NCBI GenBank assembly: GCA_051294375.1
Contig: CM119266.1
Location: 22,419,114 to 22,483,113 of the forward strand
Direction of reading: 5' to 3'
Length of the DNA stretch: 64,000 nt
Source of the DNA: Paraspadella gotoi
Taxonomy: Eukaryota; Animalia; Chaetognatha
Under the pieces are notes generated by a model, which was given only the letters and a program-made list of their open reading frames with translations, was not told where the DNA came from and searched no databases. Below, piece by piece: positions 1 to 64,000 of the stretch (the stretch's first letter is position 1; each line of letters begins with the position of its first letter). Both the position numbers and the translations under genes were made by a program.

Positions 1-488
1 TCGACTCTGAATGAAGGGGGGAATGCAGCGGAGTGACCTCAAAGCCTGAACGCAACGTCGGGTTTTCCTTTCACTCCTTTCCCCATTTCCACTCCTCTTT
101 CCCACTTCATCTCAATCCTTTACTCTCTCTCTTTCTTGCCGTAGGAATATGATTATTGTTACGCTGTCTTTAACAAAGTTATCTGATTGTATTTCTATAG
201 TGAAAATTTAAGCTACCTTTTGTGATTTTTTGACGATACGCTCCTTGGCGTAAAAAAAATTACAACCCTAGATCCTACTTTTCTTCCGTTAAATTTAAAA
301 ATTAACGAGCGTGACGAAAGCATAAAGAAAGGGAAGAGTCACATCGCTGACTTTCCGCGAAATCATCAAAAATTCAGTGAAAATCGTAATTTTAAAAAAA
401 TGCATAAAATGGGCCCGAGGAAAAATAAGCTTTTCTCTTGCCTCAAACCTAAAACGCGGGGAGGATGACATTTGCGAAAAACGGGATA
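1..488. repeat. Near-identical duplicate of 2355-2852; likely gap-fill artefact or local duplication
   Basis: Colinear with 2355-2852, differing mostly by homopolymer-length indels; ends at a 25-N gap (489-513). Confidence 0.85.
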
Positions 489-745
489 NNNNNNNNNNNN
501 NNNNNNNNNNNNNTCTCCTTCTCTTCCTCGCAGCTCCTGCCCTCTTAAAAAAAGCTCGATGGTCGGGCATCTCATCATATCGCAATCCCCAGACATTTAG
601 CCTCAATTTGGGTGAAGATGGAAAAAAGGAAAAGGGAAGAGAGCGAGAGAGCGAGAGAGAGTAAAAAATAAAAGGAAGAGCCAGAGGAACGGAAGGAAAA
701 GAAAAGATGTTGAAGAGGCAGAAAAAGGGAAGATTGAATACGTTG

Positions 746-863
<118 letters not shown>

Positions 864-3306
864 GGAGAAAGAAAGAGAGAAAAAAAATGGATGGAGGCGA
901 GAGAATAATGTTCAGAAAAAAATTTCTTTTCTTTTCTTACATTAACGAAAAACTATAGAAATGGAGGCGAAGCATTTTAAGCGTTTTTGTTTTTTTTACT
1001 CGATCTACCGCACACATTGAGAAATTTGCAGTTTAATTACTTGTATTTTCTTTTTTATCAGTCAAACCTAGCAAGTTCCAGCATCGAAACATTTTCCTCA
1101 CCCCTCGCGGCTAAAACAACAACAACAGCAACAACAAAAACAACCCGCTCACGTTCGATTCACGCATACAATCAGCCTCGCCGCTTCGCCGCCGCGCCGC
1201 CCAGCCAACATCCCCGCCTGTTTACGCCGGCGGGCGGGCAGGCGCAGTTGGCGGCGCTAATTTCCAATTAACATTCATAGAATCCGCGTTTGATATGCGT
1301 CATCCTCTGGGCGTATCCCTCCCCTCCTCCTCATACTCCTCCTCTTCCCAGTAGGGTGCCAGTTTTATAACCGAACTGCTTCCCAAGTTTCCTTCGAATT
1401 CGATTACGGTTTTCAACGCGGAGAATCTGGCTTTTTTAGGTTTGGAGCGTTTGATAGAGTTTTATATTTCTCTCTGTTATTTTAATGCGTGCAAAAAAGA
1501 TTTTTTAGCCGTGAAATTTGAGTCGTCAACTGATAAAGTATCAGTTTGATTCGTTATTGTTTTAAAATACTGTGAATGTATCGGGTAAACTAAATTTTGT
1601 TAATTAGGGATCTACCCTTAAGTATTATTACGTAGCGCAAAAAAATAAAAAAAAAATAAGTTTTTCTACTTCTCTATGGCAAAATCAGTTGTTTCACCAA
1701 ATTTTAAAAATACTTTAAAAGTATTTTGATAGGATAATTTGAAAATATATTTATATTGAAGAGATTTTGTTTCGACTTTCTTTTCGTTACATTCAAAATT
1801 CAGAGAAAACATTTTATTTGTCACAAATAACGATTTTTATTTAAAAATAGCGAACATGTTTCGACTCCTATCATTATCCCTATATTTAAATAAACATCAA
1901 CTAAATGTGGAATGGAATTTGTCTTCCAAAACAACGTCAAATGTTTAAGAACTTGAGTGTCAACGTCTTCGTTTCTCGATTGCATAATTCAACAGAAAAT
2001 GAGAACGCAAATGAATAGACTTATCACTTTACAAGGCAGTGGTCATTGAATCTAATATTTCCTGCTCCTCGAGTGCAAAGAGTTTAGAACGAACCTTCGC
2101 TCCGATTTTTTCCTTTTTTTAAACGAACGTCAATATGCAAATGAGCTTAAAAAGATCAACGTTGGAAATCCTCTGGTTTTACGCCCCGAGGGTGGAGCAC
2201 TCGTCGGGGGGCACGGGGAGGAGGAGGAGCGATGTGGGGGAGGAGGGGGGAGGAAGAGGAGCGATGTGGGGGAGGGGGGAAGGAAGAGGAGGAAGAACGA
2301 GGACCGACTTTGACTCTCAGCGTATTCTCTCCAATTCGATCCATCAAAAATCTTTCGACTCTGAATGAAGGGGGGAATGCAGCGGAGTGACCTCAAAGCC
2401 TGAACGCAACGTCGGGGTTTTCCTTTCACTCCTTTCCCCTTTTCCACTCCTCTTTCCCACTTCTCTCAATCCCTTTACTCTCTCTCTTTCTTGCAGTAGG
2501 AATATGATTATTGTTACGCTGTCCTTTAACAAAGTTTATCTGATTGTATTTCTATATTGAAAATTTAAGCTACCCTTTTGTGATTTTTTGACGAACGCTC
2601 CTTGCCGTAAAAAAAATTAACCAACCCTAGATCCTACTTTTCGTTCCGTTAAAATTTAAAAATTAACGAGCGTGACGAAAGCATAAAGATAAGGGAAGAG
2701 TCACATCGCTGACTTTCCTCGAAATCATCAAAAATTCAGTGAAAATCGTAATTTTAAAAAATGCATAAAATGGGCCCGAGGAAAAATAAGCTTTTCTCTT
2801 TGCCTCGAAACCTAAACGCGGGGGAGGATGACATTTGCGAAAAACGGGGATAAAACAATATTTACATCATTCATGGGATGAATTATAATCATTTTTAAAC
2901 GTAAAGGACAACAAAAAAAAANNNNNNNNNNNNNNNNNNNNNNNNNNNNNNNNNNNNNNNNNNNNNNNNNNNNNNNNNNNNNNNNNNNNNNNNNNNNNNN
3001 NNNNNNNNNNNNNNNNNNNNNNNNNNNNNNNNNNNNNNNNNNNNNNNNNNNNNNNNNNNNNNNNNNNNNNNNNNNNNNNCGTCGAAACTTCTGTGCCTCC
3101 CCTTTTGTGTCGCGCTCCGCCGATGGCAACCAGTTTCGCTCACCGGACCCGATGGCGCTGCATGACTCGCTCCCTGTCTCTCTCTCTCTTTCGGCTCAGG
3201 TTTTAGGACTCTCTCTCTCACATATCTTTCTCCCCATATATCCCCACAACCTCTCTGGCTCTATCTCCCCAAGCCTCCCCCTCCTCCTCCGCCTCCTCCT
3301 CTTTCA

Positions 3307-3336
3307 GGATTAATCCCTTTCCTAATCCTCGGATTA
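3307..3336. promoter_or_regulatory. Cluster of four K50-homeodomain (Otx/Pitx/Gsc-type) TAATCC/GGATTA sites
   Basis: GGATTAATCC palindrome (3307-3316), CTAATCC (3322-3328) and GGATTA (3331-3336) within 30 bp. Confidence 0.4.
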
Positions 3337-5452
3337 TCCGTGTCGCTTCACGCCTGGGAGGAGAACTTTTTTTTGGCGCGGAGTAAAAAAAAAAAGGCCA
3401 CGAGGGGGATCGTGATTCGGTCCCTTTAAAAGGGCCGAAGAAAAGAAAAAAAAGTTATCCCTTTCCTTTTTTCTTGTCGTGAAGGAAAATCACGTTCGGT
3501 TAAATGATGAATCTGTTTTTTTTTTGTGAGCGTCTCTTTTCGTGCGTAGAAATAGAAAACGTTTCAAATATTTCGATTGTTTTTTATTCGGTTGCTAGGA
3601 GACGGTTTAACGTTCTCCCCCTTCCACTGAGTCCTCGTCGCCCCTGTTGTTTTTTTTCCGTTTCTGTTATGTTTCTCTTTTCCCTCCCGCTCATCCTCGA
3701 TATTTTCTTCGTCTTCATAGTCGCTCCTCTTTTTCGCATTTGTTTACATCGGCAATGTTTTTGTTTACTCCTGTCGGATCCCCGGATGTTGAAACATCCT
3801 TGTGAGATGAAAACAATCGCGCGACTTTCTGTCGATCAAAAGAGCATCGAGACGCGAACGAATTTTGCGAAAGAAAAAAGATTGCGGCGCGCGGGTGAGG
3901 ATGGCGGCAGCTGCGGAGGACGCCGAGCAGAGGATGCGACTGCTGCAAAGGTTAAAAGAAAGATCGAGTTCATTGGACAAACGAAATAAACAATCCGGTT
4001 CATAACGATATAAGCAGAAAGATATCATCCAGTTGAAAAGTGAATAATAGAAAATTGTACAATGTACTGAACTAATTGTATCCCGCNNNNNNNNNNNNNN
4101 NNNNNNNNNNNNNNNNNNNNNNNNNNNNNNNNNNNNNNNNNNNNNNNNNNNNNNNNNNNNNNNNNNNNNNNNNNNNNNNNNNNNNNNNNNNNNNNNNNNN
4201 NNNNNNNNNNNNNNNNNNNNNNNNNNNNNNNNNNNNNNNNNNNNNNNNNNNNNNNNNNNNNNNNNNNNNNNNNNNNNNNNNNNNNNNNNNNNNNNNNNNN
4301 NNNNNNNNNNNNNNNNNNNNNNNNNNNNNNNNNNNNNNNNNNNNNCCCTTTTTCGGTCGGCCTCTTCCTTAGTCTTCCCTTTTTCTTTGTCCATTTCCTT
4401 TTTCCCAACATCGTCTCACTCTCGTTTTCCTCTTTGCTTTTATCTTCCATCGAAACCTTTAATTTTTCGTTTTTCACTTATTCTTTTTTCNNNNNNNNNN
4501 ACCCGTCTTTTCTTTCTATTCTGAGTGCTCGCCCTTCTCACTGAAAATAATAAATAACAAAGTAACTGATTAAATGTGTGATTGGCTGTTTATTNNNNNN
4601 NNNNNNNNNNNNNNNNNNNNNNNNNNNNNNNNNNNNNNNNNNNNNNNNNNNNNNNNNNNNNNNNNNNNNNNNNNNNNNNNNNNNNNNNNNNNNNNNNNNN
4701 NNNNNNNNNNNNNNNNNNNNNNNNNNNNNNNNNNNNNNNNNNNNNNNNNNNNNNNNNNNNNNNNNNNNNNNNNNNNNNNNNNNNNNNNNNNNNNNNNNNN
4801 NNNNNNNNNNNNNNNNNNNNNNNNNNNNNNNNNNNNNNNNNNNNNNNNNNNNNNNNNNNNNNNNNNNNNAGAAAGACAGAAAGACCGAATTCTTTTGAGT
4901 GTGACTCTGGTTGCGCCTATGCCGCTACAAGCTTCTGTATCCATAATGAATTAGTCCTCCTTCTTTTCGATGGAAAAAGATCCGAAGAGGAAAACGTTCG
5001 GTCCGCGTTTTTTTTTCCGGTGGTGGTTGATGATCCGACTTCGGGGTGGTCTCTCGTGAAAAATAACAAAAGAATTTGTTAATTTGTAATATTTTATAAA
5101 ATGAATTCAATGAATACGTTTCATGTAGTTTCTTATTTGATTTTCTTCCTTTTTTTATCTCAAAAGGTTTGGGAATTCTGCCATAAAGAAAAATAAAGAA
5201 GAAAAGGAAAAAAGTTACTTCAGTCAAATGCGTGTTTTTGCGTGTGAGTGTGTGCGTGTGTGTGCACATCTCTGTGAAGGAGAGAACTCGAAAATCTATT
5301 CAAATTCCCGTTTTGAGGTCGAAACGTTTGATTTTTTTTCGCCTTATCTGATAAATAGGGATGTCAGCCAGGCTGTGTCGAAATACTTATTATATTGCAA
5401 TTCTCATTTTTCTCTATTTTACGTCTTCGCTATAAGTTTTTTATCTCCCTTT

Positions 5453-5454
5453 GT

Positions 5455-5545
<91 letters not shown>
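5453..5545. repeat. (TTTC)n microsatellite
   Basis: Direct inspection. Confidence 0.95.
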
Positions 5546-5546
<1 letters not shown>

Positions 5547-6249
5547 TTTTCTTTCTTTCTTTAACTTTTTTATCTCATTTTCTTCTTTCTAACTTTCTTT
5601 CTTTCTATCTTTTTTTTCTTTCTGTCTTTCTCTCTTTACCTCTTTCTTTCTTTCCATCTTTCAATGAAAGTCCCTTCGAGCCACTCTCCGCTTTCGGGAT
5701 GAATTCATCAGAAAAGGGGTGTGACTGAATGATAATGAAAAACTTTAAGCGATCGACGACCCGCAGGGCGAGAGGCGTTGGTGACTGGGTGCTTGGGGTG
5801 ATTGAGGTGATGGTTTGGGGTGATTGGTTGGGGCGATTGGGTGATGATGGTTAAGGTTGGGGTAGAATTGGCGGGTTAGATGCCGGGTTCCTCAAAATAT
5901 TAAGTAGGAACAAGGAGCGAAAGTTTTTTCTAAATTTAAAATCCAAATATAACTCGAGCGAGAGAAAACCGCGGAGAATTAAAAAAACGAACCAAGCAAA
6001 AAACACTCTCATGTTGACAACATCGATGTTTTTTTGTGGAAGGAAAGAGAAAAAAACAATGTTGTATTTTTTGGGGGTCGAATCGCGAGATCGTATCTCT
6101 TTGTCTTCGAACTTCGAGGTCCAAAAAATCTCTCATTTTTTTTATCTTTTTTCTTTCTTTTTCTTATTCTATTTTTTTTTTTTTTTTTTTGAGGCGAGGG
6201 TCGACAAATCCGCATCAATTCGGCCAACACTTTACCTTATCAGCGAAGA

Positions 6250-6261
6250 AAGGAGAGAGAG

Positions 6262-6312
<51 letters not shown>

Positions 6313-6668
6313 AAGAGAGAGAGAGAGAGCAGAGGAAAAAAAAAAGTGGGGGGAGAAATTTATGAAGGCCCAGATTTTTTTGGCGAAGAATAAAAAATTG
6401 ATCGGGGAACAGTTGGAGGGATGATGGGGATTGGTGGGGTGGTGGCGGTGGGTGGGGTGGTGTGGTGGTTAGGAGTGACTTAGTAACGGAATTTCTTATC
6501 TTCGAAAGAATCGATTTGGTCGACTTTTCAATTTTATTTCTTGAGGGAAAAAAAAAAGTGAGAGGGGGATGGAGTGGGGAAGGAAGCTGATTGAGTCAGG
6601 GGGACCGGAGTTATTTTGTTTTATTATTGAAAAGTTTGGCCAATGGAAAATAGTTGGGATTAGTCAAC
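6250..6668. repeat. Near-identical duplicate of 17708-18139
   Basis: Shared GGAGAAATTTATGAAGGCC...TTAGGAGTGACTTAGTAACGGAAT...GGCCAATGG; the second copy starts at a ~25-N gap and differs by indels. Confidence 0.85.
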
Positions 6669-7869
6669 ATTAAAACTATAATTTTAAGTAAAAAAGGGAA
6701 ATGGTCAATTGGTGAATACTCTGGGGAATCTGGCTTTGATGACACTAGAATTTCTTGTAGCTCAAAGCAGATAATTAATCTTAAATACTAATGAATATAT
6801 ATCTCAGTCTTTAATAATATATATATTTATGAGCAGAATAGTTTAAATATTTTTTGTCATAAGAGTTTTTTTTTTTTTTTGTATAGTTACTTGTCCTAAA
6901 TATTTTTTCTATGTTGAGGGATTGGCTGAGTAGAGCAAAAAAGTTAAACAAGAAATATAAATTACAGGATTTTAAAAAATGTTCTGTTTTCTCAGTAAAA
7001 ATTAAAAAAAATTTTCATGAGTTTTCTTATTTTGGAGCGCAAACTTATCATAAAAATATTTAAAAAAGAATTATACTTTGTGTAGACCAACTTTCATGAG
7101 CCATTTGCGAGGAGAGTTGCGTTATAGAAGAGGATTATAGAATATCTGTATCACATAATACATGCTATAATACACCATATTAAAATTAATTACTAAGGAG
7201 TATATGACAGCCATATAAAGATATTTTTTTGGGTCCATCTGAAAAGTATAGCACTTAAAAAATGTATAAATTTTATTGCTGATCGACGCAAAAATGTACT
7301 CGTCTAGAATCTATATTGTTGAACTCACACGACCCATGAGATGCGGCTACCACGCCTGATCTCTTGAAGTAAGTTAAAGACCACCATCGTTCTTCTCTGA
7401 TCTCTCTCCCTGCAAAAATCACGATTCCTGCTCCCTGTAGGAATCAAGACGCCAGAAGAAATATGCGCAAATATAGCCCTGCAGCTAGAACAAGATACTT
7501 GATCAAGTGACCATTTCCTGTCTTCACATAATGGGGTACAAAAAATTTCCTGAACAATCGTAAATAGATCATGTTCTCTTAAAATATTAATTTTGTAAGC
7601 TTAATAAAATTTTACTCATTTTTACCAATGCGTCCATCTAAGCAAGCAAACAAAAAATTAATGACAACCTTTAATATAATAAAATACGAATCAGTTGCAA
7701 AAATTGAGGCCTGCTTAAATTTGTCTCGAGGAATCTGAAGAGCATACAAATAAACTATTTAGAGCAAAGATTATATTGGATTTTGAGAAAACCCATTAAA
7801 TGGAAATACACGGGACTAGGGTTTTGTTTAACATTAGTAACATCGGTAACATCATTGAATACGTTAACT

Positions 7870-8035
7870 TTTCTACCTAATATATCCTAACTGTAAAATC
7901 AGCAAAACCTAGAGTAAAAAATTATTGATCCTCATTAAAAATAAAGTACATCTTAAAGGAGGAGGCTCGAGAATCCTCCCTCAGGACCATATGAACAAGC
8001 TTCTTATGTCAAGCATTCACAAAAACATACTTCTA
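7870..8035 (+). pseudogene. Decayed hAT-superfamily transposase C-terminal dimerisation-domain remnant
   Basis: Frame reads YLIYPNCKISKT*SKKLLILIKNK...LPQDHMNKLLMSSIHKNIL, resembling the hAT dimerisation consensus (YLxxPxxxxxxERxFSxLxxIKxxxR...xxRLxxLxxxxIH); contains an in-frame stop. Confidence 0.4.
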
Positions 8036-9009
8036 GGATCTTGTGGTTTCCTTATGAAATGGACGTCGACCAGTGGTAATAACTATTCAAATTTGAAAAA
8101 AAAAATGTTTGTTGTTTATATTCGAACTAGAGCCTCATCGCATCCATGGACAATACAGACCTGCCGGTTTAAACATGATTAAAACGTTTAATTTTTGGGG
8201 TTCCAGTGCATTGAAATTTATTCTTCTCTCTATTGAAAACCATATTCTCTGGATCATTAATTTGACAATCATCGATCACCTTATCTCCTAACTCCCTTAT
8301 CCATAGATTTATAACCTTAACCGTTAACCCTAACGCTCAAATCATTAACCTTAATCACTAACCTTGTAATAAAAAGATGGTATGATGCGGTTCCGGCTGT
8401 CATCGAACTGTCGCGCGTGGTAAACGCTTAGCAAAATTTCCATCCAAGATACCGCCACGCTATACGAATGAGGCGCGGTGCACTCTGAATTTGGGAGTTT
8501 GACAATTGCAACGTTTAAGGGTCTCCTAATTAATAACAATTTGGATGACTTATAATAACCCGATTTTAGGTCTTAAACGTGCTATTTACCATACTATGTT
8601 GTAGCATTCGTGAATATAATGCTCCTCTGAATGGGTTCTATACTCAAGTTCCGCACAATACTAATCTCTAATTCCGGTCTATATTTTTACTTCGCCGACC
8701 GTGATTTGTTGCGGTCGGTCTAATTCTCTTTTTCGCTTCTTATGAGCAACGGTATAAAAATCTTGCTACAAAAATATATCCCTTAAAAAAAAAAGACATC
8801 TGCCTTAAGAAAGGGGGTTCATAAATGAAAATCCATTTCCTCCAAAAAAATTTGTTAAAAAAATTAAAAACCCCAAATTTCCCTAACAAACCCCTAACCC
8901 TAAACGCCACCTAATCCCTAACCCAACCTCAAACCCATGTTACTAAACCGTTTCAAAACATATAAATAAAAATATTATTTTTTCTCCTCTTTCTTTCATT
9001 GTTTTGTTT

Positions 9010-9270
9010 CACTTACTTGTTTCTGGCTTCCAAATGTAAACCTTCTCTACTCAGCGACGAATCCAAACCAATTCCTCCGTATCTTTGTGAAACAAAATTT
9101 TTTCAAAACTCCTTAAAATACTTCCATCACAAATACCACGTCTGTAATAACCTATATATTACTCTGTGTTTAAACATAAATCGTGTTTTATGTGCGCTGA
9201 TGAAAGCTTACATTGAAGCTTAAACAATAGTCCGAAATATTATGTCTTTCTTATAAAACTCGTACAATTC
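9010..9270 (+). mobile_element. Penelope-like element 3' remnant with degenerate hammerhead motif
   Basis: KCKPSLLSDESKPIPPYL resembles the end of a PLE GIY-YIG domain (KPxLNxDxGxxLPxxY). It is followed by CTGATGAAAGCTTA...AGTCCGAAATATTATGTC (9197-9246), similar to the motif at 56604-56639. Confidence 0.4.
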
Positions 9271-12200
9271 ATTTTGCTAATCTCAAATCATAAAATAATT
9301 TTTTTTAAATTATTATTTATTATAAAAATTATAAAATTTATATTACCGAAACAAAAAATAAAATTATTATTTTATTTGCGTAATATCATGAGGCAAACGA
9401 GAGAGTACCTTATATGTGTATCGGCACTTAACAAACGCCTTGCGTCGCTCGAACCCACCGACACGGTGGTGCCTAATTGCCTAAAGGTTTGCTCGACGTG
9501 CGTTGACCTGCAAGGGCCGAGGGGGGCGCGACGCGATGTGGTGAATAAATCCTTAAAGCTTAACCTTAATATTAGAGATTTGAGATATTTAACGGAAGGG
9601 AGAGAGCAGAAAGTTAATTTTTGTTATAATATCTACAACGGATTTACGCTCGAGCTTTTTGGACAAAGTCTACTGGATGCGATTACTTCTTTCTGTTCCT
9701 AATTGCGGCGGTCACTTATTGTCGTATCGTGGTTGAAATCGTTAGAGGGCTTTGTAAGTGCTCGTGAGCCAGCGGTAGCCATAAGAGAAGTTGGAAACCG
9801 AGTACTTGGAGCTTATCCGGAGCTGCATCCTGTAGTAAAGGGAACGTCGTCGCTAATCAGAGAATCGACTGATCACAATGGAAAGCAGGACGAGCCCAGC
9901 GAGGACGGCGGAAAGGATAGGAATACGGATCCGCCGAACTCACACCTAAACCCTAATTACTGTTTTTATGACAATTGAAACATTTTTGAAATATTATACC
10001 AATCTTCATCTGATTAGGTGATTAGGCCAGGTAGCTCTGGGAGTGAATAAACGGACTGTGAGAGAGTCTTGATTAAAAGCTTGCAGGGAATTTCTGCGAG
10101 AAATGAAAATTATGCTGTAAAGAGTAGGAGGCCTAAACCATCCAAAGTCAAGAAAAGGCGAAGGATAGCTTATGTTCATTTGATACATTACGTTGTCCAA
10201 GTTTCATTAGAATCCGCGACGCGATTATGAGCAATCTAGAGAATTTAAGGCTCAAAACTTAACGATGATATATCGACTTGGCCGAAAGTAACCAAAAGCC
10301 GATGAAATTTAAATATACAGCATTAATATAATCTATCATGGAAAGCATAGATTAATATAATCGATTAAAATATTTTTTTCGCAAAATGCTTCGTTGCTGA
10401 AAGGTACTGAGCCTAACTATAAAATGATTACTAATTATTATATATGTGACATATGGATTTTTTAAAAAAAGCATAAAGAGAGTGAAACAAAATATAATTT
10501 CGAGGCTTTTAAAAGTTACATTTTCTAAGAAAAGAATCAAATAACTGAATAAAACATAGAGAGAAAAGATGATGAATGATATAGAATTTTTATGGTGTTT
10601 TCTTATATTTTTGACTCTACTTAATACAAAATGAGAGAGAGAGAGAGAATTATACTTTGGTAGGACAACATTTTTAATAAGCTATCTGATCTGAGTCTTA
10701 AAAATTTTTAAACCTTAACCTATCTATAAAAAAATAATAGACTAGGGGACATAGAGCCACACTAGCAAATTTTTTGTCGCTGTGAAATAATAGTCTTAAA
10801 TATGCAATAAATTTTCGTTTGAGGCCTGTATCTCACACTACAATTCTGACAACCAGCCCTACCGGAAAGGAAACAATACATTTGACAAAAAAAAAATCAG
10901 CAAATATAATACATTGGCAGTGATTTCTATCTAGGAATTAGGCATAAAAACCACTTTTTTCAATTTGTCTCAGAATATTACCAACTCAAAAATGATTAAA
11001 TTGCTTTAAACTCTAAGACCAAGTTGGCTAGACTACGGGATTAAATTGAAATCCTCTACTGTCATTTTTCTAATTAAGAATCAGAACATTTTTGCCTACT
11101 TTAATAAAAAAAATTATGTCCATTTTTGTCCATTTTTTGAGACGTTTTTCTTGAGATTTGATAAATGCAAGATCAATTGAAGAAAAATTTTTTACTCTGG
11201 CTTTTCCGGGTCCTTCTCTTCTTTAGCCTGTCTTGAAATGGTTCATTTGATGTTAATCATCTATTTGTTTGCTAAATGAATTAAATTTTTTAAATTGACT
11301 ATCAAAACTTCCATTTTTAACATTTATTAAAATTCTGTTAAATGAAAATACTTCAAAAGTCCACTATTCTAATCAATAATCCCCATTGTTGGTGCTTCTG
11401 GTACGCTAAAAAAAATTAAGGCAAAAAATATTTAATACTTTAGCTGGAAAAAAATTTTAAGCCAACTTGAGAGATTTTGTGAAGGTGCGTTTTATTTTGA
11501 ACTAAACTCGGTTTTTGACTTATTTATAGTTTTAATTAGCTGAAGAAACTATACTAAAGTTGTCGAATTAAAAAAAAAACCGCCCTTCTTTTAATTGAAG
11601 AGGGGAAGCGTCAGCAGATTAATTTTCGTTTCAATCGCATTTTTTGGCTGGAAAAATTTCCGCAAAAATCTGTCGATTTTTTAAAATTCTGCTTGGCAAC
11701 CAAACTTCCGCTAAATCATACCACTACTCTAGAATTTTTTTTTTCTACATTAACATTTTAAAGATTTTTATACACCAGTATGATATGAATGCAAAAATGA
11801 GTGAGATGAGTGGAATGAGAAAAAGAGAGGAAGAAAGAGAATGGGTGAAAAAAATTGAAGGAGAGGGAGAGAAGAGTGGAAAGGAAATTAATATAATGGG
11901 GAGAGGGGGGAAACGAGGAACAATTGAGGAGAGAAGATAAAGATAAGAAAAGGGAGGAAAGAAGAATCAGATAGGGAGAAAAAACAGGAGATTGAGAAGA
12001 AGGAAAGAGAGAGAGAGAAGAAAAGAAGGGATGACACAGAGAAGGACAGAAAAGTTATGAGAAAGGAGAGATACACGAAAGAGAGAAAGAGAGAAAATAG
12101 AAGAGACAGAGAGAAAAATTCAGGAGAGAAAAATAGATATGGATAAAAAAAAGAAAACATAGTTTTAAAATAATAACGTAGTCCATTGTTTGCTAAAGCA

Positions 12201-13074
12201 GTAGTATATTTAAAAACCGCGATAGATCTGACGACAATTTAATCTTTAAAAGTTACGCCCTTACCCAGAAAATCGTTTTAGTTTAATCTGTAGTTATGTC
12301 AGATAACCGTAATTAGAATGATTGTACGTAAAAGAAATCCAGTGTCTTACCGTATTTGGAAAGCATAGAATTCATCCAGTGAGTTCTATGTTATAAGGAG
12401 AAGATAACTAAGCCAACCGTTTTTTTTAAAGAAAGAGTGGTTTCCATATTCTATCAGGTGGAAAAAAAGAAATAATAGTGTATTTAAGTTCAATTTCATT
12501 GTTTGAAAATACCCAAAACAAATCACTTGCCACATGTATACACGTTTAAAGTTGTTTTTTTTTTTTCGTTTAAAAGATTTACTTTTTTTCTTTTTTTTTT
12601 CTGAAAGAAAAAAGATGAGACAAATTTAATAATTTCCGCGAGAATGAAAAAGAAAGCAATTGTGAAAAACCGTATTGGGATTTTTAAAGAAACAAGTATG
12701 AACATGAAATATGGTGGAGTGTTCTGTAGCGAGCGGAGCAAGCAAGAAAACGAGAAAATATTTTTGTATTTATTTATTGTTAGGAAAGATGCTGATAAGA
12801 GCTTAGTAGCGAGTTATTGAGACGGGTTGTGGTCTCGTTTTAATCAGGAAGATTAGTGTTTCCCTTTGAAAGTGTAATAGAAAGACGCCGGAAGGAGGTG
12901 TTTACACTCCATTGGAGTTTATTTTTCACCATCAAATCTTACTTTTGATGGGCAATGATTTCAAAAAGAAGCGGACACGGGCCTCCTTACGCCTCCAAAC
13001 GTTTCCACGACGAGAGGTTGGGAAAGTGGATTCCTTGGGACTTGGCAGTTTGGCAAAGTGCCCGCGGAAATGGA

Positions 13075-13165
13075 TTGGCCGCTTGGGACTGGGCGAATAC
13101 AGAAGGCCCGGGAGCTTCCCACTTTTTCGGGGGTCAAGGTTCGAATCCGGTCGTGTCGACCTCCA
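13075..13165 (+). mobile_element. Possible degenerate tRNA-derived SINE head
   Basis: Pol III B-box GGTTCGAATCC at 13138-13148 in a GC-rich patch; no proper cloverleaf. Confidence 0.3.
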
Positions 13166-13739
13166 TAAGGAACCCGCGATCGTCGTGGCAATGTCAATGC
13201 ATATCCCACAATCGGTCTTCCGTTCCAGTTAACCACAACTGTTGATTCTCCTTGTCCCAGTCCAGGAGCATTCAACGTTATTGTACTTGGTATAAAACAA
13301 GAATTGCAGAACATCAAAAATATAATATAAAGCTTTTTATTTAAAATTTAATAATAAAGCTTAATTATAGCAAAACGAAAACCTTAATTGAAAATAATGG
13401 TACGAAAAACAAGTTATTACGATTCAACACGTCAACGCTAACTGTAATAAAAACTGTTGAGAACTGAGAGGGCGGGAACACGAGCTGCATCGGAATTCCT
13501 CTGATTCCTTTATACAAAGTTAATTTATAAAACAAAAGGAAGCGCTAAGTAGTCGCATAGTCTGCCCGTCAGCATTAAACGACAAAAGGGCAAATTTCTA
13601 ACTTTTCGAAAGTGTACTACTCTAATATATTTTTTAAAAAAGATAATTATTACCTAATATTAAGGCGTAAGTGAAAGTTGCAGATCAAAATTCGAATAGT
13701 TGTTATAAACAGTACTTGTACTACAAGAACATTGATATG

Positions 13740-14640
13740 TGAAGAGACAGTGATAATTGTTATGTTTAGTGACAGAACCGTTCAATATAAGCAGTAGGCT
13801 CTCCCGGAACAGGTGAAAACATAGTAAGTTCTCTCAATAAATTAATGATAAAAGTGACTGTTAGAGAATATGAAAATAAAAGATAGATTTTAAAAAATTA
13901 ATCTTATTAATAAGCGACGGAAGGCATTTTAAAGATTATTTATTACTATATAAAGTTAAAAATTTTTTTTGGAAAATTTTTTCATAATTTTTTTTAATGG
14001 ATTCTGATAGAGCTTAAAAAGTTAGATAAAGGTTCATTAATACAAATTTTTAAAATTTTTTTTGTTTTATTGGTAAAATTTTTAAAAAGACTATAAAAAT
14101 TCAGCCAATGATGATGATGATTGAGATTTTTTTAACGGTTTTTTCTGTTTTTAACCAATTTCTGTCAAAATTTAAAGATTGAGTACTAACTTCATTTAAC
14201 TTTTCAAAGCTCTATTAGGAATCCCGGGTTCCTTAAAAAACTAATTTTTTACCAAAAAAATTTTTTGTCATTTGTTATATTATTAATAAATATTTAAAAA
14301 GCTTCAGTGCAAGCAAACCCAATGAAAACTAATTAAAAAAAGTTGCATTGAAAATCGATTTAGTAATGAGAAAGGAAAAAATGAATTTTTTTGAGAGAAT
14401 AAGGAAGTTTTTAAAAAAGTGTTCAATTTTGGCCCGCCTTAAATAAGCAGGCTGGCGTGAGCTTGGATCCAGAGCATGTAGACACCATGTTACAGGCGGC
14501 GGTAAGCGCCCCCCGTCGCCTATTAACTGCTAAGGCGGCCCACCGGGCTAGAACCCGACCTTTGTTGGGGGGAGGCGAATGATTTGCCTCCGGCACCAGT
14601 GGGCTGCTGATAAGGGTTGGTGGAATTTTGTAGCCACCAT
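13740..14640 (-). mobile_element. Copy of the tRNA-derived repeat (see 30455-30690) split by a ~650 bp insertion
   Basis: 13740-13794 matches 30455-30510, and 14443-14640 matches 30503-30688; ATAAGCAG is duplicated at 13787-13794 and 14443-14450. Confidence 0.75.
13795..14442. mobile_element. AT-rich insertion with 8-bp target-site duplication (hAT-type MITE candidate)
   Basis: Flanked by an ATAAGCAG direct repeat; begins TAGGC and ends GCCTTAA (weak TIR); the empty site is seen in the copy at 30503-30510. Confidence 0.5.
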
Positions 14641-14899
14641 AAATATTATATATATTTTTTATTAAAATATTATCATTTTGCATACGCCCAATGGGATTTA
14701 GGGTTAGGGTTAAGGGTTAAGCGTCGCCCATAGTACATACATGAAAGAATGTTCAAAAAATTTTTTGTTTTTAAATTCTCTTAGTTTTTAAAAGCGGACT
14801 CGAATTCCTCATAAAAAATTGATATAAGAAAATATAAGTCTGAATTGAAAAATATTTAAATTAAGTTAGCCAAAAATTCAAAAAACTATGTGGAAAACA

Positions 14900-15012
14900 G
14901 GGGGTTTACGCCGCTCTACACGGTGTTACAGCTTTGATCCAAAGCTCAGGGACTTCTTATATTTGAAACGGTTCTGTCACTAACTCATAACAATCATTTA
15001 CCGTCGCTTTCA
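14900..15012 (+). mobile_element. Partial opposite-orientation copy of the tRNA-derived repeat
   Basis: GGTGTTACAGCTTTGATCCAAAGCTCAGGGAC...AACGGTTCTGTCA is a near reverse complement of 30455-30560. Confidence 0.75.
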
Positions 15013-16739
15013 AACTTATTTTTATACTAAAATTTTAATTATAGGTTAATTATAATAGTTTTTAAGATTTGACCCCACTTTATGAAAAGATTTTTTTAAA
15101 AGTTATTTTTTTTGCGTGAGGGATTCGAATCTGCTTTAAAAAAAAAATTGGACATTTTCTATGGTGATAAAGTAAGAAAAAATAAAAAATAAAAATTTTT
15201 TGTATTTAATGTCACAATGTTCAAAATGTTCACAATGTGAGCTAACAATCGAATTTTTGATTCAACTTTCTTTAATATTTTTGTGCTAACGCTTTACTAA
15301 TTACCACCTAACCTTCGGTACCCCTATCACCCCTAACCCCGGTCCGGGCGAAAGTAAAATTATTATTAAATAATTAAATATATTTTTTTGACTGGAAAAT
15401 ATATTTTTTAATTATTTATTTATTATACTTTATAAACCTCCAAGATGGGCATAAAAACATTAATTAGTAGTAGTCTATATATATCTTTGAACATAATATC
15501 TTTCATTAGATTGGGGTAAGAAATAGTGCTTAGAAACTAGCGTAAAAAGAATGATCCCTGCAGGCTTTTTGTTATTCGCTGTACTGGTATATGTTGAGAG
15601 ATGACGTTGCTCATCTGTTTATTTTTTCAATCATGATTCGTTTTTTGTAATTTTGTCTACATCAATCTAGATCTGTGTGGCTACTTCTATGTTCTTTAAA
15701 ACCTTTTCTACGTTTTTAAACAGAGAGACCAGACACAGTGAGAATTTCCAGCGTCCCACCAAAACGGCTCTTTTTACCGGGGACATGAAGGCACGTTGAT
15801 CACTCATCAACGTTTTGTCACCAACTTGTAGCGATCATGACGTCTTGTCACGTGGGCAATAGACTTATGTGGAGTCCCACACTTCGACACAGGCACTTTC
15901 GATGGATCTTGTGGACAATGACGGGAGGCGATGACAAGATCCTGACACCCTGCCGACAAAAGGGTCTCGCGTCACTCGCGACGGCGCCACCAAAAGGGGC
16001 GCTGGACTGCGGCCTGCGCCGACCTGCGGCGCGAGGGGGAGTTGGACGCAGTCTCCCCAGTAATGGCGCGACGGGTCATAGGACGGAAGATACGCTCCAC
16101 CTGGCGAGGCAGGCTGACTACTAGTTTCTCGACAGTATAATTCAATTTTTTTTGGGGGGGGACTCTTTGATCTTTGGTACTGGTAAACGTATCCCCTGAA
16201 TATATTCAACAGACTTTATGCCAGGCAACCGTTTGATTAATACCTGTTAACTCAAAAGGAAAAAAGTGTAATAAAAAAAATTTAAAAGGAAACTTCTTTC
16301 TTTAGCAGAGTACTTTCTTATATTTTTTTATCAGGGTACAGATTCACTTTCGCCGACCGGGGTTTTTGGCGTCTTTTCGAAAAAACCATGAAGATGGAAC
16401 ACATTACATGGTGTTACGGCGCATGACTTTCACACGTATATTTTCGGGTGAATAATAATAATTATAACACACTGTTCCGGAATTGGATCTTTATTCTTTT
16501 TAGTGAATTTTTTATGATTTTTATGATTCCCGCAACTCTATAATTGCATTTTAGTCGGTACGGCTCGGTCCGCCTCCCTCAGATATTGGGGTCGGCACTC
16601 ACATATTCATGGTCAGAACATCGAATTATGATAAAATTATTTTTAAAAAAACCGATGTCCGTTGCCGTACCCTCTCCGTCCCACCCTTAGCAAAAAACAT
16701 CAATTACTCGTGATTGGGATGATGAATTGGAATTAAATT

Positions 16740-17630
16740 TTTGTGTGTGGGTGATTGAGCTGTATATAGAGATGAAGTTTAGTGGATTATTCCTGCCAGT
16801 GGGAAAAGAGTTTAAAATGGAAAAAACAAAACTTATGTTTATAATATTTTCACTTATTTGAACGCCAATCACTATCATGAGTGGATGAAACAATTGGACT
16901 TGAATTTTTTTTATGTGGGTAAGAAAGTGTGTTGATTAAGCCTGGGAAATCATTTCGAGGAATCGTCTTGAGTGGAAATAGTTTAAATGGAAATAGGCAC
17001 TAATTGATATATGCTGCTTTTTCTTTTTTATATTAATGTAAATGAAAGATGTAATAATTAATAAGTTATTTGAATCAATTAAATATAATTAAAATAATTA
17101 TCAGAATTAAATCAATCAAATAATTATTAATCAAATCAATTATTTTCTATTAATTTAATTATTACAATCAAATCAATTTATTTATTAATTAAATTAATTA
17201 TTTAATCATCAATCAAGTCAATCGTTATATGCGTGTGGGTAGGGAAGTATGTGATTCGAAGGCTGTATATGAAGTTTCCGATGGAATCGTAAAGAGTGGA
17301 AATGGTTTAAGGAAAAAATAAAAAATAATTTCACCTATTTTGAACACCAATTACTCATGAGAGTGGATGGGGCGATTGACTTGAAATTTGTAATTTGGGT
17401 TAGAAAGTGTGTGTGATTAAACCCTGGAAATCAAGTTCGATGGAATCGTTTGATTGGAAAATAAGTTTTAAATGGAAAAAAAAACAAAAACCTGTTTCAC
17501 ATATAATGAATTATGCTGTCTTTTTCCTTTTATATAAATGTAAATGCAGGAATGTATTAATAAATCAAAATAATTAATTAATCAATTAGTCAATTAATCA
17601 ATAATTAATTAATCATCAATCAATCAAAGT
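16740..17630. repeat. Diverged tandem duplication (~480 bp period) ending in AATC/AATT low-complexity sequence
   Basis: TTTCACTTATTTGAACGCCAAT...GAGTGGATG...AGAAAGTGTG at ~16850 recurs at ~17330; lies next to an N gap. Confidence 0.7.
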
Positions 17631-20060
17631 AAAGTTGTTATCGAACATATTTCTAATCTGAGGGGGAACACACCATACCAANNNNNNNNNNNNNNNNNNN
17701 NNNNNNACGAGAGAGAGAGGAGAGAAGAGAGAGGAGAGAGAGATGAGAGAGAGGAGAAGAGAGAGAGAGGAGAGAGAGAAAGAGAGAGAAGGAGAGAGGA
17801 CAAAAAAAGTGGGGGGAGGAAATTTATGAAGGCCACATTATTTTGGCGAAGAATAAAAAATTGATCGGGGACAAGTTGAGGGATGATGGGAGGTTGGTGG
17901 GTGGGTGGTGGTGGTGGGGTGTTGGTGTTAGGAGTGACTTAGTAACGGAATTCTTATCCTTCGGAAAGATACGATTTTTGGTCTTCGATTTCAATTTTAT
18001 TTCTTGAGCCGGTAAAAAAAATAGTGAGAGGGGGATGGAGTGGGAAGGAAGCTGATTGAGACAGGGGCGGACCGAGTTATTTTGTTTTTCTTTATTGAAA
18101 AGGTGGCCAATGGGAAAAAAGCTTCTGGGGATTGAGTCAAATCGCGGGTCTGTAAAGATTATTATTTTCGAGATATTATTATTCGTTTTTGAAATGTTTA
18201 TTTTTTCTAGGGGGGACGGGCGCGGAGAGGGCGGGGGATTGGAGTTCGAAATTCAGCACCAATAAAACATCGAATCTTAGATTGTCGATCGGAAATTTCA
18301 CAACTTGATCTCACGAAAGAGAAGAACTCGGAATTTCCAAGGCCAATGACGTCGCACAGTCACCTCGATCACAGCTGTCACTTTCTCTCTCTCTCTCTCT
18401 TCGTCTCTCTCTCTCTCTCTCTCTCTCCTCGTCTTCTCTCTCTCTCTCTCTCTTCTCTCGTCTCTCTCTCTCTTTTCGTATACTTTTAACGAAATTACGA
18501 GACTTTTTTTTAATTAACGTCTTTTGACTCTGGTCGACTCTGACGTAGTTGATCGCAAGGGCCGATGGGCCGGGGTGGCAAGGAGGGGGGATTAGGGGCT
18601 GCCTGAAAGGGGCGGGGTGGTATGGGAATATTGCGGGTGCTGGGATGGTGGAGACGGTGAATGAAATGAACTAGAATGAATTGACTGATGATAATGAATG
18701 AATGAAGAATGAATAGTGAATGCTTCAATGTTGGAAAACAATGAAATAATTAATGATTAAATGATTGAATCAATAACTCTATGAATTTACCCATAACTGA
18801 ATCAATAAATATACACGAAAATAAATGAATGTAATAAAATGTGTTCCCATATATTTCTAAAATCCGTCTCAACAAGTTTTCTTTTTCTTTATCATCTTTT
18901 CTTTGACCCACTCTGCGTAGTTCCTTCCTTCCTTCCTTCCTTTTTCGTCCTTTTTATTTTTTCTTTTTTCTCTTCGTCATAATTTCTTTCCTTTTTTTTA
19001 CTCGTTTCTGGTTTTTGCTCTGAAGAAAAAAAGTTTTCGTCTACGGGCGACTCTTCCGACGCCGACCGTCAGAGGCGCTTCGGTCGTGAGAGGCTGTGAG
19101 AGTTTGTCGTTTCTGAAGTCGAAAGAGTTTTTATGGTGTCTTTGACCATCCATGTTCACATAATGCGTTTTCAGTGACTTTAAAACCAACCATAGAGATT
19201 TAGTTAAAGATAACACATAGGATATTTTGATCCATGAGACAGATCATCTTCAGGGAAGTCCCATGTGTGATCTTTACCCAATTCTTAATCTCAGTACATG
19301 TGATGACTTTATCGCCATCCGCGACGTCTGTCCTCGCCGCATTGCGACTCTCCTCGGCGTCATTTTCCCGACACAACGAGGCGCCACTTGTCGCGCGTTG
19401 CGGCGCCTTTTCCGTCGAAAACGAGCGCCACCGGAATTTATGTTTTGACGCCGCTTGTGACGTCGCGTTGGCGTCGACGTCGAGGACGGAAGAGGGCCTT
19501 CCGACTTTTGCCAATTCTTTTTTTTCGCTTCAAATTTTCAACAGAAAAAATATTTTTGGCAAGCATTGACAGATTGCTTTGTTTCGGGAAAACAATATGG
19601 AATTGTTTTCATCCAGTATACCCCTCTTTAGTGGTAACATTTTAACTTTTTCAAAAAATAGATATTATGTTTAAATATTTAAGTAAGACCTTCGCTGAAT
19701 TTGTACACTCTTGCAAATATTTGTTTATAACCCACTATGGCAACAGCTTGTGATTCCCATTGGGATGGGGAATCTCACTGTTGGCTTTGGGGGCTGTGTG
19801 AATATACAGCCACACCACGCTATATATTTAACATATTTATTATTATACAATATACATTTTGTACTGGCCCCCAAAAATGAGGGTAAAAGTGAAAGGGATT
19901 CCGTGGCGGAGGTGGAAAAGCGAGAAAGTTGACAGCCTTTTGTTAGAAAGCTTTTTGCATGAGACAGAAGAATGAAAAAAAAAGAAAAGAAAAAAAACCG
20001 AGAGAGAAAATGGCGTCTTCGAGAAAAGACAGTTTTTGAAGATTAAACTGAGAGAAAAAG

Positions 20061-20097
<37 letters not shown>

Positions 20098-20246
20098 NNN
20101 NNNNNNNNNNNNNNNNNNNNNNNNNNNNNNNNNNNNNNNNNNNNNNNNNNNNNNNNNNNNNNNNNNNNNNNNNNNNNNNNNNNNNNNNNNNNNNNNNNNN
20201 NNNNNNNNNNNNNNNNNNNNNNNNNNNNNNNNNNNNNNNNNNNNNN

Positions 20247-20285
<39 letters not shown>

Positions 20286-21432
20286 ACTCGTCCGAAAGAG
20301 TGGGGTTTCGGATCCAAAGCTGAGAAAAGTACAACTAGACTTAATAATGGAATTTGCTTTTAAAAAGGACGGAATGCAAAAAGGCTTTTCTCCCCGAGGG
20401 ACAGAGCTGTCCCTCAGTGCCCCAATGGAAAAAATGGTCGAGGAAGTGAAAAGAGGGTTTTATGCTTCAAAAGTCCAAATAAGATACACATCTTCGACAT
20501 AAGTATAATTTAACTTGAAAATCTAAAATTCTTTTCATGCGAACCTTGTTGACTTACACTCCGACTGCACCCTATGATCAACTAAGCCATCGAGACCGAC
20601 GTCTCTACATCCCCAGCACCCCAGCAGCCAGTTTCTCCATCTTCCCTCCGTCTCGCGCGATGGCGTCACAACACGGGCGTGGCGTCACTTTGCGCCGTTC
20701 TGACGTCGGCTGTCAAAGCCTCGTCAGGCGGCGTCAGGCGGCGTCAGGCGGCGCTCTTCTTGTTGCGTCGCCGTCTCTGCCGTTTCGCTGTCGCCGTTGC
20801 TGCATGCGGTCGTTGCAACCGCAGGTTTTCAGCGCGGATGTGCAGCAGCGGTTTCTTGTTTTGTGAAACGGAATAAAAAAGTCGAAAATATTGAAAACTT
20901 TAGTTTAAATTCAAAAAAACATTTAAATCACGGACAAAGAAAAAAANNNNNNNNNNNNNNNNNNNNNNNNNNNNNNNNNNNNNNNNNNNNNNNNNNNNNN
21001 NNNNNNNNNNNNNNNNNNNNNNNNNNNNNNNNNNNNNNNNNNNNNNNNNNNNNNNNNNNNNNNNNNNNNNNNNNNNNNNNNNNNNNNNNNNNNNNNNNNN
21101 NNNNNNNNNNNNNNNNNNNNNNNNNNNNNNNNNNNNNNNNNNNNNNNNNNNNNNNNNNNNNNNNNNNNNNNNNNNNNNNNNNNNNNNNNNNNNNNNNNNN
21201 NNNNNNNNNNNNNNNNNNNNNNNNNNNNNNNNNNNNNNNNNNNNNNNNNNNNNNNNNNNNNNNNNNNNNNNNNNNNNNNNNNNNNNNNNNNNNNNNNNNN
21301 NNNNNNNNNNNNNNNNNNNNNNNNNNNNNNNNTGGAAAGGAATTTTGTGGAAATGGGAAAAAGTAATAGAATTAGAATAGATGAGTGAAAGTGCGAGGTG
21401 CAAAAAAGACAGAGAGAGGAGAAGAGAGGAGA

Positions 21433-21469
<37 letters not shown>

Positions 21470-21578
21470 AGAGATGACCTTTCAAAAAACCGTTCGCAAA
21501 TGTCGACTTCCAACTTTTAGTTTTCCTATTTTTTTCCTGCATATTCGTTTTACGGTTGTTGGCTCGTTCCATCGTTCG

Positions 21579-21710
21579 TTCATTCATTCATTCATTCATT
21601 CATTCATTCATTCATTCATTCATTCATTCATTCATTCATTCATTTATTCTTTCAATCATTATTTCATTCATTCATTCATTTATTCTTTCAATCATTATTT
21701 CATTCATTCA
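21579..21710. repeat. (TTCA)n microsatellite
   Basis: Direct inspection. Confidence 0.95.
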
Positions 21711-22911
21711 TTATTTCGTCTCTTCGTTTCTTCGCTCGGCCTTTCCTTACGTTTTCAATTCCCTCATTCATTCATTGATTCATCCTAGAATCTCCATTTA
21801 TTTCCATATTTCATTTTTACCTCCGTTTCTTCTGCTTTTTAATTTCTTTTTTATTTCATCTTTCCTTCCTTCGCTCCTCCTCCTTTTCCTTTTTTTATTG
21901 CTCCTCCTTTTTTCTTTCGTTTCTTTTTCTTTTCCTTTTTCATTTCGATTTTATTATTTCCTCGCTTTCCAAGTTCGCATTCTTTTCCCCGCCACTCAAG
22001 GTCTTATTTTTAGAAATGGGTTTAGTTGGCAGAAAGAGAAATAGAGAGAGAGGAGAGGAGAGAGATGATGATCGAGATGCAAGAGCGAAGCATTGAGAGA
22101 GATGATGGAGAGGAAGTGGCGAGAAAGTGATGGAGAAGAAAGGCCGTGAGATGAGGACTTCGAGAGGACGAGCACGAGAGAGATCGAGACCGAGAGGACG
22201 AGGCAGGAGCCTTCCGTGGATTTCAAAGAAGGATAAAAAAATAGTTTTTTTTTAAAGGTGGAGAAAAAATGCGAATTTATTCACTCTCTCTTATTCTCTC
22301 TCCCTGGTTCTTATCCTTCTTCTTTTTACTTTTCTTTTTCTTATCCATGTTTTTTCTCTCTCTCTTTCTCTCCCGCTCTCTTTCTCCAACTTTCCAGTTT
22401 CCAGTGTCTTTAAGCTCATTTGCATTTTTAAATTAATTGAAATCGAGTGCGAGCGACTGCTACCTGAGGAAGCATCGGGACGTCTTTTTGGATGAGCGCC
22501 TTTCGACCGAAACGCGGGAAGAACCGAATCGAGGAAAAACCAAAAAGAGAAAAACCCGGATGAGAATAAGCAAAAGAATTAAATGAATTTAAAAGTAATT
22601 TAATTTAAATCATCATAAATATGCTTAAGAAAGAGAGTAAACAAATAAATGTTAAAATGTCACCAAAAAAATAAAACTAAAAATCATAAAACGAACTGAA
22701 AAAGCAAATCTGGAAAAAAGTCAAATCTGCAGACGTAGCGAAAGATTATTGCAGATCAAAATGGAATCCTGCAATTGAAGCAAAGAAGTGAAAACATGCG
22801 CGAAATTTGAAATGGAAGCTATAAAGAAAGAGCCAATTATGTTTTGAGTGAACTCAGAAACGAGTTAAAAATATTAAGAACTTCACAAAGGCGCTGGAAG
22901 AGAGAATGGAT

Positions 22912-22952
<41 letters not shown>

Positions 22953-23149
22953 TCATCATTGCCAATCGAATGAGTTATATCTCGATCATATTTGGCGCGA
23001 AAGAAATCCGTAACCTTATCTTTTGGGGCCGAAGTCGGCTTTTGAATAAATCAGCGAGATTCGTTCTCTACTCCATCTTCATCTGCATAACATCGGCCGA
23101 GTATGAAATTTTCTCTCTCACCCCTAGAGTCTCGATCTGGCCGGCACCT

Positions 23150-23420
23150 ATTCGTCGGCGTCGTCGTCTTTTTCGTAGTCTTCGTTTTCGTCGTTATCCG
23201 TTTCGTCGTCATCACTTTAGTCGCGGTCGTTTTCATCGTTGTCATTCTTGTCCTTATCAGTTTCGTCTTCGTCGTTATCAGTTTCGTCGTTGTCATTTTT
23301 GTCGTCGTCCTTTTCATCATCGTCGTTTTCGTCGTTATCAATTTGGTCGTTGTCTTTACGTCGATATCGTCGTCGTCATCTCCATCGTTTTTGTCATCGT
23401 CGTCATCGTCATAGTCGGTG
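23150..23420. repeat. Degenerate (TCG/TCA/TTT)n low-complexity tract
   Basis: Recurrent TTTCGTCGTTATCA/TCGTCGTC units; opens low-complexity ORFs in several frames. Confidence 0.75.
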
Positions 23421-25759
23421 TCAATCGTTGCAACTTTCAAGAAATTGGATGTTGTTTAAAACAGCCACCAGCCCACCAAGGCGTCAAAATCAACGAAATC
23501 GTAAACAGCAACAACAATGTCAACAGCGACAACAGCTCGAACAAAACGACAACAGCGTCAACAAAAACAAAGTCAAACAAAGACGAAAACCTTCTCTCCC
23601 ATTTTCTTTTTTTTTTCGATCGCCCACCTGCGCCTCTGGTGTCACGGGTCACGGTCGGCGCTCCTCGCCCTTCACGCCGTTTCGATCTCGCCCGACGGCG
23701 CCGTCCCTTGCCGCTCCGGCACCGCAAGCCGCGCCGCACCCGCGCCGCAGCCCCCCCTCTCTATCAACCCCCCCTTCTCCTCCAATCCCCCTATCGCTCG
23801 AGCGCCCGGGCGCCCCGGGACGTGACCGGCGCGCGGTTGAAATTTGACCCTGGAAAGTCGATGCTGAATCGCGAATGATGAAAGTTGTGAGAGAGGGGGT
23901 AGATGAGGGGAGGGTGTGATAGAGGATGTGATAGAAAGACGGAGTGATAGCGATATACAGGAAGAAGAAAGGTGATTCCAGCGTTAGTTAGTGAGCAATA
24001 ATCATGCGTTAGTTTCATGTGTGAAATTACATTTTCTCCTTGGAGGGCACTCGTAACGTTTTTTTTTTATTCAACGGAAGGAATAAAAAACGTGTGCCAT
24101 TCCAATAAAAGTACGAGCAAGGTCGAATTCTAGTCAACAATGAGCGAAAAGAATGTCATGAATTTTATTCTTGTTCATTCGAGGCCTGTCGTTTCTAACG
24201 CCCCCCCTTTCATCACAGACCACAGCTCTCGCTACCACCCCAGCCTCGTCCAACCCCTCTTCAATCCCAACACTCTTCTCTCCCAAGGCCTTGCGCATTG
24301 AAGCCTCTCGATGGGCGTGGCATTCCCCGATACTAGAAGAGCCGAGGGAGGGGAAACGAGAATTGTGTAAAAGGGTAAGTGTATTGTGTTTCAAGGCGGG
24401 TAAGCTTACGACGCGGATTGGGGATCGTGAAGTCCGTCTGACGGCAGATGAGTTTCTTTTGGTAAATTTGACTTGTATTTTGTAACGTAAGATCGAGGAT
24501 TGAGACATTTGAGTGTAAAAAGAAAAAGAAAACTCGGATAATCTTTGGTGGGGAGTGTCGAATCTCCAAATCACAAAAACGAAATCGGTGCGCCCTTTGA
24601 AAGAGAAAGCAACAGTGCACTGTTGCAGTGAGAGTTCAAGATCGTTGAGTGGGCGTACAACGTCGATGACCTAAAAATAGATAAATCCCTAGTTTCCCCA
24701 CCGAAGAAAAAAAAAATATGAGAATTTTGGAGAACTAGTATTGAGATTACCGCTGATTTTCGGAGCTGAAAGGCCAAACGTTTGAGGAGTAGCTCAAGCT
24801 TGAAGCGCATAGAGGGAATGGAACAAATAAAAACCTAACGGCTAAAGCTTAGAAATTTGAAATCTTTATATTTATATATAATCCCCAAAAAATCAATAAA
24901 CTTTAAGGTTCAAAGGAAATCATTATTAATATTATCATTATGTAATAGTTGAGCCATATCTGATCTAGATATATGTTTTGTACGTTTTTCCTATCATTCA
25001 AATCGTTTTATCTTTTTATCGTCTTAACTGTCAAATTTTTTATTTCAGAAAAAAAAAAATTCCTATCATTAAAGGACTGAATGGCAAAAAAACAAGGAAA
25101 GCGTGAAGACCATGTAAGAGTTTTCAGTCTTTGAGGTTATAGTATCACGTAGCGTATAACTCGTAAAAGCTTTCAAATTCTTGGGCTAACATGGAAGATC
25201 TCGCAGGGTCTAAATGGTGTAGCTTATATAGCTTATATAGCTTGTAGGAGCTTCTCGGTTCTGAAAAGCGAATGCGAGAAAACAGGATTCCAATTTCTCG
25301 CCATTATAAAATCCCCGGAACATTGGAGGGTGAGGAGAGTTGAAGAGGTAAGGTTTGGGTAAGAAGAATCGAGAATTTGCTGAGGGGGGGACCAACCGCG
25401 GGAGGGGCGGGGGGGGCGAAAGGGGGAGTATCTCTGCATGTTAAGCGAGGTGCCGCGACCTGCGGACGAAGACGACGACGAAGCAAAGAAAGTCGACGAC
25501 GCCGACGACGACGACGACAGCGACGGAGAAGAAGAAAAAAATATTCCTTGGAAATCCCACCAGCTGAAGCGTAAAGATTTAAACATTATTTTGAATTTTA
25601 ACGACCGTCGCTTTTGTGACATGGAGAGAAAAAAAGTAGTTCGACTCGGGACAGAGTAGAAAAAAAAGTTTTCCAGTGGAAACGGGAGAGAGAGGAATAG
25701 ATGAGACTGGAGAGAGCGAGGGAGATAGAGAGAGAGAGAGACGGAGAAAGAAGAGAAGA

Positions 25760-25795
<36 letters not shown>

Positions 25796-26689
25796 ATTTT
25801 AGGGAGGAGGGAGCAAAGCGAGGGGGAACGATTCAAGAATAGAGAGAGACGAGTTCACCCTACGTTGAGAAAGAAGACCTACGAGAAAATATCGGCGGAG
25901 AGATGAGAAGAGATGAGAGAGAGAGAGGAGAAAGAGAGAGAGAGAGAGAGAGAGAGGAGAAAAGAGAGAGAGAGAGAGAGAGCGAGAAGAAGAGAAATGA
26001 GAGAGAGAAAAATAGGTAGTTAAAAATTCAAAACGAGAAGTTTTATAGGTTTTCTTCTTCCGTCGTCGGTCGGAAGACAATGTCCCCGCTCTCGATACCA
26101 ATGGAGTTATAGGGTTGTGATCGTGGGATAGTGGTGGGGTTGTAAGGTGGTGGTGATGGTGGTAAAGAATGATAGATGGTAGGGAGAAATAAAGGGCGGT
26201 GGAGGGAGAGAGAGAGAGAGGGAGAGAGAGAGACCTGACTCACTACTCAGAGTTAAAAAGACAAATTCTAAGCCAAAAAACAACTCAACGTGTTTTTCAA
26301 TTTTTCGAGCGCCAAGATTATCGTCTCGTTTATAACGCAAGTAAACAATTTGTCAGAGATACAAATTTCCTTTAGAGCATTTCTTTTTTGATTTTTTTTT
26401 CGTCTTATACCTTTATTATTTATTTTTTTATTATTTAATATTCAAGTATTCGAAACATAGTAATATATTAAATTAAAAAGTTGTTAACTGAATTTTACTG
26501 TTCAAGTACGCTGCAAGAATATCATTGTTTAAATTACGTTTGCCCTATAATAAACATTTTACAACACTTTACCATGTTCAATATTCGGTCGTGGAAATAA
26601 AACTAGAACCACTTTTCCCAACCGGCGAACTGACCCCGCCTTACTTCGACCCTATTTCGCAGGGCGAATCTTTATTCTCAACGAGTGAC

Positions 26690-26880
26690 GAGGAAAGGAG
26701 GGCGTGTCCGTTCGGGGCCGAGAAACGAGGGCGTACACCGGAAGTGGGGCTGCGCGAAAGGGGCGTGACGTTACCGGCAGCACGAGACCACGCAAAGGGG
26801 ACGTCCAAAAGTGGGCGGGGTGGAAACGGGTTCCTGAGACGGAGAGACGTCGTTGGGAGTCGCTGGCGTCGGGGTAAGGT
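26690..26880 (+). promoter_or_regulatory. CpG/GC-rich promoter-like island (ETS + Sp/KLF boxes)
   Basis: CCGGAAGTG at 26738-26746, GGGCGTG at ~26700 and 26761, GGGCGGGG at 26813-26820; possible first-exon donors GTAAGG (26874) and GTAAAT (27119). Confidence 0.5.
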
Positions 26881-27316
26881 GATGACGGGGGGGGGGTTAA
26901 CGTAAGGAGAAAGCGGCGACGTTCATCGTCGTGAGATTCGAATGCGAAACAACGTTAAAACCGCGCACTTGACCGTACGAGCGGTCGGCAGGACATCACG
27001 TTCGCGTGAATAGCGAGAACATACGTACACGGAGCGAGAAAAGGATCGACTGAAAGAGGAAGAAGCGAAGGAAGAGGAAGATGAGGAAGAAAAGGAGGAA
27101 GAGAACCAAAACGCCCCGGTAAATTATAAGGGTTGATGATTAGGTAAGACTTAGGGATTAGGGTTGGGGATTAGAGTTAGGGATAAGTTTATGAGTTTAA
27201 AAATATATTTAGGTTAAAATTAAATTCTTGGAAAAGCGACCAAAAAAGGGGGAACTCTGGGAAAATAGAGCCGAAAGTTTTGTTTGGAATTTAATCGAAA
27301 GAGTCGAGACAAAAAA

Positions 27317-27404
<88 letters not shown>

Positions 27405-29394
27405 GAGAGAGCGAGAAGGACGGGGGTCGAGTCTTGTGATAAGGAGAATGAGAGAGAGAGAGAGAGAAAGGGAAGGTGGGGATTGAAGAGAAAGGGAGGA
27501 AAGAGAAGGAAAGGGAGGAAAGAGAAGGAAAGGGAGGAAAAGGAGGAAAGAGGAAAAAAGAGCGAGGGAGCCTTTGCGATAAGAGATAAATAGGGACGGA
27601 GAATTCGTGACAAGTAAAAGAGTGAGGGCAACCATGGGGAGAAGAACGGGTTGGGTAAAGAACGGGTGGGGCAAGGGCTGGGGTGCAGGAGCGAGGGGCG
27701 AAACGCTGGGCGTGGCCCGCGAGTTCCGGGGGGAATCGCATATCAAATCATCCTCGTTTCACAAGTGGATGCGTCGCCGTTGTTATCTGGATTCCGGATT
27801 CGGTCGAAGAAAAAAAAAACCGTCGCCTTCTTTTTTTTTTTTTTTTTAGACACTTTCCTCCCATCTTTTTTGTTTAATTATTTTTTTTTAAATCCATTTT
27901 TCCTTTTCTTTTTTGTTACTAACAAAGCGTACGCTTTCGAACTTTTCTTGTGTTATAGGAATTTGAAACTTATTCCATGAGCAGCTTTTTTTTATTTTTT
28001 GTCAATCTTATTTTTTTATTCTTTACCTTGAATTTATTTTTTTTTTTAAATTTTGTTTTTTCCTCTCATGTCGAAGACGACCAAACAAGTTTTCAATTTT
28101 TCCGACCTTATTATAGAAAACAGTTTAATTAAAATTAAAAGATTATTTTCACCAGTTAAAAATGCATTCTCACTTCGTTTTTCTCTTCTTTTCTGAAAAA
28201 TAGTATACAGAAAATACCGTTTAAAAAAAGGATAAAAAAAAAGAAAGAGAATCAAAGCAGAGGCCGGCTTGCTGTATATTCAGTAAGAAAGAACAAAGGA
28301 AAATCAAAAACATTTTCTAATTATAAAAGAAAAAAGATGACAATTACTACTTCTACTTCTGCCCGGTCTTCCGGGTTATCGTCGATAATCTATTTAATTT
28401 TTTTTTTCTAAATACAATTTCATAATTATTTAGACAGGAACGCGCGACATAAAAATGTGTAACAAGAGAAAATATCCTGTTTTTCTAAAGTTTTGAAAAG
28501 AATTTGCAGCATTAAATCACACGAACACACATCGTGAGGTCTTAAATCAAAAGTTTCACCTACTTTTTAACCCTCACTCAATTCAGCAAATATCGTCTCT
28601 CTTTTTCCTAAAACCGAAGGGAGTGATTTAAAACGCGTCAACTAAAAAGTGTGTTGATTCGTATCCCAACCCGTTTCAGTGTCTCTCTCTCTATCAGAAG
28701 AGAAATGTTGAGTCATTACTAAATGGACGAAGATTGTTTTGATTGTGGATTTTGATAAGAACATTCAAAAATCTGTTAAAAACAACACCGTTTTATTCTC
28801 TCGAAAAAATTTCGGACGTTTAAAAATTTTAGTATGTATACCATTAGAAATAATAATTCTCAAAATTTTTGTTTACTCATTACTACACCATCTTAAATAA
28901 TACTGAATTTTATAACTTAAAGTGATAAAATCCCCACATGCGTAATTTTCCCCTGTCTCTCTCTCTCTCTCTGCAGAAAATTATTATCGTTTAAGTTTTT
29001 ATAACTATATTAAATAAAAACTTAAAGCGAGAAAAAACACGTTAAAAAAACATTACAAAAACAATAAAAAACCGGCTTCTTCCGTATTATTCGAATTTCT
29101 CGGAAATGTCACAATTTCCCTTTTTTCGAGTTCGAAGGGCGAAGCCTGAGGCACGTTGCTCAATTAAGCACGAATACATCCCACGCTTTTTTATCTTAGA
29201 CTGAAAAGGTCCTTTAAGTAGGAAAAAAAAAGAATAAAAATAAAACAAAAATATTTATAATAATAAACAAAAACTAAAGCAAAAAAAAAAAAAAAGACGA
29301 AGAAAGATTTTGTTTATAAAACAATTTTCAGTCTTGCCCAACACAGATACATCGAGAACGTAACAAAGAAAATCACGCTCATCATTTAATCGAA

Positions 29395-29486
29395 GAACTG
29401 GCGAGCCGACGAACTGGCGAACAGGCTAGCCGGCCAACGGTCTAGCCGGAGAACCGGCCAACCGTCTAGCCGGAGAACTGGCGAAG
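29395..29486. repeat. Short GC-rich tandem repeat (GAACTGGCGA / CCGGCCAACNGTCTAGCCGGAGAAC units)
   Basis: Direct inspection of imperfect ~10 and ~25 bp units. Confidence 0.75.
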
Positions 29487-30454
29487 CGAGGAAGCGTTTC
29501 ACTCGTTGTCGACTCTATTATTAATTATTTGCTTTCTTTGCTTTGACCACGGATTCATGTTTGGCCGTAAAAATAAATCCTTGTGCGTTGAAATCCTCGC
29601 TCAAACATCGATGACCTTACCACCATCACCTCCTCCTCATCCTCCTCCTTCTCCTCCTCCTCATTTTTTGATGTCTGGGTTTAAACCGTCACTTTTCTCA
29701 GTTCTTGTACTTTTTTATTTTCACTTGTTGCTTCGATTCGATCCTCGTTTCTTTTTTTTTCTTTTTTTTTAAATTTTATTTGACCTCCGTTTTTATTATT
29801 TTTCTTTGGGAATTTTATTTCCAGCTTCGATGCACAGTTTTTTGAAAATGAAGGAAGTCCCAACGGATTCGAACCATACTCAAGTCGCCCGTCAACGAAG
29901 AAGACTGCGTTCGTCCAGAGGAATTGGAGAGGGTAGGAGGTGGAGGAAGCCGTTGGCGTCAATTATAAAAAGGAAAGGAGGTGGAGATTGACGCATCGGC
30001 TACGAGGTGACGCAGCCGTCGGTCACCGGTGACGGCGAACTTTTAAGTTTCCTCGGCGCCGAAAATTCAGCGAACCTCAAGAGGAAATTCGAAAAATGGA
30101 AAAGAAAAAAAAAAAAAACCCACAAAAATCAAACCGCGGAAGCTACGATCACCTGACGTGGGAAAAATTACAAATGAAATCGAGGTGAAAAATCAAATTG
30201 GTTGTAAATACGTTTTCTCGGCCTCATTATTACGGACTAAAACTTTTATCCCGATCGGTTTTTAATGTTCTAGATAGCATTCCTTTTTGCTTTTTATCGA
30301 CATTTATTACAAATTTACTTTGCAAAGAGATTTTTGAAGTTTATTTACTCTTGCGTGTATAATTTAAATGTATAGAATTGTTTTAATTTGATTTAGTTTT
30401 TGTCACGCTAATTCTTTAAATTACTTTGTCTCAATATTACCATATTAATAGTAA

Positions 30455-30690
30455 TGAAGAGACAGCAATTATTGATAAGTGTTAATGACAGAACCGTTCA
30501 ATATAAGCAGTCCCTGAGCTTCGGATCAGGCTGTAACACCATGTTACAGGCGGGTTAAGCGCCCCGTCCCTCTTAACTGCCAGACGACCACCGGGCTAGA
30601 ACCCCGGACCTTTGGGTTGGGAGGCGAATGACTTGCCTCCGGCACCAATGGCCACTGATGAACGGTTGGTGGATTTTAGTCCACCATAGT
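30455..30690 (-). mobile_element. Dispersed ~235 bp repeat with a tRNA(Gly)-like core, subterminal inverted repeats and a terminal hairpin
   Basis: Minus strand 30653-30585 reads GGCCATTGGTGCC...TTCGCCTCCCAA...CCGGGGTTCTAGCCCGGTGGTC (tRNA-Gly-like anticodon arm, B-box). AACCGTTCA (30492) and TGAACGGTT (30659) are inverted; hairpin at 30667-30686; at least 3 other copies or fragments in the window. Confidence 0.7.
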
Positions 30691-30780
30691 AATTAAGAAA
30701 AAATGGTTATACTTCATAATAAAAAATAATATTTTCAGGAATAAACCACAAATGAAATTAAAAAACCCTAATCAAAGAAG

Positions 30781-33700
30781 ATGAAACGCCTCGCCAGAGT
30801 CGCCCTGATTATTGCCTCGTTCAACTTCGTCGCATCCCTGCTCCCGTCATCCGCAAATTCGGACTTCTCAAAGACCGGAACCAATCTGTCCGCAGCCGCA
30901 CAGATCTCTTCGAACGGCTCCTCGGTGCCCGATCTCCCAATTACTTTTCTCCACGCCTCCAAATGCGTCGCCGTCACCGTCAAAGAAGTCATCTACGAAG
31001 AGAACGGTTACGTGACGATTCCGTGGTCGCGATATCTCGTTCCCCAGTGGACGCGGGCTTGGCTGGCACTGGGTGACCAGCATTTTCTTTTCGACGGGCA
31101 AGTCGTGAGAGACGAACACATCGCTCTTTTGGTGGAATTCGTCGATGAATTTCGGAGAGAATTGAAGGAAATGTTGAAGGTTATCGGATATCGTTTCGCC
31201 GAACAGGTGAGTTAAAATTTTTAACATTGCAAAAGAATGAAATACATACTAACTACAGGCACGCGAAGGTTTTTGGCACCTTTGATTATATATTTCGATT
31301 TTATATAATTCGATTTTCGGGCTGAACTAATGAGGATTGTGATTTTTTTATGTTTTGAGGTTGCTAATCACGATTTAGTGTAAAATCATTTATTTTGTTA
31401 TAATTAAACCGTTATCTTCCTAGAATTGCACTCGCGACCATTGGAGTCAAAAAATGAACGCCGACTTTGTACTCTTCGACAACGAGGACGAACCCCAAAC
31501 GACCCAGGTCCTCACCTCCTTCGATTTGAACTACGGCTGCCACTTTGACGCGTCGCTCGCGATCGACGAGTCCCATTTGCTGCTCAATAAATCTCTGGTG
31601 AATTCTTTCCTGCGGCACGTGGCTCCCGCTTACGTGGGTTCCGGAGGGCCAGACCCCGCCATCCGTGACGCGTCCGCCATGGTTACCAAGTTGCCAAAGA
31701 TTCTATACGCCGATGAGATAGCCAAATGGATCTCCGATGATGAGGACGGTTATGAAAGTACGTTTTTATATGCATTGATCGAATTTACTACAAATTTCTT
31801 ATTACCCACGTCTTTTTGACAACTTCGCTTAACTTTATTTTAATTTAATTTAATTTTATTTTATTATAAACTCATTAAAAAATTTATTCAAATTTAGCTG
31901 AAACCTTCGATGACCTATTTCTTTCGCGTTTTGAAGAAGACGAATTCATTGAACAAATTATCGACTACCACGAGCTCTCCCGATTTTTGAAAGAGCGCTT
32001 TGATAGGATAACCAAGCTACTAAACAATATTGGAAGCGCCGCTTTGAACCACGCCTTAGTCTATTATCAGCCAGAGAAGACCTTGAGCAACTCTAAGCAA
32101 CTCAGGTAACGTTGTACACAAAAAAAAATCGTATATAGTACTACTTATATACTATCGCTGTAAAATAAAAAAATCGAATCAAATTTCAGGTCATTAATTC
32201 CATGGTCGAGCGACGATCCTCTAGGCGATCATCTCATCTTCGCCGCCAACTATCCTCGCAACGTCTTCGCCGACAAAGACTCGTTTCTCGACGGCTTTCT
32301 CGACGACATAAATGTCCATCCCGTAGAGATCGACGGCGAAACGACAAAGGCGCGCCTCCTCGTGACGACGCCGAACCTCTTGTCGCCACCCGCGGGCCTT
32401 TTGTTGGAGATAACGTCTCTCGACAACGTTCACTTTCTTCGTGACGGTCATTACGTAAAGATGAGTGACTCGACATCCGCTCCGACGCGAACGATGATCG
32501 ACCTTCGTGACGTCAAAGATTTCAGCCTCGATCGGTTAAACGACTCCGAGTATCTGGCCAGATTGGCGCGCAACAACGCGACGCGCGTGAGGTTGGATCC
32601 ACGCCGGTATTGTCGTTACCGGTATTTGCCCGGCGAGCAGCGGAGGAAGCTTTTTTGCAACTTTGCCCTGGAGGAGGAAAGACATCAAAGTTTTCGTAAT
32701 TCAACCCAAGGCAAATATATTTATGCTCAGCTACGGTGCGCGGCGACCATTTTGGAGACCATGGATCTAGAACCGTCCTCAGGAGTGGAAGAGCAACTGG
32801 TAGAGGCTTGTAATACAACAGCCGCGTTTGACTTTGAAATGGTTTACAAAGCTAGACGCTTCATGGCCTATTCGCCGACGGGATTGTTAGCGATGACCGA
32901 TCGCGAGTTTCGGTAAGGGAGAGTTGGAGCTGATTGGATAAATGAAATAAATCATTCAATGATTGATTCGTTAATTCCTTGATCTAATGTCTGTAATGAT
33001 TCAATTATTGGTTTTGCGTAATTTTGATTCGTTCTCAGTCATTAATTTATCCATTTACATATCTATTTCTTTCAAGTCTTTCTTTCATTAATTTAATAGT
33101 AATTTCAATATTAATTTTTTCAGTTTTGAATTAATAGTTAAATTTTTTTTGGGTTAATTTTACTTTCGCCGACCGACTTTAATGTTAAGGGTAGTTATGG
33201 AGTAGTTTAGGATTAGGGTTATGAGGGTTTAAGGTTAAAATAATAATTGGTTTAAAAATAAATATTTTTAAGTAAAATAGTAAAATAATAAAATTTTATT
33301 TATATTTTTCATAATCTTTTATGCTTAATTTAATTCAAATATTTTTGGCGTGATTTTATTTTCCCTTTTAAGGTAAAGTAAATTAATAATTAATTTTTTA
33401 ATAGTTTTAAAAAAAAAACCCCAGTCGTCGAAAGTAAAATTTTACCCTATTTTTTTTCACCCTAGATTCAATTCCATTCTAATTATTCATCAGGGCAACG
33501 CGTTTCACCGGTTTCGATACTTTACTGTTGTCCGAAGCGGAAGCAACCGGAATGCATTGCATCCACGTGGATCGAAACGAGTTCATCCAAGTGACTTTCA
33601 ACGACGACCAAACTTTCCTCTCGCCGTTGGAGCACGAGGAACGACACTTCTCCACCCGTTCCACCGTACAATCGGACGGCCATTTCCGTGATCCTTCAAG

Positions 33701-35374
33701 CGCAGTTAACGTGAAACGGGATCGCTTCACCGTAGTTCGGAGACTCCCTGTTCCGGATTTGGTTGCGTCGCTTGAGTTTAGCCTCGCGAGTCACTTTTTG
33801 CGATTCATTTTTTTTTTCATCTTCGTCCAAAATTGCATTCTGGCGCATTATTTTCCCCTTTGGGCTATCCCGATGTTTAACGTCGTAATCATTTCTTGGT
33901 TAGTTGGTTATTTTCTAGCCTCAGTTAACCTAATATAAATTCATTTACATTCCTTGTTTTACACCTGATTCTTTCCCCTCGTTTTAATGTACGTATTCAT
34001 ACAAAAGTATTTTTAAATTATCTGTATTCAGAGAAAACGTACCCTTGCATTAATAAAAGTGATAATATGCCATGAGGCTTCTTTATACACGCTATTTGGA
34101 TTAGTGAGAATTCGGCTTTAAAGAAAAGAAAATATTTTGATTTCCAAATCATTTTCACTTTTTATTTCGCGCTCTCAATCGCCCGCAGTTCTAACGAATG
34201 ATTTTTTGGCACTATCTACTAAATCCAATCATGAGTTATGTTGAAGGAAATCACTATAATTAATGCCATTAATGGTGGTTTTTACTTAAAAATAAACTTA
34301 ACAACAACATTATAAATCAGTTTGGAGTCTATACTAACAATTTGCCCTGTATTTTTCTCTCGCCAGACGGGCGAATAATTATTAAGGTGGAGTGATAAAA
34401 AAATTAAGCAATTAAATATTATTTTTTTGCTGCTTATGGATATATAATTAACAAATTTTAAATCCTTTTTAAAATTTTTTTAATATAATAGTGTAATAAA
34501 TTTAATTTTAATATAATTTTTTATAAAATTGTTAAATTTTAAAATATTTTTTTATTTTTAATAGATTTGGATTTATTGTAAAAAATTAAATTTTTATAAA
34601 ATATATCATATGATATTTTAATGTTTAGATTATAAAAAAGTTTTTATTATAAAAAATAAGTTATAAATTTTTTTTTAAATATTAAAGACGATAAAATTTT
34701 TAATAATATATTTTATATTTTTAATTTAATTTTTTATAAAGAATTTAAATTTTTAATTTTTAATATAAATATTTTGTTTTAACAAAATATATTTTTTTAT
34801 TAATTATATTATTTTGTATTAAAAATCGTTATTTAATCATGTAAAATGATTTTTATGTTTAAATGCTTTATTTTAATAATCATAAGAAGTTAAGAATTTA
34901 AATATAGTTTTTAATCGGTAAGATTTTTTAGATTTATGTTTTATATTTTTTCACTCATTTGTTTGTTATATTTATAAAATAATTTTTCTATATATAAACG
35001 AGTTCAGATTTTTAGCTTTTTCTTTTAATGTTATATTATTAATTTATTATCATATATCATTCATTTTTTTTAGGAATTTTTTATTAACTTTCTTTGATAG
35101 TAACGTCTGGCGAGATCACTATACTTTTAAGATTTGAATGAATAGGAAATCGACCAAGTCAAAAAGTCAACCAAAAAATCATTTTCTCATTAAAATTATT
35201 GAAAGCTGCGCTATTTCTTTTAGGTTTATCGACGACAGTCTTCGACCCAACTTCGGCATTGAACCATTTTGGTGGATTTACTTCGCTCTCTTTCGAGCGG
35301 CTGCTTTGTTATGGTCCTTCATATTTCCGCCCTTGCCGCCAAGAAGGGAAGAAACTATTCTGCGACGCGGTTAA
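30781..35374 (+). CDS. Uncharacterised signal-peptide + ectodomain + C-terminal multi-TM protein, paralogue 1 (~748 aa; 6 exons)
   Basis: Exons 30781-31206, 31424-31757, 31898-32105, 32190-32912, 33494-33898, 35224-35374; all GT-AG with consistent phases. N-terminus MKRLARVALIIASFNFVASLL. Aligns along its length with paralogue 2. Reading exon 5 through to the stop at 33938 gives an alternative 711 aa form. Confidence 0.85.
33151..33447. mobile_element. MITE with ~23 bp imperfect TIRs and internal telomere-like TTAGGG variants (intron 4 of paralogue 1)
   Basis: GGGTTAATTTTACTTTCGCCGAC ... GTCGTCGAAAGTAAAATTTTACCC; related ends at ~8683, ~15340-15361, ~16343 and 63371-63537. Confidence 0.75.
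34358..35115. mobile_element. Extremely AT-rich MITE-like element with perfect 12-bp TIR
   Basis: TCTCGCCAGACG (34358-34369) and CGTCTGGCGAGA (35104-35115) bracket an almost pure A/T interior. Confidence 0.65.
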
Positions 35375-35597
35375 AACTGAAATCTATTTTTGCCTGTTAA
35401 TTTTTTTGGCATCAGTTTTAATACTTTTATGTAGTAATGTACTTTTTATGAACGTTCATGTCCTGACTTGCTTCATTTTTTCTATTTTATATGTTATGAT
35501 ATAAGAAAAATGTTCTTATTTTGTTTTAAGAGAATCGCGAAATAATATATAAATCCATGGATTGCTAACAAAACTGAAGGATCGATGATCAGAGAAG

Positions 35598-38500
35598 ATG
35601 TATTATTTTCGAGGGAACATTGACCTCGTACTCGTTCTCGCAATCTCCTCTCTCTGCCATTGCTCGACTCAAAATTTCGAATCTGTCCTCGACCCTGATG
35701 CCAAAATCGAGTCAACCGGATCCGATGATTCTCCAGAAACTTCTTCAGGTCCTACTTCAGAATCAGAGATATCAATATCACTTGAAGCAGCTTCCGATCA
35801 AGTTTCTATTGAAGAGACGAAAACCGAGGGTAATTCAAAATCGGCTGATGGTGCACAATCGATCGATAGTGCTGCTCACTTCCATCCTTCATTTTCTGGC
35901 CCTCCGTCATTCTCTCATAAGATAAAAGAAATTATTGATACGATTTACACTGTTTCTTTCGGAACTCAATTTTATGAAACTGTAAAAGTAACAGCCTTTG
36001 ATGCACCTCACATCTCTGACATAACATCTCATTTGGACATTAATCTTTTCGAATCCTCGTCATCGCTCCAATCTTTTCATGACTTTTCTTACCAATCGTC
36101 TCCCGATGCTTCTGCCCAATCATTTCCTGACGTTTCTATCCAATTGGCTCGTGACGCTTGTCCCGACGCTTCTCCATCAACGAAAGCGTTTCCACCATTG
36201 TCTTCGGACTGTTCTTTACAATCTACTCTGACATCATCTGACATTTATCCATCTTTCGATCCTGATCGCCAATCATTACTCGACTCTTCTCTCCCATCCC
36301 TGGAAGCTTCTTCCCAATTAGAAATCGATATTAGTAAATCCACAAGCGAAACGATTGATTATTCAACAGTCATATCAAAAGCGACTGAATCAGCTGATTT
36401 TTCTGAAACCAATTTTCATTCACGTTTCCTAGAAATTGCTCGATCCAACGGTATTGCGAATCCTGCGCATGCTCTGCCGGTATCAGACGAGCGTTTGGAC
36501 GATGCAACATCTCCAGCTGAGGATGATTCCCCATCATTTCCTGAACACGCGTCGTCCACCAATACTCTGACTTCGTCTAACTTGCCGGCATCAACCTCAG
36601 AAAATTCCGCGGGCATTGATGAAACGTCGACAGACAGCTATGAAAGGATATCTACCTACTCGTTAAAGAAATTATCTCCCGACACCTTGGAAACACTATC
36701 TCGCGATATCTTAAAAATATCTGACGCTTTTAAACCGATTTTTGGAGAGAATCCTAGCTCCCATGATGCGTTAAATACTAAAAAGAGCTCAAGAAAATCC
36801 CACAAAGGAAAAGTTGTGAATGAAGTGGACGAAGATCTTGACTTTCCCAAAACCTTCCTTCATCGGTCAAAATGTTGCGGAATCACCGTGAAAGAGATTG
36901 TCTACGAGGAGGACGGTCACGTGATAATTCCATGGACCAGAAAAATCATCCCTGATTGGATGTCAACTTGGTTGAATCAACGTAAACCACAAGACTATCA
37001 GCCCGGAGATATGCTAGATTACTCGGTGTCAACGGCAATAGGTTTCGTCAGAGAGGTTCGAAACCTACTGGTTAAAACACTCAGCTTGGCCCAAAACGCC
37101 AAAAACGGAACGACGTCGGTAAATGTATAAAAAAAAAATTACATAATATTAATGTGATTTCAGAATTTTTAAATATTAATTTAATATGACAAACTTCAAC
37201 ATAAATTTAGATATATTATATTATATATTTAGTTTATCTAATTTTCTTTACTAAACTCTAATAGATATCAATTTTTTTCCCTCAGAACTGCACATCTGCT
37301 CAATGGAACCAATTTTTTCCCGTGGATTTTATCCTCTTTGATAATATGGATGAGCCTCAGAAGGCAAGCCTACTTTCTTCCGAATGGGGACTTGAATACC
37401 CTTGCTTTTTCCGAACAACTCCAAACGATACGGAACCCGATAAGCTTCAAATCCAAGCAGTCGGCAACTTTCTTCAGCGAGTGACTCCGATCTATGAAGG
37501 GTTCGGCTTTCATCATCCTGTTTTTAACGACGCCGCCGGCCGCATGGTCGCGGACGCCTTTGTTCGAAGCTCGCTCGAATCTTGGGACGTCGACTCGATC
37601 CACGATTGGGTCTTCCGCAATATTCGGCAGCCTAAAGAGCCTTTCGACGAAATGTTTATTACGGAGATCGACGAGAGAGAATTTTTCGGTCTCATGGGCA
37701 AAGAAGACATATTTTCAATTTTTTTACAGAGGAAGGGGCAGAAAATGGAAGAATTTATTAAACAGATTCAAGTGGCTCTTCTACTCAATGGTAATCTTAT
37801 ATATCATCGTCAAAAAACGATGTGGCCTCCTGATTATGACCACCCGAACCCATTTTTCGGTGGAGTTCCATTCAGGTTAGTACTAATTGTTGATAACATA
37901 GTACATAATACTCAGTTCTTTTTAAGTGCCTTATCCTCGGCTAAAATCTTGGGTTGGTGGTGAATGTGGGGCGAATGACTAGCGTTCACGATACGCCGTG
38001 CCTGATCCAAACAGATGTTTCTTATTTGTCTAAAACGAATTAATTGTGAATCGCGTAAGCGATGAACTATATAACTGGTCATTTTTATCTCGCCCGTCTT
38101 GGCGTGATTTTGGTTCGCCTCTGCTTCTTTGTGACCGTAGTCGTCGTTGTCGTCGTCACGCTTCTTACCATTGTAAATTGTTTTCTCTTTTAATTATATG
38201 TCGCTCTCTATCTCTTTTCCGTCGCTGCTTCTTCTGATTCGTCTAAAACCGAATTAAGCTCTGCAGCGGCTGTCCAGTTTCTCTATCTTTTTTTAGCCGG
38301 ATCTGCTTATCAGCAAATTCAAGCTGCATTAATTAATTATTAATAAATAAGTAATTAATTATTTGTAATTAATTAATTTTGTTATCGAGATTGTTGTTTT
38401 GTAATTAAGAGGCGAGACTGGAAAACGATTTTGACACGAATAAACAAAATTAATATTAATTAATTAATTACTTATCGTGGGCAGATCCGGCATTGTTTGC

Positions 38501-41222
38501 TCAAACTTGTTTCTCTCTCTCTCAATCATACACGCATTTGTTTTATTTACGAAGAATGACTCATCGCATCAATGAATGACTATCATCGCATCAATGAATG
38601 ACTGCCATCGCATCAATGAATGATTATTATCGCATCAATGAATGATTATTATCGCATCAATGAATGATTATTATCGCATCAATGAATGACTATCATCGCA
38701 TCAATGAATGACTATCATCGCATCAATGAATGACTATCATCGCATCAATGAATGATTATCATTGCATCCATCATTTTGTTATCATCGCGTGAATATTTGG
38801 TTATAATCGCATCAATAGTCAATTACTATTACATCAATCAATCAATTACTATTACATCAATAAATCAATTACTATTACATCAATCAATCAATTACTATTA
38901 CATCAATCAATCAATTATTATTGTATCAATCAATCAATCACTATTGTATCAATCAATTACTTTTGTATCAATCAATTACTTTTGTATTAATCAATTAATA
39001 TTGTATCAATCAATTAATATTGTATCAATCAATTAATATTGTATCAATCAATTAATAGTATCAATCAACAATTAATATTGTATCAATCAATTAATATTGT
39101 ATCAATTCAATTAATATTGTATCAATCAATTATATTGTATCAATCAATTAATATTGTATCAATCAATAATATGTATCAATCAATTAATATTGTATCAATC
39201 ATTAATATTGTATCATCAATTAATATTGTATCAATCAATAATATTGTATCAATCAATCAATATTGTATCAATCAATCAATTACTACTGCAAAAGTATTAT
39301 TTTTGGTTAAAAGTTAGCGAGAAGGTGACCCTAACCCAAATATCGTGTTCAAACTTGTTAAATTAATGGTTTATTTTACGTAGGTTGTACTAATTTCATA
39401 ACTGATTAACTAGTTTATTAATATAACCTCTTATCTCAGGCTGTGGTCATTGATATGGAAATCAGACGACCTCGTTCGCGACCATCGAATCTATTCTAAA
39501 CATTTTCCAAGCACCGTCTTTGCCGATTGGAAAGTATTTAAGGACTCCTTTCTCGGCGACATCAACGCGCATCTGATCTACATGAACGCCAACACGTCGC
39601 GAACGCGATTGTTGCTGACTCTTCCTAATTTGCTGAGTCGCCCCGTTGGCCTCTCGTTAGAAGTGACTTGCTTACGCAGCGTTCACCTTCGCGACGGTCA
39701 CTACATGGCGGAGTCGGCGGGGGTTTTGCCGCTGAAAAATGTCTTCCTCGATCTCCGGGAAGTGACAGATTTCGACGCCCAACGTTTGAACAATGCCTCC
39801 TATCTCGGTGAAATGTTGCGGCACAAGGACGCTCGGTTGCAGCACTCGCCGCGTCGGTTTTGTCGTTTCCGTTACTTGACCAAGAAAAGTGACAGGAAAC
39901 TCTTCTGCGACTTGGATTTGGCCGAAAGACGATTCATAGAAGCCGGGTTGATTTTCGACGACGCCGCCGACGACGAGGTTTCCGTGTTGAAGGTCCCCGA
40001 CGACGATCCCGACGCCGATCCGGAAAATGGCGACGACGGCTTTGCGAACGTAAAACTCTCGACCAAACACAAGAGCGAACACAAAGAGCAGCGCGAAACC
40101 CCGCTGTCCGAAGAGGAGGAACGAAATGAACGACGCGAGACTCTCGAACGAAAAGCGCGAATCCGCGTTAAGATTAGATGCACTAACGCTCTCTTGCAAA
40201 CCCTTGACGTTGAACCTTCGAAAGAGGTAGACGATAGACTCAGCAAAGCCTGTAGGATGTATTCGTCCTACGAAGTATCGTTGCTGTACGAGGCTAAACG
40301 TGAGTCTACTCTCACTCCGACGGGATTGTTAGCCGTGACGGATCAAGACTTTAGGCGAGTATTAACCGATGAGTTTAAAATATTTGATATAGTTTTTATT
40401 AAGATTTAGTCAGTTCTTAATTAACTTTTTGAATAAACAACAACTTTGACAAAATATGACCAAAACTTTTCTCAGATTCTATTACTTTTCACTTGTTTTT
40501 AGCTTACATGGAGGCCTTGAACCACCAAAGCCAGGGGCAAGATAGCTTATTTATTAAATGAATGGAAAATTTTTATATTGGTTGTACCAATTTCATGTAC
40601 AACGTTAAATTATAAACTTTTAAGTAATTATTTAAATCCAAAATGAAAAATATCCATACAAAAGTAATTTTAATTATTTTACTTTTACAGCGCAACGAAT
40701 TACGATAAAATTGAATCGAAACTGGTCAACCGCACGGACCCCTTGACCTCTCACTGCGTTCACGTGGATAAGAACGAGTTTTATTACGTCACCTTCAGCG
40801 ACGACGAAAAGGTCGATCCGTACGTGAAAACTGAGAGAATTCGTTCCACGACCACTAACAAACCGATCCCTAAGCCCAAGAAAAAGCATCGCTTGGTCAA
40901 CGAAAAGTCGACGCGCGGAAGATCCAAGACTAGAGCTCAAAAACTCTGGGTCCCATCTTCCATGGCGAAGCCTAAGTACAATTCCGAAGACTATCCCTGG
41001 AGAATTTATTACTTTACAAAGTATATCAGCCAGCTCGAAAAGGAAACCGTCGTCTTTCTGTGGATTTTAATTTTCTTTGGCAGTTTATATTGCTTCTTTT
41101 ACATTGTTGTGTGGGGAATCGATTGGATGAATCTAAATATTAACATAATTGTTCATGTCCTTGATATGATGGAAAGAATATTTTTGGTTTTATTTTTCGC
41201 CGTGACGCCGCGTAGGGATTGA
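35598..41222 (+). CDS. Uncharacterised signal-peptide + Ser/Thr/Asp/Pro-rich region + ectodomain + C-terminal TM protein, paralogue 2 (~1185 aa; 4 exons)
   Basis: Exons 35598-37118, 37286-37875, 39440-40354 (GC donor), 40691-41222 in consistent phase. Motifs shared with paralogue 1: TFLHxSKC...VKExxYEExGxVxIPW, DFxLFDNxDEPQ, RLLxTxPNLLSxPxGLxLE, HxxRDGHY, PRRxCRxRYL...KLFC, PTGLLAxTDxxF, HCxHVDxNEF. Confidence 0.88.
37938..37985 (-). mobile_element. Degenerate fragment of the tRNA-derived repeat
   Basis: CGGCTAAAATCTTGGGTTGG...GGCGAATGACT resembles 30592-30634. Confidence 0.45.
38296..38491. mobile_element. Small MITE (perfect 11-bp TIR) in intron 2 of paralogue 2
   Basis: GCCGGATCTGC (38296-38306) and GCAGATCCGGC (38481-38491) with an AT-rich (TAAT)n interior. 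Confidence 0.65.
38554..38770. repeat. 21-bp minisatellite (ATCGCATCAATGAATGAYTAT-like unit)
   Basis: About 9-10 near-perfect tandem copies. Confidence 0.92.
38809..39282. repeat. ~19-bp minisatellite (TCAATCAATTAATATTGTA)
   Basis: Many imperfect tandem copies; explains the repetitive YQSIN ORFs. Confidence 0.92.
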
Positions 41223-41490
41223 TATTGCCTACCGCCGGCGGCTTTACATGTCATTCTCTGTATTAGTTATTTCATTGAAATTGTCAACGAAAAGCCTCAT
41301 TTCTCATTCCTTTTTTGGATTTTCTTTCCATGACACGAACATATTTATTTCGCTGAAATAATTTTACGTATTGTTCGTTATTTTTACGGTTTTTATACTA
41401 CATTTATGTATTCTTGCCTTATTGCCTATTCCGAATTCGTGTTCTTATCAGGACTGCTTTAAACTAGAAAAAAACTTAACTTACGCCAGG

Positions 41491-44281
41491 ATGAAAATCT
41501 GCGTGACTCTTTATGTGATCCTTGTATCCAACGCCATCGCCGCCGAACGTTTCCCGGGCTCCGACCACGACATCGACGCTTTGCCGGACGATTATTCCAT
41601 CATTTCCCACGAAAACCAATTCTGCAGTTACGAAATCAACGACTCTTGTTCGAGGCCGAAAATCGGCGACACTTTCGGCGTACCGTTCGATCACGTGAAC
41701 GATCCCGTCTCGGATTGTTCACCGTCGGCATATCGCTTCGCCGATCATCGCTGCTCCCAATTTCAACTTGGCGAGTGGCTCTACGAGCTGGACGGTTACG
41801 ACGCCCGCGCTGTCAAAATCACGATCCCACCGCGGCCTGGGCTTGGGAGTCCGGGGGGCTTGGGTGCTTGGAGAAAAATGATGAGAGAATTGATCGACGC
41901 GATCGAGACATTTAGAAAGGAGGCGGCGAACAATGGATGGTGCGACGAAGACGGCGGCGACGAACTCTTTGTTCTGGGGGAGGAGTCACGAGCGGGATCA
42001 GACCAAAAGCTCAAAATCGACAGGTTTGACCGCATTACTCTTTTACTTTTATGGGTCCTTTTATTTAGTTTTAATTTGTGGTTTTTCATCCAAATCTATA
42101 AAAGTATATAGCAGATTCTGACTCTACGATACTCTTTGTCGGTCCTACTCCAAAAACTTTTTAAATTTTTAAATTTAACATTTTTTTTCTATTTGCAGGT
42201 CGGTTGCTCAACGACACGACATGATCGGCTGCTTTTACAAAAAACCGGAGGTAAGACGCCTCGCTATGGGCGTTCGTCGTAAAGTAAAAACAACCGTCGA
42301 TCCATGGAGGTGGTCGAGCTTTCTTCGATTCGCCACTCCAGTATTCAGCGAAGGCAGAGACGGCGTAACGACTTGGACTCCGGACGATAGACCACGTCTC
42401 GTCGAAATTGATGAAATCGATGGTGTCAGAGACTGGATCTATGATCCTTCAAAGCTGCCAGAAGTCATCGAGCTGAACTTTGACGACATGACCGATCCTG
42501 TTTTGTCCGATTGGGTGGACATTCTTCTACGAAACCTCGTTTCTGAGATCATCTCTCAGAATCGAAGCATCGCTCGTTCCCAGACCAACGGTTCGTGGTG
42601 GAGCCTGTTTCCGGAGCAAGAAATCTTCCCTTCGGACGAGGTATTGCAAAGTTCCAAAGACTTGAGGCCTTACGTCGTCAGCGTCGATATAGAAAAGTTG
42701 GAGATCGTTCTTCTGCTCTCACGGCGGAGAATCATGAGAAAACCTCGCGGCTTCGTGATCGATTGGTTGGGTCATCCGCCCACTGTGACTAAATCCGGCC
42801 GATTTATTCGGCCCAAGAAAGACGAGGACTTTAAGTATTCTCTCTACGTCCAAGTGTCAAACTTGGATGTCGATCAAAATAGAATGAACGACGATCACTA
42901 CCGAAAAGATCTCGTTATTTCGGGAAAGACCTCATTGCGTTGGATGTCACTACCCCACTGCAGCCCAGATGAACACGACGAGATTCTATGCGACTTCGAC
43001 CTCATGGCGAGAAACGTTTCGATCGATCGTCTTGGCCTCGACTCTTTGCTGCGTTGCTTGGAGGAGACTATGAAGACTATGATTATGAACAAAACTAACA
43101 GCACCAATACGCCCCTTTTGGATTCTTGCGTATTGACGGACGCCGGAGCGGCCGATGCCTACGCCTCCTTCGATATTTTCGAAGGCTTTCAAGTTCAAAC
43201 TCGCGACTTGATCGTCATCTTTAGCAACTTGGCGATTTTTGCCGTGAATTCAGTTGGCGTCAGCGAAATGCCAGCGGACCCCATGGGGCAAATAGGATCA
43301 GGGCTTTTATTAAAGAGTTACTGTTACTCACTGGAGACGAAAGGGTTGAAGGAAGTCACGATCGGAGACGCGACGGTTCACGTTGATCAGCGACCTCTTC
43401 CGAAGGAGAAATCTCGAATCAAAGAACACCGAGAGACGTTGACTGAGGCGGAACCTTCGGTTTCCATCGAACTCCACGACCCCATGGATGCGATCCTTTG
43501 GATCCCCTACTTTATATTTTTGTTCTTGGTCGGAGTCGTCCTTTACTGGGTAATGAAGTCTAAGACCCCGACCGAGACGCCATCGCGAAGAATTCCGGAG
43601 AATCCGAGGTTTCGATCGAGAAGGACGACGACGACGATGGAACGCTCCCGACTTCGGCATCGACGGATTCGGCAAAATCGGGAACTGTCATTGGCGGATG
43701 ATGGAGGGGTATTTAGTAATGGTAAAGAAAATAAGGTTAATCAAAATGAGAGAGAAATAGACGATTTGAAGGATAGTATTACGCGCGCAATTATTTCTAA
43801 GGCTGAAGAATCGTATCGTATCCTCAAAGCATTTTGTTTTGGGGTCAATGTGTTTCAATACCTTTTTAAATTATTTATACTTATTTTGAAATATTCGTGG
43901 AAACTTTCTCGATTGCTATGTGGCGTTTTGTGTACATTTATTAATCTTTTGTCGATAACGTTTAACAAAATTAAATATAATAAGCTCGAAAAGGTGCCGA
44001 CGACATCTCGAGAAAATTCCCTCTATGAGAGCCCTGCGTCAATAAAATCTGTCACCGACGATGACGACGACGATGATGATAGCGATGAAGATGTCGATAT
44101 AGTCTGTCGCAATTGCAATCTGCGCGAGATTGTTCCTCGATCTTTCCATACTTGCTTTAAATGCATCAACGATGAAAGATGGACGCAGTCTTGGATGTAC
44201 TACTGCTCCAAGGAATGCTGCAAGTTCGACTGGAGGCACCGACATAAGATCGAGCATGTTCAGAATGAAATTAAATGCTGA
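41491..44281 (+). CDS. Uncharacterised signal-peptide + ectodomain + TM protein with C-terminal MYND-type zinc finger, distant paralogue 3 (~871 aa; 2 exons)
   Basis: Exons 41491-42023 and 42199-44281 (phase-2 GT-AG intron). Signal MKICVTLYVILVSNAIA; TM ILWIPYFIFLFLVGVVLYWVM; acidic run, then CRNC-x12-CFKC...YYCSKECCKFDWRHRHKIEH. The ectodomain shares the motif order of paralogues 1 and 2. Confidence 0.88.
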
Positions 44282-44759
44282 TTGTGTAACTTATGTTTTT
44301 CTTGCACCAGATTTACTTTTAGTTTCTTTTTCTTACAACCGACGTTGTTGTCGGTTATTTTCAAGAGTATATTTTTCATGTATATATATATTTATATGCA
44401 GTATTGTTATTTTTTCGTATTTTTTTCCCTTTAAAAAATACAATTTTGATAAAAAACAAATCTCTTCAGTTTGTCTTATCAAGAAGCATAATTTTTCATG
44501 TCCAAGTCATATTGTAAAAAATCATACGAATATGAGTCAATCAAAACGAATAACAAAAATAACAGCTTTAATGACAAAAGTGCTTTTAATTTTTTCACAA
44601 AATTTTTGATTAAAAGTTTTCGGGCACAAACTTAATTGAATCTGATTAAAAGCATCGTTTCGCCTATAATATTAACTTTAAGGTTAATAACTTTTCTTTC
44701 ATGTCAGTTTCCGCGCGCAATCCTTTTTACTCCTTTCTTCCTTCGCCTTTTTTCCATTC

Positions 44760-45722
44760 TCGCCCCATTCCTCTCCCGTCCACTTTCTCCCTCCCATTCC
44801 CTCTCCCTCCACTTTTCTCCTCCCCATTCCCTCTCCCTCCACTTTTCTCCTCCCCATTCCCTCTCACCTCCACTTTTCTCTTCCCCATTCCTCTCCCTCC
44901 ACTTTTCTCCTGCCCATTCCCTCTCCTCCACTTTCTCCTTCCCCTCTCTTCTCACTTTTCTCCTCCCTCTCTCCACTTTCTCCTCCCCATTCCCTCTCCT
45001 CCACTTTCTCCTCCCCATTCCCTCTCCCTCCATTTTCTCCTCCCATTCCCTCTCCCTCCACTTTTCTCCTCCCCATTCCCTCTCCCTCCACTTTTCTCCC
45101 CCCATTCCCTCTCCCTCACTTTTTCTCTCCCCATTCCCTTCCCTCCACTTTTCTCCTCCCCATTCCTCTCTCCCTCTCCCACTTTTCTCCTCCCCATTCC
45201 CTCTCCCTCCACTTCTCCTCCATTCCCTCCCCTCCACTTTTCTCCTTCACAATCCTCTCCTCTCCCACTTTTCCCCTCCCATTCCCTCTCCCTCCACTTT
45301 TCTCCTCCCATTCCCTCTCCCTCCACTTTCTCCTCCCCATTCCTCTCCCTCCACTTTTCTCTTCCCATTCCCTCTCCCTCCACTTTCTCTCCCCATTCCC
45401 TCTCCCCCACTTTCTCTTCCCCATTCCCTTCTCCCTCACTTTTCTCTTCCCCATTCCCTCTCCCTCCATTCTCCCTTTCTCCTCCACTTTCTCTCCCCAT
45501 TCCCTTCCCTCCACTTTCTCCTCCCATTTTCTCCTTTCTCTTCCCCATTCCCTCTCCCTCCACTTTTCTCTTCCCCATTCCCTCTCCCTCACTTTCTCTT
45601 CCCCATTTCCCTCTCCTCCACTTTTCTCTTCCCATTCTTCTCCCTCCACTTTTCTCCTCACCATTCTCTCCCTCCACTTTCTCCTCCCCATTCCCTCTCC
45701 CTCCACTTTTCTCCTCCCCTCT
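44760..45722. repeat. ~30-bp pyrimidine-rich satellite (CCCCATTCCCTCTCCCTCCACTTTTCTCCT)n
   Basis: About 30 imperfect copies; stop-free in several frames because of composition. Confidence 0.93.
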
Positions 45723-46443
45723 GAGCCCGTTGAGAAATTGGGTTTATAATTGAATTGTCTTTGGGAGGAGTCGACCTCATTTTCGATGAATCTCACGCCC
45801 TCGCTGAATATAAACTAGATCGTGATTCAGATTTTCTTGTTTTTGAATGTCGACCTTATTTTTTCGCGTTTGGTCCTCATGCGCCAACCCCCAGAGCGTC
45901 TAGTCTGTCTAGCGTCTATGACTCTACTTCAATCTTAGAATCTTCAGGAATTTTTTTTTCTCTTGCGTCATGAATTGAATTCCATGTTAGTGAAATTATT
46001 GCGAGTCGACACCCTTTTCGACGCAATGTGGAGTAAAAATGCATTTGAAAAAGAAGCATTTTTTTAGAGGCGCGTTTAATTAAGTACCTAAATATATCCT
46101 ATAAAATTAATAACATTTATTATTAGCATTTGGTTTGTGAGAACGTTCTAAAAATATTTATTCTAAAACTGCAAAATTTCTCCTTTTTTCTCAAAATGTC
46201 GGGTCAAACGTCACGTTCTATGACGGGCGTCGGCGATGCCTCGTGGGGCGAGAGCGGGGGCGATCCCATGCCCCTATTTCGGACTGACAGGATCGAGGGC
46301 TACAAAAAATGTTGAACTCGTCGCTACATTTTTTTATCGACAAGAAAAGACTTCTACTATTAATTAAGTAGTTTTATCTTATAATTGAAATTCCTGTTAT
46401 CCTTTCACCTATTCCCCCCTTCGCCTCCATCTCATTCAACCAT

Positions 46444-46477
<34 letters not shown>

Positions 46478-49452
46478 GCTCACAAAAACAGGAACAAGCC
46501 CTCCGTCACCATGGGAGCATTCGTCCGTTCGACTCGCCGAATCTAGTTCAGTTGTTAATCGTTGCACGGTGTCCGTTCTCTCTCGGGCTCTGTTGCCCTC
46601 TTGCCCTCTCACCCTCCTGCCCTCTCGTTCTACTGCCCCCGTTTGCCCTCTTCTCTTCTCTCCTCCTCCGCCTCCGTGACGCCGTGAACGCGGTTTCCCT
46701 TCTCTTCGGCCCCTTTTCACTTTTTAGGCCCCTCTTCACTATTTAGGCCTTATGTTTCAGGCCTCTCTGAGCACTCTTGAGCCAAGCCAAAAATCTTTCT
46801 TGGTTGCGGCGTTCAACTCGGTAAAGTCTGCCATTCGTACATTCGGGGGGGAAGAAAGGAAAAAAATATGTGGCATTGTACCTCTGACGAATTTCTGACG
46901 TTATATTTATTATTTCATATTTTTCACATATTTTTCTTTACTTTTCCATCCACTCTTCCCCAAAAAATAAAAAAAACTTACAGATTTTAATATTTTTTTC
47001 TATTTTAACTAATTAAGGAAGAAGTGACGATGAATCGTAAATTCGTCTTGACGTTCACTTAAAAACACTCACGAGGGAGAAATGAAAAGGGGGGCCGCTT
47101 CTCGAGCTGAGCGATGGGAATAATTTGATTACTATAGTGTGGATTAACGAGTGGAAACGGGGGGTGGGGGGGGCGCGACTTTATTTTCGGCCAATAAGTT
47201 AATATTTGGTCGCGCTAAAGCGAGAAAGACCGAGAGAGTAAATTTGGTCGTCGGAAAAGGAGAGCAAATTATAACCAAGTGGCGCACGCGAGTGATTTAT
47301 TCCCCGTTCTTCAGTTTCCGCTGGGTGGCGCGTCGAGTTTTCCCAGTTTTGGCGCCAAAATCTTCGCGTCATTTGTTTTCCAAAAGCCTCTTTCACGCGT
47401 AGCGCCGACAATGGCTCTCGGAAGTGGGCATCGACCGCACGCTGATCTTTCGTAATCTGATAGCCGAGTCCATATCGTAATCTCATTTTTTTAAGAGAAT
47501 TTTTAACAAATCCGTGGACACAAATGTCTTGGCTCCGTTACTTAGCGCGGACACAACACTATTTCTAGTTATGTTTACTAACTGCTTTAACTGATACACT
47601 CAATTCTGTCTTCTTTGATTCCTACTATAGAATGAAAATAGCAAGATTTGCTTACTAGATCTTTGTTTAATGCAAATTCACTGGATTCTGTTTCATACGA
47701 CCTCCCGGATATAAATACAGTAACGTATGGAACAAAAAAAAATGACACTTTCACAAAATCATTTGTTTTCGATGAAAACGGTGACGCAGAGGAAAAAAAA
47801 ATATTGGTTTTAATGAGATTCAAATATGGTAAAAATAAATGAGGGGGCGGGCGGAAACGAACAATAGTTTTCTCTGAAAGTTAAAGATAAAAATACCAAA
47901 TTATTTAAATAACTAGCGTAAAAGAATTGTTTTTATTTATTTAATAAACATTCGCAAAAGGTATCGTTGGGAATCAAATTTGTCGACTTTGTGTCAGGAA
48001 TGTAGACTACGAGATATTTTTTAATACGAAAATAATTTTAAATTCAAAATCAATAAAATCATTTGTAAACTGTCTAATGAGTCAATAAAATGAACAAATG
48101 GTGAAGTGACTTTTAAGGAGAGTTTATGACAAAAACCCAAACACTGATTTCTAAAAAAAGGGGACTAGTCGATCTGGCTTGGCAGGAGCGATAAGACGAG
48201 AAATAAAAGGAATCCGCTTTAAAAGTATTTTTAAAAATAAATGGCATGGTGATGGAAACATAGGGTTCATAACATTAACTTCTATGAAGGAATTAATGAT
48301 GCTGCATTATAAGGAATTAATTTTTATTTTACTGGCAATAAATTAAATTCTTAAAAACAAAAGAAAAAAACTAATTAAACAAACTGGGGGAAAGGCAATC
48401 ATTTTTCAGCTACTAGAAATACGACGTTAACCGATGCAGGAAGGCCGAGACTCACCTCCACATGCAAATTTATCGTCTGCTCAGAAACCAATGATATTGA
48501 TATAAATATAATACATCACAAATTCCCTCTCTCCGTATATAGGTGTTTTTTTTTATATAAATCATATAGTAGTTGTCTTTTAAAATAGCTTGTAGTTGGA
48601 TTCAGGGGTTGGTAGGAAAGGGATATGGTTCCATAATGAAAAAATGTTTTCTATTATAGGTATCCACTCGTAGCCCTACAACGCTTGGATATTATTCGTT
48701 TCGAAAAAAAAAGGGGGTGCGTGGATAAAAAAAAACGAAGGTGCTCGTAATAACATTTATCGAATTTACATACGAGAAACACACGAAACGAAACACACTT
48801 AAAACATATTTTTACTTTTGTTAGGGATTCGTGAAAACGTCTCCGCCGATAACGAAATAAAATTCGTTGGCGGAAAATAATGAAATTATTGTTATTAGAG
48901 GGAAAAAAAATACAATCGATCGAAGGTACAAAGTTAAAAAAAAAAAATCAATGACGAAACAATCTGATGATACAAACAAATATAAATTTCGCAGCGAGCA
49001 TCGATGGGAAACAAGAAATATATTGCAATTAGTAATGTAATTCGTAGGTTCGTTTTGCAATGTTCAATGATGAGTTAGAGCGAAATTGCTAGCTTTCCAA
49101 AAAATCACATAACACGAGCGAGATAAGAAAAAAAAATGGTAACAGACCCTGTGTACTCCATTTTTTAATAAAAATTGTCATGTTGCTCGGAGGGAAGGGG
49201 GGGAACGTGGTTATACTTCGGGGAAAAAACCACTCAATGTGTGGTGTTGATAATTCCGCTGATGGCAGAATCAAAGAGGTTTCATTATTGACGGAATTAG
49301 TGGCAATTCATTTGCTTCGCAAAACACTACTACATTTTTAAAACGAAATTCTCAAAAAAACTACTAACGTTACTGATGACTAGTTCACGGTCTTGGAAGA
49401 GTCGATCATGAGATACAAATGGATATGTATGGCACTCTCTCTCTCTCTCTAC

Positions 49453-49488
<36 letters not shown>

Positions 49489-49647
49489 ACTCTCTCTCCC
49501 TTTCGCTCTCCCTTTTCCCCACCAAACACCAGCCTTGTAATTCTGGAATTGTTCGAAAATGAAAAGCTCGGAGAACTTGCGGCGAGGAAATCCTCCCGAA
49601 ATGAGTTTCCTCCTTGCTTATTTTTCTTGTCAGTATCTTCTCTCTCT

Positions 49648-49705
<58 letters not shown>

Positions 49706-50102
49706 CTCTCTCTCTCTCTCTCTTCTCTCTTCTCCTTCTCTGTTATACTCCTCATTCTTCTATCTTCTATCGGCCATGTCTCTTTTTTTTTTCTATTCTC
49801 GTCAAGCAGACGAAAATTCTGGAGATCTTTAGGGACTAACTCTCTCTTTCTCACTCTCTCTCCCCTCTCTCTCTCTCCCTCTCTCTCTCTCCCCTCTCCC
49901 TCTCTCTCTTTCTCTTTCTTCCCTTTATAAACGGAGATATAAAAATACACTACCCTTCAATTCGTCCGATATCATTTCAACCAAGGAGCCCATATATCCC
50001 CCCTCTCTGCGAAAGCAGAGCGAAAAAAAAAAATCCAATAAAAGATGCATCATGGGTATCCTGCCTTCTCTCTTATCGGTCCGCTGTTTTTGCCCTTCGC
50101 TT

Positions 50103-50146
50103 ATTGGTTTTGATTGACAGACGGGCCTCGGCTAGTGGGCGGGCGG
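50103..50146. promoter_or_regulatory. CCAAT (NF-Y) + PBX-PREP/MEIS decamer TGATTGACAG + GC boxes
   Basis: ATTGG 50103-50107, TGATTGACAG 50111-50120, GGGCGGGCGG 50137-50146. Confidence 0.5.
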
Positions 50147-50800
50147 TAAGGGGGGTAAGGGGATGATGTTATTGGGCGAATGGAAAGGTTAGGGAGATTG
50201 AAAAAAAGAAAGAGGCAGACCCTAATCGGAGAGGGTGGGATAGTTAAAGGGGGAAGAGGGTGGATCGAAAAAGGTAGTGCTCGGGGGAGAGGGTAAAGAC
50301 TCCGTGAAGAGGGCTTGGGTGAGGAAAGAGAGGAAGAGGACGCGAGGGAAATGTGCTGATTCTTTGCTTCTGTGATTCCGGCCTGAACAAAGGCTTGGCT
50401 CTCATTTTGACGCGAGGCTTTGAGAAGATTGGATGGAACCGAGAGATGGAACCGGATGTCAAGATCCGGGGGGGGGTGAGTTGATGCGTGGTTGAGCGGA
50501 GGGGTGGAGGTCTGTACGGAGTGGCAAATGGCGATGGTGTGGCGAGAGAGAGTGATATTGTGGGTGGCGTGATGAGGTTCTCGATTTGAGAATTCGATTT
50601 ATTATAATCATTTTTTTTACATTTTATTAAACGGGAATATAAATTATTTTATTACAATTTTTTAAACTTTCAACCACGAGAAAAAAAAGTGTCTCTTTTG
50701 CTGAGATGAACACAATATTTCCCTTCAGACTTCATCCAGCAGTAAATCAGCCTTTTGTAATTCTAACAGAATTTTTTTTTGTCAAGAGCTAAAAACTTTT

Positions 50801-50831
<31 letters not shown>

Positions 50832-51012
50832 GCCGCTCTCTCTCTCTGACAGAAGCGTAATTCTCATTCAAATTCTTTAGCTCGTGAACGGGGATCACCA
50901 TGTTAAAACGGATCAACATGTGAAAGAGTCACGAAGACGAAATAGGCTGACAATGGCCCCGATCGTGACCCCTACAAAGTTGGTGTTCCCAATAGTGGTA
51001 GCGCCTGGCGTA

Positions 51013-54000
51013 GCATGAGCGATAGGGGCTCGTTTGGGATTGTTTTTAGTCTTTAGACTTTTAAGTGTACTTCGTGACGAAAACCAAACGTCGCTATAAA
51101 AACCCACGTTTTATTTATATCGTTCGAATTAAACTTTAAATGCTTAATTAGTAAATATTAATTTTTCCAAAAACACTTTCACCCCTTCACTGATTGCGAG
51201 ATGATGGAAGGTAGAAATCGAGAAAGAGGGTGAGTAGGAAAAGCAAATATAGCGATGATGATGACGGAGAGGAGGAAAGCGAGGAGAGGAGGAGGAGGAA
51301 GAGGAGGAATTCCAACTTTCCCTCCCAAAATCCCTCGGTTCTTTTGTTCGTTTCTCCTGAATTTCGTTTGTCTCTCGACTCCGATGCCATCTGCGCCATC
51401 TTCCCCCCCCTTCGCATTTGAGGGCGTGGGTGGAGGAGTGGTCTAGGGTGAGACGCAAGGAGTGCACGGTTTATGTTTTTTTTTTAAAAAGAAATTTAGT
51501 GTGGTGGAAGATGTGGCTGATGGTAGGTTGTGGTAGTAGCGCCAAAGAGAGTGGTCTTTGTGGTGTCGTTTGCCGGGGTGATTGGTGGACTTCAGAGCTA
51601 AATGGGCGTGGTTTATGGGGTGTTAGCGATTGGGGACGGCGATGGGTGTTTCTGGCGCGCGAGGGCGGAAAAAAGGATCGCGAAAGAACGGGGTGCGCGC
51701 ACACGTTTGGTGCCTTTGTCAATTTCACACGCAAACCGGTTCGTTGCACGTGCCAGTCTCAATTCTCGACGCCAATTTAAAAGGAAGAAAAGGAGGGAGG
51801 AAAGGTTCGAGAGGAAGGCGGTAATGCTGAGTGGATAGTGATCGTTGTAATAATGTAATAATATAATTATTATAATAGTGTTATAATTCTTCATTATACT
51901 TTTCTTTTCTCCTTCCCTCTTTCTTTTCTTCTTTCCTTTTTCCTCCACATCCTTCTTTCTTTCTCTGGCCGCCAATACGACCCTCACTGTAGTCGCGGTC
52001 TCATCTTGCGTTTTTGGCGCCCGAGTTCGGATTCCTGTTCAACACACCGTTTTTTTCTCCTCACCAATATTCTCCCTCTTTTCCCTTTCTTTCACTTTCC
52101 TCAAAAGATAGAAGCACAGCGATAGAGAAAAAAATTATTCCTCAGTTCGTCATCGATCTCATTCTATATTTTTCTCATAAACAATAAGAAAGAATTATTA
52201 TGCATTTTTAATTTTTGAATTTACAAATTCTTTTTTTTTTTAAATTACTCTCATCTAACCCCTCGACTTTGCCTCCGAAAAATTCTCTCTAATGAGTTCT
52301 CCGAATTACTCTCTCTTTTTNNNNNNNNNNNNNNNNNNNNNNNNNNNNNNNNNNNNNNNNNNNNNNNNNNNNNNNNNNNNNNNNNNNNNNNNNNNNNNNN
52401 NNNNNNNNNNNNNNNNNNNNNNNNNNNNNNNNNNNNNNNNNNNNNNNNNNNNNNNNNNNNNNNNNNNNNNNNNNNNNNNNNNNNNNNNNNNNNNNNNNNN
52501 NNNNNNNNNNNNNNNNNNNNNNNNNNNNNNNNNNNNNNNNNNNNNNNNNNNNNNNNNNNNNNNNNNNNNNNNNNNNNNNNNNNNNNNNNNNNNNNNNNNN
52601 NNNNNNNNNNNNNNNNNNNNNNNNNNNNNNNNNNNNNNNNNNNNNNNNNNNNNNNNNNNNNNNNNNNNNNNNNNNNNNNNNNNNNNNNNNNNNNNNNNNN
52701 NNNNNNNNNNNNNNNNNNNNNNNNNNNNNNNNNNNNNNNNNNNNNNNNNNNNNNNNNNNNNNNNNNNNNNNNNNNNNNNNNNNNNNNNNNNNNNNNNNNN
52801 NNNNNNNNNNNNNNNNNNTCCTCCTCCCCAAAAGCCTAAAATCCCTCTGGAATCTGACTTCAAAGTTGCCATTGTTTCGTCCTTGTGTCCCCGTCTCATT
52901 ATCATTCTCTACAGAGAGAGAAATACAGCGATGGCGATAGCAATGAGCGATAGGGGGCTAGTTTGGGATTGTTTATATATTTTAAAGATGTACTTCGTAG
53001 ACCGAAACTAAGTCGCTAATAAAACAACAAAATATAATATGTATAATTAAACTTTAATGCTTAATTAGTAAATTTAATTTTTCCAAAAACACTTTCACAA
53101 CCTTCACTGATGCGATAGATGAGGTGAGGTAGAAATCGAGAAAGAGGGTGAGTAGGAAAAGCAAATAACCAGTATCGGATACGAGAGAGGAGGAAAGGCG
53201 AGGAGTAGGAGGAGGAGGAAGAGGGAGGAATCCAGAACTTTCCTCCCAAATCCCCGGTTCTTGTTGTTTCAGTTTCTCCTGAATTTCGTTTGCTCTCTCG
53301 ACTACGATGCATCATGCGCCATTTACCCCTCGCATGGAGGGGTGGGTGAGGATGGTCTAGGGTGAGAACGCAAGAGTGCACGTTTATGGTTTTTGTTTTA
53401 AAAAGAACTGTAGTGTGGGTGGAAGATGGTGGACTGATGGTAGGTTTGTGTAGTAGCGGGCCAAAGAGAGTGGCTTTGGTGGTGTCGTTTGCACGGGGTG
53501 ATATTGGGTTGGACTTTCCAGAGCTAAATGGGCGTGGTCCTTATGGGTGTTAGCGATGGAGGCGATGGGTGTTTTCTGGCGCGCCGAGGGCGGAAAAGGG
53601 ATCGCGAAAAGAACAGGGTGCGCGCGACAGCGTTTGGTGGCTTTGTCATTTCACACGCGAAACCGGTTCGTGCCACGTGCCAGTCTCAATTCTCGACGAA
53701 CAATTTAAAGAGGAAGAAAAGGAGGGGAATGGAGAAGTTCGATGGAGAAAGGCGGTAATGTGCTAGAGTCTGGATAGTGATGGTTGTAAAAATGTAATAA
53801 TATTGTAGATAGTCGGTTATAGATTCTTCATTATATTTTTTTTCTCTTCCTCTTTCTTTTCTTCTTTCTTTTTCCTCCACCATCCTTCTTCTTTCTCTGG
53901 CCGCCAATACGACCCTCACGTGTAGTCCGCGGCTCATCTTGCGTTTTTGGCGCCCGATTCGGATTCCTGTTCAACACACCGTTTTTTTCTCCTCACCAAT

Positions 54001-54205
54001 ATTGCTCCCTCTTTCCCTTTCTTCACTTTCCTCAAAATAGGAAGCATCTAGGTCAGATCAGAGATATAGCTAACATTACTATATTCATAAGCCAATAAGA
54101 AGAATTATTATGCATTAATTTTTGAATTTACAAATTCCTTTTTTTTAATTACTACTCATCTAACCCCTCGACTTGCCTCCGAAAAATTCTCTCTAATGAA
54201 TTTTC
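51013..54205. repeat. Two near-identical ~1.3 kb copies (51013-52310 and 52941-54205) flanking a gap; 52819-52910 also recurs at ~54620-54735
   Basis: Colinear with frequent single-base indels; separated by the N gap 52321-52818; probably redundant gap-fill. Confidence 0.85.
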
Positions 54206-55395
54206 TTCCGGTTGTAATTGCATTTCGCATAGAGCGACGCTTCTCGGCCGTGCAAAATTAAAAATCAAACGAAAGAGCTTCCAAAAATTTTTCCCTTTAT
54301 GTTTTTTGGTCCTGTTCTCTTTGTTTAAATTCGTTCCCTAGTTTTTCGCGACTGCGAAAAAAGGACTTTTGTTTCGTTTACGGGTTTTTCCTTATTCCAC
54401 ATTCTTCCTTGACGAAACCCAGCGTTCAGATTTGCACCCCTATGCCCTATTTTTTCATTTAACCTCAAAAAAAAGTACCTTTTTCACACAATTCTCCGAT
54501 CACGTCTCCTCCCCAAAGGAACTTTTTAACCTCTTCTTTCTCTCAGCCTCGCGCCTTTCACTGAATATGCCCCGATGGCATTTCCTCCCATTTTCTCGCT
54601 CCTCCTCCTCCTACCTCCTTCTCCCCTCCCCAAAGCCTAAAATCCCTCTGGAATGCTGACTGTCTAAAGTTGTGCCATATGGTTTCGATCCTTGTGTCCC
54701 CGTCTCATTACTACATTCTCTTCATCATCTCTCTACGTCTCTCATCTCGGTCTCTGATCTTCTCTCATCTTCGTTCTCGTCTCAGTCATTCTCATCTCAT
54801 CTCTGCTCTACTCTCTCTCTCTATTCTCATTTCTCTCTCCTGTCTCTCTCACTCAGCATCTCTCTCTTTATCTTTTTCTTCACTTATTCTCTCTCCATTC
54901 GTTCCCACTTGCCAAGAGTCTCTCTCCTCCTTCTCTCTCTTCTCAGTTTCTATCTTCTTCTCCTCTCTCTCTCTCCTGCATCTCTCTCTCTCTCTCTCTC
55001 GTCACACTCGTGCCCAATCAGCTTCATATTCGGCCGTGATCCCGCTCCATTACTGCCGCGATCCCCTTTTCTCTCTCTCTACTCTCCAGCTCCGNNNNNN
55101 NNNNNNNNNNNNNNNNNNNCTCTCTCTCTCTCTCCCCTCCCTTTTCTCCCAAGATCAACTCCTCTCACGACCGGCAAAGGGGAAAGAAAACTCGATTCCT
55201 CATTGGTCGTCGCTCCCTCCCCGGGCGGGGCGAAAGACGGTCTCCTATTGGTCGGGGCCTAAAGCGGATCGACGCTCATTGGACGAAACTTCCGATCGGC
55301 CGAATCTCCCCTTCGAATTCGGAAAGGAGAATTTCGAAAGGGGCCGAAGAAGAAAAAACGCCGCCGCCGCCGGCGCCGCCGCCGTCGCCATTGAG

Positions 55396-58300
55396 TCACA
55401 AATGAGTCAGCTTCGGAGGCGTGGAGAGTCCGCCGTTGTACCCGGCGCCCGCCGCCACGCCTACCGCCGCCGGGGCGCCAACCCCGTTTCCGCCCTGAGC
55501 CATGGAACAATAGGAATTCGGCAGATGCTGATTGGCCGCTGGAGGAGGAGGAGGAGCGGCCGAGGAGACGGAAGGAGAGGGGGAAGAGGAAGAGGAGGGT
55601 GGGGGTCCGTGCCCGGGACCGCGGGACATGGGAGAGTTTCCGTGGTGCGGGTGATGATGATGGGGCGGGCCGCTCATGTGGGGGTTGTTCATGAGTCCAC
55701 CGGCGCCGCCGCCGCCGCCGCCGCCGACGCCGCCGCCCAGGTTCATGTGGGCGTAGCTGACGCCGATCGTTGGCGGCGAAGGAGAGTTGAGTCCGGCGTT
55801 GTTGTTCTGCGGGAAAACGTCGAAGCAGCTGATCTTATCAAAGATTGGCGACTGTTGGTTGCGATGCTGTTGCTGCTGTTGCTGCTGCTGATGTTGCATG
55901 GCGTGGTGATGATGCTGATGTTGTTGCATCTCTTGATGGTGCAGCTGTTGATGTTGCTGTTGTTGTTGCTGTTGTTGATGGTGCTGCTGTAGATGATGGG
56001 GATAGGCGACGCTCGGATCGGCGCCGCCCACGTTGACCAGCGGAGGGATGGAGACGAGGAGCGGAGGAGGGGAGCAAGACTCCAGCTGGTGATGGTGGAG
56101 CAGACCGTGCGACGACGACGACGACGGCGACGAAATCGTCTGAGGCGACGACATGTGCGTCATCGGCGCCGAGTAACCGGAAGTGGCGATCATGGAGCGC
56201 TGGTTGGGCGCGGTGAGGGCGTCTTGAGGGGTCTGCATCTGGGATAANNNNNNNNNNNNNNNNNNNNNNNNNNNNNNNNNNNNNNNNNNNNNNNNNNNNN
56301 NNNNNNNNNNNNNNNNNNNNNNNNNNNNNNNNNNNNNNNNNNNNNNNNNNNNNNNNNNNNNNNNNNNNNNNNNNNNNNNNNNNNNNNNNNNNNNNNNNNN
56401 NNNNNNNNNNNNNNNNNNNNNNNNNNNNGAGAGAGAGAGAGAAAGAGAGAGTTAAAAGGAAGTTTGGAATAATTTGAGTTTTATAGAATTTAAGCTACGG
56501 TCCTGCACTTGTACAATTCTTAGAATTTTAGTTATTTTTTTGAAATAATTCTTTAGAGAAAACAAAGTTTGTTTGTTTGTAAACAACGATTTTATTCACA
56601 TTGGACATGTTTCGGCTCTTGCCTTTAAGCCTTCATCAGCCTTCATCATTCTAAAAAAGAATCATACTAAATTTGTAAAAAATATTTTTTTTACAATGAA
56701 TACAATTTTTAAACGTTTTTAATTTTTCAATAAAAACATTTTTTTACTGACATCAGAGTTTGTTTCTTTCGATTCGTTGCGAATATATGTTTCGGCAAAT
56801 GAAAGAAAACAACTCAGCCGAAAAATGTTCGTTTATTTCGGAAATAAACTTTGTCGTTTTTGTTAACAAATAAAAACGTACTTTTCCGTCTCATAATAAT
56901 AATTTAAAAAAATAATATATTTTTTCTTTGACCTCACCTGCGGGGATCCATTGATGAGAGACATATGCGAAGATGGATTGGATCCTTGGGTGACGCACGT
57001 TGAGGCCGGGGTGGGGCTAGAAGGGCGGTTTCCGCCCACACCGGACGGGGTCAGCCTCTGGGGGTGGGGGTAAGCGTGCCCAGCGGGCGGTGGAGTCGAA
57101 AACGGCGAGAGCGGAGGATTTCCGCCGTTGGCAGCAGCCGCCGCAGCCGCAGCCGCCGCGAACTGCTGCTGAAGCTGTTGCTGCTGCTGATGCTGACGAG
57201 CGTTGACGATCTGTTGGTTGCGGATGGGGGAGGCGCCCGGAGAGGATTTGGGCTGACCGCCGCTCGTCGCTCCGCCGCCGCCCGCTCCGCCCACGCCGAC
57301 ATCCATCCCGTGGACGAGGCCGGATAATCCCCGCAGCCGACCGCCGCCGCCGCCAGCAGCAGGACTGCCCGCCGACGACGCCGACGACGCTGGCCCTTGG
57401 CCGTTGACTTTGAGCGGGTTGGTAGCCTGACAAAGGAAAAGAGAAATCTATTTAGTTATAATTATTACATTTAGTACTCAATTTCCGGCGCCTGATTGAA
57501 AGAAAGAGCGGTCGAAATTTGGTTTTTATGGTTTTCAGACCGTGACGGTGGCAGCGGCGTAGCAGCGCTTCACAGAACCGTGACAGCACGGCCGAATCGA
57601 TCGTCGCGATTCGCCCTATCGGTTTCACGGTCAAAAGAATCCTAAAATCGGCCAGAGAGAGAGAAGAGAGAGACGAGAGGAGAGAGAAGAGGAGAGAGAG
57701 AGAGGTAGGGAGAAGTAACTAGAAAATCCTTGAGCAAGAAAGAGAACTGGCATGAGAGGAGATCGAGAGAGAGAGGAGCAGATGAAGCAAAAACATAGAA
57801 AAGGAAAGAACTATCCTGGAAAAGACAAGGGCGGATAAAACACGAGAGAGAGTTACCCATCCCTTACTCTCAAGTCTCCGCCGATCAGACCGTTTTCGAG
57901 CATGACGTCAAACGAAACCGGATTTTGTCGATCCCGAGAAGATCGGAATACGGCACGCCGGGAATTTGGGATTCCTTTCTGTTAACTGGGCACTTTTCTC
58001 TGAGTCGGCATGAATAAAGAATCACAAATCTGAAGCGTGGAAAGACGCGGTATGAACTGTTACGCGAAAAACTTTATGGCAAATATTAAGCCCCGAGTTT
58101 TGTGTGAGCGAGAAGTGAGGGATGGGATATAGGGAAGGTGGGAGAAAGAGAGAATAAGAGAGAAAATAATGAGGGAGAGGAAATAAAAAAGAGTTATATT
58201 TCACAATAAACTAAATAAGGCGCTAAACCTAAATCGCTCGCGTTTTGTCCTGAAAGTTGAACAAGGAATTATTTTTTGTAAATTATGGTCAGTTGTTATG

Positions 58301-60107
58301 AATCTGATCAGGATCGATTTCGAGATGTTAAGCTTTTTTATATTTAGCTATAACATAAATGACTTATGTTTTTAGTTAACGATTCAGGAAACAAAATGAC
58401 CCGCATCCTCACAGTTTGACAATGGCCTTCTCTATAAACGAGCACCTTTCACGACACGGAGTCCACACGAACGCGAGAAAACGAAGCTCACATCAATTAA
58501 ACGAAGCTTTGTAACATTCATTAATGAAAACCTTCTGTCGTTACTCTACACAGGGGAAAATTGCATGCAGAATCACGAATTTTCCAAAGCACGAAACCGG
58601 ATAAAAACGGTCGCTTTCCCGCTTCGCGAAAATGACACACCTCATCCCCTACATAATCTTTCAAAAAATTTCTGCCCCCCCAAGCCCGAGCCTTACCCCC
58701 AAGGCGCCCTTTTCACACACAATCACTCGCTCGTATTTTATGCTGCGCGTTCCTTCTTCCGTTCTCCTCCGATAGCCACGCGACTGAGGTAATTTTCTGA
58801 CTCTCTGCGCATAATCCGCATGCTCCGTTTTAGTTCAGATGGTCAAGTTTCGCGTACGTACTGCCCGCTATATCCCGCAGCGATCGCGCACGACGCGAGC
58901 TTACGTTGTGCGAGTGCGCTCGGCTACGCATCTGAGTCCTGCGTATGAGAACACTCGTCCGGGGTGAACGTTCCTTGTCAAGGAGAAATAAGATAATGGA
59001 AGAAACTTGCACAACGGTGACATAAAGGCGTACCTGAAGGTACTCCGATGGAGAGTCATACATATGCCCTTCCCTACCTATATACCTCATATATATAGTA
59101 ATTANNNNNNNNNNNNNNNNNNNNNNNNNAGGATTACATCCTTAATTCAAGTCGGTCAGACGTTTTCGAGATGACGTCAACGAAAACGGATTTTTCGATC
59201 CGCGAGAGATCGATACGCCCACGCGGGAAAATCTCGATGCGTCAAAATCTCGAATGCGTCTCTGTTCGTTTGCCTCCCTTTAGATGCAAGGTTTCGAGAT
59301 GCGCAATCGAGATGCGCCAGNNNNNNNNNNNNNNNNNNNNNNNNNNNNNNNNNNNNNNNNNNNNNNNNNNNNNNNNNNNNNNNNNNNNNNNNNNNNNNNN
59401 NNNNNNNNNNNNNNNNNNNNNNNNNNNNNNNNNNNNNNNNNNNNNNNNNNNNNNNNNNNNNNNNNNNNNNNNNNNNNNNNNNNNNNNNNNNNNNNNNNNN
59501 NNNNNNNNNNNNNNNNNNNNNNNNNNNNNNNNNNNAGCCGAGGAGCAGAGAAAAGAGTGGGAGGAGGGATAAACGAAAGGGGCTTAGAGTTCGACGTTCG
59601 ATTAAATATTTATGGTACAGTGAAACCGACAGTCCATTAAATATTTATGGCGCGCTGAAACCCCGAGGCTAGGCCGAAAGGCGGGACGAGACCGGGAAGG
59701 AAAAAAAAACGAGCCGAGGGAAAATGGGCGAATGATCATTACGACGGTATTGATTAAGAGATTAAGAGAATCCACAAGGGATTCGATTTTTACGAACCGG
59801 AAGAAGAGAAGAAATTACGAGGGATAGACAGAAGGAATGGGAGAGATGAAGCAATTGATGTCGCAAGTTGAAAGAAAGAGAAAAGGGACATGAAGAAAAA
59901 AAGCTTTTTGATGGACGGGAGAATGGAGAGATCGGTTGGACGGAGGCAGAGATGGATCGGGGACATCGTAAAACGAGGTTCCTTTTCTCTTTTTTTTCGG
60001 TCCACAAATCTTCGAAACAAAAAAAGAAGAAAAAAAGAAACAACGGACGCGGACGGGACGACGGTTTTGACCCAAATTCGACGAAGATTTGACAGAGAGC
60101 GAGAGGG

Positions 60108-60139
<32 letters not shown>

Positions 60140-61509
60140 NNNNNNNNNNNNNNNNNNNNNNNNNNNNNNNNNNNNNNNNNNNNNNNNNNNNNNNNNNNNN
60201 NNNNNNNNNNNNNNNNNNNNNNNNNNNNNNNNNNNNNNNNNNNNNNNNNNNNNNNNNNNNNNNNNNNNNNNNNNNNNNNNNNNNNNNNNNNNNNNNNNNN
60301 NNNNNNNNNNNNNNNNNNNNNNNNNNNNNNNNNNNNNNNNNNNNNNNNNNNNNNNNNNNNNNNNNNNGGGGGGGGAAAGGGTGGGTCAGGGGTGTCGAGC
60401 GCCATCAGTTCGAGTGGGCCGCGACTTTGAGGTAAGTGCGCGTGGAGGGCAGATTTACGAGACGCGAAAGAAAGAGAGGCGACGATTTTGAAAGGCAATA
60501 AAAATGCGAAACGACNNNNNNNNNNNNNNNNNNNNNNNNNNNNNNNNNNNNNNNNNNNNNNNNNNNNNNNNNNNNNNNNNNNNNNNNNNNNNNNNNNNNN
60601 NNNNNNNNNNNNNNNNNNNNNNNNNNNNNNNNNNNNNNNNNNNNNNNNNNNNNNNNNNNNNNNNNNNNNNNNNNNNNNNNNNNNNNNNNNNNNNNNNNNN
60701 NNNNNNAGAGAGAGAGAGAGAGAGTCAAGTTTAACTGAATTACAACTTCGCGCTCAAATGGAGAGACTTCACAAAGGGTCCCTTTTGCTCACCGTCAAAC
60801 TCGGTGGCGGCGAGGGCGACTGCGCCGACGACGACGACGACGTCGGCCCAGCGGCGTTGGCGTCCATGGCGTCCATGGCGTCGCCGCGCATGGCGTCGCC
60901 GGAAGTGGATGTGGCGGGAAGATCTGGTCCGCCGACGCCGCCGCGGGAGAGGAGGGACGTGTGAGATGGGGGGCCTGAAAGGTGAGGGAGAATATGTGGT
61001 AAAAAGGTAAGTTAATCGAGAAGAAAACATACATTTTGTTGTCCACCCAACTTACCGCCGCTGCCGGGACCGATGCTTCCGGCGTCGGACGCTTTGTCGG
61101 CGTCGTCGTCGTTGATTTCCCTGACGCCGGACCCGGCGCCGCAACCGTGACCGTGACCAGCGTGATGTCCGCCGGAACACGACGTCACTACGCCTTTTAT
61201 TAAAGACAAAAATAATCATAATAATAATTAGACGAATAATACATAAATAAGTAGGTAATAAAATAATTGAATTAATAAATCAATTATATCGAATTAAACG
61301 ATTATTTACAACAATTTTAATCAACTTCATGGATAAGTGGAATCGAAGAATTCTACTCATGGAATTTGAATTTAACCGGAAATGCTGGGTAAACAATTTT
61401 TTTCCACTCACCGGGACTGCTGCTTGTGTCGGGTTCGTCTCCTTCACCTTCTTCTCCGTCTTTCACGTCGATGCCTTTGAGTTTTTGCTCCTTCTTGTAC
61501 TTCATTCTC
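55396..61509 (-). CDS. Hox3: Hox3-class homeobox transcription factor, 3' part (5 exons; most of the homeobox and the N-terminus not resolved in this window)
   Basis: Exons 61509-61412, 61193-61056, 60974-60793, 57426-56938, 56238-55396 join in frame with GT-AG sites. Starts (R)RMKYKKEQKLKG (paralogy-group-3 homeodomain end, cf. RRMKYKKDQK in vertebrate Hox3) and ends STPPKLTHL* (cf. vertebrate Hox3 APKLTHL*). PolyQ/H/A/G tracts lie between. Confidence 0.9.
56604..56639 (-). ncRNA. Minimal type-I hammerhead ribozyme motif of Penelope-like-element type
   Basis: Minus strand CUGAUGA-A-GGCU-(loop)-AGCC-GAAA-CAUG-UC followed by AATAAA: intact core, 4-bp stem II, palindromic CAUG stem III loop; stem I is weak. 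Confidence 0.65.
57884..57960. repeat. Short duplicate of ~59155-59225
   Basis: TCAGACCGTTTTCGAGCATGACGTCAAACGAAACCGGATTTT recurs with indels just after an N gap. Confidence 0.7.
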
Positions 61510-62611
61510 CTGAAATCAAGAATCCAAAAAAAATGCTGAATAATAAAATCTATAATTTAGTCGTATATTTAATTACCTAATTTATCACCTCGATTTTCTT
61601 CTCACATCGCAAGGACATTGTAATTTCTAGTCCCCCATCGGACTTCTCGGTCCTCTTGCCTTTTCCGACGTCCCCCTGTTCCTTGTCTTTAATATATCCC
61701 ATCCCATGTTCCCTCTGCCCCTTAGCCTGTATTCGACGACTCTCGTTCGTAATCCTCTCCCTCTCGCTTTGTCCTTTCGTTCGCCCCCGTTTTTATTAAA
61801 CTTTTTCTCCCTCGACGTCCATGCCACATTTCACTCCACTCTCACTCTTCTCTCTCTCTCTCCCTCCCTCAATCCCTTTTTTTTCTCTCTTCANNNNNNN
61901 NNNAAAAAAAAGAGGAGGGATTTTTTTTTCTATATTCCGGATGACCTTGAGTGCGACCTTGACAACGATCTTGACGCGCTGCCAGGGAGGCGTTGCCCCT
62001 CGGTCGCTTAGCGACGGTCGCCGAGGGCGTCTCCCGGCCAAGGGGCCGACGAACTGACCTGATCCAGAATCAGATATTCATCTTCTTTTTCTTCTTTACT
62101 TGACCTGAGCTGAATATAGCGACTTCTCTATGAGAGTAGAGCATATATAGATATATAATATCATCTCTATCTATATATATCTCTCTCTCATAATCTATCT
62201 CTCTCTCTCTCTCTACATTTTCTCTCTCATTTACAATTATCCAAGTAGTAATGTATCCAAGCGACTACAACAGCCTCACGCCCAGCTGACAACATCCCGT
62301 GTCGCCATGCCACCTTTGACGTTCAAACCCTCGATTGTCATTCCGCAAACCCCCACCATACAAGTCGACGCCGCTTTCACGCCCTTCTTTACGTTTCCCC
62401 CCTATTTAAAAAAAAACTCGCGCGCAAATAATCCACCGCCGCAGTCCGGAGGGCGTGACCGCCATCCCAGCCTGTGGTCGAAATAAAACTTTCATTATTA
62501 ATGCGCGAGCTCAAATGCATATCATTTAAACCATCTGCCGCTCGAAGAGAAGACACCGGCTTTTTTCTATCTCTCTGCTCTCTCTCTCGATCTCTCTCTC
62601 TCTCATCTCCG

Positions 62612-62645
<34 letters not shown>

Positions 62646-63370
62646 TGCTCTTCTCATGAGGGTTGGTCCGACATACGAGCCGAGCCGCGCCGACGACCCA
62701 AAAGGCTTCCCTCTCCTTCCGCTCCTCACTGCTCTTACCGGCGCGCTCGAAGGTCGCAGGTCATCCGCGTCGGTGACTCTCGAAAAATCGAGCGAAGATC
62801 CTCTTCCTTTCTCATACGCCTAACGGGCGATCGTCGCGGGTCTAAGGGTGCGAAAAGAAATCCGCAGAAATACCGCTTAGCTGACTCTTTTTCTCTTCTC
62901 TCTAAGTTATTTTTGCTATTCTTAATTTTATTATTTTCAACAAACGAAACAACAACAACCTTAATGATCTCTAAACTTACCTAAATCGTGACCTAGCCGA
63001 CTTAAGGTCAAATAGTTAACTGACCATAGACTTTGTTTTCAACTCTTATGGTTATTCTTTACTATTGTCTTTTCTCTTTTTGTTATTGTTAAATAAACTT
63101 TATTTTGCGAGTTTAATTTATTGTATTAACTGTAGCAAGTGTAAAGTCTGAAGAGACATTCATTGGAAGGCCACAATTGTTTTACTATTTAGGCCTTCCC
63201 GCATAAAGCGCAGCAGGTGTGATTGAACGCGACGCTCTCTAAACACTGTTCAGCATTCCACAGACAAAAGACAAAGTAAACTTGAACCAGAACTGCGATG
63301 GACGAAGCAAAGTAAAGGTAATAATACAAAATTTAAAATTATGAAAAAAATTTGATAATTTTATGTGTTA

Positions 63371-63537
63371 AAATATTTACTTTCGCGACGCGGCGGTTTT
63401 GACGCGGTTTTTTGAAAAACTCATTTAAATATTTTATATTTAAACATTTTTTTAAAAAAATATTACGTCTTGAATTTACCTAACATAAACCCTTCTTAAT
63501 CCCTAACTACATTCGCCCGTCGGTAAACAGTAAAATT
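63371..63537. mobile_element. Degenerate copy of the telomere-motif MITE family
   Basis: ATTTACTTTCGCGACG ... CCTAAC/CCCTAAC ... CGTCGGTAAACAGTAAAATT. Confidence 0.55.
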
Positions 63538-64000
63538 ATGTGCCATTTTATTTTTGATTTCTAATGCTTTATATCTTTAAACCTATTGCATTATTTTTCA
63601 TGAGAAATGAATAAATTTCTCCAAATTCGAGAGTAAGACTCGCGAAAGAGGAGCGAAAGGAGAGATGAGAAAGAAAGAGAAGGAAGAGAATCCCTTCCTT
63701 GTCGCCGGCGAAGACGAGCCGCATCAGTGAGCGGAACTTACTCGCCGCCGTAGGAAAGTCGCGACGACTGAGTCGCGGATGGACGCAAATCAGCGTCGAG
63801 GATAGTGGAGGGGAAAGTCAACCATATGCCTCCCTCTCTCTATCTCTCTCTCTCTCTCTCCTCTCTCAGTCTCATCTCTCTCTCTCCATCTCTCATCTCT
63901 AAACTCCGCTTGAACGACCTTAACCAACGCCCGCGAACGTCGACGCGTACTAAATATATAAACGAATATTGATAAATATTCTTCAATCGTAATACTAAAT

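What the first reader, a model, noticed from the sequence alone, without database searches (positions are those of the whole stretch)
30781..44281. Tandem triplet of an unrecognised membrane-anchored ectodomain family, one member ending in a MYND finger
Seen: three same-strand genes, each with a signal peptide, share a ~550 aa ectodomain with the same motif order. Examples: P1 CVAVTVKEVIYEENGYVTIP / P2 CCGITVKEIVYEEDGHVIIP / P3 CSQFQLGEWLYELDGY..ITIP; RLLVTTPNLLSPPAGL / RLLLTLPNLLSRPVGL / IVLLLSRRRIMRKPRGF; DFSLDRLNDSEY / DFDAQRLNNASY / DVDQNRMNDDHY; KLFCNFAL / KLFCDLDL / ILCDFDL; LRC / IRC / LRC; HCIHVD / HCVHVD / YCYSLE. I recognise no known domain in it. The members have different accessories: P1 is compact, P2 has a mucin-like region and an acidic insert, and P3 has a long tail with a MYND finger. 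Inference: a lineage-specific cell-surface receptor or adhesion system, possibly a heteromer in which only P3 signals.
Basis: partly seen in the sequence, partly recalled or inferred. Interest (0 to 1): 0.85.

Follow-up and report, generated by a model that had tools for sequence, protein, structure and literature searches.

The report
Orphan membrane-protein trio with MYND tail
Three closely spaced related genes in an animal genome encode predicted membrane proteins that share a large outer domain matching no known family, and one of them ends in a zinc finger of a peptide-binding type, so they likely form an undescribed receptor-like family with a built-in docking module inside the cell.

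Summary
Three same-strand spliced genes (P1 about 748 aa, P2 1185 aa, P3 871 aa) share a roughly 600-aa domain. P1 and P2 are 35% identical with three shared introns. P3 alone does not align significantly, but an outside homologue found with P3, P0001, bridges it to P1/P2 (hhalign 97.3%, E 2e-11). P0001 also has the membrane segment and the start of the finger, so the P3 layout is conserved. The finger is a C6H2 variant of MYND, nearest to METAP1's. The shared domain hit nothing in Pfam, NCBIfam, PHROGs or PDB sequences; both AlphaFold models failed (pLDDT 30 and 37), so its fold is untested. New here: a likely sixth P1 exon with a PxLxP motif, and stop-to-start gaps of 223 and 268 nt, which suggest an operon. 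One likely-RNA contig shows P2 spliced; P1 and P3 expression is not shown. Receptor function and a heteromer remain inference.

The parts
30781..31206 (+). P1 exon 1: predicted signal peptide and start of the shared domain
   Evidence: homologous to P2 exon 1 end (tblastn E 4e-17)
31424..31757 (+). P1 exon 2
   Evidence: phase-0 intron before it shared with P2
31898..32105 (+). P1 exon 3 (the intron before it is absent from P2)
32190..32912 (+). P1 exon 4: most conserved core of the shared domain
33494..33898 (+). P1 exon 5: end of shared domain, stalk, hydrophobic membrane segment; donor at 33899 inferred (unspliced the frame stops at 33938)
   Evidence: donor choice not confirmed by RNA
35224..35374 (+). 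Likely P1 exon 6: second hydrophobic segment, PxLxP motif (PPLPP), stop
   Evidence: GC 0.49 island from acceptor to stop; codon score 28.4 vs at most 12.8 in 984 intron windows; weak sequence match to the P2 end (493 of 2000 shuffles reach it)
35375..35597 (+). 223-nt P1-P2 spacer with a pyrimidine tract and AG at about 35530 (candidate trans-splice acceptor)
   Evidence: inferred
35598..37118 (+). P2 exon 1: predicted signal peptide, about 370-aa Ser/Thr/Pro-rich acidic stretch, start of shared domain
37286..37875 (+). P2 exon 2
39440..40354 (+). P2 exon 3: conserved core with a 77-aa charged insert
   Evidence: covered by contig 1 of run X1
40355..40690 (+). P2 intron 3, GC-AG, same position and phase as P1 intron 4
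   Evidence: 336-nt skip in contig 1 of X1
40691..41222 (+). P2 exon 4 coding part: basic stalk, transmembrane helix, amphipathic helix, stop; the contig runs on to 41434
41223..41490 (+). 268-nt P2-P3 spacer; the P2 contig ends 56 nt before the P3 ATG; acceptor-like AG at 41488-41489 just before the ATG
   Evidence: trans-splicing inferred
41491..42023 (+). P3 exon 1: predicted signal peptide and start of shared domain
42199..44281 (+). P3 exon 2: rest of shared domain, transmembrane helix (aa 609-629), basic tail, amphipathic helices (aa 722-766), acidic run, finger
44105..44257 (+). C6H2 MYND-like finger: C814, C817, C830, C833, C847, C851, H860, H864, with W856
   Evidence: zinc binding not tested

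Best explanation
P1, P2 and P3 are paralogous genes of an undescribed family whose products are predicted type I membrane proteins that likely act as receptors or adhesion-type proteins, with the P3 type likely relaying to the cytosol through its C6H2 MYND-like finger. Shown: the homology, the gene structures, P2 splicing at one intron, and the P3 layout in a second source (P0001). Inferred: a signal peptide sends the shared domain out of the cytosol, where its cysteines form disulfides (eight in P1, all matched in P2, five invariant in four sequences); one true transmembrane helix follows; amphipathic helices lie on the cytosolic leaflet; the finger binds proline-containing peptides as MYND domains do. 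The three genes are likely co-transcribed as an operon and so made in the same cells. The boldest step is that they assemble together, P1 and P2 supplying variant outer domains and P3 the docking finger, possibly gripping the PxLxP motif in P1's tail.
For: Homology. Conserved P3 layout: P0001 (domain, membrane region, charged tail, first half of finger; E 2.3e-14) and P0003 (membrane region, similar juxtamembrane stretch, full finger; vs P0001 E 7e-9 in a 12-protein set). Topology: low-moment hydrophobic helix followed by high-moment helices in P2, P3, P0001 and P0003; basic residues after the P3 helix; sequons 8 vs 3.5 expected in the P1 domain (p 0.012), 6 vs 2.2 in the P3 domain (p 0.015), 0 vs 2.1 in the P3 tail. 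Finger: all eight predicted ligand positions and the Trp invariant in 7 of 7 aligned sequences; best PDB match METAP1 finger E 0.011, DEAF1 and ETO weaker. MYND domains bind PXLXP or corepressor peptides through that Trp (PMC3555993, passages) and the Bs69 MYND binds a receptor's cytosolic domain (PMC6172302, passages). Spacing 223 and 268 nt against the under-250-bp operon criterion of PMC12460157 (passages).
Against: Nothing places the proteins at the cell surface rather than in the ER. Sequon excess is absent in P2 (6 vs 3.7, p 0.15) and P0001 (4 vs 3.4, p 0.45). The finger has Cys where DEAF-1 has the peptide-contacting Gln, and a longer insert, so its specificity may differ; PMC3555993 reports that ETO and RACK7 MYND do not bind the PXLXP proteins. 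The PxLxP motif sits in an exon whose join is inferred, is absent from P2, P3 and the 9 outside proteins, and was noticed after the fact. PMC12460157 reports that operon genes are depleted for signalling functions. The 268-nt gap is just over that paper's cut-off when measured stop to start. P3's amphipathic block lies in a different place in the tail from that of P0001 and P0003.
Confidence: 0.45

Rival explanations
1. The proteins stay in the ER or secretory pathway as lumenal scaffolds, chaperones or lipid-handling proteins; the amphipathic helices bind ER or lipid-droplet membrane and the finger recruits cytosolic chaperones or ubiquitin machinery.
For: Amphipathic cytosolic helices in four members; acidic inserts; Arg-x-Arg clusters in the P3 tail (sequence; retention role recalled); Atlas neighbours of the P3 domain are VPS13/Hobbit/Csf1 bridge-like lipid-transfer clusters at 0.90-0.92; six TGACG/CGTCA words within 270 nt upstream of P1, one reading TGACGTGG (UPR-element label recalled); operon genes lean to housekeeping (PMC12460157, passages).
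Against: Atlas recognition 1393 is far under 2300 and shared features 120-147 are under 170, so the hit is weak; the P1 core gave a different weak lead, RAG1-like. No Pfam support. The long low-complexity extension of P2 suits a surface protein.
Confidence: 0.25
2. The shared domain is a strongly diverged member of a known family of secreted or membrane proteins that sequence searches cannot reach, and the family only looks new.
For: Paralogues inside the family are only 18-35% identical; profiles rest on four sequences; both structure models failed.
Against: No match in Pfam at the curated cut-offs, NCBIfam, PHROGs or PDB sequences with single, two-sequence or six-row queries (32, 99, 51).
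Confidence: 0.2
3. Ordinary tandem duplicates that drifted apart and work separately; the cluster reflects duplication history and no complex forms.
For: PMC12460157 (section 7 read) describes a burst of tandem duplication and up to 2,250 phylum-specific families in arrow worms, so such clusters are common if the lineage label is right. P3 shares no intron position with P1/P2.
Against: Spacers under 270 nt leave little room for separate promoters; the P2 contig ends 56 nt from the P3 start. This rival concerns assembly only and leaves the family and topology standing.
Confidence: 0.3
4. A domesticated envelope or fusion protein of a virus or retroelement (signal peptide, 600-aa ectodomain, one helix, zinc-binding tail).
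For: Size and layout resemble such proteins (recalled); P3 and P0001 are exon-poor over this region.
Against: No relative in viral contigs (close relatives only), PHROGs (64) or phage records (100); conserved spliceosomal introns in P1/P2; no Pfam retroelement domain in the 25 flanking ORFs scanned.
Confidence: 0.06

Closest known systems
zf-C6H2 finger of METAP1 (Pfam PF15801; PDB 7sek, 9fq0)
   Same: Six Cys and two His in MYND order; best PDB match of the family finger profile (E 0.011); PF15801 hits P0003 at E 0.0025.
   Different: METAP1 is a soluble peptidase with an N-terminal finger; here the finger ends a predicted membrane protein and has a longer insert. All scores are under the curated cut-off.
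MYND domains of DEAF-1, ETO/CBFA2T1 and BS69/ZMYND11 (Pfam PF01753; PMC3555993, PMC6172302)
   Same: Cys spacing, Tyr-Cys, Asp-Trp and His-Lys positions; P0002 passes the Pfam cut-off (23.8 vs 22.7 bits). Bs69 MYND docks on the receptor Bmpr1a.
   Different: Last ligand His, not Cys; Gln replaced by Cys; these are soluble regulators that dock on receptors in trans, whereas here the finger is part of the membrane protein.
Arrow-worm operons resolved by spliced-leader trans-splicing (PMC2481426, PMC12460157)
   Same: Same-strand genes with very short spacers and acceptor-like sites just before the start codons.
   Different: Described operons are rich in housekeeping genes; this one would hold three paralogous membrane proteins. 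No leader was seen here and the lineage was not tested.
Bridge-like lipid transfer proteins (VPS13, Hobbit/BLTP2, Csf1/BLTP1)
   Same: Nearest named Atlas clusters to the P3 domain.
   Different: Weak score; those proteins are cytosolic and far longer (recalled), while this domain follows a predicted signal peptide and keeps cysteines.

Membership tests
MYND finger (PF01753) | Eight zinc ligands in C4-C2HC order | tested here: not met
   Seven positions match; the eighth is His (H864) in 7 of 7 aligned sequences, giving C6H2.
MYND finger (PF01753) | Pfam gathering score 22.7 | tested here: not met
   P3 11 bits; of 7 hits, P0002 passes, five score 16.8-22.2, P0001 has no match.
MYND finger (PF01753) | Trp that packs on the ligand proline, and the neighbouring Gln | tested here: inconclusive
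   Trp kept (W856); Gln position is Cys in P3 and five of six others, Ala in P0006 (roles from PMC3555993 passages).
zf-C6H2 (PF15801) | Six Cys plus two His in MYND-like spacing | tested here: met
   aligns to METAP1 finger, E 0.011.
zf-C6H2 (PF15801) | Pfam gathering score 30 | tested here: not met
   No hit on P3 exon 2 at E up to 1; best relative 18.4 bits.
MYND / C6H2 fingers | Binds two zinc ions and a proline-containing peptide | not testable with these tools
   Needs protein work.
Type I membrane proteins | Cleaved signal peptide | tested here: inconclusive
   Typical n-h-c pattern by eye in P1 and P3, weaker in P2; no predictor available.
Type I membrane proteins | One transmembrane helix with basic residues on the C-terminal side | tested here: inconclusive
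   Met for P3 aa 609-629; later hydrophobic segments are amphipathic but could be further helices; P1's region is longer and less clear.
Trans-spliced operon | Same strand, genes under 250 bp apart | tested here: inconclusive
   223 nt (depends on inferred exon 6) and 268 nt stop to start; 56 nt from contig end to P3 ATG.
Trans-spliced operon | Spliced leader on the downstream mRNAs | not testable with these tools
Bridge-like lipid transfer proteins | Repeating beta-groove fold | tested here: inconclusive
   Weak Atlas lead; models unusable; fold searches uninformative (79, 80).

The most novel reading that the evidence does not exclude
A new heteromeric receptor system: an ectodomain of a new fold, encoded as a three-gene operon, in which two short-tailed subunits vary the outer face and a third carries a fused C6H2 MYND finger that grips a PxLxP motif on its partner's tail and switches to cytosolic targets on ligand binding.
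Probability: 0.15. Interest if true: 0.8.

Novelty: new variant of a known kind. Interest (0 to 1): 0.48.

Why it matters
A 600-residue extracytoplasmic domain with no recognised relative is a candidate new fold. MYND domains are known as soluble adaptors that dock on receptors; a membrane protein with one built in was not found in five paper searches. If the animal is an arrow worm, this is a concrete, testable example of the phylum-specific genes proposed to underlie its cell types. The score is moderate because function and fold are unknown and such orphan clusters are numerous in that group.

Full report
Observation. The window is from an animal-like genome with AT-rich introns (GC 0.25) and GC-richer exons (0.46-0.51). 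Three same-strand genes fill 30781-44281. Spliced by coordinates, all read open to a stop: P1 five exons (711 aa as first modelled), P2 four exons (1185 aa), P3 two exons (871 aa).

P1 and P2 are clear paralogues: 35% identity over 488 aa, three introns at the same position and phase, and all eight ectodomain cysteines of P1 matched in P2. P2 adds a 370-aa Ser/Thr/Pro-rich acidic leader and a 77-aa charged insert.

P3 needed a bridge. Directly it was borderline: global P1-P3 score above all 300 shuffles, but the P1/P2 profile scored it under several of 1000 shuffles and hhalign gave 2.6%. phmmer of P3 exon 2 against 1.84 billion representatives gave 7 hits; 1 of 7 (P0001, 905 aa, E 2.3e-14) matches the shared domain and 6 of 7 match only the finger region. 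P0001 scores 146, 114 and 237 against P1, P2 and P3 with shuffle maxima of 64, 60 and 65; the P1/P2 profile gives it 35.4 bits against 2.2 for the best of 1000 shuffles; and profile against profile gives 97.3%, E 2.3e-11. Since P0001 was found with P3 alone, this is a fair test. Five cysteines are invariant in the four sequences. P0001 continues into a membrane region, a charged tail and the first half of the finger; P0003 has the membrane region and a whole finger. The P3 layout is therefore conserved beyond this genome. P0001-P0004 are unnamed singletons, so the family's taxonomic range is unknown.

Topology. P1 and P3 start with typical signal-peptide patterns, P2 with a weaker one (by eye). 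P3 has one strongly hydrophobic, low-moment helix at 609-629 followed by basic residues; later hydrophobic stretches in P2, P3, P0001 and P0003 have high hydrophobic moments and more likely lie along the membrane. N-glycosylation sequons are in excess in the P1 and P3 domains and absent from the P3 tail, but not in excess in P2 or P0001. A type I topology with a cytosolic finger is the best reading, not a shown one.

The finger. P3 scores only 11 bits on zf-MYND, but its relatives score up to 23.8. Eight ligand positions and the Trp are invariant in 7 of 7 aligned sequences, with His as the last ligand. The profile's best PDB match is the METAP1 C6H2 finger (E 0.011), with DEAF-1 and ETO weaker. 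MYND domains bind proline-containing peptides, BS69 through PXLXP, though ETO and RACK7 do not bind the same proteins (PMC3555993, passages read), and the zebrafish Bs69 MYND binds the Bmpr1a kinase domain (PMC6172302, passages read).

P1's end. A GC- and CpG-rich island at 35224-35374 begins at a good acceptor and ends at a stop; its codon score is 28.4 against at most 12.8 in 984 intron windows, while the unspliced end looks intronic. The three frames score alike (28.4, 25.2, 25.3); the chosen one is the one whose stop falls where GC drops. Joined from the donor at 33899 it gives 748 aa and a tail with the only PxLxP among the three proteins and nine outside ones. Its sequence match to the P2 end is not significant (493 of 2000 shuffles), and no RNA confirms the join.

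Transcription. One 4171-nt contig of run X1 (guessed RNA) covers P2 exons 3 and 4, skips the 336-nt GC-AG intron and ends at 41434. Of three differences in coding sequence two are silent. It has 2512 nt before exon 3 against 2111 coding in my model; if colinear, the extra 401 nt would reach across the spacer and the likely P1 exon 6, which fits a precursor spanning two genes but is arithmetic only, and a contig does not prove one transcript. Stop-to-start gaps are 223 and 268 nt. Earlier scan notes call this genome an arrow worm and report an operon elsewhere in it (unchecked). In that group 18% of genes are in operons, defined by gaps under 250 bp, and these are depleted for signalling genes (PMC12460157, passages and section 7 read); leaders are about 36 nt (PMC2481426, passages read).

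What the shared domain is. No match at curated cut-offs in Pfam, none in NCBIfam or PHROGs, none in PDB sequences. Both structure models failed, so fold searches say nothing. The two Atlas leads are weak and disagree. The fold is open.

Mechanism. Most likely these are receptor- or adhesion-type membrane proteins made together from one operon, with the P3 type recruiting cytosolic partners through its finger (0.45). That they form a heteromer with the finger on P1's PxLxP is a narrower guess (about 0.15). Main rivals: ER-resident proteins (0.25), a hidden member of a known family (0.2), independent duplicates (0.3, compatible with the topology), a domesticated envelope protein (0.06).

Novelty. 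Five paper searches found no description of a membrane protein with a MYND finger tail or of this family; the library lacks most subscription papers and one relevant supplement could not be read. The scan's own index had no look-alike for P2 exon 3 or P0001 and no MYND note in this genome. Verdict: a real, apparently undescribed family; new variant of a known kind; interest 0.48.

Noticed in passing
No Rfam match.
   Followed up: partly
window 40525-40596, inside P2 intron 3: A 72-nt stretch matched by over 100 contigs of run X1 at summed depth above 170,000, ending in a hairpin; probably a very abundant repeat or small RNA.
   Followed up: no
window 29890-30160: Six TGACG/CGTCA words in 270 nt with a TATA-like word, against 1.8 per kb in the window; candidate promoter of the cluster.
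   Followed up: partly
window 38554-39276 and 44763-45719: Tandem arrays of 19-23 nt units in P2 intron 2 and of 29-30 nt pyrimidine-rich units downstream of P3.
   Followed up: no
window 55396-57447 and 60798-61184 (- strand): Exons of a poly-Gln/poly-Ala, Pro/Ser-rich protein that looks like a transcription regulator; no Pfam domain at cut-off.
   Followed up: partly
window 1-485/2355-2848, 6253-6667/17711-18140, 51006-52301/52932-54205: Local duplications at 83-96% identity.
   Followed up: no
proteins P0002, P0004, P0005, P0007: The same His-ended finger occurs in other unnamed proteins and in a Lottia gigantea protein without the shared domain, so this finger subtype is mobile.
   Followed up: partly
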